Shown in pieces: positions 1 through 64,000 of a stretch of 64,000 nt of DNA (position 1 is its first letter; each line of letters starts with the position of its first letter). The stretch covers positions 178,116 through 242,115 of the forward strand of contig CAYLRR010000001.1 in assembly GCA_964386295.1 (NCBI GenBank), read 5' to 3'. This stretch comes from an uncultured Neisseria sp. Lineage in GTDB: Bacteria > Pseudomonadota > Gammaproteobacteria > Burkholderiales > UBA11063. The position numbers and the translations under genes are program-made. The notes beneath the pieces were generated by a model. The model ran no database searches, was not told the origin of the DNA, and worked only from the letters and a program-made list of their open reading frames with translations.

Positions 1-1
1 T

Positions 2-2086
2 CGTAAACTTGAAATATTTAAAATATTAGTCGAACAATTAAATACAGATATTTCTCACGAATTTCGCCCCAAATTAATAAAATATACAATTGCAGCTTTT
101 AAGGTACTTCAAAATTGTAAAGATGTCGCAGCTATTAATAATAGCAATTCACCAATTGCAACATTGCTGGATAATATAAATCTAATCTTGCAATTTAATC
201 AAATTGCAGGGACTTTGACGATTCTTAACAATATTAGCACTCAATATCCACTTATGGCAAGTTGTTGTGAGGAAATTGAAGCAATCCAGTTACATTATGA
301 AAAATTAATCAATAGCTTATTTAATTCTTCTAGCTTTAATGACAACAATATTAAGGATCAGTCAGCGTTTCCATTAACTAGCATTAGAAATTCAGAAGAA
401 TTGAAAACTGGTATTGCGCAACTGATAACCTGGATTAATAACTTGAATAGCAAATATATTGACAAAGATAATCTAGATACTAGAAAGTTACAATTTCAGC
501 ATAACAACCTCCAACAGCTTCATATTTTTTATAAAGAGCAAGTCCAGGCAAGATTTGAACGAGAGTTAGCTGAACTTGACAACATTGTTGAGGGGGTTTT
601 ACAATGTAACCATGCGGGGGCGTTAGATAATGCATTAAGTAATCCGTTAATAACCACTTTGCCAGCAAAATTTTCTGACTTTGCTGCCTCAACCGCTGGA
701 AGTCATACTGTATTAGTTGGCGATATTAGTGGCAGTTATGCGCGGATGATACTAAGCGCCTGCAAAGCCAAACATGCATTTATTACTCCTCGCGGTCAAA
801 AAATAGCCAACTTACTTGCCCACTTTGAAGATCGAATTTTAAGCGCTGAAGACTGTGGTGCTGGCATCGACTTGTTGGAGAAACACTACCAAATTAATTA
901 TAAACTGATTTATTTGATTAACCTATTGGAAAGAGAAGTAATTGTATGCCCGCATCCAGCCTATTCTCTGCAATTAATTGATATTGGTGACAGAATTTTT
1001 GATATGTTTGGCATCGCGCCTGATGCCAACATGTTTCTACAAGAGAGGCTAAACTATTATAAGCAGTTTAAGTTATATACTGCCTTGCTTGGTAATCATG
1101 AACTTTATAATACGTCAGCAAAAGATTTCAAGCGCGGTGAAGCTGCTAATGTATTGCCTATCGTAAAAATAAAGGATAGATTTATCAGCATCCGCCAGGC
1201 TTTAATAGAAAAGAACATCATTATTCCGCACCCGCAGCTTAATGATTATTTAAACCACAATACAGATACGGCAATGAAGGAACAGGATATTGATATGCAT
1301 TACTTAGACGACAAGTGTATACAATTCTATCAATGGCTCTTAAAAAATAATGTTTTAGCTTACCACTTAAAAGAAGAAAATGCAATTATTACCCATCATG
1401 GTTTGGCTTTAGCTTCAACTAAATTTACTGTAATTGAAAGAATACTGAATTTAGCCTGTAACAAAAACTCAATCGATGGCTTGATAAGATATGATAGCCA
1501 AAGTGAAGAACTTAACTATGAGCTAGAGAGCTTATGTAAGGAGCTAGCTGAAGAAACTCCAGCAACAATAATAAAACTGAAACAACTAAAAGCTAAATTT
1601 ATGCCCTTAGTGTCTAGCAATGACGCTATTACATGCGCTTTTGGCAATTTTAGTTTAACAAAACCCAATTCTTCAAACAATAAAATTCTCTGTAACCCAA
1701 GCGAGCTTTGCGATATGATAAATGCGCTTGGAATAGAAGGTGCAACTGAAACTGATTACATTCGCCAAAGGGCTATCCCCCTAATGAAATTTGATAAAGC
1801 AGGCGATAAGTCAATTACACTATTCAACGTAGCTCATTCGCGACAAGAAAAGATACCTGACCTTACCGGATTTAACTTAACCCAATCGCAAATGGAGGCA
1901 ACAAGCAAACTATTGGCAGTCAAGATTTTTCATGGGCACAATGGCAAACAAATCAAGTCAGGCGGCGTTTTAGGAATCAATGATCTGGGCCATACTGGCG
2001 AAAATAAGCCAACCCTGGTTTATTTAAATAATTTGGTTTATACTGTTCCTAACCGTAGTCCGGGTAATGTAGTGATTGAGTCATAA
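2..2086 (+). CDS. Large protein with a calcineurin-like metallophosphoesterase domain; 5'-truncated by the window edge
   Basis: Frame is open from base 2 (RKLEIFKILV...) into the listed TTG at 164, so the true start lies upstream. Motifs in order: VGDISG, IGDRIFD, LGNHEL, THHG, FHGHNG. Confidence 0.75.
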   Translation, partial: RKLEIFKILVEQLNTDISHEFRPKLIKYTIAAFKVLQNCKDVAAINNSNSPIATLLDNINLILQFNQIAGTLTILNNISTQYPLMASCCEEIEAIQLHYEKLINSLFNSSSFNDNNIKDQSAFPLTSIRNSEELKTGIAQLITWINNLNSKYIDKDNLDTRKLQFQHNNLQQLHIFYKEQVQARFERELAELDNIVEGVLQCNHAGALDNALSNPLITTLPAKFSDFAASTAGSHTVLVGDISGSYARMILSACKAKHAFITPRGQKIANLLAHFEDRILSAEDCGAGIDLLEKHYQINYKLIYLINLLEREVIVCPHPAYSLQLIDIGDRIFDMFGIAPDANMFLQERLNYYKQFKLYTALLGNHELYNTSAKDFKRGEAANVLPIVKIKDRFISIRQALIEKNIIIPHPQLNDYLNHNTDTAMKEQDIDMHYLDDKCIQFYQWLLKNNVLAYHLKEENAIITHHGLALASTKFTVIERILNLACNKNSIDGLIRYDSQSEELNYELESLCKELAEETPATIIKLKQLKAKFMPLVSSNDAITCAFGNFSLTKPNSSNNKILCNPSELCDMINALGIEGATETDYIRQRAIPLMKFDKAGDKSITLFNVAHSRQEKIPDLTGFNLTQSQMEATSKLLAVKIFHGHNGKQIKSGGVLGINDLGHTGENKPTLVYLNNLVYTVPNRSPGNVVIES

Positions 2087-2284
2087 AAATTCGATCTTAA
2101 AATTATCTTTATTTTTTAAAATTGAATACCTCGGTCTACACTTTTTTGAATATCATATTTTGAGATAAATAAATATCTAATTTTTAGCAAATAATGGAGA
2201 AAGCTAGTGGCTAATTCATGCGTTAAAAATTAGATATTTATTTCATTTTAGATATAATGAAGGAATAGTTTTATAACGCCCTTA

Positions 2285-5194
2285 GTGGATTTGTCGTTAG
2301 CAAGGAATAAGATCATGAGTTTTCGGTTACCTGATTTTCTAACCAGTTGCTGTGTCAGGAATCATTCTGTAAAAAGCCAATATGATTTTGAAAAAGAAGA
2401 TAATCATAAGCAAGCTAAGCTCTCCTATCAAGAGGATTTAAGTGTAGCAATCGCAGGAATCAACATAAATAGCAACATTGAAATCAACTATTCTTCTTTT
2501 AATAAATTATCTAAAGAATTACCTTTGCAAGAACTTGCTAAGCGTATCGCAAAACTTGAAACAATAGCCGAATTAAAAGCAATGGAGCTTATTATCTATG
2601 GACTGCAGGAAGCCTCAAACTGCTTCGCAAAGTCGTATAGAGTTGACGTTGAAATTGCCCCTGAAATAATCCAGGCATTAAATACCCTTAAAGATGATGT
2701 TAAGCTTATTCAAAACTTGCAATTAATCGTCCGCCATCGTACCTATTTAGGTCTGGAAATGCTAAAAAATCATTCGGGAGTAAAGTTTTCGCATGATTTC
2801 ATGACCAATTATACGGCAAGTGCTGATAAGCTCAGAGAGGTAATAGTCAAACGTCAACAATCAATTTCCAGACTAAACTTATGTGGTTTTATTAAACCAG
2901 TTAACCCTACTAACAGACTTCAAGCAGAATCATTTCGCCAAAATGATAATAGTGGTAATGCAAATCAATCAATTGATGTTTCAGAAACCAAGCAATTAGA
3001 TCAGGTTTTAGATCTATCGGTTGGCCTTTCAACTGCTAGAGCGAATGAAAATGATTTTGTGGACATTTCAATCCAGTTATCCACTCGATTAGATGCATTA
3101 AACAAAGCTGCTTTTGCTGAAAAACCAGAAAAATATACTGAGTTAATAGATCTAATAAATAATTATGAGAAATTTCTAAATAACCAAATCAATCAGAACA
3201 AATTCTTATTTCAGCGTACCAAGATTGGTAGTAAAATTAATGATATTTTTTTTAATGCACAGGATATCAATACAAAATCCCAAGATCGCAGCACATATGG
3301 CAATAAATCTAACTATGAAGCCGCATTAGGTGATCTCGATAATGAAATTTCAGATTTGTTAAAACTAACTAAAAAGCTTGTAGCTAAAAGAGATCAATTA
3401 AATTCCTCCTTGCCAGAAATGGAAAGCGAAGCGCCAAAAGAAGTAAATATTAATGATAAAAATTTCTGGAAATTAAAAAAACTTACTACTTTTCCGGAGT
3501 GGCAGCTAAATATAGCAAATTGCCTTTTTAGCCGAATTAAATCTGCTTACCACAAAATAGCGGCTACACATCCCGAAACGATGGAATTCCAAGATAAAAT
3601 AGAGAGGTTAACTAAATATAAGGAGACCTTGCATAAAATACGGATACAAAGTAGTGCCGTCATAATGTCTTATCATAATGAAAAATTTAATAATTTACTT
3701 GCAGTTGCCAAGGCATGGAATGACGGAACTTTAGCTGATTTCGATAGTCCAGAATTTACAACTCCTCACCCTAAGTTTATAAAATTTGGCGAAGTTAGTA
3801 AATGCAAAGGCCCTTATGCCTTGGGCGATACTGAAGGATCCTTTTTGCGAATAGTGCATGCATGCGTTGCAGCAAAGGTTATTTTCCTTAGTCCAGATGG
3901 CGAACGGTTATTAAACCTTTTATCACATTTTGAAGGTATAATCCTTGACACGATAGACGCTATTGGACTTGCTATAAACCCTTATGAACTTGTGGAAAAA
4001 TTTCACAATAGCCTTGAATTAAGAAACCTTACATATTTCCTGTTGGAGAGCATCACTATTAACCCACAAGAAGCGGAAGACGAAGTCGTTTTTATCGGTG
4101 ATAGCCTCTTTGACCTATTAGGTCTAGATGCCAGTCTAAATATGTATTTAATTGAAAAGCTAGCAAAAAAGCCAAAAGTACATTTTATTTTTGGCAACCA
4201 TGACCTCCTTCATGGTGCTGGTTCTGGTAAGAAAAGCGGCCCAACAATAAATCGATTTATTAAAAACACTACTAGTACGCCAGCCAAGCTAAATACCCGT
4301 GAGAATAGCCTTTCTGAAAAGTACCCTTATCACCCAGTCCTCAAAGAGTATTTAAATCAGATTATACAACTCAAGACAACTATAAATAACAATCGCAACA
4401 ATAATATAAATGATCCTTTTTATTATTTGGTAAGGGATAAGTTAGTTATTAATAGGTGCTTAAATAGTGCCGGCTGCCGTAATTTTTATCAATGGATACT
4501 TGATAATTTCGAACCAGTATATTTTGATGAAAAAAACCGAGTTGTTCATTGGCATCATGGTGGGTTAATAAATCGCGACTATTTAATCTTAATCGACACA
4601 ATTTTAAACTTGCCATGTAACTCACCTGAAGCAGACGTTAATGATAATGATTTATACCGTTTTCTAGGCAAGGAAGACCTTGAAAAAGAGATTTCCGAAT
4701 TCTTTAAAAAAATAAATTATGCAAGACCTATCACTATCGGGCAATTGCGCGCATTTAAGCAAAGGATTACTATACCAAATCCAAATAATTTAACGACGGT
4801 TTTCGGTAAAATTGAATATACACCAGGTTTAACAATATACAATTTCATAAAGACAATTAAAGCAAGATTCAATATGTTATGGCTGCAATTGGCAGAGCTT
4901 AGTGTAATAACAGGTGGTGGGCAAGGAAATATAATTTATGACGAATTAACTAAAGAATTCAAAAACTTTGGCGACAATAATATTATCAACTTCAGACCCA
5001 GTGATGAACAGAACAATGATCTTGCTGAATTATTTAAGGTTTTCTCACATATCGGCCACCACGGCCCAGCTGCAGTTGGCAGTTATGTATTTCGCTCAAA
5101 TAATCAGCAAAATGGAAAATATGAACCTATCTTTTTCAGCATTTCCGCATCGTTGGAACAATCTAACAAAAATAGACAAAGTAGTCAAAGATAG
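2285..5194 (+). CDS. Large protein: N-terminal helical/coiled-coil region plus a metallophosphoesterase domain; paralog of the upstream gene
   Basis: Motifs LGDTEG, IGDSLFD, FGNHDL, WHHGG, HIGHHG. Likely start is ATG 2315 after AAGGAA. Confidence 0.8.
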   Translation: MDLSLARNKIMSFRLPDFLTSCCVRNHSVKSQYDFEKEDNHKQAKLSYQEDLSVAIAGININSNIEINYSSFNKLSKELPLQELAKRIAKLETIAELKAMELIIYGLQEASNCFAKSYRVDVEIAPEIIQALNTLKDDVKLIQNLQLIVRHRTYLGLEMLKNHSGVKFSHDFMTNYTASADKLREVIVKRQQSISRLNLCGFIKPVNPTNRLQAESFRQNDNSGNANQSIDVSETKQLDQVLDLSVGLSTARANENDFVDISIQLSTRLDALNKAAFAEKPEKYTELIDLINNYEKFLNNQINQNKFLFQRTKIGSKINDIFFNAQDINTKSQDRSTYGNKSNYEAALGDLDNEISDLLKLTKKLVAKRDQLNSSLPEMESEAPKEVNINDKNFWKLKKLTTFPEWQLNIANCLFSRIKSAYHKIAATHPETMEFQDKIERLTKYKETLHKIRIQSSAVIMSYHNEKFNNLLAVAKAWNDGTLADFDSPEFTTPHPKFIKFGEVSKCKGPYALGDTEGSFLRIVHACVAAKVIFLSPDGERLLNLLSHFEGIILDTIDAIGLAINPYELVEKFHNSLELRNLTYFLLESITINPQEAEDEVVFIGDSLFDLLGLDASLNMYLIEKLAKKPKVHFIFGNHDLLHGAGSGKKSGPTINRFIKNTTSTPAKLNTRENSLSEKYPYHPVLKEYLNQIIQLKTTINNNRNNNINDPFYYLVRDKLVINRCLNSAGCRNFYQWILDNFEPVYFDEKNRVVHWHHGGLINRDYLILIDTILNLPCNSPEADVNDNDLYRFLGKEDLEKEISEFFKKINYARPITIGQLRAFKQRITIPNPNNLTTVFGKIEYTPGLTIYNFIKTIKARFNMLWLQLAELSVITGGGQGNIIYDELTKEFKNFGDNNIINFRPSDEQNNDLAELFKVFSHIGHHGPAAVGSYVFRSNNQQNGKYEPIFFSISASLEQSNKNRQSSQR

Positions 5195-5216
5195 CCAATA
5201 GTTGACCTTGTAACTA

Positions 5217-5225
5217 TGGTATAAT
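5217..5225 (+). promoter_or_regulatory. Extended -10 promoter element for typA
   Basis: TGgTATAAT about 50 nt upstream of the typA start. Confidence 0.5.
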
Positions 5226-5277
5226 TCAAACTATTTGAATGACTAGCGTAGTCATAACTATTTCATAGAGAATTTCA

Positions 5278-7101
5278 ATGTCAAAAAATTTACGTAATAT
5301 AGCTATTATCGCACACGTTGACCATGGTAAGACTACCCTGGTTGACAAATTACTTCATCAAGCCGGCACTTTTTCAGCGCATCAACAAGTAGCTGAGCGG
5401 GTAATGGATAGTAATGATATCGAGAAAGAACGCGGAATTACCATTTTCGCCAAAAATGCTTCATTAGAATATAAAGGGACGCGGATTAACATCGTTGATA
5501 CTCCAGGCCATGCTGACTTTGGTGGTGAAGTTGAACGGGTACTAGGAATGGTGGATGGCGTCTTACTTTTAGTCGACGCTGTAGAAGGTCCAATGCCGCA
5601 AACCCGCTTTGTAACCCGTAAAGCCTTAGCTCTTGGCTTAAAACCAATCGTAGTTATCAATAAAATTGATCGCCCTGGCTCACGCCCGGACTGGGTAATT
5701 GACCAGACATTCGACTTATTTGACAAGCTTGGCGCTACAGAAGAGCAACTTGACTTTCCTGTTGTTTATGCTTCAGCTTTAAACGGCTTTGCTTCACTTG
5801 ACGCTAGTTCAAATCCAGGTAATATGGAAGCGTTATTTGAAACAATTTTAAATCACGTGGCTGCGCCAACCGATGATGAGAATGGCCCGTTACAATTACA
5901 AATTTCAGCTCTTGACTATAACAGTTTCGTTGGTCGAATCGGCGTTGGCCGGATCCGTAGCGGACGCATTAAACCAGGCCAGCAAGTAATTGTTGCAAGT
6001 GGACCAGATGGCGAACGTAAAAACGGTAAAATTAATCAGGTTCAGATCTTTAGCGGCTTAGAGCGTGCGCTTGTCAATGAAGCGTCAGCTGGCGATATCG
6101 TGTTAATTAATGGTATTGAGGAATTAAATATTGGCGTTACGATTTGTGATACAAATAACCCACAACCGTTGCCGATGTTAAAAGTTGATGAGCCAACTAT
6201 CAGTATGACGTTCCAGGTTAATACCTCTCCACTTGCCGGAACCGAAGGTAAATTTGTAACTAGCCGCCAAATTCGTGACCGCTTAAACAAAGAACTATTA
6301 ACTAACGTTGCATTACGTGTAGAAGACACTGATAATACTGATGAATTTTTGGTATCCGGCCGTGGTGAGCTGCATTTAACGATTTTAATTGAAAATATGC
6401 GTCGTGAAGGGTTTGAGTTGGCTGTTGCCAAACCACATGTGGTAATGAAAACCATCAATGGCGAAAAAATGGAACCATATGAGCTACTTACCGTTGATGT
6501 AGAAGAAGAACATCAAGGTGGCGTTATGGAAGAACTAGGCCGCCGTAAAGGTGAAATGATCGATATGTCTAGTGACGGCAAAGGCCGTACCCGTATTGAA
6601 TATCGGATCCCTGCGCGTGGCTTAATTGGTTTTCAGGGCGAATTTTTGACACTAACCCGTGGAACAGGCCTAATGGCACATTTATTTGATGATTATGGTC
6701 CAGTTAAACCGGATATTCCAGGTCGTCGCAATGGTGTATTAATTTCTCAAGAAGATGGTCCTGCGGTTGCTTATGCGTTATGGAATTTAGAAGACCGTGG
6801 AAGAATGTTTGTTAGCCCTGGCGATAAACTATACACCGGAATGATTATTGGTATTCATAGTCGGGACAATGACTTAAATGTCAATCCTATTAAAGGTAAA
6901 AAGCTTACCAACGTCCGCGCCTCAGGTACTGATGAAGCTGTTCGCTTGACTCCACCAATTGCTCTTACCCTAGAAAGTGCAATTGAATTTATTGATGATG
7001 ATGAACTGGTTGAAGTTACCCCACAAAATATCCGTTTACGTAAGCGCTATTTAGATGAGCATGAACGGAAACGCGCAAGCAAAGCTGCGGCAAATAGTTA
7101 A
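5278..7101 (+). CDS. typA: Translational GTPase TypA/BipA
   Basis: [42 protein letters not shown]. Confidence 0.98.
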
Positions 7102-7122
7102 TTTTAAAATAACATAAAGGAA

Positions 7123-7476
7123 GTGATTATGATTTTGCATACTGCTGAAGAATCATTACATTGGGAAGAAGTAAGCCACCATGTTTTAAATAGGGTTAAT
7201 CTAGGTGTAGTTAAGATTTTGCAAGCCGAAATTTTTTACTACAAAAATGAAGAACTATCAGTACGTGCTACTTTAAAGTTGCAGGAACTTAATTCAGGTG
7301 AGAAGCCATTTGGGCTAAATATAACTAGCTACGCTCATGTTCACCCGGATGTATTACGTTTAGAATTCAGTGAAACTAAACATATTGGTGACTACGAAAC
7401 TTTGGAAGAAGCTAAAGAAGCAGCTCAAATTTACTTTAACCACCATCATCATACTAAATATCACCATCCACATTAA
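7123..7476 (+). CDS. Hypothetical protein with a His-rich C-terminus
   Basis: 117-aa ORF after AAAGGAA, ending HHHHTKYHHPH and followed by a terminator. Confidence 0.7.
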   Translation: MIMILHTAEESLHWEEVSHHVLNRVNLGVVKILQAEIFYYKNEELSVRATLKLQELNSGEKPFGLNITSYAHVHPDVLRLEFSETKHIGDYETLEEAKEAAQIYFNHHHHTKYHHPH

Positions 7477-7502
7477 AAAAGAGCCGTATAAGGCTCTTTT
7501 TT
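7475..7502. terminator. Bidirectional intrinsic terminator
   Basis: AAAAAAGAGCC-gtataa-GGCTCTTTTTT between convergent genes. Confidence 0.85.
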
Positions 7503-7824
7503 AACGAATTATAACTGCAGTTCCATAACAAAATACTTCGTTTGCACGGGTCTGGTCTCCGCCGACACTATCAGAGTCATAACGCATAGCTACAATTGCG
7601 TTAGCTCCCATTGCCGTAGCCTGGCTAATCATATTCTGATAAGCATGCTCTCGAGTTTGCTCACACATTTGGGTTAAAGCCTGGTTATTACCACCCAGGA
7701 TATTTTTTAGATTAGCAAAAAACCCTTGGGTAATGGTTGGGGTCCTAACAACTATCCCATGGACCACTCCTAAAACTTGGACGATCTCTTTACCGGGAAT
7801 ATCATTTGTTGTGGTAACAATCAT
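7501..7824 (-). CDS. YbjQ/UPF0145 family protein
   Basis: MIVTTTNDIPGKEI..., GANAIVAMRYD, EVFCYGTAV. Confidence 0.92.
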   Translation of the reverse strand: MIVTTTNDIPGKEIVQVLGVVHGIVVRTPTITQGFFANLKNILGGNNQALTQMCEQTREHAYQNMISQATAMGANAIVAMRYDSDSVGGDQTRANEVFCYGTAVIIR

Positions 7825-7876
7825 TTAATTATCCTTAAAAATTTTTGCTGAACTCATCACTAGACATTTTTATTAA

Positions 7877-7910
7877 AAAATTGGCGAGGAATATCCTCCT
7901 CGCCAATTTT
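7877..7910 (-). terminator. Terminator of dnaJ
   Basis: 14-bp perfect stem AAAATTGGCGAGGA/TCCTCGCCAATTTT directly after the dnaJ stop. Confidence 0.8.
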
Positions 7911-7911
7911 A

Positions 7912-9069
7912 TCATTCATTGCTAAAGAAGTCCTTGACTTTATCAAAAAATGTTTTAGTTTTCGGGTGATGAGGCGAATTTTGGCCGCCACTTAATTCAC
8001 CAAATTTCTGGATTAACTCTTTTTGCTCGTTGGTTAGCTTGACCGGAGTTTCAACAAACATATGGCAATATAAGTCACCAACCATTACGCTTCGTAAGCC
8101 CTTAATGCCTTTTTCGCGAATGCGTAAAACTTGGTTAGTTTGCGTACCTTCTGGAATCTTGAGCTTGACGCTCTTACCATCGATTGTCGGCACATCAACC
8201 TCACCACCAAGTGAAGCTGTAACAAAACTAATCGGTACTTCACAGTGTAGATCTTTACCCTGACGTGAGAAGACTTTATGCTGCTTCACTGAGACGTGGA
8301 CATATAAATCACCATTAGGGCCGCCATTTAACCCAGCTTCGCCTTCACCAGTTAAACGCAAAGTGCTACCATTATCAATACCCCCAGGGATAGTAACATT
8401 TACTTTACGGTTTGCGCGGATTAAGCCGCTGCCACGGCAATCTGCACATGGGTTTTTAATTGTTTTACCGCGCCCATGGCAATCCGGACATGGTTGCTGA
8501 ACCGAAAAGAAGCCTTGTGAGAAACGTACTTGGCCAGCACCATTACATGTTTTACAAGTTACTACATCTTCTGGTTTTTTAGATCCCTTGCCATCACAAG
8601 TAGAACATTTTTCTGTACGAGGGAATTTGATCTCTTTATCACAACCAAAAGCTGATTCTTCAAGTGTAATTTGGATATTATATTCCAGGTCGCTGCCCCG
8701 CATAGCCCCATTGCGCTGTTCCCTGCGGCGTCCACCACCACCAAAAATGTCACCAAAGACATCAAAAATATCTTCAAATCCGGCACCGCTAGTGAAACCT
8801 TCAAAACCGCCGCCACTAGCTGAATTACCACCAACACCAGCATGACCAAACTGGTCATACATTTGTTTTTTTTGTGGATCAGATAATACAGCATAAGCTT
8901 CTTGCAATTCTTTAAATTTTTCTTCAGCCTGTTTTTTTTCAGCATCAGGCATTGTTGCAACACGGTCAGGATGATATTTCATGGCAAGCTTGCGATAAGC
9001 TTTCTTAATCTCATCGTCAGAAGCACCTTTAGCGACGCCCAAAACCTCATAATAATCACGTTTGGTCAT
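7912..9069 (-). CDS. dnaJ: Chaperone DnaJ
   Basis: J domain with HPD, G/F-rich region, four CxxCxGxG repeats. Confidence 0.98.
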
Positions 9070-9106
9070 ATTTCAAAAACCTTAAAAAATTTTTTCTTGT
9101 TAGGTT

Positions 9107-9134
9107 ATATAAGGACTTATATTACAAATTCAAG
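9107..9134 (-). promoter_or_regulatory. Sigma32-type heat-shock promoter of dnaJ
   Basis: Minus strand CTTGAA-14 nt-CCTTATAT versus consensus CTTGAA-N13-17-CCCCATnT. Confidence 0.65.
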
Positions 9135-9164
9135 TAGACTAAAAGCTATTTTTTAGATCCTAAA

Positions 9165-9668
9165 CTAGCTATTACTGCCATTATTAGAAATAAGACCTTC
9201 GTGTTCTAACAACCACTTCTTTATTTTAAGCCCCAAATCCAGATTACCCGAGTTAAACCCACCTAATTGACCTTTTGCGGCTATTATCCGATGGCATGGA
9301 ATGAAAATAGGAAGCGGGTTTTTTCCGCAGGCACCACCAACGGCTCGTGGCGAAGACTTGATTAATCGTGCCACCTCCCCATAACTAAGTGCTTCACCAC
9401 TTCGAATACTTAACATTGTATTCCATACATTTAACTGATGCGTGCTGCCAGTATATTTTAATGGTAAGCTAAAATTAAATTTGGGATCATTAACATAATT
9501 AGCTAACTGGCTAAATACTTCATTGGCAAAATCGCTGTATTGCCCTACCATAATTAAGTTTTCATCACGCAAATGCACAAATCTTGCCTGAGTTAAATTT
9601 AACCCTTCTAGTACTATTTCTAGCCCAAAGGTTGGAAAATTGAAGTGAAGCAGACTATATTGATCCAT
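9165..9668 (-). CDS. ogt: Methylated-DNA-protein-cysteine methyltransferase
   Basis: SYGEVA...RAVGGAC..NP and the IPCHRII active site. Confidence 0.95.
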   Translation of the reverse strand: MDQYSLLHFNFPTFGLEIVLEGLNLTQARFVHLRDENLIMVGQYSDFANEVFSQLANYVNDPKFNFSLPLKYTGSTHQLNVWNTMLSIRSGEALSYGEVARLIKSSPRAVGGACGKNPLPIFIPCHRIIAAKGQLGGFNSGNLDLGLKIKKWLLEHEGLISNNGSNS

Positions 9669-9681
9669 GGTAATACCTTGG

Positions 9682-10482
9682 CTAATTACAAAAATCTTGT
9701 AAAGTCTTATATTCGGGGCTTTTTTCTTTTTTGGTTAGAGCCTTAAACATAACACAATATTTGCGCCCACCGCCGCAAGAGTTGTCATCAAGCAACACGC
9801 CGTCAATATAACAGCCATCTTGGCCAGCTATTTGGAGTATCTTAGCGGCAGTCAAACCTGCATACTTATGTTTTAGTTCTTTGCTGTTAGCCTTACTAAT
9901 TAATTCTACTTTACCTTCTTTATACTTATAACTTACAACTACATCAGGCCCTAAATATGGGTTATCCTGTGGCATAGTGATTATTAAGCCGTCATCAGTT
10001 TCACTAATAGCCGTGATTGGCAGGCAGCTACCAAAAGCTCTACTGATCGAGTATGAAGTTCTATTAATTGTAATAAATTGATATTCTTTAGTACATTGGT
10101 TACCCCCTTGGTTATAACTTATCAATATAACCTGGTCTGAACCCATTAGAAAGCCTTTAACCAATTCAATCTCAGATACCGCTTGAATATTTAAAGGAAC
10201 ATCATTTAACTTGATTTGATACTTACTAATGCCGTTTTGATTAATTTTTTCGCTAATCAATATTCCCTGCTCAGTAGAAATACCAGCCTCTAACATAGTA
10301 GTAAGACTCGTTGGAGCCTCAATAGCCGCAGATGAATTAATTGGTGCAGAGCTTGACTCCTTAACCACATTATGATATTCAATACCCGCCTTATTGGCGA
10401 CTGGAAACAAATGATTCTTGGCTAAATAAAATCCAGCAAACAATAAGGCAATTACAATTACTAACAGTAGAATTTTTTTCAT
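9682..10482 (-). CDS. Hypothetical exported or membrane-anchored protein
   Basis: N-terminal hydrophobic anchor, GGNQC...FGSC motif, Cys-rich C-terminus. Confidence 0.7.
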   Translation of the reverse strand: MKKILLLVIVIALLFAGFYLAKNHLFPVANKAGIEYHNVVKESSSAPINSSAAIEAPTSLTTMLEAGISTEQGILISEKINQNGISKYQIKLNDVPLNIQAVSEIELVKGFLMGSDQVILISYNQGGNQCTKEYQFITINRTSYSISRAFGSCLPITAISETDDGLIITMPQDNPYLGPDVVVSYKYKEGKVELISKANSKELKHKYAGLTAAKILQIAGQDGCYIDGVLLDDNSCGGGRKYCVMFKALTKKEKSPEYKTLQDFCN

Positions 10483-10531
10483 CAGTAATATCCTAAAGTC
10501 AAGTCCTCACTAATAGAGTGAGGACAGTTAG

Positions 10532-10816
10532 CTATTTATTTGCTGATCCTTGTGATTGCGGATTGGCCAGTAACATTTTCCGGTTGCGGGGTGGAAAACA
10601 GCCAGGGTGGCTTTCAAAAATCTGGCGATTTTGCATCATCAATTTACCCATAGTACATGCATCTTGTTTTTCAAATGCCTGATCAATCGCTAAATGATTC
10701 TGGTGCATTTGCTCGCGATATTGCTGACAAGCTCCGCTACTCTCAGCACTTGCAGGGTTTAAGGCAAAAACAGGTGCCATACTAACAATTCCGAGTAAGA
10801 GTATAATTTTCTTCAT
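10532..10816 (-). CDS. Small secreted protein
   Basis: Signal peptide MKKIILLLGIVSMAPVFA, helical Q/M-rich body with 3 Cys. Confidence 0.7.
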   Translation of the reverse strand: MKKIILLLGIVSMAPVFALNPASAESSGACQQYREQMHQNHLAIDQAFEKQDACTMGKLMMQNRQIFESHPGCFPPRNRKMLLANPQSQGSANK

Positions 10817-10832
10817 TACTAATTCCTTATAT

Positions 10833-12134
<1,302 letters not shown>

Positions 12135-12208
12135 TTAGATATTTTTTCTTTAGCCATTTCTCTGGCTCTATTTTTTCGGCAAGATATCTTTCCAAGTTCA
12201 GTATTTTA

Positions 12209-22298: not shown

Positions 22299-22535
22299 CT
22301 TTAAAGGTTACTTAATGGTTGAGAAAATAAATTTGATTATTAGGCATTTACTACCATATCATCCGCATACGCAATTATACCAATTGCGCTTAAGTTTAGT
22401 ACGAATTGGAAAACTATTAACTACAAATTAGCTAACGCACCATGAATTCATTTCCTGTAAGGCGGGATAAGCCAAAAGTGCTATAATCTAGCTCTAATAG
22501 AATGCTAATAAATCATTTTTATTCAAGTTTCCTCA

Positions 22536-23864
22536 ATGAGCGAATTAGTAAGTGCTAAAATTACAGAAATGGACCTAGAAGGCCGGGGTATTGCATATAT
22601 TAACGGCAAAAAAGTAGTTATCCCAGGTGCGTTAAGCAATGAAAATGTACTAATCAGATTATTGCCTACACGAAAAGGCAGCTACAAAGGCGAAACTATT
22701 GAAATAAAACAACCCAATAAGCATCGAGTAATCCCACGCTGCCCTAATTATGTAACTTGTGGTGGCTGTACCTTACAACACCTGGATTCTCACTCACAAA
22801 TTCAATTGAAACATGAATTCTTACTCAATTCCTTGGCAAATATTAGCAAAGTTACACCTGAAGCCATTTTAGAACCAGTAGTTGGCCCAGATTGGCAATA
22901 TCGTTATCGAGCAAGATTATCAGTATTTTATGATACTAAATCTGACAGCATGTTAATTGGATTTAAAAAGCAATCTTCAACCCATATTACACAGATGAAT
23001 GAGTGTAGTATTTTACCCGAACATATATCCGAATTAATCCCCAAATTAAAACTATTAATAAGAAGCCTCTCAGCATATAATAGGATTCCACAGATCGAAA
23101 TCGCTGTAGGGGCTAAGTTATCCGTTTTAGTAATAAGAACCTTAGTAGCATTAACTAATGAAGACCAAAAACAAATAAAACTGTTTATTGATAACATGAA
23201 CAACGCTTCACTCCAAATCTGGTTGCAGCCTAATGGTCCGGATAGTTGTTATCCGTTATATCCAATAAGCATGCCTGGACTTAGCTACGAACTAACAGAT
23301 TTTAGCCTAGAAATGCCCTATATCCCTACTGAATTTACCCAAGTCAATCCAATATTGAATCAAAAAATGGTAAAATTAGCCATCAATCTTTTAGAGCTTG
23401 GCAATAAAGACCGAGTTGCAGATTTTTTTTGTGGGATTGGAAACTTTACGTTACCTATAGCTAGGGATGCTCAATATGTTTTAGGGATTGAAGGCTCGAC
23501 AAGACTTGTTGCTAGGGCTAGACAAAATGCCAAATTCAATAATCTTTACCATAAAGTTAGTTACCAGGCACACAACTTGTTTACAATTGATCAGGATTGG
23601 TTAGATAGTTTAGGAGATTTTGATAAATGGTTAATTGACCCTCCTCGCGAAGGGGCACTTAGCTTAATTAAGGCAATTTCAAAGCAAAATGCACCTAAGA
23701 GAATAGTTTATGTTTCATGTAATCCGCTAACTTTAGCTCGCGATGCAGCCATTTTAACCAATGTAAAAGGATATAAATTAAAACAAGCAGGAATAATAAA
23801 TATGTTTCCACATACTGCACATACAGAATCAATCGCTGTTTTTGATCTAATTAGAGGCAATTAG
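22536..23864 (+). CDS. rlmD: 23S rRNA (uracil-1939-C5)-methyltransferase
   Basis: TRAM domain, CxxxxxCGGC Fe-S motif, DFFCGIGNF, DPPREGA, YVSCNP, MFPHTAHTE. Confidence 0.95.
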   Translation: MSELVSAKITEMDLEGRGIAYINGKKVVIPGALSNENVLIRLLPTRKGSYKGETIEIKQPNKHRVIPRCPNYVTCGGCTLQHLDSHSQIQLKHEFLLNSLANISKVTPEAILEPVVGPDWQYRYRARLSVFYDTKSDSMLIGFKKQSSTHITQMNECSILPEHISELIPKLKLLIRSLSAYNRIPQIEIAVGAKLSVLVIRTLVALTNEDQKQIKLFIDNMNNASLQIWLQPNGPDSCYPLYPISMPGLSYELTDFSLEMPYIPTEFTQVNPILNQKMVKLAINLLELGNKDRVADFFCGIGNFTLPIARDAQYVLGIEGSTRLVARARQNAKFNNLYHKVSYQAHNLFTIDQDWLDSLGDFDKWLIDPPREGALSLIKAISKQNAPKRIVYVSCNPLTLARDAAILTNVKGYKLKQAGIINMFPHTAHTESIAVFDLIRGN

Positions 23865-23927
23865 TATTTGAAGTGGAAGCGGCTATTTACATAACCGCTT
23901 AGTTTGAGGTTGTAAATTAAATAAATA

Positions 23928-24245
23928 TTAATTAATTAATAACATTTCACTAAATTTGATATTAAAAAATTGACTTAGTTCTGAAAGATCACACTCTTTA
24001 ATTGGTGTATTACGTTTTCTAATAATCTCAACAGCTGATTCTTCGCCATATACCTCCATAGTATTCTCTTCCAATTTTTTTTCATTTACGCTAAGAGATT
24101 TAGACTTAGAATCTAACCCGGCTTTTTTTGTAGCGGGTCTTTTTTTTAGAGCTCGAATTTTTTCTCGGCTAAATAAATAACCCTCGCCATTTAGACTATG
24201 AGTTTCTCTAAAAAATGCATTACTACCATTTTTATGGTTATTCAT
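23928..24245 (-). CDS. Hypothetical small basic protein, paralog of 33976..34299
   Basis: Shares GYxxxxxKxRALK and KRNTPxxxCDxxELxQF motifs with the other copy. Confidence 0.75.
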   Translation of the reverse strand: MNNHKNGSNAFFRETHSLNGEGYLFSREKIRALKKRPATKKAGLDSKSKSLSVNEKKLEENTMEVYGEESAVEIIRKRNTPIKECDLSELSQFFNIKFSEMLLIN

Positions 24246-24695
24246 ATCATATGTCCCCGTTAAAAATTATTTAATTGTATGCCAAGTTAAATTAATTCCA
24301 AGACATGCCCTTTAGAGTTCCAGTATAGTACCACATCAATAATATATTAGCTCATGAATACTACAGCTTAGAAGTTTAGCCAAAAGGCTAAGGCATAAGC
24401 TATCACCCGCTAATAAACTGATTTAAAACTCATTCTTATTTATAGCATTTAATTACGAGGGATAAATTACCTACAAATCTATTTTTCTAATTTAAATTTG
24501 AGGTTAGTTTTGACAATCGGCCATTCACTTTCAATAATACTATAACATTATTTCAACTTGGGCCAAAATTTCAAGTAACCAATAACTGATAATTCCTATT
24601 TAGCGTTTACAAAGCTGCAATAACCCTGTTAAAATAAGTATTATTCTTAAATTTTACTTTAATACACCGCCGAACTTTTCTAAGGAATTAACAGT

Positions 24696-25478
24696 ATGTA
24701 TATTAATCTTGATGATTTTGAAATGTATTATATTGACAATCAAAAAACTGACAAACCAGTATTAATCTTTATTCATGGTTTAGGCGAAAACCTTGACTCA
24801 TGGCAAAATCAAATTGAATATTTTGGAGATAACTACCGGGTGATTGCTATGGATCTCCGCGGTCATAATCGGAGTACAGATGGCACTAAGCCAATTACAA
24901 TTAAGCAATTTGCAGAAGATATTATTGCATTATGTGATAAATTAGGAATTACTAAGGCTCATTTTGTCGGGCTTTCTATGGGAGGCATAGTCTGTCAACA
25001 GTTAGCCATCGATCATCAGGAACGGATGTTGACCGTTTCATTATGCAATACCGCTAGTTATGCGACAGATGAAGCCAAAGCTAAACTAGCTGACCGGATC
25101 TCAATGATAAAAGCAGTTACGATGGATGAGATGGCTGATTTTATTGTTACAGCATGCTTACCACCCGATTATCAACAAAAAATATATGATAGTGCATATT
25201 CAATATTCCGCCTTAATCGCAAAGAACCATATATGGCAGCAACTATCGCAACATTCTCCATAGACTTTAGAAATCAATTAAATAGTATTACCATTCCTAC
25301 ATTGGTACTTACTGGGGAATTTGATAAAGCTACGCCACCAGAAGCAACTAAATTTATCCATCAAAACATCTCAAATTCTGAAATGCATATTATTCCAGGG
25401 GTGGGGCATTTAAGCAAGCTTGAAAACCCCACAGAATTTAATCGCTTGATTAACAACTTTTTAAGTAAGCATATTTAA
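24696..25478 (+). CDS. Alpha/beta hydrolase (enol-lactonase-like)
   Basis: FIHGLG, GLSMGG nucleophile elbow, GEFD, GVGHLS. Confidence 0.92.
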   Translation: MYINLDDFEMYYIDNQKTDKPVLIFIHGLGENLDSWQNQIEYFGDNYRVIAMDLRGHNRSTDGTKPITIKQFAEDIIALCDKLGITKAHFVGLSMGGIVCQQLAIDHQERMLTVSLCNTASYATDEAKAKLADRISMIKAVTMDEMADFIVTACLPPDYQQKIYDSAYSIFRLNRKEPYMAATIATFSIDFRNQLNSITIPTLVLTGEFDKATPPEATKFIHQNISNSEMHIIPGVGHLSKLENPTEFNRLINNFLSKHI

Positions 25479-25685
25479 TATCTGATGTTGTTACGCACTA
25501 AATCAAATTTTAGTATTTTGCCCAAAATAGGGAAAGTACGTAACATCTCTTAATATCATAAGTGACATAAAGCAAACACAACTGCTCATTAAAATAATCA
25601 ATTAGAAAAAGAGTAGGCTCATTGAAGAAACCTTATCTAGTATTAGCGTTTGCTATCCTACAGGATAAACTTTCTTGAAAAAAAT

Positions 25686-25714
25686 TTGCTAAAAACCTTT
25701 CAGGGTAATACAAT
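25686..25714 (+). promoter_or_regulatory. Sigma70 promoter of tRNA-Val
   Basis: TTGCTA-17 nt-TACAAT followed by a C-rich discriminator. Confidence 0.65.
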
Positions 25715-25747
25715 TATCCCCTCAGCAATTATAAACCATAAATCTAG

Positions 25748-25822
25748 GGGTTGTTAGCTCAGTGGTAGAGCGTTACGTTGACATCGTAAAGGTCGTTGGT
25801 TCGATACCGACACAACCCACCA
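25748..25822 (+). tRNA. tRNA-Val(GAC)
   Basis: Acceptor GGGTTGT/ACAACCC, anticodon arm TTACG-TTGACAT-CGTAA, GGTTCGA T-loop, encoded CCA. Confidence 0.97.
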
Positions 25823-25944
25823 GTATATTTATCTCACCTCCTTATTTTCCAATATTTTTAGCCTAAATAATAACAATTGTAATGGCTTTATTAAATTAAC
25901 CATTTGCTTAATCTTGCTTAAAATTACGATTAATTTACTCTAAA

Positions 25945-25978
25945 ATTGACCTAAGATTGACCTAAGATTGACCTAAGA
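25945..25978. repeat. Three perfect tandem copies of 11-bp TTGACCTAAGA
   Basis: Copies at 25946, 25957 and 25968. Confidence 0.95.
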
Positions 25979-26101
25979 CAATTTTAGTATCTTTTTCTTT
26001 TCATCGGACTTAATAAAGCGAGCATGGTTTTTATAAATCATTTCTATAGTTTCATGACCTACAATTTTGTACAACCCCCACTTCCATGCGTATTGTTTAG
26101 T
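25973..26101 (-). pseudogene. Tyrosine integrase C-terminal relic pointing at the tRNA-Val 3' end
   Basis: Translates ...VGHETIEMIYKNHARFIKSDEKKKILKLS*, matching MGHINTEMVIRNYGEFI of the relic at 36.7-37.1 kb; catalytic Tyr position is CAT (His). Confidence 0.5.
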
Positions 26102-26229
26102 CTACTTCAGTTTATGTTGGCGACCTGGATAATTCAAGTTATACAAATTACCAATCTTGTTTTAACAGAATTTTCTATCCTCTGAAATTGAAGGTATTAA
26201 TCATGATCAATTTTAAATACAATATTGGT

Positions 26230-26328
26230 ATTGCATCATCCTAATATGCATAAAGGTACAAATATTACTTATCCTTTGCTTGCATTTGTACCTTGGCAAG
26301 AAGATATAGCATTACTATATCTTTTTGC
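26230..26328 (+). ncRNA. Candidate sRNA, sibling A (three hairpins, the last a terminator)
   Basis: TACAAT -10 box 6 nt upstream; stems TGCAT/ATGCA, AAGGTACAAAT/ATTTGTACCTT, AAGATATAG/CTATATCTT plus T-run. Confidence 0.6.
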
Positions 26329-26518
26329 TTATTAATACCTTGAAAAAAAGACCAACAGCCGGAATTTAACAATTACTGTAATTCCGGCTACCTATTTAAC
26401 CCATTAAGCATACATCAAATAACTCACCGATTCAATTCACTAACATAAATATAATAATTTTTGCAATCTACAGAAAATGAAGATACCAATAACAGAATTA
26501 ATTGGGTAGAATTACGCA

Positions 26519-26621
26519 ATTGCATTCCTGAAATTTATGCAATGAGGTATATACGTTACGCATTGTCTTGATTACCTGTACCTCGACCAAAAAGGATATA
26601 GTTAAAGCTATATCCTTTTTT
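26519..26621 (+). ncRNA. Candidate sRNA, sibling B
   Basis: TAGAAT -10 box 6 nt upstream; stems ATTGCAT/ATGCAAT, GAGGTA/TACCTC, AAAAAGGATATAG/CTATATCCTTTTT. Confidence 0.6.
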
Positions 26622-27330
26622 ATTTATATCTTAATATTCATTAAGAAAATTCTTTATTTCTAAATCTTCAGTCAATTATTTACAAAAATAACCTTATGCC
26701 AATAGTAATTGTGGTCTTTATACTCTATCTTATTCCAGAGAAGAAATAGCTTGCCTTATACCTTTCTAGCGGACACTCAGATATTTTAGGCTTCATTAGC
26801 TGGAAAATTAATACTATTTTGTACATGATATCAATAGTACTACAAGTTTCTAAATTAATTAAGTTTGTTACGCACTTTCACAAACTTTTGGCAAAATAAT
26901 AAGATTTATTAAAATGGTTAATTAATTTATAACTAGTTATATAGTATATTTGATTTTGTTTACGAAATTAGCGTTATTTGTTAATTTGTTTGAGTGATGC
27001 GAGTTTATCAACAAATAGCAAACGAGTAAGACAAAATCTTAGATGCGGAAGATTTGAGCTATAACTCAATTAACTTTTAGATAAATCTGATACACTGCTT
27101 TAAATTTTATTAGCGTGCGTAACATCACTTAATTAAAATAAATTTCGGAAGGAGGTGATTTCACATTTTATTATTATATGTTAAGAGTAGTTCTGCACTG
27201 GCAATAATTTACTGTATAATATTTAGTTTACATATGTATTGCTTATTAAATACCAAATACTTTTATAATACTAATTATTGATTTATTACTAGGTTGTGAT
27301 ACACTTTTTGCCACTATATGAAAGTTATAT

Positions 27331-28722
27331 ATGTTATTTAACAGTTACTTGTTTATATTCATTTTTTTGCCAATTTCATTTTTCTTATATTTTGTTGTAG
27401 CTAAATTAAATCTTCGTAGACTCCCAATTTTGAATTTGGCCATAATGAGCCTATTATTTTATTCTTTGTGGGAGCCTAAATACACAATTTTAATTTTGAT
27501 TTCGATTGTTACTAATTTTCTTTGCGGATACTTTATCCAAAACTCTCGTGCCAAAAAAGCAATTTTAAATAGCGGCCTATTGTTTAATTTATCTTTATTA
27601 GGGTATTATAAGTATACCAATTTTTTTATTGAAAACCTAGACCGTATAACCGGAGCGAAGTATCAACTATCGGCCATTGCCCTCCCATTAGGTATTAGTT
27701 TTTTTACTTTTACCCAGATTGCTTATTTAGTAGATTGCTATAAAGCTAAAGTAAAAGAAACTAATTTTTTGAATTATTTCTTATTTGTAACTTTTTTCCC
27801 TCATCTGATAGCCGGACCAATTATTCATCATGCCGAAATGATGCCCCAGTTTCAAAAAGCAGAGTTTAAATTAAATTATAACAATATTTATAAAGGCTTA
27901 TCCTTATTTGCTATCGGTTTATTTAAAAAAACCATTGTTGCAGACTTATTTGCGTTTAATGTTGCCAAACTATTTAATTTAGCTACAGTTACTCATTTAT
28001 CATTTTGGGAGAGTTGGTCTGCCGCCCTATCTTATTCAGTACAGCTATATTTTGATTTTAGCGGCTATACAGATATGGCAATTGGTATTGCCTTACTCTT
28101 TAATATCATTTTACCGATAAACTTTAATTCACCTTACAAGGCTGATTCAATTTCCGATTTCTGGCAACGTTGGCATATAACCTTAAGCAGATTTTTAAGA
28201 GAATATATTTATATACCATTAGGTGGGAACAGGAAGGGCTATATCCGCCGAGAAATAAACGTATTGTTGGTATTTTTAATTGGCGGATTCTGGCATGGTG
28301 CGGGATGGACCTTTATTGTATGGGGTATTTTGCATTCTATAGGTTACATAATTTCTCGAGTATGGAATAGCATTACTAATTATTTTAAATTTTTATCGTT
28401 GCCCAAATTTACCTATGTCCTAATTACATTTATCTATGTAACATTCTGCTGGGTTTATTTTAATGCTTCAACTGTTACATCAGCAAATTCAATGATTAAG
28501 TCAATGCTCTCACTTGACTTCCACTCTAAAATGAATTACTATATCTTTCCTGCAATAGTTGTAATAGCTGCAACAATGTTATTACCAAATTCCAACCAAA
28601 TTGTTGAATACACAACAACTCGGAGCAAAAATTTTGCAATTGCTTATGCCATAATTTTCTGGATTGGGCTTATTGCTATCAACCTTATACCTAACACGCC
28701 ATTTATTTATTTTCAATTCTAG
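27331..28722 (+). CDS. MBOAT O-acyltransferase, AlgI/PatA family
   Basis: MLFNSYLF, LPLGISFFTF, YFDFSGYTDMAIG, FWQRWHITLS, GFWHGAGW, C-terminal FIYFQF. Confidence 0.95.
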   Translation: MLFNSYLFIFIFLPISFFLYFVVAKLNLRRLPILNLAIMSLLFYSLWEPKYTILILISIVTNFLCGYFIQNSRAKKAILNSGLLFNLSLLGYYKYTNFFIENLDRITGAKYQLSAIALPLGISFFTFTQIAYLVDCYKAKVKETNFLNYFLFVTFFPHLIAGPIIHHAEMMPQFQKAEFKLNYNNIYKGLSLFAIGLFKKTIVADLFAFNVAKLFNLATVTHLSFWESWSAALSYSVQLYFDFSGYTDMAIGIALLFNIILPINFNSPYKADSISDFWQRWHITLSRFLREYIYIPLGGNRKGYIRREINVLLVFLIGGFWHGAGWTFIVWGILHSIGYIISRVWNSITNYFKFLSLPKFTYVLITFIYVTFCWVYFNASTVTSANSMIKSMLSLDFHSKMNYYIFPAIVVIAATMLLPNSNQIVEYTTTRSKNFAIAYAIIFWIGLIAINLIPNTPFIYFQF

Positions 28723-28728
28723 TAAAAT

Positions 28729-29706
28729 ATGAAAACCAAAACCTTTTTTCTAATCTCCACTTTGATTATCCTAATTGGAATTACTGTTATTCTTAATCAA
28801 TTTGCAATGTCAAAGACTATCATACCTTTTAACTTGGATAGGCCATTAGCTTCATTATACAGGTTGGAGCATACAGTTAATCCAGTCGTATTTCTTGGTG
28901 ATTCTCGGACAAAATATCAGGTTGATACAGAATATTTAAATAATACCCATGCGTTAAGTGCAAATGTAACTAATGGTGGAATTAATGGGTTCTATTACCC
29001 TTACCAGATAGCTGCTTTTAAGGTAGCAGCTAATAATCCAAATATCCACAAAATCTATTTTTCTATGCCCATTCGGGATATTTTTGGCAAAGTCCCATTG
29101 AACCCGGGTAATTTTGGAAACTTTATCAGCCCCGGATTATTGCTGCCATTATTGATGATGCCGCAAGTCGGATTAAATTTAAAAGGGCAAATGGTCAGCG
29201 CAGCCGTAAATAATATAATCGATCTGCATTATATCTTATATTATTTGCAAACTACTTTAATGCCAAACGACAAATTTAGTTCAAGTAGCCAATACTGCCA
29301 ACAACAATCAGCTTCATTATTTCAAAAAGTATATGTTTGTAAAAACGGAGATGGTTATATAATTTCTAATTCTGCTCCTAAAAGAAAGTCAATCCGTAAC
29401 GTAGTAGTTAATATAGATAATGTAACGAATGGGTTTTTATATACTTTTATGAACATGAAGCAAATGACTTCTGCTACACATAAAGATTTATACCTGGTCT
29501 TGCTTCCAGAATATGGTGTGAAATATCAAATAGATATAAAGCAACTTGAAGCAAAATTAGGGGTTACGGTCATAGATATGTCACATACTTTTAAAAATGA
29601 AAGCGACATCAAATACTGGGTTATCGATGAGGGGCACTTAAATCAGCAAGGTCGAGAGATCTATACCAAATTACTGATAAATAAAATAGTGGACTTAAAA
29701 AACTAA
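28729..29706 (+). CDS. SGNH-fold periplasmic acyltransferase partner (AlgJ/PatB/DltD-like)
   Basis: N-terminal TM, LGDSR block I, DEGHLN (DxxH) block; 6 nt after the MBOAT gene. Confidence 0.75.
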   Translation: MKTKTFFLISTLIILIGITVILNQFAMSKTIIPFNLDRPLASLYRLEHTVNPVVFLGDSRTKYQVDTEYLNNTHALSANVTNGGINGFYYPYQIAAFKVAANNPNIHKIYFSMPIRDIFGKVPLNPGNFGNFISPGLLLPLLMMPQVGLNLKGQMVSAAVNNIIDLHYILYYLQTTLMPNDKFSSSSQYCQQQSASLFQKVYVCKNGDGYIISNSAPKRKSIRNVVVNIDNVTNGFLYTFMNMKQMTSATHKDLYLVLLPEYGVKYQIDIKQLEAKLGVTVIDMSHTFKNESDIKYWVIDEGHLNQQGREIYTKLLINKIVDLKN

Positions 29707-29995
29707 TTATTTGCGAAATGTTGAATCCATTATAGTTATTTATTATTACTAAGGCACTTTACTGATATTAACTATTAACTAGCTGATTTTTTAGAAGTTA
29801 TCTAACTTTACTGGCATAGTTTCATCTTTATGCTAAAAATTATTGCCTTTTTAGACTGTGATGAATTATAATAATATGTAAAATAGATAAACTACTTAGA
29901 AAATATCGCTCTTTAAGTTTGCAAAATGACATTAACCATAAATTTCTGGTTTTTTATACAATTTAATGATTTAACTAAAAATATTAATATACAAA

Positions 29996-30973
29996 ATGCG
30001 TTTGAAAAAAAATAAATTCTCTCTAGTAGCTAAAATAACGTTACTTTTAATGTTAAGCATACGTTGTTTTGCAGCCTCTCATTCTAGTAGCGCACACTTT
30101 GCATCTACTCATCAGTTTTCTGCGCATTTTGCAAGACAAGCAACTACCCTAGGTTCTTCAAAAGTAGCGGTAAGCACTATGACAGGCAATAGCCACCCAG
30201 CCCAAGCAACGGCAGTCGGATTAGGATCCAAAGAGGAAACAAGCCTTAGCCAGACGGTAGCTACTATAAGTTCAAATGATAAGTTGGCGGCTGTAGCTCC
30301 AGCCAAAGTTAGTTCCATCACTGATAACTCGCAAACGAGTACAATTAACTCACAAGCTAACACAACTAGCACACAAAATAACACTATTAGTTCACAAATT
30401 AACCATATAGTAATTGATAAACCTATGGTTTCCTATGCTCCCAGCAGTAAGCCGGATACTGCAACTCTTACCACAAGTGGTTTTGGGCCCAAACTAACAG
30501 GGCCTAATCAACAAAGAATTACTTATTCGCCGCATAGTAAACAAACTCGAAAAATGGATAGTTTAACCAAGGCAACAGTTGAGACATCGACAACTTCGAC
30601 GACCACAACAACTAGCTCAAAGTCTGGGGCTAAGCTCAGTACTACACCATCTAGCCTAAATAAAGTTAATTTCGTCCCACTTTCCACTACCTCGGCAGTT
30701 ACGTTGCAGTCTATTGCCAAGGCGAATTTAGGTACACTAACTACCGAAGCGTTACTTGAAAAAACACCCCCTGAATTAGCGGCACAGAAATATAAGTCGC
30801 CAGTTTCAGCTAGTAAAACAAGACAAAAACTCTATAAAGCACTTGCTGAATATGGCATGGCAGTTGGTGGAAGTTCAGCTATTATTAGCGCACTGATTAT
30901 GTTAGCTAATTATCGTATGCGCAAACGGGTATTTGCTAAAATTGCGAAAAAGGTAAAATTAAGCTTCGCGTAA
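29996..30973 (+). CDS. Ser/Thr-rich surface protein with a C-terminal TM anchor and basic tail
   Basis: Signal peptide, low-complexity S/T body, GMAVGGSSAIISALIMLA followed by YRMRKR. Confidence 0.7.
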   Translation: MRLKKNKFSLVAKITLLLMLSIRCFAASHSSSAHFASTHQFSAHFARQATTLGSSKVAVSTMTGNSHPAQATAVGLGSKEETSLSQTVATISSNDKLAAVAPAKVSSITDNSQTSTINSQANTTSTQNNTISSQINHIVIDKPMVSYAPSSKPDTATLTTSGFGPKLTGPNQQRITYSPHSKQTRKMDSLTKATVETSTTSTTTTTSSKSGAKLSTTPSSLNKVNFVPLSTTSAVTLQSIAKANLGTLTTEALLEKTPPELAAQKYKSPVSASKTRQKLYKALAEYGMAVGGSSAIISALIMLANYRMRKRVFAKIAKKVKLSFA

Positions 30974-31212
30974 TTCTCTTTCAAATTAAAATTTGATCTA
31001 CTGAGAATCCATCGTTGCCCTCTAGAGCTAACTAGTAAGGTTTAAAAAAGTAGAGAATAGCTATAAAACTAGTGCTAAATTAGAAGAAATAAGATACTGA
31101 ATTAAACACTCGAGACCTACATAACTAAATAGCCTATTTCCAATGACATTAAGCAGTTTTAAAAACCATGCTTCTGGTTTTAATTTCTGGCGCTAAGCCG
31201 AGAAAGCATTCT

Positions 31213-31237
31213 TGGTGGATATAAGGAGAATTGAACC
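31213..31237 (-). repeat. Degenerate copy of the tmRNA 3' end (att site)
   Basis: TGGTGGATATAAGGAGAATTGAACC versus TGGTGGAGATGGCGGGAATTGAACC at 37131-37155; 20/25 identical, same orientation. Confidence 0.65.
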
Positions 31238-31339
31238 ATAAATCACATATTGATTTATCTTAATATTTTTGCATTTATTCAAAAACTTGACACAATAAGA
31301 CATGATGATATTGAATAGTATAGTTAAAAAAGTTAAAAC

Positions 31340-31594
31340 ATGCACACAATTGATTATATCCAAAAACTAAAAGAAGCCAAGTTTAATAATGAACAGATTA
31401 CCGCAATTGCTACTATCGTAACAGATCTTGAAGAAAAGCAAAAACACGAAGTTGCCACTAAAAAAGATATTGAATTAGCGACTCTTGAATTAAAGCAAAA
31501 AATCAAAGCCCTAGAAATAAAACTACTTTCCTTATATAGCGGTAGCGTTTTATTAATTCTCAGTTTTTTAGCCAAAGGATTTCATTGGTTCTAA
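31340..31594 (+). CDS. DUF1640/CCDC90-like coiled-coil protein with a C-terminal TM
   Basis: KLKEAKFNNEQITAI, VATKKDI, hydrophobic C-terminus. Confidence 0.75.
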   Translation: MHTIDYIQKLKEAKFNNEQITAIATIVTDLEEKQKHEVATKKDIELATLELKQKIKALEIKLLSLYSGSVLLILSFLAKGFHWF

Positions 31595-31820
31595 AATACC
31601 TAATGTTTGCGCCGACTATATAAGCGATTTTTTATCCCGATCTTCAGCTGTATATCAATCCAGCCAAAGCGGCAAAAAGGGTTTTTAAACTTAAAGCAAT
31701 ACCAAGATAATATAAACTATTAAAGTTTTGTTCTATACTTGAGAATCTAGCGATGCTGTTTAAGGAAGAGCCAAAAGAAGCAATAACATATCAAAACTCT
31801 GGATAACCGGCAGCAAAAAG
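31593..31820 (-). pseudogene. Possible MFS transporter N-terminal remnant
   Basis: Stop-riddled frame ...IASFGSSLNSIARF...YYLGIALSLKTLFAALAGLIYS*RSG*KIAYIVG resembles MFS TM1-3 and motif A. Confidence 0.3.
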
Positions 31821-32104
31821 CGATTAATTGCTATCTTCTGTGACTAATATAAATTCAAAGAAAGAGCAACATAAATAACTATACACATAAGCTGCTCTTT
31901 CTAAATTATGACTTTAAAAAGTATAGATTATGTTAGTGAACGCTATAATCAGAGCCAGTGGATTTTTGTTTAGAACAATATTTCTTCATACCAATCAGCT
32001 TTACGAAAAATATTAAAGAATGTGCAAATAAAACTAAATAAAAATTGGCTTTTGGGTTTTTATGCTTAATTCTTATTGAATGTATTTTACTTAAATAATA
32101 ATAT

Positions 32105-32512
32105 TTATAAAATATACTCTTCAATGATAATCGACGTTGGTAAGGGGATTTTATTTGCTTTAATTTTTTGCAACAAAGTTATTTCTATGTTTCTTGTAAT
32201 GCTAAGTATAGGCACACCTGACTGTTTTGACTCGAATAGATTCATAATTCTCATACCATTCAAATGGGTCGAATAAAAAACGAATCCAACAATCCATCCC
32301 AATACTATAGAAATAGCTCCAGTTTCATTCGAAGCAGCCATAGTTATTAGGGCTATTATTATCCAAATAAAAAGTTTTGTGAAGTAAACATATATAACAG
32401 GGAAAACGGTCGAATGAATCCGTTCATATTTTGTATAAACTATATAATTTAGGGAACAATATGCTAGCATCAATATATCACTTTTCCAAGTAATACGTAG
32501 CACTTTATACAA
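32105..32512 (-). CDS. Hypothetical membrane protein
   Basis: 135-aa ORF with hydrophobic segments; no recognised family. Confidence 0.4.
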   Translation of the reverse strand: MYKVLRITWKSDILMLAYCSLNYIVYTKYERIHSTVFPVIYVYFTKLFIWIIIALITMAASNETGAISIVLGWIVGFVFYSTHLNGMRIMNLFESKQSGVPILSITRNIEITLLQKIKANKIPLPTSIIIEEYIL

Positions 32513-32641
32513 GCTTAAATTTTGCTTTAAAAACCTACTTTACAATTTCTAAAAAAACAATTTTCTTTGTATCTCTACTAGCTTTTACAGGTAGCTTGAT
32601 ATAAGTTACCTACAATATTACTCACTTTGCTTTTTTCAGTA

Positions 32642-32996
32642 TTAATTTGCTTTCAAAGCAAATTTTCTTGTTGCAAATATTGCTCCAGCTACACTAGCCA
32701 TTCCGCTTAACAGGAAAGCAAAGAATAAAACGATCGAAACTCTACCCATCTGATTTGTTACTGAATTAGCTTTATCTTTTACGTCAGGGGATTCTGTACT
32801 GTTATCCAAGGCTCGGCTTAGTGTTGACTATACTTATTCTACCACCGATAAAAGCTCCAGACGCAGCTGTAGTCATTAGTACAGTGATTAAAGTAGCCAG
32901 ACTCCAAGCGGCTACAGCATGACAACCACTTTTGAAACTATTGCCGAAAGAGCCCAACTCTCCCTTAGATTTCTGATTATTTATGGTTGTTTCCAT
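32642..32996 (-). pseudogene. Frameshifted membrane protein
   Basis: The 64-aa ORF (AWSLATLITVLMTTAASGAFIGG) continues in the +1 frame as ...DVKDKANSVTNQMGRVSIVLFFAFLLSGMASVAGAIFA...; shift lies between 32805 and 32827. Confidence 0.6.
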
Positions 32997-33102
32997 TTTT
33001 ATTCTTTCTTAATTTAATTATTAAAAAGGGAAATTATAATCTTCCCCCTTTATTCACTTATTTATTAGTTTGTTTTAAGGATTCGAGTCCTGCTTTTTTA
33101 AT

Positions 33103-33207
33103 CTAGTTATGCTCTTGCTTACTCGTAGATGGATGGCTTTTATCTTTATTACCGGTGCCTTTAGCGGTTGAAGAGCCACTTATATGTATTTGGTTATTAA
33201 TTGTCAT
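33103..33207 (-). CDS. Hydrophilic micropeptide (34 aa)
   Basis: GGAG RBS; MTINNQIHISGSSTAKGTGNKDKSHPSTSKQEHN; hairpin at 33078-33091 after the stop. Confidence 0.55.
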   Translation of the reverse strand: MTINNQIHISGSSTAKGTGNKDKSHPSTSKQEHN

Positions 33208-33276
33208 TTTAAATTCTCCATTTTAAATTTAATGAGTTTTTTGAGCTGTGATAGACTCACCGCTTGTCGAATCCTC

Positions 33277-33420
33277 TTAGGTATGCTTAGGCTCTTCTTT
33301 AGAAGAGGCTTCCTGGCTATTTGGGTTAGGAGCGTCAAAAGTATCTTCGTTCTGCTGTTGGCAATTAGTATTACCGTTATGTTGGTTATTATTACCCGAT
33401 TGGTTTTGGTTTGTATTCAT
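33277..33420 (-). CDS. Asn/Gln-rich micropeptide (47 aa)
   Basis: AAGGA RBS; MNTNQNQSGNNNQHNGNTNCQQQNEDTFDAPNPNSQEASSKEEPKHT. Confidence 0.55.
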   Translation of the reverse strand: MNTNQNQSGNNNQHNGNTNCQQQNEDTFDAPNPNSQEASSKEEPKHT

Positions 33421-33975
33421 TTAAGTTTCCTTAACTAAAAGTTAAACGGTTACTATTTATTTAAAATATACATACATCCCAGCAATTAAAAATAAAATGT
33501 AAATAATGAGAAAGAAAATAAAGAAAAGAATTCAGACGTAAAAAAGCGATGGCGTATGGAATTATAGTTTTGCCAACTAAATCTTTAAAAACATCTCAAT
33601 ATGTTAGTTATGGGTGAACTATTTATCTGTCGATGTTTCTCTAACTCCCTTGATGAAATGACATAGTAACATGATATGGTTCACCCCAATACGATTATTA
33701 GAAGTGAAATTCTTTGGGATAACCTTATGGTAAATTTTATAAGCATGGTACTGCTCTACTAACCTAATGGCATTATAAATTAATATTAGTAAAATCCAAT
33801 TATCCATTAGCTAAATGTATAAATATATTTGCACGTTATATTCTGGTAATGTGTTATAGTTGGTTTGTAAGTGAAATTTAGTTAGACTAATCACATCTTC
33901 TTGCTGACAACATTATTTGTGCTAAGAATTTCTAGATATCTTAATTAAGAAACAGTAATAGAGAAAGAATTAACC

Positions 33976-34299
33976 ATGAATAAGAAGTTGCTAGATCCGG
34001 ATGGGGGCTATTTTATGACAACAGCCAAACTCAGAGCTCTCAAAAATAAGGTCAAGGTAAAGAAAATCCTCCCTATAAACAAGTTGGGAGTTATAGCTGA
34101 TATTTTTGGAAGTCAAAAATCCCGGACAGGATTAAAGCTAGAAGGAGATATAATTGCTCCTATGAATTACGAAGATGAGGATGATGAGGCAACAATTAAA
34201 ATAAAGAAAAGGAATACGCCACTGCGCATTTGCGATAACGCTGAACTTGATCAATTCTATGCAATTGGATTCAAGGATCTGTTACCCATTACCATCTAG
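33976..34299 (+). CDS. Hypothetical small protein, paralog of 23928..24245
   Basis: GGYFMTTAKLRALK and KKRNTPLRICDNAELDQFY motifs. Confidence 0.75.
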   Translation: MNKKLLDPDGGYFMTTAKLRALKNKVKVKKILPINKLGVIADIFGSQKSRTGLKLEGDIIAPMNYEDEDDEATIKIKKRNTPLRICDNAELDQFYAIGFKDLLPITI

Positions 34300-34425
34300 G
34301 CTTATTTATAATAGCCAGCGGTTCCTCTGCTTTGCTGGGAGCCCTCTAATATTTTAGCTTGTAACTTGCGTATGCTAACGCTTGAACTGTAAATTTATCA
34401 ATTATCTTTTTGGAAATAATATAAA

Positions 34426-34677
34426 ATGTACAAGAATCAAAAAACCCCAAACTCTAGATTGTATGTCGGTGAATTGGACCACAAAGTAACTGTTGAAGTA
34501 CTAAAGGAACTATTTAGCAGATACGGAACAGTATTATCAACAACTTTAAGTAAATCCCAGTCTCCTGATCTCAATTTTGGGTTTATAAGTATGTCAAGCC
34601 TTTATGAAGCTAGAGCGTGCGTTGAGAACTTAAATAATTTTATTGTTAATGATAACCCTATAATAGTTAGGTTTTGA
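34426..34677 (+). CDS. RRM (RNA recognition motif) protein, divergent
   Basis: RNP2 LYVGEL, RNP1 NFGFISM. Confidence 0.85.
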   Translation: MYKNQKTPNSRLYVGELDHKVTVEVLKELFSRYGTVLSTTLSKSQSPDLNFGFISMSSLYEARACVENLNNFIVNDNPIIVRF

Positions 34678-34854
34678 GTCTAATATAGCAAATATTTCAA
34701 AGAAACATTTGCTATATTCAAGAATTATGTGTTACACTGAAAAATAATCCAATTAAATACTTCTTAGTCAATTATCACATTGTATTTGCTACCGCAACAC
34801 TTTGCCTTACTTTTCTAACCTCAGCATTTAGTTACTTTATTATAATCAATTTAC

Positions 34855-35160
34855 ATGGAACTCATAATGAAAAAGTCCCTATTCGTTGCAGGTCTTGACT
34901 ATGCAATTACTAACGAAAATTTAAAAGAAATCTTTAGCGCTTATGGCATAGTAGAAACTGCTAAAGTAGTTACAGACAAATTCTCAGGCCAAAGCCGTGG
35001 CTTTGGTTTTGTAGATATGTCAACTCAAGAAGAAGCGCAAAATTGCATTAACAGCTTAAATAACTCGACAGTAAACAGCAGACAAATTGTTGTTAAGTTT
35101 AAAGAAGACAAGCCATCAGAAAACCGAAACCAGAGTAGAGGTTATAACTCTCGCTGGTAA
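34855..35160 (+). CDS. RRM protein, canonical bacterial Rbp type
   Basis: RNP2 LFVAGL, RNP1 SRGFGFVDM, short R/N/S-rich tail; likely start 34867. Confidence 0.93.
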   Translation: MELIMKKSLFVAGLDYAITNENLKEIFSAYGIVETAKVVTDKFSGQSRGFGFVDMSTQEEAQNCINSLNNSTVNSRQIVVKFKEDKPSENRNQSRGYNSRW

Positions 35161-35218
35161 ATAATTTATTTGTAGTAGTTACTAAATTAGTTTTGTAACT
35201 ACTACAATCAAGGAATAT

Positions 35219-35548
35219 ATGAATTTAGAGAATTTTGATATTTATCAAAAAGAAATCATTAAAAATAGTCTTGCTGATGGAATAAATCCATCAAGCTTTG
35301 CAAGACCAACAATTAGCTCATTTAATATGCAAGTAGCAGCTTATGCTCTTAGCCAAAATATTAACCTTAGTAAATACTTAGACGACTTTGATTTTGAACA
35401 GTTGAACGAAATCAGGCTAGCTATAAAATTTAAATTAAAAGCTTCAAAAATTGCTATTATTGGAATGTCAGCCAGAGAAATGTATCTAAAACGAATTGCT
35501 TTAATGAAAAGCCGTAAACAGTTGTCATCTAATCTTCAGTCTGCCTAG
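35219..35548 (+). CDS. Small helical-repeat protein
   Basis: Imperfect ~25-aa repeats FDIYQKEIIKNSLADGINPSSFA / FDFEQLNEIRLAIKFKLKASKIA. Confidence 0.65.
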   Translation: MNLENFDIYQKEIIKNSLADGINPSSFARPTISSFNMQVAAYALSQNINLSKYLDDFDFEQLNEIRLAIKFKLKASKIAIIGMSAREMYLKRIALMKSRKQLSSNLQSA

Positions 35549-35590
35549 ATTGCTTTTTAAGCCCATTAATGATAGAAAGGGCTATCTCCT

Positions 35591-36490
35591 ATGAAAAAAA
35601 CCTTGTTAAATTTTAGTATCTTCGTTGTTTATTTGTTGAGCTGGTTGCCGCTGGAAATTATCCGTTATATGGGTAATCTCCTTGGAACAATAGGATACTA
35701 CTTAGCTGCTAACCGTAGAAAAGTCGGGTTACGCAATTTAAGCTTATGTTTTCCAGATATGACTGAGCAACCAAAACAAAAAATCATCAAGCAACATTTT
35801 AAAGATCTCTTGACAGCGGGCTTAGAATACAGCACAGTTTTTTATGGCAGTAAAAAAAGGATAAAGCAATTTGTAGAAATTGATAACTTGGGAGAAGTAA
35901 AAAAATACCACTTAAAAAGACCAATCATCTTATTAGCTCCACATTTTGTTGGCCTTGAACTTGGTGCTATGCGCTTAAGTATGGAAATGGATTTAAGCAG
36001 CATCTACTCTAAGCAAAAAAGTGAGCTATTAACCAAGCGCTTAAAAAAAGCCAGGTTAAGATTCATGGCAGAAGGTAATAGTATCTTATCCTCTAGACAA
36101 GAAGGCCTTAGGAGTATTATAAAACATATAAAACGAACTAATACGCCTTTCTATTATTTACCCGACCAGGATTTTGGTGAAACTGATTCTATATATGCAC
36201 CGTTTTTCGGGCAAAAAAGCTGCGCAACTATTACAACCCTTGCAAAACTAGTTAAACTGACTAATGCAGTTGTAATTCCGATGGCTACTTATCGGTTCAA
36301 TAATAAATATCGAGTTGTACTTGGTAAAGCTTGGGAACCATATCCGGAAGAAAATGAGCGTGCTAGTGTCATTAGGATGAACAAATGCATTGAAGCCATG
36401 ATTGAACCACATATTGAACAATATTTTTGGCTGCATAAACGCTTTAAAACTCAACCGGATGGAAGACATAAGCTATATCAATTTAATTAA
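35591..36490 (+). CDS. Lipid A late acyltransferase (LpxL/HtrB/LpxP family)
   Basis: APHFVGLE HX4E motif, YLPDQDFG, APFFG, EQYFWLHKRFKT. Confidence 0.93.
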   Translation: MKKTLLNFSIFVVYLLSWLPLEIIRYMGNLLGTIGYYLAANRRKVGLRNLSLCFPDMTEQPKQKIIKQHFKDLLTAGLEYSTVFYGSKKRIKQFVEIDNLGEVKKYHLKRPIILLAPHFVGLELGAMRLSMEMDLSSIYSKQKSELLTKRLKKARLRFMAEGNSILSSRQEGLRSIIKHIKRTNTPFYYLPDQDFGETDSIYAPFFGQKSCATITTLAKLVKLTNAVVIPMATYRFNNKYRVVLGKAWEPYPEENERASVIRMNKCIEAMIEPHIEQYFWLHKRFKTQPDGRHKLYQFN

Positions 36491-36541
36491 AAATTCCCTC
36501 TATGGTTAAGAAATTAAAGAAAATTAAAGGAGTAAATTGTA

Positions 36542-36676
36542 ATGACTAATGAAGAGCTACAAAAAGTGTTAGAACAAATGAGAAATGAAGTAGAGCTGCA
36601 AAATAAACTGATTAATGATTTGACCAATAGGGTTTTGGTTGCTGAGAGAAAAATACGCAGATTAATAGCAAGTTAA
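36542..36676 (+). CDS. Small coiled-coil protein (44 aa), not in the ORF track
   Basis: AAGGAG RBS; MTNEELQKVLEQMRNEVELQNKLINDLTNRVLVAERKIRRLIAS. Confidence 0.6.
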   Translation: MTNEELQKVLEQMRNEVELQNKLINDLTNRVLVAERKIRRLIAS

Positions 36677-36706
36677 CCATATAAGTTTACAAAATATGCA
36701 AGATGA

Positions 36707-37088
36707 AAAAATGCTGCAATAAATTTAAAATTTTCCCATATCCACATAATAACTCAGTATCAAATAACAAGTAATTTAAATGATTTTGTCTTTTTAAATC
36801 CAGATAATATGAAATGCTGGCAAGACGATCAAATTGATTAGACGAAGGTGGAGTAAGTTGTTTGATGATAAAGAAGTAAGATACAGATACCCCTACCAGA
36901 TGCGACATACTTACGCTTCTACCTTATTAAGTAATGGGGAAAATATAGCCTGGATAGCAACACAGATGGGGCATATCAATACTGAAATGGTAATCAGGAA
37001 TTACGGAGAATTTATTCCTAATAGTAACTTGCTTGGCGGCTATACACTAAAGGGCAAAATAGATTTAGTTACCAAATTGTCACCTTGA
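36707..37088 (+). pseudogene. 5'-truncated, frameshifted phage-type tyrosine integrase
   Basis: NDFVFLNPDNMKCWQDDQ / +1 shift near 36833 / IRRRWSKLF...RYRYPYQMRHTYASTLLSNGENIAWIATQMGHINTEMVIRNY. Confidence 0.9.
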
Positions 37089-37103
37089 ACCACCAACCCT
37101 ATC

Positions 37104-37116
37104 TAACATATTGATT
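37104..37116 (-). promoter_or_regulatory. IHF consensus box in the att arm (second box at 31243-31255)
   Basis: AATCAATATGTTA matches WATCAANNNNTTR exactly; the distal copy AATCAATATGTGA has one mismatch. Confidence 0.55.
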
Positions 37117-37130
37117 CTATTAGGTATTTG

Positions 37131-37514
37131 TGGTGGAGATGGCGGGAATTGAACCCGCGTCCGAAAGTCCTCTACAACGAGTACTACATACTTAGTTAAG
37201 TCTTTTGGCATTCGCCAAAATTACGCCGGCTTAACAGGCTTAATTTCAGCTAACCGCTTAGTTTCAACCTAAATCTGCGGTAAATTTAGATCTAAGCCTA
37301 TTTGATTGGCGTTACAGCTTAACCAATAGGCAAGTTAAGTGTAACGGAGCAGAACTTAAGCTGCTGCAGCGGCCATAACAGAATCGTTAGATGCTGCTAG
37401 GTCGAATTTTTTAAATGTGTTTGCATTTACTTTGTTTACAGTGTTTTACGTGGGCTGTGATCACGGTATGCACTCTGATTGCTTTGTCACCCCCGTCGAA
37501 GCCATGTCATCCCC
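37131..37514 (-). ncRNA. ssrA: tmRNA
   Basis: 5' GGGGATGACATGGCTTCGAC, 3' GGTTCAATTCCCGCCATCTCCACCA, G3-U pair in the acceptor stem, tag ORF 37424-37356. Confidence 0.97.
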
Positions 37515-37620
37515 GAGGTACAATTTTGTCAGTAAGGTATTATACTATAATTCCCCTAAACGTGGATAGATAAAAAATTAGGCAAACCCTTTTGCTGTAA
37601 TATTTGTTAGGAATTATCGA

Positions 37621-38019
37621 TTATAATCTATAAATTTCCAGCTCTTTATAACCTGTGATTGGCTCATACTCTCGCTTGAATTGGTAATTCATCAATTCTA
37701 CAATTACTATCTCAGCGGTAGTATGGATAATATTCCCATCCATTAAATGGCCACCAATTACCTTACCATTTGCATCAGCAAGGCTAATATGTAAATGTAA
37801 CCCGGTATTGGCTAAGGTACCTACTAAAGAAACAATCTCATAATTATTTATCTGTTGATAATATTCTTTAGCACTCGCCAATCTTAAATTTACCTCAGCC
37901 AAACTGCCAACACAGGTCACAATGGCAGCTGAGGTCAGGTTATTATTACGAGCATAGTCCGCTAAAGCACCCTTCAAGTCTGCCCCTGGTTTTAAGCGAA
38001 TTGGATGAAATTTATACAT
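37621..38019 (-). CDS. PPC/DUF296 domain protein
   Basis: IRLKPGADL, TCVGSL, EIVSLVGT, HLHISLAD...GGHL. Confidence 0.93.
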   Translation of the reverse strand: MYKFHPIRLKPGADLKGALADYARNNNLTSAAIVTCVGSLAEVNLRLASAKEYYQQINNYEIVSLVGTLANTGLHLHISLADANGKVIGGHLMDGNIIHTTAEIVIVELMNYQFKREYEPITGYKELEIYRL

Positions 38020-39231
38020 TTAGTGATCAGGTAAAAATTGTTTAAAATAAAGAGCACAGCTAGAAGCTAGCCAAGTAGTTACAATAGCCATAATGATTAA
38101 AATGGTAAAGACCTGTAAACTGATTAAACCTACTTCCCAAGCAATCTTCATCATTACCACTTCGACTACTCCGCGAATATTTAGTACTGATGCCAGAAAC
38201 ATCGATTCCTTATTTGAATAGCCAAGGATCCTGCTGCCAAAAACTACGCCGATAAACTTGCCGACAAAAGCAATTATTGTTGCGGCTAACCCTAGCAATA
38301 ATATTTTTGAATTTGTAATTAGACTAATATTAGTAAGGGCACCGATTTTGGCAAAAAATATCGGGAGCAATAATACAGTTGTAAAGTCATCAATTTTAGA
38401 GCGCATTTGCTTAATCATCTTATTATCACGAGGCAGCATTAAACCAAAAACAAAGCCGCCAAATACCTGATGTAAATCGACTGAATCAGCAAGCACTGCA
38501 GAGATAAAGCAACCAACAATCATAAAACCCAACATCGTACGATGATGGCTAATACGGCCGACAATAAATCTGATTAGTGGAGGGAAAACAAAAAGGATTG
38601 AGATCATATAAATAGTAAAAATTATCCCCTCACCAATTTGTAATATATCGTTGGTCTGGAAATAAACCAGCATTGCCGCAAAAAAGACCCAAAAGATTAC
38701 GTCTTCAGAGCTAGCAGATAAAAGCGCAACATGAGAAATTTTTCGGTTTAATAAATTAGCATGAGCCAAAAACAATGAAACCAGAGCAAATGCAGCTATC
38801 GACATCGATAAACCGACTAAAACTGCAAATTGGGAATACTTGATGTATGAGACAGCTTCAGCATTCAATGGATATAAATAACGGGCAAACCATACGCCCG
38901 CTATAAAAGGAACTAACATTCCGAATATAGAAACTAATACGTTTGATTTCTTTTCATGAACGATGGCAAAATCAAAGCGTGTGCCTAACGTCATCATGAA
39001 GAGAATTATTCCCATATTCCCAAGTGCACTACAACTATCAAGATCAAAATATTCTTTAGGCAGATGCAAATTAGTTACAATTGCCCCAGCAACAATGCCA
39101 CCGAGAACCATAGGTTTATTGAATCGGCCCATGAACTTATAAAGTACTGCTGTAATAGTTATTATTACGAAAACAGTAAATAACATCTTATCAACATCAT
39201 CAAAAATATTGATAGGCATAATCGCCTCCAT
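38020..39231 (-). CDS. Cation:proton antiporter (CPA2)
   Basis: Multi-TM protein; LPIFFAKIG, LNIRGVVEVV. Confidence 0.9.
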   Translation of the reverse strand: MEAIMPINIFDDVDKMLFTVFVIITITAVLYKFMGRFNKPMVLGGIVAGAIVTNLHLPKEYFDLDSCSALGNMGIILFMMTLGTRFDFAIVHEKKSNVLVSIFGMLVPFIAGVWFARYLYPLNAEAVSYIKYSQFAVLVGLSMSIAAFALVSLFLAHANLLNRKISHVALLSASSEDVIFWVFFAAMLVYFQTNDILQIGEGIIFTIYMISILFVFPPLIRFIVGRISHHRTMLGFMIVGCFISAVLADSVDLHQVFGGFVFGLMLPRDNKMIKQMRSKIDDFTTVLLLPIFFAKIGALTNISLITNSKILLLGLAATIIAFVGKFIGVVFGSRILGYSNKESMFLASVLNIRGVVEVVMMKIAWEVGLISLQVFTILIIMAIVTTWLASSCALYFKQFLPDH

Positions 39232-39248
39232 TTATTTTATTGCATCAA

Positions 39249-39908
39249 TTACAGCTTTTTAGTTTTAGCTACCCCGGAGTGAAAATAATCACAATAAAGA
39301 GTTAAATCACATTGTTCACATAGCGGGCGCCTGGCTTTACAAATATATCTTCCATGCAGGATTAACCAGTGATGTGCATCTAGTAAAAACTCATCAGGAA
39401 TCACTTTTATTAACTTTTTCTCAACATCTACTACTGTCTTACCTTTAGCTATGCCAAGTCTATTGGCTACCCTAAATACATGCGTATCAACTGCCATAAC
39501 GGCTTCTTTGTATAAGGTATTTAATATAACATTTGCAGTTTTACGGCCAACACCAGGCAGAGCTTCAAGCTCATCCCGTGAACGAGGAACTTCCCCATCA
39601 TATTTTTGTGCCAGGATTTGGGCCATTGCAATAATATTTTTTGCTTTTGACTTATATAAACCGATGGTTTTAATATATGGCGTTAAGCCATCCACCCCTA
39701 ATTCGACCAGCTTCGCTGCAGTATTTGCTACTTTAAATAAAATATCGGTAGCTTTATTAACCCCTGCATCCGTCGATTGAGCAGAGAGTATCACGGCAAC
39801 CAGAAGCTCAAACCCAGTTGAAAACTTCAGTTCAGTTGTCGGTGTTGGGTTTGCTGCACGCAAAATCGTAAAAATTTGCCGGGATTGCTCAGAACGTTTT
39901 TTTAACAT
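39249..39908 (-). CDS. nth: Endonuclease III
   Basis: HhH LPGVGRKTA, VDTHV, CxxxxxxCxxCxxxxxC cluster. Confidence 0.98.
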   Translation of the reverse strand: MLKKRSEQSRQIFTILRAANPTPTTELKFSTGFELLVAVILSAQSTDAGVNKATDILFKVANTAAKLVELGVDGLTPYIKTIGLYKSKAKNIIAMAQILAQKYDGEVPRSRDELEALPGVGRKTANVILNTLYKEAVMAVDTHVFRVANRLGIAKGKTVVDVEKKLIKVIPDEFLLDAHHWLILHGRYICKARRPLCEQCDLTLYCDYFHSGVAKTKKL

Positions 39909-41290
39909 TAATACTCACTCTCCCACTCGTAAGCTAAATTTTCGAATCTGGTATATTGATTTAAGAAGGCTAATTTAATCGTGCCAGTTGATCCGCTACG
40001 GTTTTTGGCAATATTAACTTCAGCAATTCCTTTTTCTTTACTGTCTTCCCGGTTGTAATAGTCATCACGGTAGAGTAATAAAATAATATCGGCATCCTGC
40101 TCTAACGCACCTGATTCACGCAAGTCAGAAATATTTGGACGTTTATCGGTGCGGCTCTCAACATCACGATTTAATTGAGATAAAAGGATAATAGGCACAT
40201 CCAGTTCCAAGGCCAAGGTTTTCAGCGAGCGTGAGATTTCAGCAATTTCTTGTGCCCTATTTGATCCTGGCCCACTATTTATTCCACTCATAATCTGGAC
40301 ATAGTCAATTACAATCAAGCCAAGCTTCCCTACCCGATCGGCAAGCCGTCTTGCACGGGCCCGCAGGTCGATTACATTAATTCCGGAAGTCTCAGCAATA
40401 TGTATCGGAGCACTTTTAAGTTCACTCATCGCGATATAGATTTTTTCCATATCATCATGGGTTAGTTCCCCCCGTTTCATCGCACTTTGATCAACTTTGG
40501 CACACGAGCTTAGCATCCTTTGAACTAGCTGCACTCCAGGCATCTCTAAAGAAAACACCGCTACCGGCATTTTATTTTTTAACGCGATATTTTCTGCAAT
40601 ATTGAGCGCAAATGAAGTTTTCCCCATACCCGGACGGCCAGCAATAATGATGAGTTCACCACGCTGTAGTCCTGAAGTATAATTATCTAATTCCATGTAA
40701 TGGGTTGCAACTCCAGTTATACCGTCTTTATCTTCACGTTGTGAAGCTTCCATCATTTTTTTTATCACTTCATCAAGTAGATCCTTAAATTGGGCAAATT
40801 GCTTATTGCTCGAATTTAAATCCTTGATATTAAAGATCTTTTGCTCAGATTCATCTAGTATCTGGTCAATATTGCGGCCTTGCGGAGCGTAGGCAGTATC
40901 TGCGATGGTATTACTAACTGAAATTAATTCACGCAGGATAAAACGCTCACGGATAATTTCAGCATAGCTTTGTATATTAGTTGAGCTTACAGTTGACTCA
41001 ACTAAATTATGCAAATATTCTACCCCACCGATAAAATCTAATTTATTGTGCAGCTTTAAAGATTCTGCCACAGTAATTGCGTCTACATTTTTATTTTCGG
41101 CTCTTAATTTTGCAATATGCTCGAATATAACCTGATGTTCTTTGCGATAAAAGTGTTTATCAAATAATACCCCAGCAATATAGTCATAGGAAGTCTCATC
41201 CAGCAGTATCCCACCGATAAGAAATTGTTCCGCTTCTAGGGAATACGGTGGAGTTTTTAAAGAGGTTATATTATTAGTTGGTGAAGACAT
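39908..41290 (-). CDS. dnaB: Replicative DNA helicase
   Basis: PPYSLEAEQ, AGRPGMGKT, DYVQIM, LRESGALEQDAD; start set at MSSPT (41290) rather than the GTG at 41359. Confidence 0.97.
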   Translation of the reverse strand: MSSPTNNITSLKTPPYSLEAEQFLIGGILLDETSYDYIAGVLFDKHFYRKEHQVIFEHIAKLRAENKNVDAITVAESLKLHNKLDFIGGVEYLHNLVESTVSSTNIQSYAEIIRERFILRELISVSNTIADTAYAPQGRNIDQILDESEQKIFNIKDLNSSNKQFAQFKDLLDEVIKKMMEASQREDKDGITGVATHYMELDNYTSGLQRGELIIIAGRPGMGKTSFALNIAENIALKNKMPVAVFSLEMPGVQLVQRMLSSCAKVDQSAMKRGELTHDDMEKIYIAMSELKSAPIHIAETSGINVIDLRARARRLADRVGKLGLIVIDYVQIMSGINSGPGSNRAQEIAEISRSLKTLALELDVPIILLSQLNRDVESRTDKRPNISDLRESGALEQDADIILLLYRDDYYNREDSKEKGIAEVNIAKNRSGSTGTIKLAFLNQYTRFENLAYEWESEY

Positions 41291-41915
41291 AGGGAGCTTT
41301 TCTCTGCAAATTCTTAGGTTTTGGTTATCATCTCTTGCAATTAAAATCAATATTACCAAACCAAAGATATATGAATAATTAATCTTTACTATACAACTGT
41401 ATATTTTAGCATGGATTAGTTGAGTATTTTAGGTATTCATTATCAGGACTGACAAAGCTAAAAGTATGTGAAAAGTTATTTTGCTTTTGCAGGTTGCCCT
41501 ATTCGATTCAACTATGGTTGTTGAATTTAGGCGACTTCAAGAAATCTAGATTTAATGCAGGCATCTGACTTTTTAAAAGTGCCCACTTAAAAAGCGGGCA
41601 TATTTAACTGCATTTTCGTGTATTAACATTTATCGCATTATATCTGACTAGTTTATTATTAACTATTTATGCTAAGAACTAATTAACCTATAAACGCTAA
41701 ATGCTCACTTTGGATTATACTCTATTATCGTCATAAATAAATATAGACGCTCTAAGGTATAAATTTTAGGTTAAGTTCTTTATGAACTGATCATTCATAT
41801 AACAGGACTAAGCGTTTATCAATTACCATTAGTTAAGGAGGTAAAATTTTAAACGCCAATTAAGGTATAATATTAGGTTATAATAATCAAAATCATAAAT
41901 TTAAGGAACAATTAT

Positions 41916-42695
41916 ATGTCAGGTATTTTAAATATCGCAGTTCAGGCAGCTTATAACGCAGGAAACATAATCCAACAAGAAAGCAAAAATCTAGGCCGTA
42001 TTAAAGTTGACCGTAAAGGCCATAATGACTATGTGAGTGAAGTTGATAAAAAAGCAGAACAAATTATTATTAATACAATTTTAAAAGCATTCCCTAATCA
42101 CAACATTCTTGGTGAAGAGCAAGGTCTAATTGACAATAAATCAGAAGTAACATGGATAATTGATCCAATTGATGGCACAACTAATTATATCCATGGTCAT
42201 CCACAATATTCTATTTCAATCGCAGTAAAGCATGAAGATAAAATCACCCATGCTGCAATATTTGACCCAAACCGAAATGACATATATACAGCTGAAATAG
42301 GTAAAGGTGCCCAATTAAATAATAGCCGTATTCGTGTGACTAATACTGCCAATTTAGCTGATAGCCTCTTGGCTACCGGCTTTCCTACCTATGATATGAC
42401 ATTGCTTGATAAATATTTGGCAATTTTTAAAGATATGCTGCTATCTACAGCTGGCCAGCGCCGTGCAGGTTCAGCTGCTCTTGACCTTGCTTATGTTGCT
42501 TCAGGGATGGTTGATGGCTTTTGGGAGTTTAATTTGAAGCCTTGGGATATTGCAGCAGGTTACCTATTGGTAAAAGAAGCCGGTGGCTTAGTATGCGATT
42601 TTGAGGGTACTCAAAAAATGTTTGAAACAGGCAATATTATTGCAGCTAACCCTAAATTAATTAGCCAAATTCTAAAAGTCATACAAAATCACTAG
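41916..42695 (+). CDS. suhB: Inositol monophosphatase family protein SuhB
   Basis: WIIDPIDGTTNY, RRAGSAALDL, WDIAAG. Confidence 0.96.
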   Translation: MSGILNIAVQAAYNAGNIIQQESKNLGRIKVDRKGHNDYVSEVDKKAEQIIINTILKAFPNHNILGEEQGLIDNKSEVTWIIDPIDGTTNYIHGHPQYSISIAVKHEDKITHAAIFDPNRNDIYTAEIGKGAQLNNSRIRVTNTANLADSLLATGFPTYDMTLLDKYLAIFKDMLLSTAGQRRAGSAALDLAYVASGMVDGFWEFNLKPWDIAAGYLLVKEAGGLVCDFEGTQKMFETGNIIAANPKLISQILKVIQNH

Positions 42696-42869
42696 CAATC
42701 AAGTGAGCCGTTTTTTTTAAGAACATTATTGGAATTACCCCATTTTACTAGTTTAAGTTAAAGTGGGCAAATTCCTTGATAATAATCAGCTATAGCCAAA
42801 TTTAAATCCACGTTTAGAAATTAATTAGTAGTACTTTAGTAGTTTAATAACAATTAGGATACCGACAAA

Positions 42870-45476
42870 ATGCAAGCGCCAAACACTTTAGGAAACGATC
42901 AAGAAACTCAGAATTTTAGCCAGCATACGCCAATGATGCAGCAATATTTGCGCATTAAGGCCGAACATCCGGACATGCTGGTTTTTTATCGTATGGGCGA
43001 CTTTTTTGAATTGTTTTTTGAAGATGCAGAGATCGGAGCTAAACTTTTGGGAATTACTCTTACGCAGAGGGGAAATTCTGCTGGAGCTCCGATTAAAATG
43101 GCAGGCGTTCCTTTCCATGCTGCTGAACAATACTTAACAAAACTAGTAAGGCTTGGGCGCTCGGTAGTAATTGTCGATCAAGTTGGCGAAGTAACCGGCA
43201 AAGGGCCTGTCGAGCGTAAAGTAACGCGAATTATTACTCCTGGCACCCTTACCGATGATGTGCTTTTAGATGAAAAACAAAATAATTTAATTTTAGCACT
43301 TAGCACCCAAAAAAATGAATACGGTATCGCCTGGATCTCCCTTAGCGCAGGAATCTTCATGATTGCCCAAGGAGATCTAAAAGACCTTTATAACCAAATA
43401 GAACGACTGCGCCCGGCCGAAATTATCGCAACCCAAAAACTTATTGATGAGCTAAAAATAGCAAAACCTAATCTTGCATATAAGGCTATACCTGATTGGC
43501 ATTTTGATGCCGACTTATCAAGCCGTAAGCTTTGCGAACATTTTTCCACCCAAAACCTCGATGGCTTTGGGATTAGTGAATATAAGCTTTCCATTGCAAG
43601 CGCTGGTGTCCTTCTTGATTATGCCAAGCAAACCCAAAATAGCCAATTACCTCATATCAATAACTTGATTTACGATAACCAAAATAACTATTTAATATTA
43701 GATGCAATTTCACGCCGCAATCTTGAAATTAGCCAAACCATCCGCGGTGAAAAAGAATTAACCCTCTTAGCGGTCATGGATAAATGTGCGACTCCAATGG
43801 GCAGCCGCCTTTTGGATAATTGGTTAAATAACCCATTAAGGAACCATAGTTCTATAAATAACCGTTATCAAGCAGTTGAAGCTCTACTCCCCATTTATGA
43901 CCAAGTACGAAGCATATTAAAACAGGTGAGCGATGTTGAACGCATTACCTCAAGAATCGCGCTTCGTTCAGCTAGACCAAGAGATTTGGCGGCCCTAAGA
44001 AATACCCTGCTGCTACTGCCCCAGTTTGCATTTCTGAGAGATTATAGCAGCCAAAGTAGACTAATAGTTGATATTCATGAACATATCTTTGGACTTGATA
44101 ACACTATTTCAGAGAAACTTGTAGTGGCAATAAAGGAAGACCCAAGCGTCCTAATTAGGGATGGTAATGTCATTAATCCAGGTTATAACCAAGAATTAGA
44201 TTATTTAAGGAATATCCAAAGCGATGGCAGCCAGTTTTTATTAGAGTTAGAAGCACGCGAACGGGAAAAAACCGGGATACAGAACCTCAAAATAGAATAT
44301 AACCGGGTACATGGGTATTATATTGAAATCTCACGCTCAAATTTAGATAAAACCCCAATAGAATATCGTCGGACACAAACTTTAAAAAATGCCGAGCGTT
44401 TCACTACTCCGGAACTTAAAACATTTGAAAATGAAGTTATTTCAGCGCAAGACAAGGCTCTAGCTCTAGAAAAACGCCTCTACGAAGAAATCCTGGACTT
44501 TCTTTCCCCTGCAGTAGCTAATTTACAAAGATTAGCTGATGCCCTATCAACCCTTGATGTACTAGCTAACTTTGCCAAAATCGCTAAAGATAATAATTAC
44601 TGCCGACCAGAGCTTGTAAAACATAATGAACTAAAAATAATTGGTGGACGTCACCCTGTAGTTGAGGGACAGGTAGACCAGTTTATTGCAAACGACCTAA
44701 AATTAAACCAAAATCAAAGCTTTCTTTTAATCACCGGCCCCAACATGGGCGGTAAATCAACTTATATGCGGCAAACGGCAATTATTACCCTACTTGCTTA
44801 TTGTGGTTCATATGTGCCAGCAAAAAGTGCCCAAATTGGCGACATTGACCGAATATTTACCAGAATTGGCGCATCAGATGATTTATCAGCCGGTAAATCA
44901 ACATTCATGGTAGAAATGTCTGAAACAGCCAATATCTTGAATAATGCCACTGCAAAATCATTAATCATTATGGATGAAGTAGGCCGAGGGACTTCGACCT
45001 TTGATGGCCTGGCATTAGCTTATGCGATTGCCCGCTATATAATTGAATATAGTGGTTCATATACTTTATTTGCAACTCATTACTTTGAACTGACTGATTT
45101 GGCCAGCCACTATAGCCAAGTACTAAATGTCCATCTAAATGCAGTTGAGCATAAAGACCAGATCATTTTCATGCATCAAGTTGAAATTGGCCCTGCCGCT
45201 AAAAGCTACGGAATCCAAGTGGCATCTTTAGCGGGGGTACCCAAAGCGGTGCTTGCGACAGCCAAAAAATATCTAAGCCATTTAGAAACGCAAAGTAAAG
45301 ACCAGGCACAACTGGAGCTATTTAGTATCAATGACGCGTATAATGAAACCAAGCCTTGCCATAACCCTAAAGAGGAAGCCGTTTTAAGTCGATTAAATAA
45401 TCTGGACCCGGATGGTTTAAGTGCTAGAGAGGCCCTAGAACTCTTATATGAACTTACCAGTACCTTAAACTCATAA
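42870..45476 (+). CDS. mutS: DNA mismatch repair protein MutS
   Basis: [37 protein letters not shown]. Confidence 0.99.
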
Positions 45477-45779
45477 AAAGTGTTAAAAGTCTACATTACT
45501 TGGTAGTTAGTTTGCTGAAATTTAAGTTTATATTCAAACATTAAGCGAGCAATATAAAGCCATTCATACGGAAATGCTACAGCCATACACCTACCCAAAA
45601 TAAACCAGTTAGGTAATTAATTTCTAAATATGCTAAAATTAAACGTTTTCGAATTTTATTTGGATTTAACAAACGCCAAGGAGCTTCTTCTTGGAATAGG
45701 TTAGCCAAAAAAGCGGTACTGGTTGCAGTATAAATAGAATAATAGTAAAATCACTCCATTATTTTAGCAGGAGCAATTT

Positions 45780-48161
45780 ATGAAAAATATCATCTGGTTT
45801 GAAAATTTACGTATGAGCGACGTCGGAGAAGTTGGAGGAAAGAATGCTTCGTTAGGTGAAATGATTTCGCAATTAGACAGCAAAGGGATCCGAGTACCAG
45901 GTGGTTTTGCAACTACAGCTTCAGCTTATAAAAGATTCTTGGAAACAAATAATCTTAAACAGAAAATTGACAGTGTACTTGATAAACTTGATGTTGATAA
46001 TGTAATTGAACTTGCCAAAGCCGGCAAAGAAATTCAATCTTGGATCATGGATGCGCCATTCCAAGAAGACTTCGAAAAAGATTTGGAAGAAGCATATACA
46101 GCTATGCTTGCTAAATATGGCGAAGAAATTTCGGTTGCGGTTCGTTCTTCAGCAACTGCAGAAGACCTTCCTGATGCATCTTTCGCAGGGCAGCAAGATT
46201 CATATCTAAACATCCATGGCCTAGATAATTTAAAGTCGGCAGTAAAGCAAGTTTTCGCCTCGTTATATAACGATCGAGCAATTGCTTATCGCGTACATAA
46301 AGGCTTTGACCATTCTTTGATCTATTTATCAGCTGGGGTTCAAAAAATGGTGCGCTCTGATGCTGCTAGCTCAGGAGTAATGTTTACCGTTGATACTGAG
46401 TCAGGTTTTGACAAGGTTGTATTTATAACTTCTAGCTACGGCCTAGGAGAATGTATTGTTCAGGGCATGGTTAATCCTGATGAGTTTTATGTTTATAAAC
46501 CAAATTTAGTAACCAATAAACAAGCTATAATTCGCAAAAACCTTGGCAGCAAGGCAATGAAAATGGAATTTACCGATGCTACTGTCCCAGGTAAATCAGT
46601 TCGAACAATCGGGGTACCTAGTCATGAGCGTAACCAATTTTCAATTACAGATAATGATGTAATTGAGCTTGGCAAATTTGCGATGATTATCGAAGAGCAC
46701 TATGGTCGCCCAATGGACATTGAATGGGGTAAAGATGGTCTAGATAGTAAAATCTATATCTTACAAGCGCGCCCAGAAACAGTTAAATCACAAGAAGAAG
46801 TTGGCGGTAAACAAACCCGCTATCACTTGAAAGAGCGCGGTAAAGTATTAGTTACGGGACGTGCTGTCGGCCAGAAAGCGGCCAGCGGGGTGGTACGCTT
46901 AGTTAAAGACCACAGTGAAATGCATAGCGTCAAAGCTGGGGACATTTTGGTAACTGACATGACTGACCCTGATTGGGAGCCGGTAATGAAGCGTGCAGCA
47001 GCAATTGTTACTAACCGTGGAGGAAGAACCTGCCACGCTGCTATTATTGCGCGTGAATTAGGTATTCCAGCAATTGTTGGCTGCGAAAACGCAACCGAAG
47101 TACTGACAGAAGGTCAGGAAGTTACCGTTTCTTGCTGTGAAGGCGATACTGGCCACATTTATGAAGGCAAGTTAAATATAGATGTTCTAGAATTGGACAT
47201 TGGCAATATGCCTGATTTACCGGTTGAAATCATGATGAATGTAGGTAATCCTGAACTTGCTTTTAATTTCTCGACTATTCCAAATTACGGTGTAGGACTG
47301 GCACGCCTTGAATTTATTATTAATCGCCAAATTGGCATCCATCCTAAAGCATTACTTGAATTCGACAACTTGCCAGAGCCATTAAAATCAACTATTCAAG
47401 AAAAAATTTCTGGTTATAAGAGCCCAGTAGATTTTTATGTTGATAAGTTAGCTGAAGGTATTGCGACAATTGCAAGTGCGTTCTACCCGAAAAAAGTTAT
47501 TGTTAGACTATCAGATTTTAAATCAAACGAATACTCTAATCTAATTGGTGGTAAATTATATGAACCAATTGAAGAGAACCCAATGATGGGTTTTAGGGGT
47601 GCATCTCGTTATATCGCACCTAGCTTTAGAGATTGCTTCGATTTAGAATGTATGGCAATTAATAAAGTCCGTGAAACTATGGGCTTTGATAATGTAACCA
47701 TTATGATCCCATTTGTCCGCACCACAACTGAAGCTAAAGAAGTAATTGATTTGCTTGCCAATAATGGCTTAGTTCGTGGCAAAAACGGCTTAAATGTATA
47801 CATGATGTGCGAAATCCCTTCAAATGCAATACTTGCTGATAAGTTCCTTGAATACTTTGATGGATTCTCAATTGGGTCTAACGACATGACACAATTAACT
47901 CTTGGTATTGACCGCGATTCTAATGGTGCTATAGCGGCATCGTTTGATGAGCGGAATGAGGCAGTAAAAGCTATGCTACACTTAGCAATCAGCGCATGCT
48001 TAAGACAAAATAAATATGTTGGTATCTGTGGCCAGGGGCCGTCAGATCATGCTGATTTTGCGCAGTGGCTAATTGAAGAAGGAATCAAGACTATTTCTTT
48101 AAATCCAGATACAGTAATAGATACCTGGTTATATTTAAACGATCATTTAAAAAATCAATAG
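45780..48161 (+). CDS. ppsA: Phosphoenolpyruvate synthase
   Basis: VGGKNASLGEM, GGRTCHAAI, FSIGSNDMTQ. Confidence 0.98.
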   Translation: MKNIIWFENLRMSDVGEVGGKNASLGEMISQLDSKGIRVPGGFATTASAYKRFLETNNLKQKIDSVLDKLDVDNVIELAKAGKEIQSWIMDAPFQEDFEKDLEEAYTAMLAKYGEEISVAVRSSATAEDLPDASFAGQQDSYLNIHGLDNLKSAVKQVFASLYNDRAIAYRVHKGFDHSLIYLSAGVQKMVRSDAASSGVMFTVDTESGFDKVVFITSSYGLGECIVQGMVNPDEFYVYKPNLVTNKQAIIRKNLGSKAMKMEFTDATVPGKSVRTIGVPSHERNQFSITDNDVIELGKFAMIIEEHYGRPMDIEWGKDGLDSKIYILQARPETVKSQEEVGGKQTRYHLKERGKVLVTGRAVGQKAASGVVRLVKDHSEMHSVKAGDILVTDMTDPDWEPVMKRAAAIVTNRGGRTCHAAIIARELGIPAIVGCENATEVLTEGQEVTVSCCEGDTGHIYEGKLNIDVLELDIGNMPDLPVEIMMNVGNPELAFNFSTIPNYGVGLARLEFIINRQIGIHPKALLEFDNLPEPLKSTIQEKISGYKSPVDFYVDKLAEGIATIASAFYPKKVIVRLSDFKSNEYSNLIGGKLYEPIEENPMMGFRGASRYIAPSFRDCFDLECMAINKVRETMGFDNVTIMIPFVRTTTEAKEVIDLLANNGLVRGKNGLNVYMMCEIPSNAILADKFLEYFDGFSIGSNDMTQLTLGIDRDSNGAIAASFDERNEAVKAMLHLAISACLRQNKYVGICGQGPSDHADFAQWLIEEGIKTISLNPDTVIDTWLYLNDHLKNQ

Positions 48162-48170
48162 GAGTTTTTC

Positions 48171-49403
48171 ATGTCTAAACGTAGAGTTGTAGTAACAGGT
48201 ATTGGTATTGTTTCACCTGTAGGTAACGATTTAGCCAATAGCTGGAAAAACATTGTTGCTGGGGTTAGTGGCATAGACACTATTACTCATTTTGATGCAA
48301 CTAATCTTGCAACCAAAATCGCAGGCGAAGTAAAAAACTTCTCAACCGAAGGCTATATGGAAGAAAAAGAAGCCCGCCGGGTGGACCGTTTCATCCAACT
48401 TGGCATGGTTGCTGGAATCCAAGCAGTTAGAGACTCTGGGATTGAAGATGCTCCAATCAATAAAGAGAGAGTTGGTTTAATTATTGGTTCTGGGATTGGA
48501 GGTTTACCTACTATTGAAGAGAATTCTCTAATTCTTAAAGAAAAAGGACCTCGTAAAATTTCTCCTTTCTTTATCCCCAGTGCACTAGGTAATATGGTTG
48601 CAGGCCAGTTATCGATAATCTACGGCTATAAAGGCGTTAATTATGGTGTTGTTAGTGCTTGTGCTTCAAGTAACCACTGTTTGGGTGATGCTGCGCGTTA
48701 TATTGAATATGGCGACTGCGACATCATGCTTGCCGGTGGTGCTGAAAGCACTATCTGCGGGATAGGTATTGCTGGGTTTAATGCTTTAAAAGCATTATCA
48801 ACCCGAAATGACGACCCTAAAACGGCATCTCGGCCTTGGGATAAAGGCCGCGATGGGTTTGTAATGGGTGAAGGTTCAGCTGTGTTTGTATTAGAAGAAT
48901 ATGAGCATGCTAAAAAACGTGGTGCAAAAATCTATGCTGAAGTTGTTGGCTATGGCGCTACATCTGATGCGAACCATATAACGGCACCAACTGTTGATGG
49001 GCCATCAAGAAGTATGCAAATGGCATTAAAAAATGCCGGGATAAACCCGGATCAGATTGGTTATATCAATGCTCATGGTACTTCAACTCCAATTGGCGAT
49101 ATTAATGAAACCAATGCGGTTAAAGAAGTATTTAAAGATCATGCATACAAATTATCGGTAAGTTCTACCAAATCTATGACTGGGCACTTATTAGGTGCGG
49201 CAAGTGCAATTGAAGCAGTGTTTACTATTAAGGCTGTCCAAGAAGGGATTATCCCGCCGACAATCAATATTTTCGACCAAGATCCCGAATGTGATTTGGA
49301 CTATACCGCAAATGTTGCTAAAGAAAAACAACTTGAATATGCCATGTCCAATTCTTTTGGCTTTGGCGGTACCAATTCTACCGTAATTTTTAAGAAAATA
49401 TAA
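48171..49403 (+). CDS. fabF: Beta-ketoacyl-ACP synthase II
   Basis: SACAS, NAHGTSTP, KSMTGHLLGA, NSFGFGG. Confidence 0.97.
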   Translation: MSKRRVVVTGIGIVSPVGNDLANSWKNIVAGVSGIDTITHFDATNLATKIAGEVKNFSTEGYMEEKEARRVDRFIQLGMVAGIQAVRDSGIEDAPINKERVGLIIGSGIGGLPTIEENSLILKEKGPRKISPFFIPSALGNMVAGQLSIIYGYKGVNYGVVSACASSNHCLGDAARYIEYGDCDIMLAGGAESTICGIGIAGFNALKALSTRNDDPKTASRPWDKGRDGFVMGEGSAVFVLEEYEHAKKRGAKIYAEVVGYGATSDANHITAPTVDGPSRSMQMALKNAGINPDQIGYINAHGTSTPIGDINETNAVKEVFKDHAYKLSVSSTKSMTGHLLGAASAIEAVFTIKAVQEGIIPPTINIFDQDPECDLDYTANVAKEKQLEYAMSNSFGFGGTNSTVIFKKI

Positions 49404-49420
49404 GCAAAGGATAATTTAGA

Positions 49421-49657
49421 ATGGGTAAATTAGTTAAATGTGTAAAACTGGGCGTAGAAGCTGAAGGGCTGGATTTCCCTCCCTTACCAGGCGAACTTGG
49501 CCAACGTATTTTAGAAAACGTTTCAAAAGAAGCTTGGCAAGGCTGGATTAAACAGCAAACCATGATAATTAACGAAAATCGCCTAAACTTATCAGAAGAA
49601 GCGGCGCGTAGATATTTACGCCAGCAACTTGAATATTACTTTTTTTCTGGTAACTAA
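49421..49657 (+). CDS. yggX: Oxidative damage protection / Fe(II)-trafficking protein
   Basis: [38 protein letters not shown]. Confidence 0.95.
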
Positions 49658-49659
49658 AG

Positions 49660-50544
49660 ATGAGTATCATTCCTAAAATTACTAAAGCTGTGTTTCCGGT
49701 TGCTGGTATGGGAACTAGATTCCTTCCTGCGACAAAAGCGTCGCCTAAAGAAATGCTGCCTATTGTTGACAAACCTTTAATTCAATATGCAGTAGAAGAG
49801 GCAATTGATGCAGGCATTACAGAACTAGTGTTTATCACGGGCAGGAATAAGCGCTCGATTGAAGATCATTTTGACAAAGCTTATGAACTTGAAACAGAGC
49901 TTGAGCTTAAAAATAAAACCAAACTATTAGATATTGTTCAAAATATTCTACCAAGTCATGTTAATTGTATCTACATCAGACAAGCTGAAGCATTGGGGCT
50001 TGGCCATGCGGTATTAACTGCAAAGGCGGTAGTTGGTAATGAACCATTTGCAGTAATATTGGCTGATGAGCTAATTGATGCTAAACCAGGTGCGCTGGCT
50101 CAAATGATGCAAGTATATCAAGAAACTGGTTCTTCAGTCTTGGGGGTAAATGAAGTAGCGCATGAAGATGTTTCTTCATATGGAATAGTACAGCTAGCGG
50201 CAAATTCACATAATTTCAATAAAATTGAAAAAATTGTTGAGAAACCGAAGCCGGAAGAAGCTCCTTCAAATTTGGCTGCGGTTGGCCGCTATATATTGAC
50301 GCCGCGGATATTTCATGAATTAAAAAATACCTCTCGCGGGGTAGGTGGAGAAATCCAGTTAACTGATGCAATATCCCAAGTCTTACATTATGAGGCCATT
50401 TTTGCCCATGTCATTCAAGGGAAACGCTATGATTGTGGTTCTAAGCTTGGCTATTTAGAAGCTACTATCGGTTATGGTTTGAAACATCCTGAAATCGGTA
50501 ATGAGTTCAAAGAATATTTAAAACAGCTTCAGCTTGAAATCTAA
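49660..50544 (+). CDS. galU: UTP--glucose-1-phosphate uridylyltransferase
   Basis: [36 protein letters not shown]. Confidence 0.98.
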
Positions 50545-50568
50545 CAAAGACTGTTCCTTGAAGTTGAT

Positions 50569-50601
50569 AAAAAATGCGGTATATATATTACCGCATTTTT
50601 T
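50569..50601. terminator. Intrinsic terminator after galU
   Basis: AAAAAATGCGGTA-7 nt-TACCGCATTTTTT. Confidence 0.85.
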
Positions 50602-50887
50602 ATGCTTAACCAACATTAAAACAGTAAATAAGAAGTAGTTTAGTTAACAATTTCCTACTGGCCACGTATTCAGTCATGTATATATTTAACCCAAGCTTAT
50701 CCCCTAATTAGCAATTTATTTTTTTGCAATATATCTCTTCTTTTCGGCAATTGCATCTGATGCAGAAAATCGATGCTTAGCATAATTTCAGCTGCCTATT
50801 ATAATTCTACAATGCAAAAACTAAAACCAGTTTTAGTTTTTTTCAATTGCTAAACTTTTATTTATCATAATAGAAAGGAACTATACC

Positions 50888-52618
50888 ATGCTAGCTGCAA
50901 ACCTGAAAAATACACCACCCACTACGCAGCCAAGAGAGACTAGCACAAAATCAGAAACTCCAAGATACTCAAGCTTTTTAGCTAAGGACGCACAGAAAGA
51001 AAATACGAGTTTATTTCAGGCAAGCACGCTATCTCATGATACCCCACTAAAAACTAATATAAGGTACTCAATCCCGTTCAAAGAAAAACCCAAAGAAGAA
51101 AACCCTTTCTCAACCTCTAACAACAGTTTAGTATCCCCAAATAACCATCTAAATAATGGAGTAATGGCGTCAGCTCCGCAACAAGCACAAGTTTCTTACC
51201 AAACTGCTAGCACTCCTGACATAACACCAGCGAATCATGAGACCACCCCAATAGAACCAGCTTTGGCCACACCAGACAGGCCAGCAATGAAGAAAATCAT
51301 AGAGCAGCTGATAAATTTAATTAGCAAGCACCATTTGGAAAAAAAACCATCATACATAAGAAGATATTCTGAAGAAGAATATAAATCTCTTCGTTTACAG
51401 TTAGCAGGATTAGTGCTTGGCCTAGTTAAAATGTCACAACCTATGAGGATATCCAAGGTATCCAGGGAAAAATTTGAAGCGCCATGCAACTTCCAGGTAT
51501 ACAGTGATAAGGAATTTGCTCACCTGCTTGGTTCTTTGCACTTGCCAGAAAGTTTGCCTTTAGCACCGGGAATTTATGGAATTTATCCTGATAAGAACAA
51601 GCCAACCCATAAATGGGTTGGTCCCAATAAACCAGATACCTTTTATCAAGTATATCAAGAAAATACAACACCACAAAAAATTTCATTAGCCAAGGGGATA
51701 AAAGCAAAAAATTTCATGAACAACCAAGGTTTTGACTGGCAACAACTCAATATATTCTTTGGTGACTTACAATTACCTCCAAATGGTTTACATATTCTTG
51801 AAAGTACACATGGGACAATATATTACGTAATTAGGTCCGACGGAGTAGTACAAAAATATAACTCCCTTAAAGAAGAACATAGAGAAAGTGTAAATAGCCT
51901 TGCAGGTCAAGCAATTCCACCTGATGAGCTCCGGCAAAAATATCAGCTCCCTTTTCCTACTTCATTTGAATTAGCAAAAGCAGAACTGTATTTCAGGTTT
52001 AAGATCAAACCTGGTTCAAGGAAAGAGCAAATGTACACCCAATTCTTAGACGAATTCAAGGAGGCGTTAAATTCTTGGAGTAAGAACAACAATATCAATT
52101 TCTCTTCATTAACTACTGAGGAGAGAAACACACTAATTACTGAGTTATCTGATGCCAAGTACAAGTTCAATGTAAAGAAAATTTATGAAGTTTTACAAAA
52201 TAAAATAAATAAAGCCAATGAGACTGAGATAAATTTCGCTAAAATTGAAGGTATGATTATCATTTATTCAGCCTATCTTCACAAATTAGTAAAATTTAAG
52301 CTTAAAACATATTTTCCTGACTCATTTCTCGAACATTTTCCTACTGCAAAAGAAATAGATTATGAAATACAGTCATTAGTTAGGGCTGCGAAAAAAAAAG
52401 ATGAGGTAGAGTATAAACCTAAAAAAGAAATGTGGGAACTTCTAGATAGCTTATTTAATCGGCAACAGATTAGGAATCATTTAGACACTAAATATGATAA
52501 AGAAAAAGAAGAAAAAGGCGAAGCGGTTGTTTTCCTAAACGCAAATATCGCCAGCCTCTTTACTGAACTTAGTAATAAACTTCACCCGGCTAAACCAGAA
52601 GAAATTTTTGATTTCTAA
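50888..52618 (+). CDS. Hypothetical protein, effector-like
   Basis: 576 aa; P/T/S-rich low-complexity N-terminal ~130 aa, charged helical C-terminus, no signal peptide. Confidence 0.7.
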   Translation: MLAANLKNTPPTTQPRETSTKSETPRYSSFLAKDAQKENTSLFQASTLSHDTPLKTNIRYSIPFKEKPKEENPFSTSNNSLVSPNNHLNNGVMASAPQQAQVSYQTASTPDITPANHETTPIEPALATPDRPAMKKIIEQLINLISKHHLEKKPSYIRRYSEEEYKSLRLQLAGLVLGLVKMSQPMRISKVSREKFEAPCNFQVYSDKEFAHLLGSLHLPESLPLAPGIYGIYPDKNKPTHKWVGPNKPDTFYQVYQENTTPQKISLAKGIKAKNFMNNQGFDWQQLNIFFGDLQLPPNGLHILESTHGTIYYVIRSDGVVQKYNSLKEEHRESVNSLAGQAIPPDELRQKYQLPFPTSFELAKAELYFRFKIKPGSRKEQMYTQFLDEFKEALNSWSKNNNINFSSLTTEERNTLITELSDAKYKFNVKKIYEVLQNKINKANETEINFAKIEGMIIIYSAYLHKLVKFKLKTYFPDSFLEHFPTAKEIDYEIQSLVRAAKKKDEVEYKPKKEMWELLDSLFNRQQIRNHLDTKYDKEKEEKGEAVVFLNANIASLFTELSNKLHPAKPEEIFDF

Positions 52619-52726
52619 TCGCAGTTAGATTTAGCAATTTAATTCGGGCTTTACCTTGATTAAGGTATAGAAAATTATCCTTTGTACCTTACAGATAATT
52701 AAAAGCCCTGAATTATTTTAATATAT

Positions 52727-53341
52727 CTAGTATGCTTGAATCTCGGAATCATTTTCAGGCTTATTCGGGATAATAAAACTTACAAAATCAATAAGTAAAA
52801 CAAGCCATAACACTGGGTCAAATAAGTAATCCCATAGGTTATTTGAAAATTGGGTTTTAAAGTAAAAGCCTGCTAAAGACAAAAGTAGCACGACCCCAAA
52901 CTTGCGCTCAAAAAGGATTAACACTATAGCTAGTATCGCAATTGCAATTGGAAACCATAAAGTTAAATAGCCCCACGAATATATATCAATACTGATAAAA
53001 CCAAGTGCAGATAGATAAAGCGCAAATCCAACTATAATCAAACTACATTTCTCCACCCTATTGAGCACCGCAGTTCGCTTATCACTGAAGTCAAATTGAT
53101 TTACAATAATTAAGATTAAAAGCCCGCCGCTCATAAGACTTACATCGCCAATTGCGCCACGGGCTAATTCGACCAAGGAACTACCGCGCCAAAGAGGGAG
53201 AACATTTATCCCTAGGATAAGTAGAATAAACAAAAGTGAGCTAAGAAATAAGGAAAATCTAGGTAACTGGCTTAGATAAACTAAAAGCAAGGCTAAAGCC
53301 AGCGAATATATAGTTAATTGGATTAATTCAATGTTGAGCAT
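52727..53341 (-). CDS. Integral membrane protein
   Basis: Six to seven hydrophobic segments, NLWDYLFDP motif; overlaps the upstream gene. Confidence 0.8.
   Translation of the reverse strand: MLNIELIQLTIYSLALALLLVYLSQLPRFSLFLSSLLFILLILGINVLPLWRGSSLVELARGAIGDVSLMSGGLLILIIVNQFDFSDKRTAVLNRVEKCSLIIVGFALYLSALGFISIDIYSWGYLTLWFPIAIAILAIVLILFERKFGVVLLLSLAGFYFKTQFSNNLWDYLFDPVLWLVLLIDFVSFIIPNKPENDSEIQAY

Positions 53342-64000: not shown

Follow-up and report, generated by a model that had tools for sequence, protein, structure and literature searches.

The 64,000-nt stretch of DNA analysed here (the window) carries, between a valine tRNA gene and an acyltransferase operon, what are most probably two duplicated genes for small regulatory RNAs of an undescribed family. 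Judged from sequence, the two genes would each be preceded by a separate control region and closed by an intrinsic terminator, and both would be located just downstream of tRNA-Val. In its stricter form, that of paralogous sibling sRNA genes of ~100 nt which are encoded on the plus strand and act by base pairing, this explanation is slightly favoured. That the units are functional RNA genes, with base-pairing siblings and a protein-binding RNA taken together, is considered probable.

The locus and its two units

The ORF-poor stretch between tRNA-Val(GAC) and the MBOAT acyltransferase gene (25823-27330) extends for 1.5 kb and contains no credible ORFs. Two units are found there on the plus strand, at 26230-26332 and 26519-26624, with their starts 289 nt apart. 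The same gap contains the relic of a tyrosine integrase gene, of which the last ~22 residues are recognisable on the minus strand (25997-26062), three tandem 11-nt repeats near tRNA-Val and the integrase relic, and a MITE 240 nt downstream of the units. No attR copy of the tRNA 3' end was identified within the 64-kb window. An origin of the units from the decayed integrase gene was rejected, since nothing of that gene is recognisable beyond the ~22 C-terminal residues. The MBOAT operon is horizontally acquired. Two RRM-type RNA-binding proteins are encoded 8 kb from the units (34426-35160), and one of them is expressed in a metatranscriptome.

The organism is a low-G+C (~31-40%), Neisseriales-like betaproteobacterium, whose genome is found in freshwater and wastewater metagenomes. 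Homologues of its DnaB with 86-92% identity occur in MAGs labelled Neisseriales, Neisseriaceae or Burkholderiales bacterium, while the best named relatives by RlmD are Aquaspirillum, Crenobacter and Chromobacterium, at ~51%. The features of the locus are as follows.

25748..25822, plus strand: tRNA-Val(GAC), an Rfam match and the conserved left neighbour of the pair
26182-26201, plus strand: upstream block of unit 1, CTGAAATTGAAGGTATTAAT
26218-26223, plus strand: -10-like TACAAT of unit 1, 6 nt before ATTGCAT
26230..26332, plus strand: unit 1, putative sRNA of ~100 nt
26232-26250, plus strand: SL1 of unit 1, loop CAUCCUAAU
26253-26294, plus strand: SL2 of unit 1, 20-nt loop with a second UCCU
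26295-26329, plus strand: SL3 of unit 1, terminator hairpin, followed by UUAUU
26357..26389, no strand assigned: G+C-rich hairpin AGCCGGAATT..AATTCCGGCT in the inter-unit spacer, 8-bp core kept in the relative
26471-26490, plus strand: upstream block of unit 2, CAGAAAATGAAGATACCAAT, with spacing to the -10 equal to that of unit 1
26507-26512, plus strand: -10-like TAGAAT of unit 2, 6 nt before ATTGCAT
26519..26624, plus strand: unit 2, putative sRNA of ~105 nt, with a terminator-like site in the scan
26519-26543, plus strand: SL1 of unit 2, loop UCCUGAAAUUU
26544-26584, plus strand: SL2 of unit 2, 24-nt loop
26589-26620, plus strand: SL3 of unit 2, terminator, followed by a U-run
27331-28722: MBOAT acyltransferase gene, the right-hand neighbour of the gap

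Both units begin with ATTGCAT (at 26230 and at 26519) and comprise three stems. Stem 1 is UGCAU/AUGCA in both. For stem 2, unit 1 has AAGGUAC../..GUACCUU and unit 2 has GAGGUAUA/UGUACCUC, which can be summarised as (A/G)AGGUA../..UACCU(U/C) enclosing a loop of 20-24 nt. Stem 3 (..GAUAUAG/CUAUAUC..) forms an A+T-rich hairpin followed by a T-run and represents a terminator. A terminator scan found the site of unit 2, of which that of unit 1 is an A+T-rich equivalent. SL1 and SL2 are separated by a linker of 1-2 nt, and the first loops of both units contain UCCU at mutually aligned positions. Folded alone, each unit forms three hairpins, with energies of -31.4 kcal/mol (unit 1) and -31.0 kcal/mol (unit 2) and z-scores of -5.43 and -5.70, respectively; none of 200 shuffles folded as well. 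Two occurrences of the composite pattern TTGCAT..ATGCANNNAGGTA..TGTACCT were found in the window, and none in 100 shuffles.

The plus strand is favoured as the coding strand of the predicted RNAs, because G-U wobbles in SL2 of unit 2 and SL3 of unit 1, together with the change seen in the relative, would be A-C mismatches on the opposite strand, the T-runs follow SL3 on the plus strand, and the minus strands fold worse (-29.2 and -26.0). The same features bear on the possibility that the units act as DNA, being duplicated palindromes to which a protein binds (operators, or sites of recombination or partition) with ordinary terminators beside tRNA-Val. Stems 1 and 2 are indeed near-perfect DNA palindromes of invariant sequence, the units adjoin a tRNA gene of the kind used for integration, with an integrase relic and the three 11-nt repeats nearby, neither unit has a -35 element, and no RNA was seen in libraries that do not capture small RNAs. 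However, the distance between the arms differs between the units, being 9 versus 11 nt in loop 1 and 20 versus 24 nt in loop 2, so that the half-site spacing would vary by 2 and ~4 bp, a difference acceptable in a hairpin but not to a dimeric DNA-binding protein. The strand-specific wobbles, and the hairpin and T-run that close each unit, likewise argue for RNA, and the DNA-level explanation is therefore given only a small probability.

Local alignment of 26129-26341 with 26419-26632 gives a score of 88, compared with 39.8 +/- 5.9 for shuffled sequences. The RNA bodies are the best-kept part, with 77 of 95 aligned positions identical (z 10.7); the 100 nt upstream of each unit retain weak similarity (z 3.5), and flanks farther out show no similarity between the units. 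By this alignment the units are clearly paralogous, ~20% diverged in the aligned bodies and much more in the loops, with all three helices kept in both.

Most of the sequence features reported by the first-pass annotation were found as described, namely two ~100-nt units 289 apart having the same three stems and diverged loops, a TAnAAT box exactly 6 nt before each first stem, UCCU in both first loops, and the absence of a conserved ORF (the ORF list and reading of the sequence revealed no ORF shared in register by the units on either strand). The ungapped identity over 42 nt upstream, given there as 24/42, is 23/42 on recount, which is still far above chance (the chance of at least 24 is 3e-4). 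No -35 element is recognisable before either unit, and a promoter scan lists neither promoter. A longer primary transcript, or read-through from tRNA-Val followed by processing, is possible, and the spacer hairpin at 26357..26389 could serve as an extra or bidirectional terminator.

Unit 1 is also bracketed by a 14-nt inverted repeat (26188-26201 and 26331-26344). Its interpretation as a long closing helix or as MITE ends was rejected: in the related genome described below the 3' arm carries four changes and the 5' arm none. The 3' arm is thus not maintained, and the 5' arm is conserved as a part of the upstream block rather than as a pairing partner.

Conservation of the pair in a related genome

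Searches for synteny anchored on RlmD, DnaB and MBOAT proteins revealed no gene order or locus common to relatives at that distance, and so protein-anchored synteny gave no comparative data; a scan of genome collections with the neighbouring hydrolase recovered only a non-syntenic contig. A relative diverged by ~10% was reached instead through public sequencing runs sharing words with the neighbouring genes. An estuary metagenome (X26) yielded a 1623-nt contig, which aligns to 26146-26625 (46 substitutions and 5 indels) and to 27129-27500, and an independent freshwater study (X27) yielded a contig covering 26424-26537, in which 12 of the 13 differences are common with the X26 contig. Raw public metagenome contigs can thus yield evidence of sRNA conservation where no related genome is on record.

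In the relative the pair is present in the same order, adjoins tRNA-Val and lies upstream of the MBOAT operon. The tRNA-Val 3' end (25822) is joined to 26146 via ~105 nt of unrelated sequence, and alignable similarity stops at 26625, directly after the second terminator. The alignment of the X26 contig skips 26626-26773 (~148 nt), where the contig has a stretch of similar length diverged by more than 20%, and 26855-27128 is missing from it altogether. The relative has neither the integrase relic nor the nearby MITE; on this comparison only the genome of the window has the integrase relic, the three 11-nt repeats and the repeat element. The pair had been described as carried beside an integrase relic; the relic exists, but since in the relative the pair adjoins tRNA-Val with no such relic, the association appears to be incidental. 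Divergence within the aligned block is distributed as follows.

26146..26229, plus strand: upstream region of unit 1, conserved, 6/84 substitutions with a single one in the distal 35 nt
26181-26229: proximal upstream region of unit 1, 5/49 substitutions
26230-26332: unit 1 RNA, 4/103 substitutions
26333-26418: spacer, 13/86 substitutions and 3 indels
26419-26469: distal upstream region of unit 2, 13/51 substitutions
26470..26518, plus strand: proximal upstream region of unit 2, 3/49 substitutions, compared with the 13/51 just upstream
26519-26624: unit 2 RNA, 7/106 substitutions and one 1-nt insertion (loop 2)

The RNA bodies together carry 11 substitutions in 209 nt (5.3%) versus 26 in 137 nt (19%) for the spacer and distal upstream region, with an odds ratio of 0.24 (Fisher p = 1.2e-4), and the units are therefore 3.6 times less changed than the spacer within one aligned block. 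Flanking coding DNA is 8-12% diverged, and the 5.3% of the bodies is lower, although not significantly so (p = 0.15). Six of the 11 body changes are located in loops (26243, 26532, 26555, 26569-26571) and three at a helix's outermost or topmost pair (26263, 26543, 26577), while the remaining two, in the terminator of unit 1 (26299 A>G and 26300 G>A), swap A-U and G-U and keep the pairing. No internal pair is broken across the three helices, and the same three hairpins fold in the relative; in unit 2 all seven substitutions and the insertion are in loops or at helix ends.

Conservation in this second genome centres on the RNA bodies together with the ~50 nt preceding each. The spans 26182-26202 and 26470-26494 are unchanged, as is the unit 2 -10 box, and in unit 1 TACAAT becomes the consensus TATAAT. 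Across the four sequences (two units in two genomes) the invariant positions are mostly in the stems, while the loops vary with the exception of UCCU, which is invariant in all four. The covariation analysis recommended in the first-pass annotation added little, since the four sequences show a single compensatory pair, an A-U at the base of SL2 that becomes G-C, a result matched by 77 of 500 shuffles and not significant.

Taken as a comparison with one diverged lineage, this pattern suggests that both RNA genes, with the regions controlling them, are under apparent purifying selection, and being conserved in a second genome makes the pair more than a mere structural coincidence. The pattern bears directly on whether the units are a functionless relic, that is, a recent local duplication of a terminator-rich scrap from a decayed mobile element that looks conserved because the genomes are close. 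The surroundings would suit such an origin, consisting of an integrase fragment, tandem 11-mers, a MITE and the horizontally acquired MBOAT operon, and only two genomes carry the pair. However, the units are less changed than the spacer and, though not significantly, than neighbouring coding DNA, the changes avoid internal base pairs, both of these old paralogs keep all three helices, and the mobile parts (the integrase relic and the MITE) are absent from the relative, where the pair is present. A relic is likewise given only a small probability. DNA-level sites also fit less well with this comparison, given that the 1-nt insertion in loop 2 alters the half-site spacing again and that the pair is kept in a genome without the integrase relic.

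The only coding alternative is a small hydrophobic peptide of 29 aa in unit 1 (ATG at 26246 to TAA at 26335, MHKGTNITYPLLAFVPWQEDIALLYLFAY), representing a small-protein gene or a dual-function RNA. The ORF exists, and its three substitutions in the relative comprise two synonymous changes and one conservative change (E to K), but two of three synonymous would be expected by chance in ~16% of cases (an estimate). Moreover, the ATG is not preceded by a Shine-Dalgarno (SD) sequence and is buried in stem 1, unit 2 stops after two codons at the same place, and a 1-nt deletion at 26331 in the relative removes the stop and alters the C-terminus. This peptide can be given hardly any credence, and RNA genes are the reading retained below.

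Known families, repeats and expression data

A search of the whole window against Rfam 15 at the gathering threshold identified tRNA and tmRNA alone, and a permissive search of 25600-27400 revealed no family, nothing overlapping the units apart from a chance-level plastid match (E 4.4) to the unit 2 terminator. Searched with a covariance model built on the units, neither the 64-kb window nor ~220 kb of sequence from more distant relatives contained another copy. Exact-pattern scans gave no matches in viral contigs and, in metagenome contigs, a single chance match in eukaryote-like DNA with no terminator; collections of phages and plasmids contained no meaningful match to the units.

In a metagenome holding the genome at ~15x, depth over the units is flat and single-copy (15x), in a test that detects copies at least 80% alike. 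The MITE next door reaches a depth of 180-1300x and recurs on 14 or more contigs that fall in the same depth class; compared with this true MITE, the single-copy depth of the units speaks against a MITE or other dispersed repeat with copies at least 80% alike. Single-copy depth and absence from phage, plasmid and viral collections likewise indicate that the units are not a dispersed repeat. Both of the alternatives named in the first-pass annotation, a known Rfam family and a MITE-type repeat, were thereby set aside, with no family match and no dispersed copies found. The candidate it had put forward, an unannotated sibling sRNA pair, gains from paralogy, fold, the lack of an Rfam family and conservation in the relative, and continues to be argued from sequence.

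Among the indexed RNA runs none contained the units, and the runs in which this organism is present do not capture such small RNAs. Four metatranscriptomes hold the exact tmRNA of the organism (depth 23-113), and one of them also holds an exact 335-nt piece of the mRNA of an RRM protein. The same four have zero depth on the units, but no exact copy of tRNA-Val either. Because tRNA-Val must be expressed and is nevertheless missing, RNAs of ~75-105 nt are lost from these libraries, and little can be learned from the negative result for the units. In four riverine metatranscriptomes that contain more distant relatives, no signal on the units was found either.

Possible function and comparison with known sibling sRNAs

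Given that the units are RNAs, trans action by base pairing is a distinct possibility, rated somewhat short of even. The UCCU that is invariant in the apical loop of hairpin 1 would initiate pairing with the AGGA core of SD sequences and block ribosome binding, while the siblings would differ in target range through the large, divergent loop of hairpin 2. Hairpin 3 and the U-tail would act as a terminator and possibly as a chaperone-binding site, and a putative regulator may bind the conserved block at -49..-28. AGGA is the commonest SD core of the window, present in 16 of 48 start regions versus 3.5% of random 17-mers, and UCCU is the only loop motif kept across all four sequences. However, pairing of the loops with the window's 47 start regions gives duplex energies no better than those obtained with sites inside genes. 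Repression in trans through anti-SD pairing, proposed at the outset, is thus plausible in its motif, and the target prediction made for it within the window shows no enrichment at start regions; the specific mechanism is tentative and considered rather unlikely.

One match may serve as a lead only. Loop 1 of unit 1 (AUCAUCCUAA) contains a 10-nt perfect complement of the start region of gcvP (UUAGGAUGAU, 60321-60330, minus strand), although complements of at least 10 nt to some start region occur in 41% of dinucleotide shuffles, and the match is not significant. The gcvT, gcvH and gcvP genes are repressed by the sibling sRNAs of Neisseria (PMC13104608).

The stems of the units are conserved in sequence while the loops diverge, which is the reverse of many seed-driven sRNAs. 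Since the stems are more conserved than the loops, there is room for a protein-binding role, in which the units would be functional RNAs that bind a protein rather than mRNAs, as a decoy or sponge or as part of a ribonucleoprotein, with the stems UUGCAU/AUGCAA and AGGUA/UACCU being recognised. This possibility is consistent with invariant positions that lie mostly in stems, with loops that vary apart from UCCU, with the lack of a target signal in the window, and with the two RRM-type proteins encoded 8 kb away, one of them expressed in a metatranscriptome. It is decidedly unlikely, however, given that the units contain no repeated protein-binding motif like that of CsrB/RsmZ, where GGA recurs in many loops, and only two copies of each stem, that low divergence alone can leave stems invariant, and that no protein partner is indicated.

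Base-pairing siblings have well-characterised counterparts in Neisseria. NmsRA and NmsRB (also RcoF1/2 or NgncR_162/163) are tandem, 70-78% identical sRNAs with three stem-loops and UC-rich anti-SD regions (PMC5362039, PMC9973317). Their seeds, UCUCCUCU and UUUCUCCU, occupy the single-stranded linker that joins SL1 to SL2 and the loop of SL2 (PMC5362039, text and Fig. S1). The pair is encoded between NMB1649 and lrp and represses genes of the TCA cycle, the methylcitrate pathway and glycine cleavage by covering their ribosome-binding sites. The units described here resemble it in being tandem homologous genes of ~90-105 nt, intergenic and betaproteobacterial, with three stem-loops of which the third is a terminator, and in exposing a UC-rich sequence complementary to SD sites; the taxonomic neighbourhood is also similar, with relatives labelled Neisseriales, Neisseriaceae and Burkholderiales.

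In contrast, the Neisseria seed string UCUCCUCUAUUUCUCCU is absent, with no match at up to three mismatches in the window, a comparison that is based on 28-nt segments of NmsRA and NmsRB. The UCCU of the new units is in the SL1 loop and the linker has only 1-2 nt, unlike the Neisseria seeds in the linker and SL2 loop, and in both genomes the pair is located between tRNA-Val and the MBOAT operon. The Neisseria RNAs have also been shown experimentally, whereas the present pair is known from sequence alone. The comparison made by the first-pass annotation therefore holds for the layout and fails for seed sequence, seed position and genomic context. As the seeds are absent, the linker is only 1-2 nt long and the context differs, the units are not assigned to the NmsR family, even though they may work in a similar way.

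A more complete reading would combine these elements into a new sibling-sRNA family of a deep, low-G+C uncultured branch near Neisseriales, which performs the job of NmsR/NgncR and has an independent origin. The seed would have shifted to the apical loop of hairpin 1, an activator would bind at -49..-28, and metabolic mRNAs, possibly including gcvP of the glycine-cleavage operon, would be repressed by the covering of their AGGA sites. As a whole this reading is unlikely.

The pair, if real, would represent an sRNA family not described before, in a lineage for which only metagenomes are known, and a second, apparently independent betaproteobacterial case of tandem three-hairpin sibling sRNAs, useful for understanding how such sibling pairs arise and diverge. 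The general view of riboregulation would be unchanged, as sibling anti-SD sRNAs are already well established.

The Listeria monocytogenes LhrC family (LhrC1-5, Rli22 and Rli33-1) consists of multicopy, partly tandem sRNAs of ~100 nt, which cover ribosome-binding sites with short UC-rich motifs in hairpin loops, the motif UCCC being present three times per RNA. Likeness to the units extends to the multicopy, partly tandem arrangement, the length and the UC-rich loop motifs, but LhrC is a Firmicute family with no sequence relation to them and with its UCCC three times per RNA. LhrC-type action has been cited as the closest mode to that of the Neisseria pair (PMC5362039, PMC9973317). Among betaproteobacteria, the homologous 'double-hairpin' sRNAs of Burkholderia have CU-rich unpaired stretches complementary to ribosome-binding sites (PMC5688073). 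They differ from the units in being dispersed rather than tandem and in having two hairpins rather than three, and no sequence match was found.

PrrF1/2 in Pseudomonas, OmrA/B in enterobacteria and AbcR1/2 in alpha-proteobacteria are further tandem siblings, each copy having its own promoter and terminator; they perform partly redundant base-pairing regulation, and the conserved part in them is the single-stranded seed. In the units, by contrast, the stems are the most conserved part, and no Rfam match to any of these families was obtained. The AbcR siblings have been mentioned beside those of Neisseria (PMC9973317).

Probable mobile-element sequences on both sides of the putative sRNA pair

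The two paralogous putative sRNA genes, units 1 and 2, lie between the tRNA-Val gene and a repeated element, and a further integrase remnant is found at the tmRNA gene:

~25997-26062, minus strand: C-terminal relic of an integrase (..VGHETIEMIYKNHARF..), within the segment 25823-26145
25947-25979: three tandem 11-nt repeats, TGACCTAAGAT, directly after the stop of the relic
26863-27129: MITE-like insertion of 267 bp
36746-37088: second integrase fragment, adjoining the tmRNA gene
37131-37514, minus strand: tmRNA gene

The relic and the 11-nt repeats appear to be what is left of an element that had inserted at tRNA-Val, and no attR copy of the tRNA-Val end was found within the window. In the relative, a ~10% diverged genome carrying the same pair on an estuary metagenome contig, ~105 nt stand in place of the whole segment 25823-26145. 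The relative likewise has an empty site at the position of the MITE-like insertion, which is bounded by the terminal inverted repeats TGTTACGCAC / GTGCGTAACA and flanked on both sides by the 8-bp direct repeat TTAATTAA (26855-26862 and 27130-27137). Dozens of copies, 80-90% alike, are present in the same genome, together with a shorter variant; the summed depth reaches ~1300x versus 15x, with at least 14 contigs at genome-level depth, and the assembly is broken at this insertion. Low-level matches to it were detected in two metatranscriptomes.

The second integrase fragment shares 57-63% identity with the intact integrases of related genomes (DnaB 89% identical), in which the same tmRNA site carries these integrases followed by differing islands (loci L015-L017, 13086-14271); at a further such locus, L014 (DnaB 89% identical), the site is without any island.

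Hairpin and reading frame within the putative sRNA locus

26357-26389: hairpin rich in G+C, AGCCGGAATT..AATTCCGGCT, located in the rapidly evolving spacer that separates units 1 and 2
26246-26335: 29-codon ORF for a hydrophobic peptide, inside unit 1

The 8-bp core of the hairpin is identical in the relative, the sequence around it being ~15% diverged, and because the hairpin follows an A7 run on the plus strand, it could terminate minus-strand transcription. The ORF lacks a Shine-Dalgarno sequence, and unit 2 has nothing corresponding to it. Of the three substitutions that the relative shows within this ORF, two are synonymous; the stop of the ORF is lost there through a 1-nt deletion.

RNA-binding proteins and other neighbouring genes

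34426-34677 (Pfam RRM_1, E 3.5e-12) and 34855-35160 (RRM_1, E 2.1e-21): a pair of small RNA-binding proteins with RRM domains
57499-61857, minus strand: gcvT-gcvH-gcvP operon
27331-29706: MBOAT acyltransferase and a 325-aa partner
23928-24245, minus strand, and 33976-34299, plus strand: small proteins of ~105 aa, paralogous to each other

In this lineage the RRM proteins may be partners of small RNAs, and the second was found as an exact 335-nt contig in one metatranscriptome. Unlike gcvT of Neisseria gonorrhoeae, for which a tandem riboswitch has been described, gcvT of the window has no glycine riboswitch detectable upstream, even at permissive Rfam thresholds.

The MBOAT acyltransferase and its partner, also present in the relative, have no close relatives; since their top matches are ~55% identical and the named ones belong mostly to Paenibacillaceae and Campylobacterota, sequence comparison suggests a polysaccharide O-acylation module gained horizontally.

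The ~105-aa paralogues, assigned to no Pfam family, both carry ..KLRALKN/K.. as well as ..IKKRNTP(I/L)..C.. as shared motifs, and flank the tRNA-Val locus, one on each side, 10 kb apart.

Follow-up and report, generated by a model that had tools for sequence, protein, structure and literature searches.

The tmRNA gene (ssrA) of an uncultured freshwater bacterium related to Aquella most likely encodes a tag of about twice the usual length, which is common to its closest relatives. The gene lies on the minus strand of the window, that is, the whole 64,000-nt stretch of DNA analysed here. It probably specifies a standard one-piece tmRNA on which translation resumes at an upstream GCA codon (site 1), yielding a 22-codon tag in which a C-terminal degron is preceded by an acquired N-terminal spacer. 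The gene, its frame, the conservation of site 1, the open frame in the relatives, the predicted hairpin and transcription are shown below; the codon that the ribosome uses, and the proteases or adaptors that read the tag, are inferred.

The ssrA gene and its reading frame

The match of the gene to the tmRNA model of Rfam (RF00023) reaches 196.1 bits (E value of 1.8e-78, gathering score 47) and extends over model positions 1-374 of 374. The tRNA-like domain shows an acceptor stem GGGGAUG/CAUCUCC with the G3.U pair, a T-arm and a 3′ CCA, the molecule reading GGGGAUG.../...GGGUUCAAUUCCCGCCAUCUCCACCA from end to end. The gene and its parts, in window coordinates, are the following.

37131..37514, minus strand: ssrA, one-piece tmRNA, 384 nt (ARAGORN and Rfam RF00023)
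37438..37465, minus strand: pseudoknot 1 (PK1), gene positions 50-77, CGUG/CACG and ACAG/CUGU (sequence and Rfam alignment)
37425..37437, minus strand: single-stranded spacer, 13 nt, AAACAAAGUAAAU, with the frame-setting U(-5)A(-4)A A U at its 3′ end (sequence)
37422..37424, minus strand: proposed resume codon GCA, gene position 91 (site 1; Rfam alignment, relatives and PWM)
37356..37424, minus strand: tag ORF, 22 codons ANTFKKFDLAASNDSVMAAAAA and UAA stop at 37358-37356 (translation)
37392..37424, minus strand: first half of the tag, ANTFKKFDLAA (translation and relatives)
37359..37391, minus strand: second half of the tag, SNDSVMAAAAA (translation and relatives)
37392..37394, minus strand: alternative resume codon GCA of ARAGORN, gene position 121 (site 2)
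37373..37401, minus strand: predicted mid-ORF hairpin CCUAGCAGCAUC-UAAC-GAUUCUGUUAUGG, whose loop at 37386-37389 contains the Asn-13 codon (RNA folding)
37345..37371, minus strand: helix 5, GCAGCAGC-UUAA-GUUCUGC, with the UAA stop in the loop (RNAfold of the mRNA-like domain)

Translation of the reverse complement of 37430-37353 gives VN-ANTFKKFDLAASNDSVMAAAAA-stop-V, with GUAAAU directly 5′ of the GCA at 37424-37422. The 22-codon frame that an initial annotation of this DNA had placed after GUAAAU, at 37356-37424, is thus borne out by translation, and within a full-length tmRNA. The pattern (A/S)N...AA that it had noted in both halves is present in the window sequence, and its description of the tag as unusually long for a proteobacterium holds, with 22 codons against 10 in E. 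coli. As is characteristic of tmRNA, the UAA stop falls within the helix 5 loop and the last residues of the tag are AAAAA; besides its poly-Ala C terminus, the tag contains two Phe residues in its first half.

The tmRNA is transcribed, since two metatranscriptomes (X4 and X7) hold contigs that match it exactly. RNA depth is close to zero on both sides of the gene (bins 37100-37115 and 37516-37560), with traces only in the 37116-37131 bin. Contigs of about 360 nt from X4 and X7 match the 5′ part of the tmRNA through approximately the four first tag codons (37411-37505), as well as its 3′ end, and diverge over the middle ~200 nt; from this pattern, they look like one more related lineage.

Relatives and the proposed upstream resume codon

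Three lineages were recovered beyond that of the window, all of them uncultured freshwater or wastewater bacteria. The first comprises two variants, X8 and X9, which share about 93% identity with the window tmRNA and were rebuilt from riverine metatranscriptome and freshwater metagenome contigs; the second, L127, was reached through a homologue of the neighbouring antiporter (65% identical); and the third, L129-L132, through a scan of metagenomes with a PK1 pattern, which yielded no other new lineage. Read from site 1, the tags are ANLSEKFGPAANAEAAAVAA and ANLSEKFGPAANADMAAVAA in the two variants (20 aa each), ANKINLADLVAANDSDYAAAAA in L127 (22 aa) and ANNTFANMEASNDDSMLQVA in L129-L132 (20 aa), so the frame is open in all relatives over 20-22 codons to the same stop. 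The features common to the lineages are A1-N2 at the start, an A-[A/S]-N-[D/A] core at mid-tag and an Ala-rich or hydrophobic C terminus (AAAAA, AAVAA, LQVA). Between the window and L127, neither the 37-nt run containing PK1 nor the sequence of helix 5 shows any difference.

Several lines of evidence point to site 1 as the resume codon. The Rfam alignment sets the consensus resume sequence 'GCaAACg' on the GCA of site 1, which lies 13 nt 3′ of PK1, to be compared with 12 nt in E. coli (PMC2481249). According to the published rule (PMC2481249), resumption depends on U85 and A86, at positions -5 and -4, together with a purine at -3 and a pyrimidine at -1; the window context GUAAAU·GCA (the dot marks the start of the codon) conforms to it, as does site 1 in every other lineage. 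The position of site 1 was compared with a background sample of 109 standard tmRNAs, collected by scanning contigs with a tmRNA 3′-end pattern (Streptomyces, Chloroflexi and others; no close relative of the window tmRNA was found among the matches listed). In this non-random sample, the coding start called by ARAGORN falls within positions 87-100 in 100 of the 109 tmRNAs among the matches listed.

A resume-context PWM was built from the 58 unique natural contexts called by ARAGORN in the same sample, again among the matches listed, and is partly circular because these contexts come from the program's own calls. The 58 contexts show A at -4 and a pyrimidine at -1 in 100% of cases and a purine at -3 in 96%. 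Site 1 scores 12.7 bits in the window and 10.9-12.7 bits across every lineage. The stretch UAAAU·GCA AAY, right after the invariant PK1, is kept in four of the four lineages (window, X8/X9 variants, L127 and L129-L132), and site 1 is the only candidate resume site conserved in all of them.

The reading frame itself behaves as a coding one would. Frame 0 is the sole stop-free frame in every lineage, the other frames carrying 1-3 stops each; the chance of stop-free variable codons is 0.40-0.57 per lineage, and the product of ~0.06 is weak evidence when taken alone. The distance from the GCA of site 1 to the conserved AAC of the second half amounts to 36, 33, 33, 36 and 33 nt in the five sequences. 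L129 differs from the window by insertion of a whole codon, AAU, between AAC and ACA UUU, and synonymous changes are seen at Asn-2 (AAC to AAU) and Phe-7 (UUC to UUU). These comparative tests are low-powered, since they draw on only four closely related lineages (DnaB 89-96% identical). Taken together, the evidence makes the 22-codon reading from site 1 the probable one and better supported than the reading of ARAGORN.

The two halves of the tag

The second half of the tag looks like a canonical-type degron, as judged by its length and its pattern, with an A-[A/S]-N-D core and an Ala-rich end. Its counterparts in the relatives are AANDSDYAAAAA in L127, ASNDDSMLQVA and AANAEAAAVAA. The E. coli tag is (A)ANDENYALAA (PMC2481249), and the L127 second half AANDSDYAAAAA comes near to it (AANDENYALAA).

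The first half is the fastest-evolving stretch of the tmRNA. Between the X9 variant and the window, 14 of 23 substitutions fall inside the 66-nt ORF, and identity across lineages is restricted in the first half to A1, N2 and the terminal A. The position of the window's internal LAA is occupied in the relatives by GPAA, LVA and MEA. Because of its fast evolution and of an internal LAA that is not conserved, the first half resembles a spacer of constrained length, with 9-10 variable residues, and not a second degron. The initial annotation had pointed to the internal LAA; it is neither kept in the relatives nor located at a C terminus. As a whole, the tag looks like a normal one with an added N-terminal stretch specific to the lineage.

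A different origin would be a tandem duplication of an ancestral 11-codon ORF (22 = 2 × 11) whose first copy has since diverged, which would make the tag double by origin, its function aside. Both halves do start with x-N and finish in A, the window and L127 tags measure exactly 2 × 11 codons, and two lineages retain vestiges of a UAG resume context ahead of the second half. Nucleotide identity between halves reaches 15/33 and 17/33 (shuffle p values of 0.003 and 0.0002), but almost all of this similarity comes from the constrained first two and last codons, the interior giving p values of 0.07, 0.04 and 0.74. The relatives, moreover, divide into 10+10 or 11+9 codons in some cases. A search for direct repeats between the halves (seed 6) found none, and local alignment of the first half with its context against the second half with helix 5 was no better than shuffles (p values of 0.3-1.0). 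With no significant nucleotide similarity between halves, duplication is not demonstrated, and we regard it as unlikely. The 'double tag' proposed in the initial annotation is accordingly not retained, the tests of interior identity, direct repeats and local alignment being all negative; an extension of the N terminus of a normal tag is the description that we prefer.

The downstream GCA codon

ARAGORN reports for the window a tag of 12 aa, ASNDSVMAAAAA, which starts at gene position 121 and comprises the second half only. Were this call right, translation would resume at the GCA of 37394-37392, the tag would be (A)ASNDSVMAAAAA and 30 nt of the interval from PK1 to the codon would be an untranslated structural insert. 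The program makes the same choice in L121 and L127. The second half, as noted, resembles canonical tags of the ANDxxYA..AA type, most of all in L127 (ANDSDYAAAAA, a near-perfect match), and U-A-G occupies positions -5 to -3 of site 2 in both the window and L127. L127 alone has a good site 2 context, GUAGCU·GCU, which is E. coli-like and reaches 6.8 bits in the PWM, against 10.9 bits for site 1.

The remaining evidence is contrary to this call. The site 2 context is missing in the X8/X9 variants (GGCCCU·GCA) and in L129 (AUGGAA·GCG, with G at the position equivalent to A86). In the window, site 2 (CUAGCA·GCA) has A at -1, which is found in none of the 58 natural contexts, scores below -5 bits and lies outside the top four candidate positions. 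It is 43 nt from PK1, and its codon falls inside the stem of a predicted hairpin that is conserved (see below). An untranslated insert, in addition, would need neither an open frame nor length changes by whole codons, yet both are observed. In L129-L132, ARAGORN itself calls the long tag, of 20 aa, from site 1 (position 89), whereas for the window, L121 and L127 it gives the short tag of the second half, although the upstream resume context is the same; automated tag annotation is inconsistent across these relatives. We therefore consider resumption at site 2 improbable. The initial annotation had foreseen that the resume codon might map to the second half: ARAGORN does call it there, but the comparative evidence, context and position favour site 1. 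Tagged peptides containing ANTFKKFDLAAS would fit the 22-aa reading from site 1, and peptides with ASNDSVM... only would fit the call of ARAGORN.

The predicted mid-ORF hairpin

The tag ORF is predicted to fold between site 1 and helix 5 into a hairpin (37373-37401 in the window; MFE of -9.4 kcal/mol, z score of -2.9). The hairpin is predicted in five of the five sequences, with a UAAC or UAAU loop that holds the Asn codon of the second half and z scores of -2.9, -2.0, -3.1, -1.6 and -7.1. Its stems vary between lineages: double changes occur in five of nine pairs, and 69% of cells are paired compared with 57% after shuffling, a comparison that is suggestive but, with five sequences, of little power.

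The extension may also be functional, in that the variable module of ~10 residues, together with the hairpin, would change the routing to adaptors or proteases, or the way in which RNase R and the ribosome handle the mRNA-like domain; long and short tags might alternatively be produced through the two contexts. We give this proposal little weight. A bipartite tag with a degron or adaptor site in each half, or the use of both resume sites to make two tags with changed protease routing, would accommodate the internal LAA and terminal AA of the window and the partial resume contexts at two sites in the window and L127, but is very improbable, given that the internal LAA is lost in relatives (PAA, LVA, MEA), that ClpX-type recognition requires a free C-terminal carboxylate, as established for E. 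coli ssrA, that first-half residues change very fast and that the site 2 context is absent in two lineages. A single tag of 22 codons, started at site 1, is the reading followed below.

Host and gene neighbourhood

The window has a G+C content of ~35% and carries the housekeeping genes typA, dnaJ, serS, mutS, dnaB, nth, ppsA, fabF and gcvP/T. Its TypA is 90% identical to that of Aquella oligotrophica (Betaproteobacteria, Neisseriaceae) and 84-92% identical to those of many MAGs labelled 'Burkholderiales' or 'Neisseriales'. All finds of the tmRNA sequences came from metagenomes or metatranscriptomes of freshwater, lakes, rivers and wastewater. A Francisella affiliation, which was considered, is ruled out by this betaproteobacterial TypA.

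The long-tag lineages, whose DnaB proteins are 89-96% identical, have dnaB-nth...tmRNA synteny in common. In a search via homologues of the antiporter and of nth, the tmRNA was found to adjoin the locus only in L121 (the same species), L127 and L129; in more distant relatives it is missing from this place, with no tmRNA within 10 kb of nth in the nearest cultured relative, Aquella oligotrophica CP024847.1, or at four other loci. Close relatives differ in the genes that separate nth from the tmRNA (37621-38019, minus strand, in the window), with the antiporter and PCC in the window, the antiporter only in L127, and PCC and ~2.9 kb of other genes in L129. Neither sspB, clpA, lon nor smpB was found among 32 of the 37 window ORFs of at least 150 aa and nine small ORFs that were scanned.

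On the other side of the gene, 43 nt from the tmRNA 3′ end, an ORF of 84 aa (36834-37088, plus strand) matches only the C-terminal part of PF00589 (profile 113-165, E value of 3e-5). Homologues of this phage integrase-like ORF, 51-52% identical, adjoin the tmRNA in L127 and L129. It is probably the remnant of the integrase of an ssrA-targeting island, kept across the clade. An att-type repeat of the tmRNA 3′ end was sought in the window but not detected, and for this reason no intact island is defined.

Other features of the window include two adjacent proteins of 83 and 101 aa (34426-34677 and 34855-35160, plus strand), each with an RRM_1 domain (E values of 3.5e-12 and 2.1e-21), in a stretch of lower GC content and small ORFs at 31-35.5 kb, and an IS110-family transposase (16729-17736, minus strand; DEDD_Tnp_IS110 and Transposase_20). 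ORFs without a Pfam match at E ≤ 1e-5 are found at 164-2086, 2285-5194 and 50888-52618 (plus strand; 640, 969 and 576 aa); two ORFs of 325 aa, at 28729-29706 and 29996-30973, likewise have none.

Discussion

In the mechanism that we propose, Ala-tmRNA with SmpB in a stalled ribosome would direct resumption at the GCA of 37424-37422, chosen by the upstream U(-5)A(-4)AAU, and translation would stop at the UAA of the helix 5 loop, adding (A)ANTFKKFDLAASNDSVMAAAAA to rescued proteins. The C-terminal half would be the working degron. Its A-A/S-N-D core corresponds to the N-terminal portion of canonical proteobacterial tags, the portion that SspB binds in E. coli, and its Ala-rich C terminus would provide a ClpX-type ...AA-COOH end. 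The first ~10 residues may be a weakly constrained spacer, gained in the ancestor of a small, Aquella-related clade of freshwater betaproteobacteria, and in the RNA the added ~30 nt would be accommodated in an additional hairpin, 3′ of the resume codon and 5′ of helix 5.

Since tags of at least 20 aa are common in other phyla, the case described here is a modest lineage-specific variant combined with a miscall by a predictor, and the result is incremental, such tags being already well known elsewhere. What is specific here is the Aquella-related clade, the combination of a spacer with a complete canonical degron, the extra hairpin in the ORF and the shortening of the tag by a standard predictor. 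Because ARAGORN, which common pipelines use, reduces the tag of the window and L127 to its second half, catalogues of tags that rely on its calls would lack the extension. Tag length appears to vary even inside Proteobacteria, and an in-frame upstream extension, stored as a hairpin, could place a complete degron ~10 residues away from the rescued protein. The clade thereby offers a natural test case for the distance that can be tolerated between resume codon and degron, and for the effect of a spacer on delivery by SspB to ClpXP.

Comparison with known systems

The window tmRNA resembles E. coli SsrA in its tRNA-like domain with G3.U and CCA, in PK1 followed by a spacer of ~12 nt, in the U-A-purine-N-pyrimidine·GCA AAC resume region, in the stop codon within the loop of helix 5 and in the Ala-rich end of the tag, whose second half shares the A-A/S-N-D...AA layout of canonical beta- and gammaproteobacterial tags. 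It differs from E. coli (ANDENYALAA) by its 22 instead of 10 codons, by ~10 extra residues between the resume 'AN' and the degron and by the extra ORF hairpin.

Among the Mollicutes, the M. pneumoniae tag has 27 aa and is read by Lon (PMC8403727). The Mycoplasma tag is described as having a high content of hydrophobic and aromatic residues and as an adaptation to Lon in hosts that lack ClpXP and adaptors (PMC8403727). Like that of M. pneumoniae, the window tag far exceeds those of E. coli and B. subtilis in length; unlike the Mycoplasma tag, it ends in ClpX-type poly-Ala, and its host is betaproteobacterial.

In the tmRNA of Francisella tularensis, the ORF and helix 5 occupy bases 110-200, compared with 90-150 in E. 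coli (PMC4176180). This species is also proteobacterial, with a coding region ~30 nt longer than that of E. coli, but belongs to an unrelated gammaproteobacterial lineage and has its resume codon further from the 5′ end (position 110). Its tag, of ~22 aa with an internal '...AANDSNF...' core, would share the arrangement of a spacer ahead of a canonical core.

In the non-random background sample, ARAGORN calls tags of at least 20 aa in 18 of the 109 standard tmRNAs among the matches listed. Long tags in the sample include those of Caldilineaceae (22 aa), Peribacteria (24-30 aa), Spiroplasma (25-26 aa) and a gammaproteobacterial MAG, L024 (22 aa). All are of the same length class as the window tag, but their sequences are unrelated to it, the phyla are different and none has an A-[AS]-N-D core at mid-tag. 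The tmRNA of L024 (410-797, minus strand) encodes the tag AKNLVTKVRTALSMPVLASVAV at gene positions 91-159, and its extra ORF folds as an internal hairpin. Given the unrelated 22-aa tag of L024, long tags recur sporadically in Proteobacteria.
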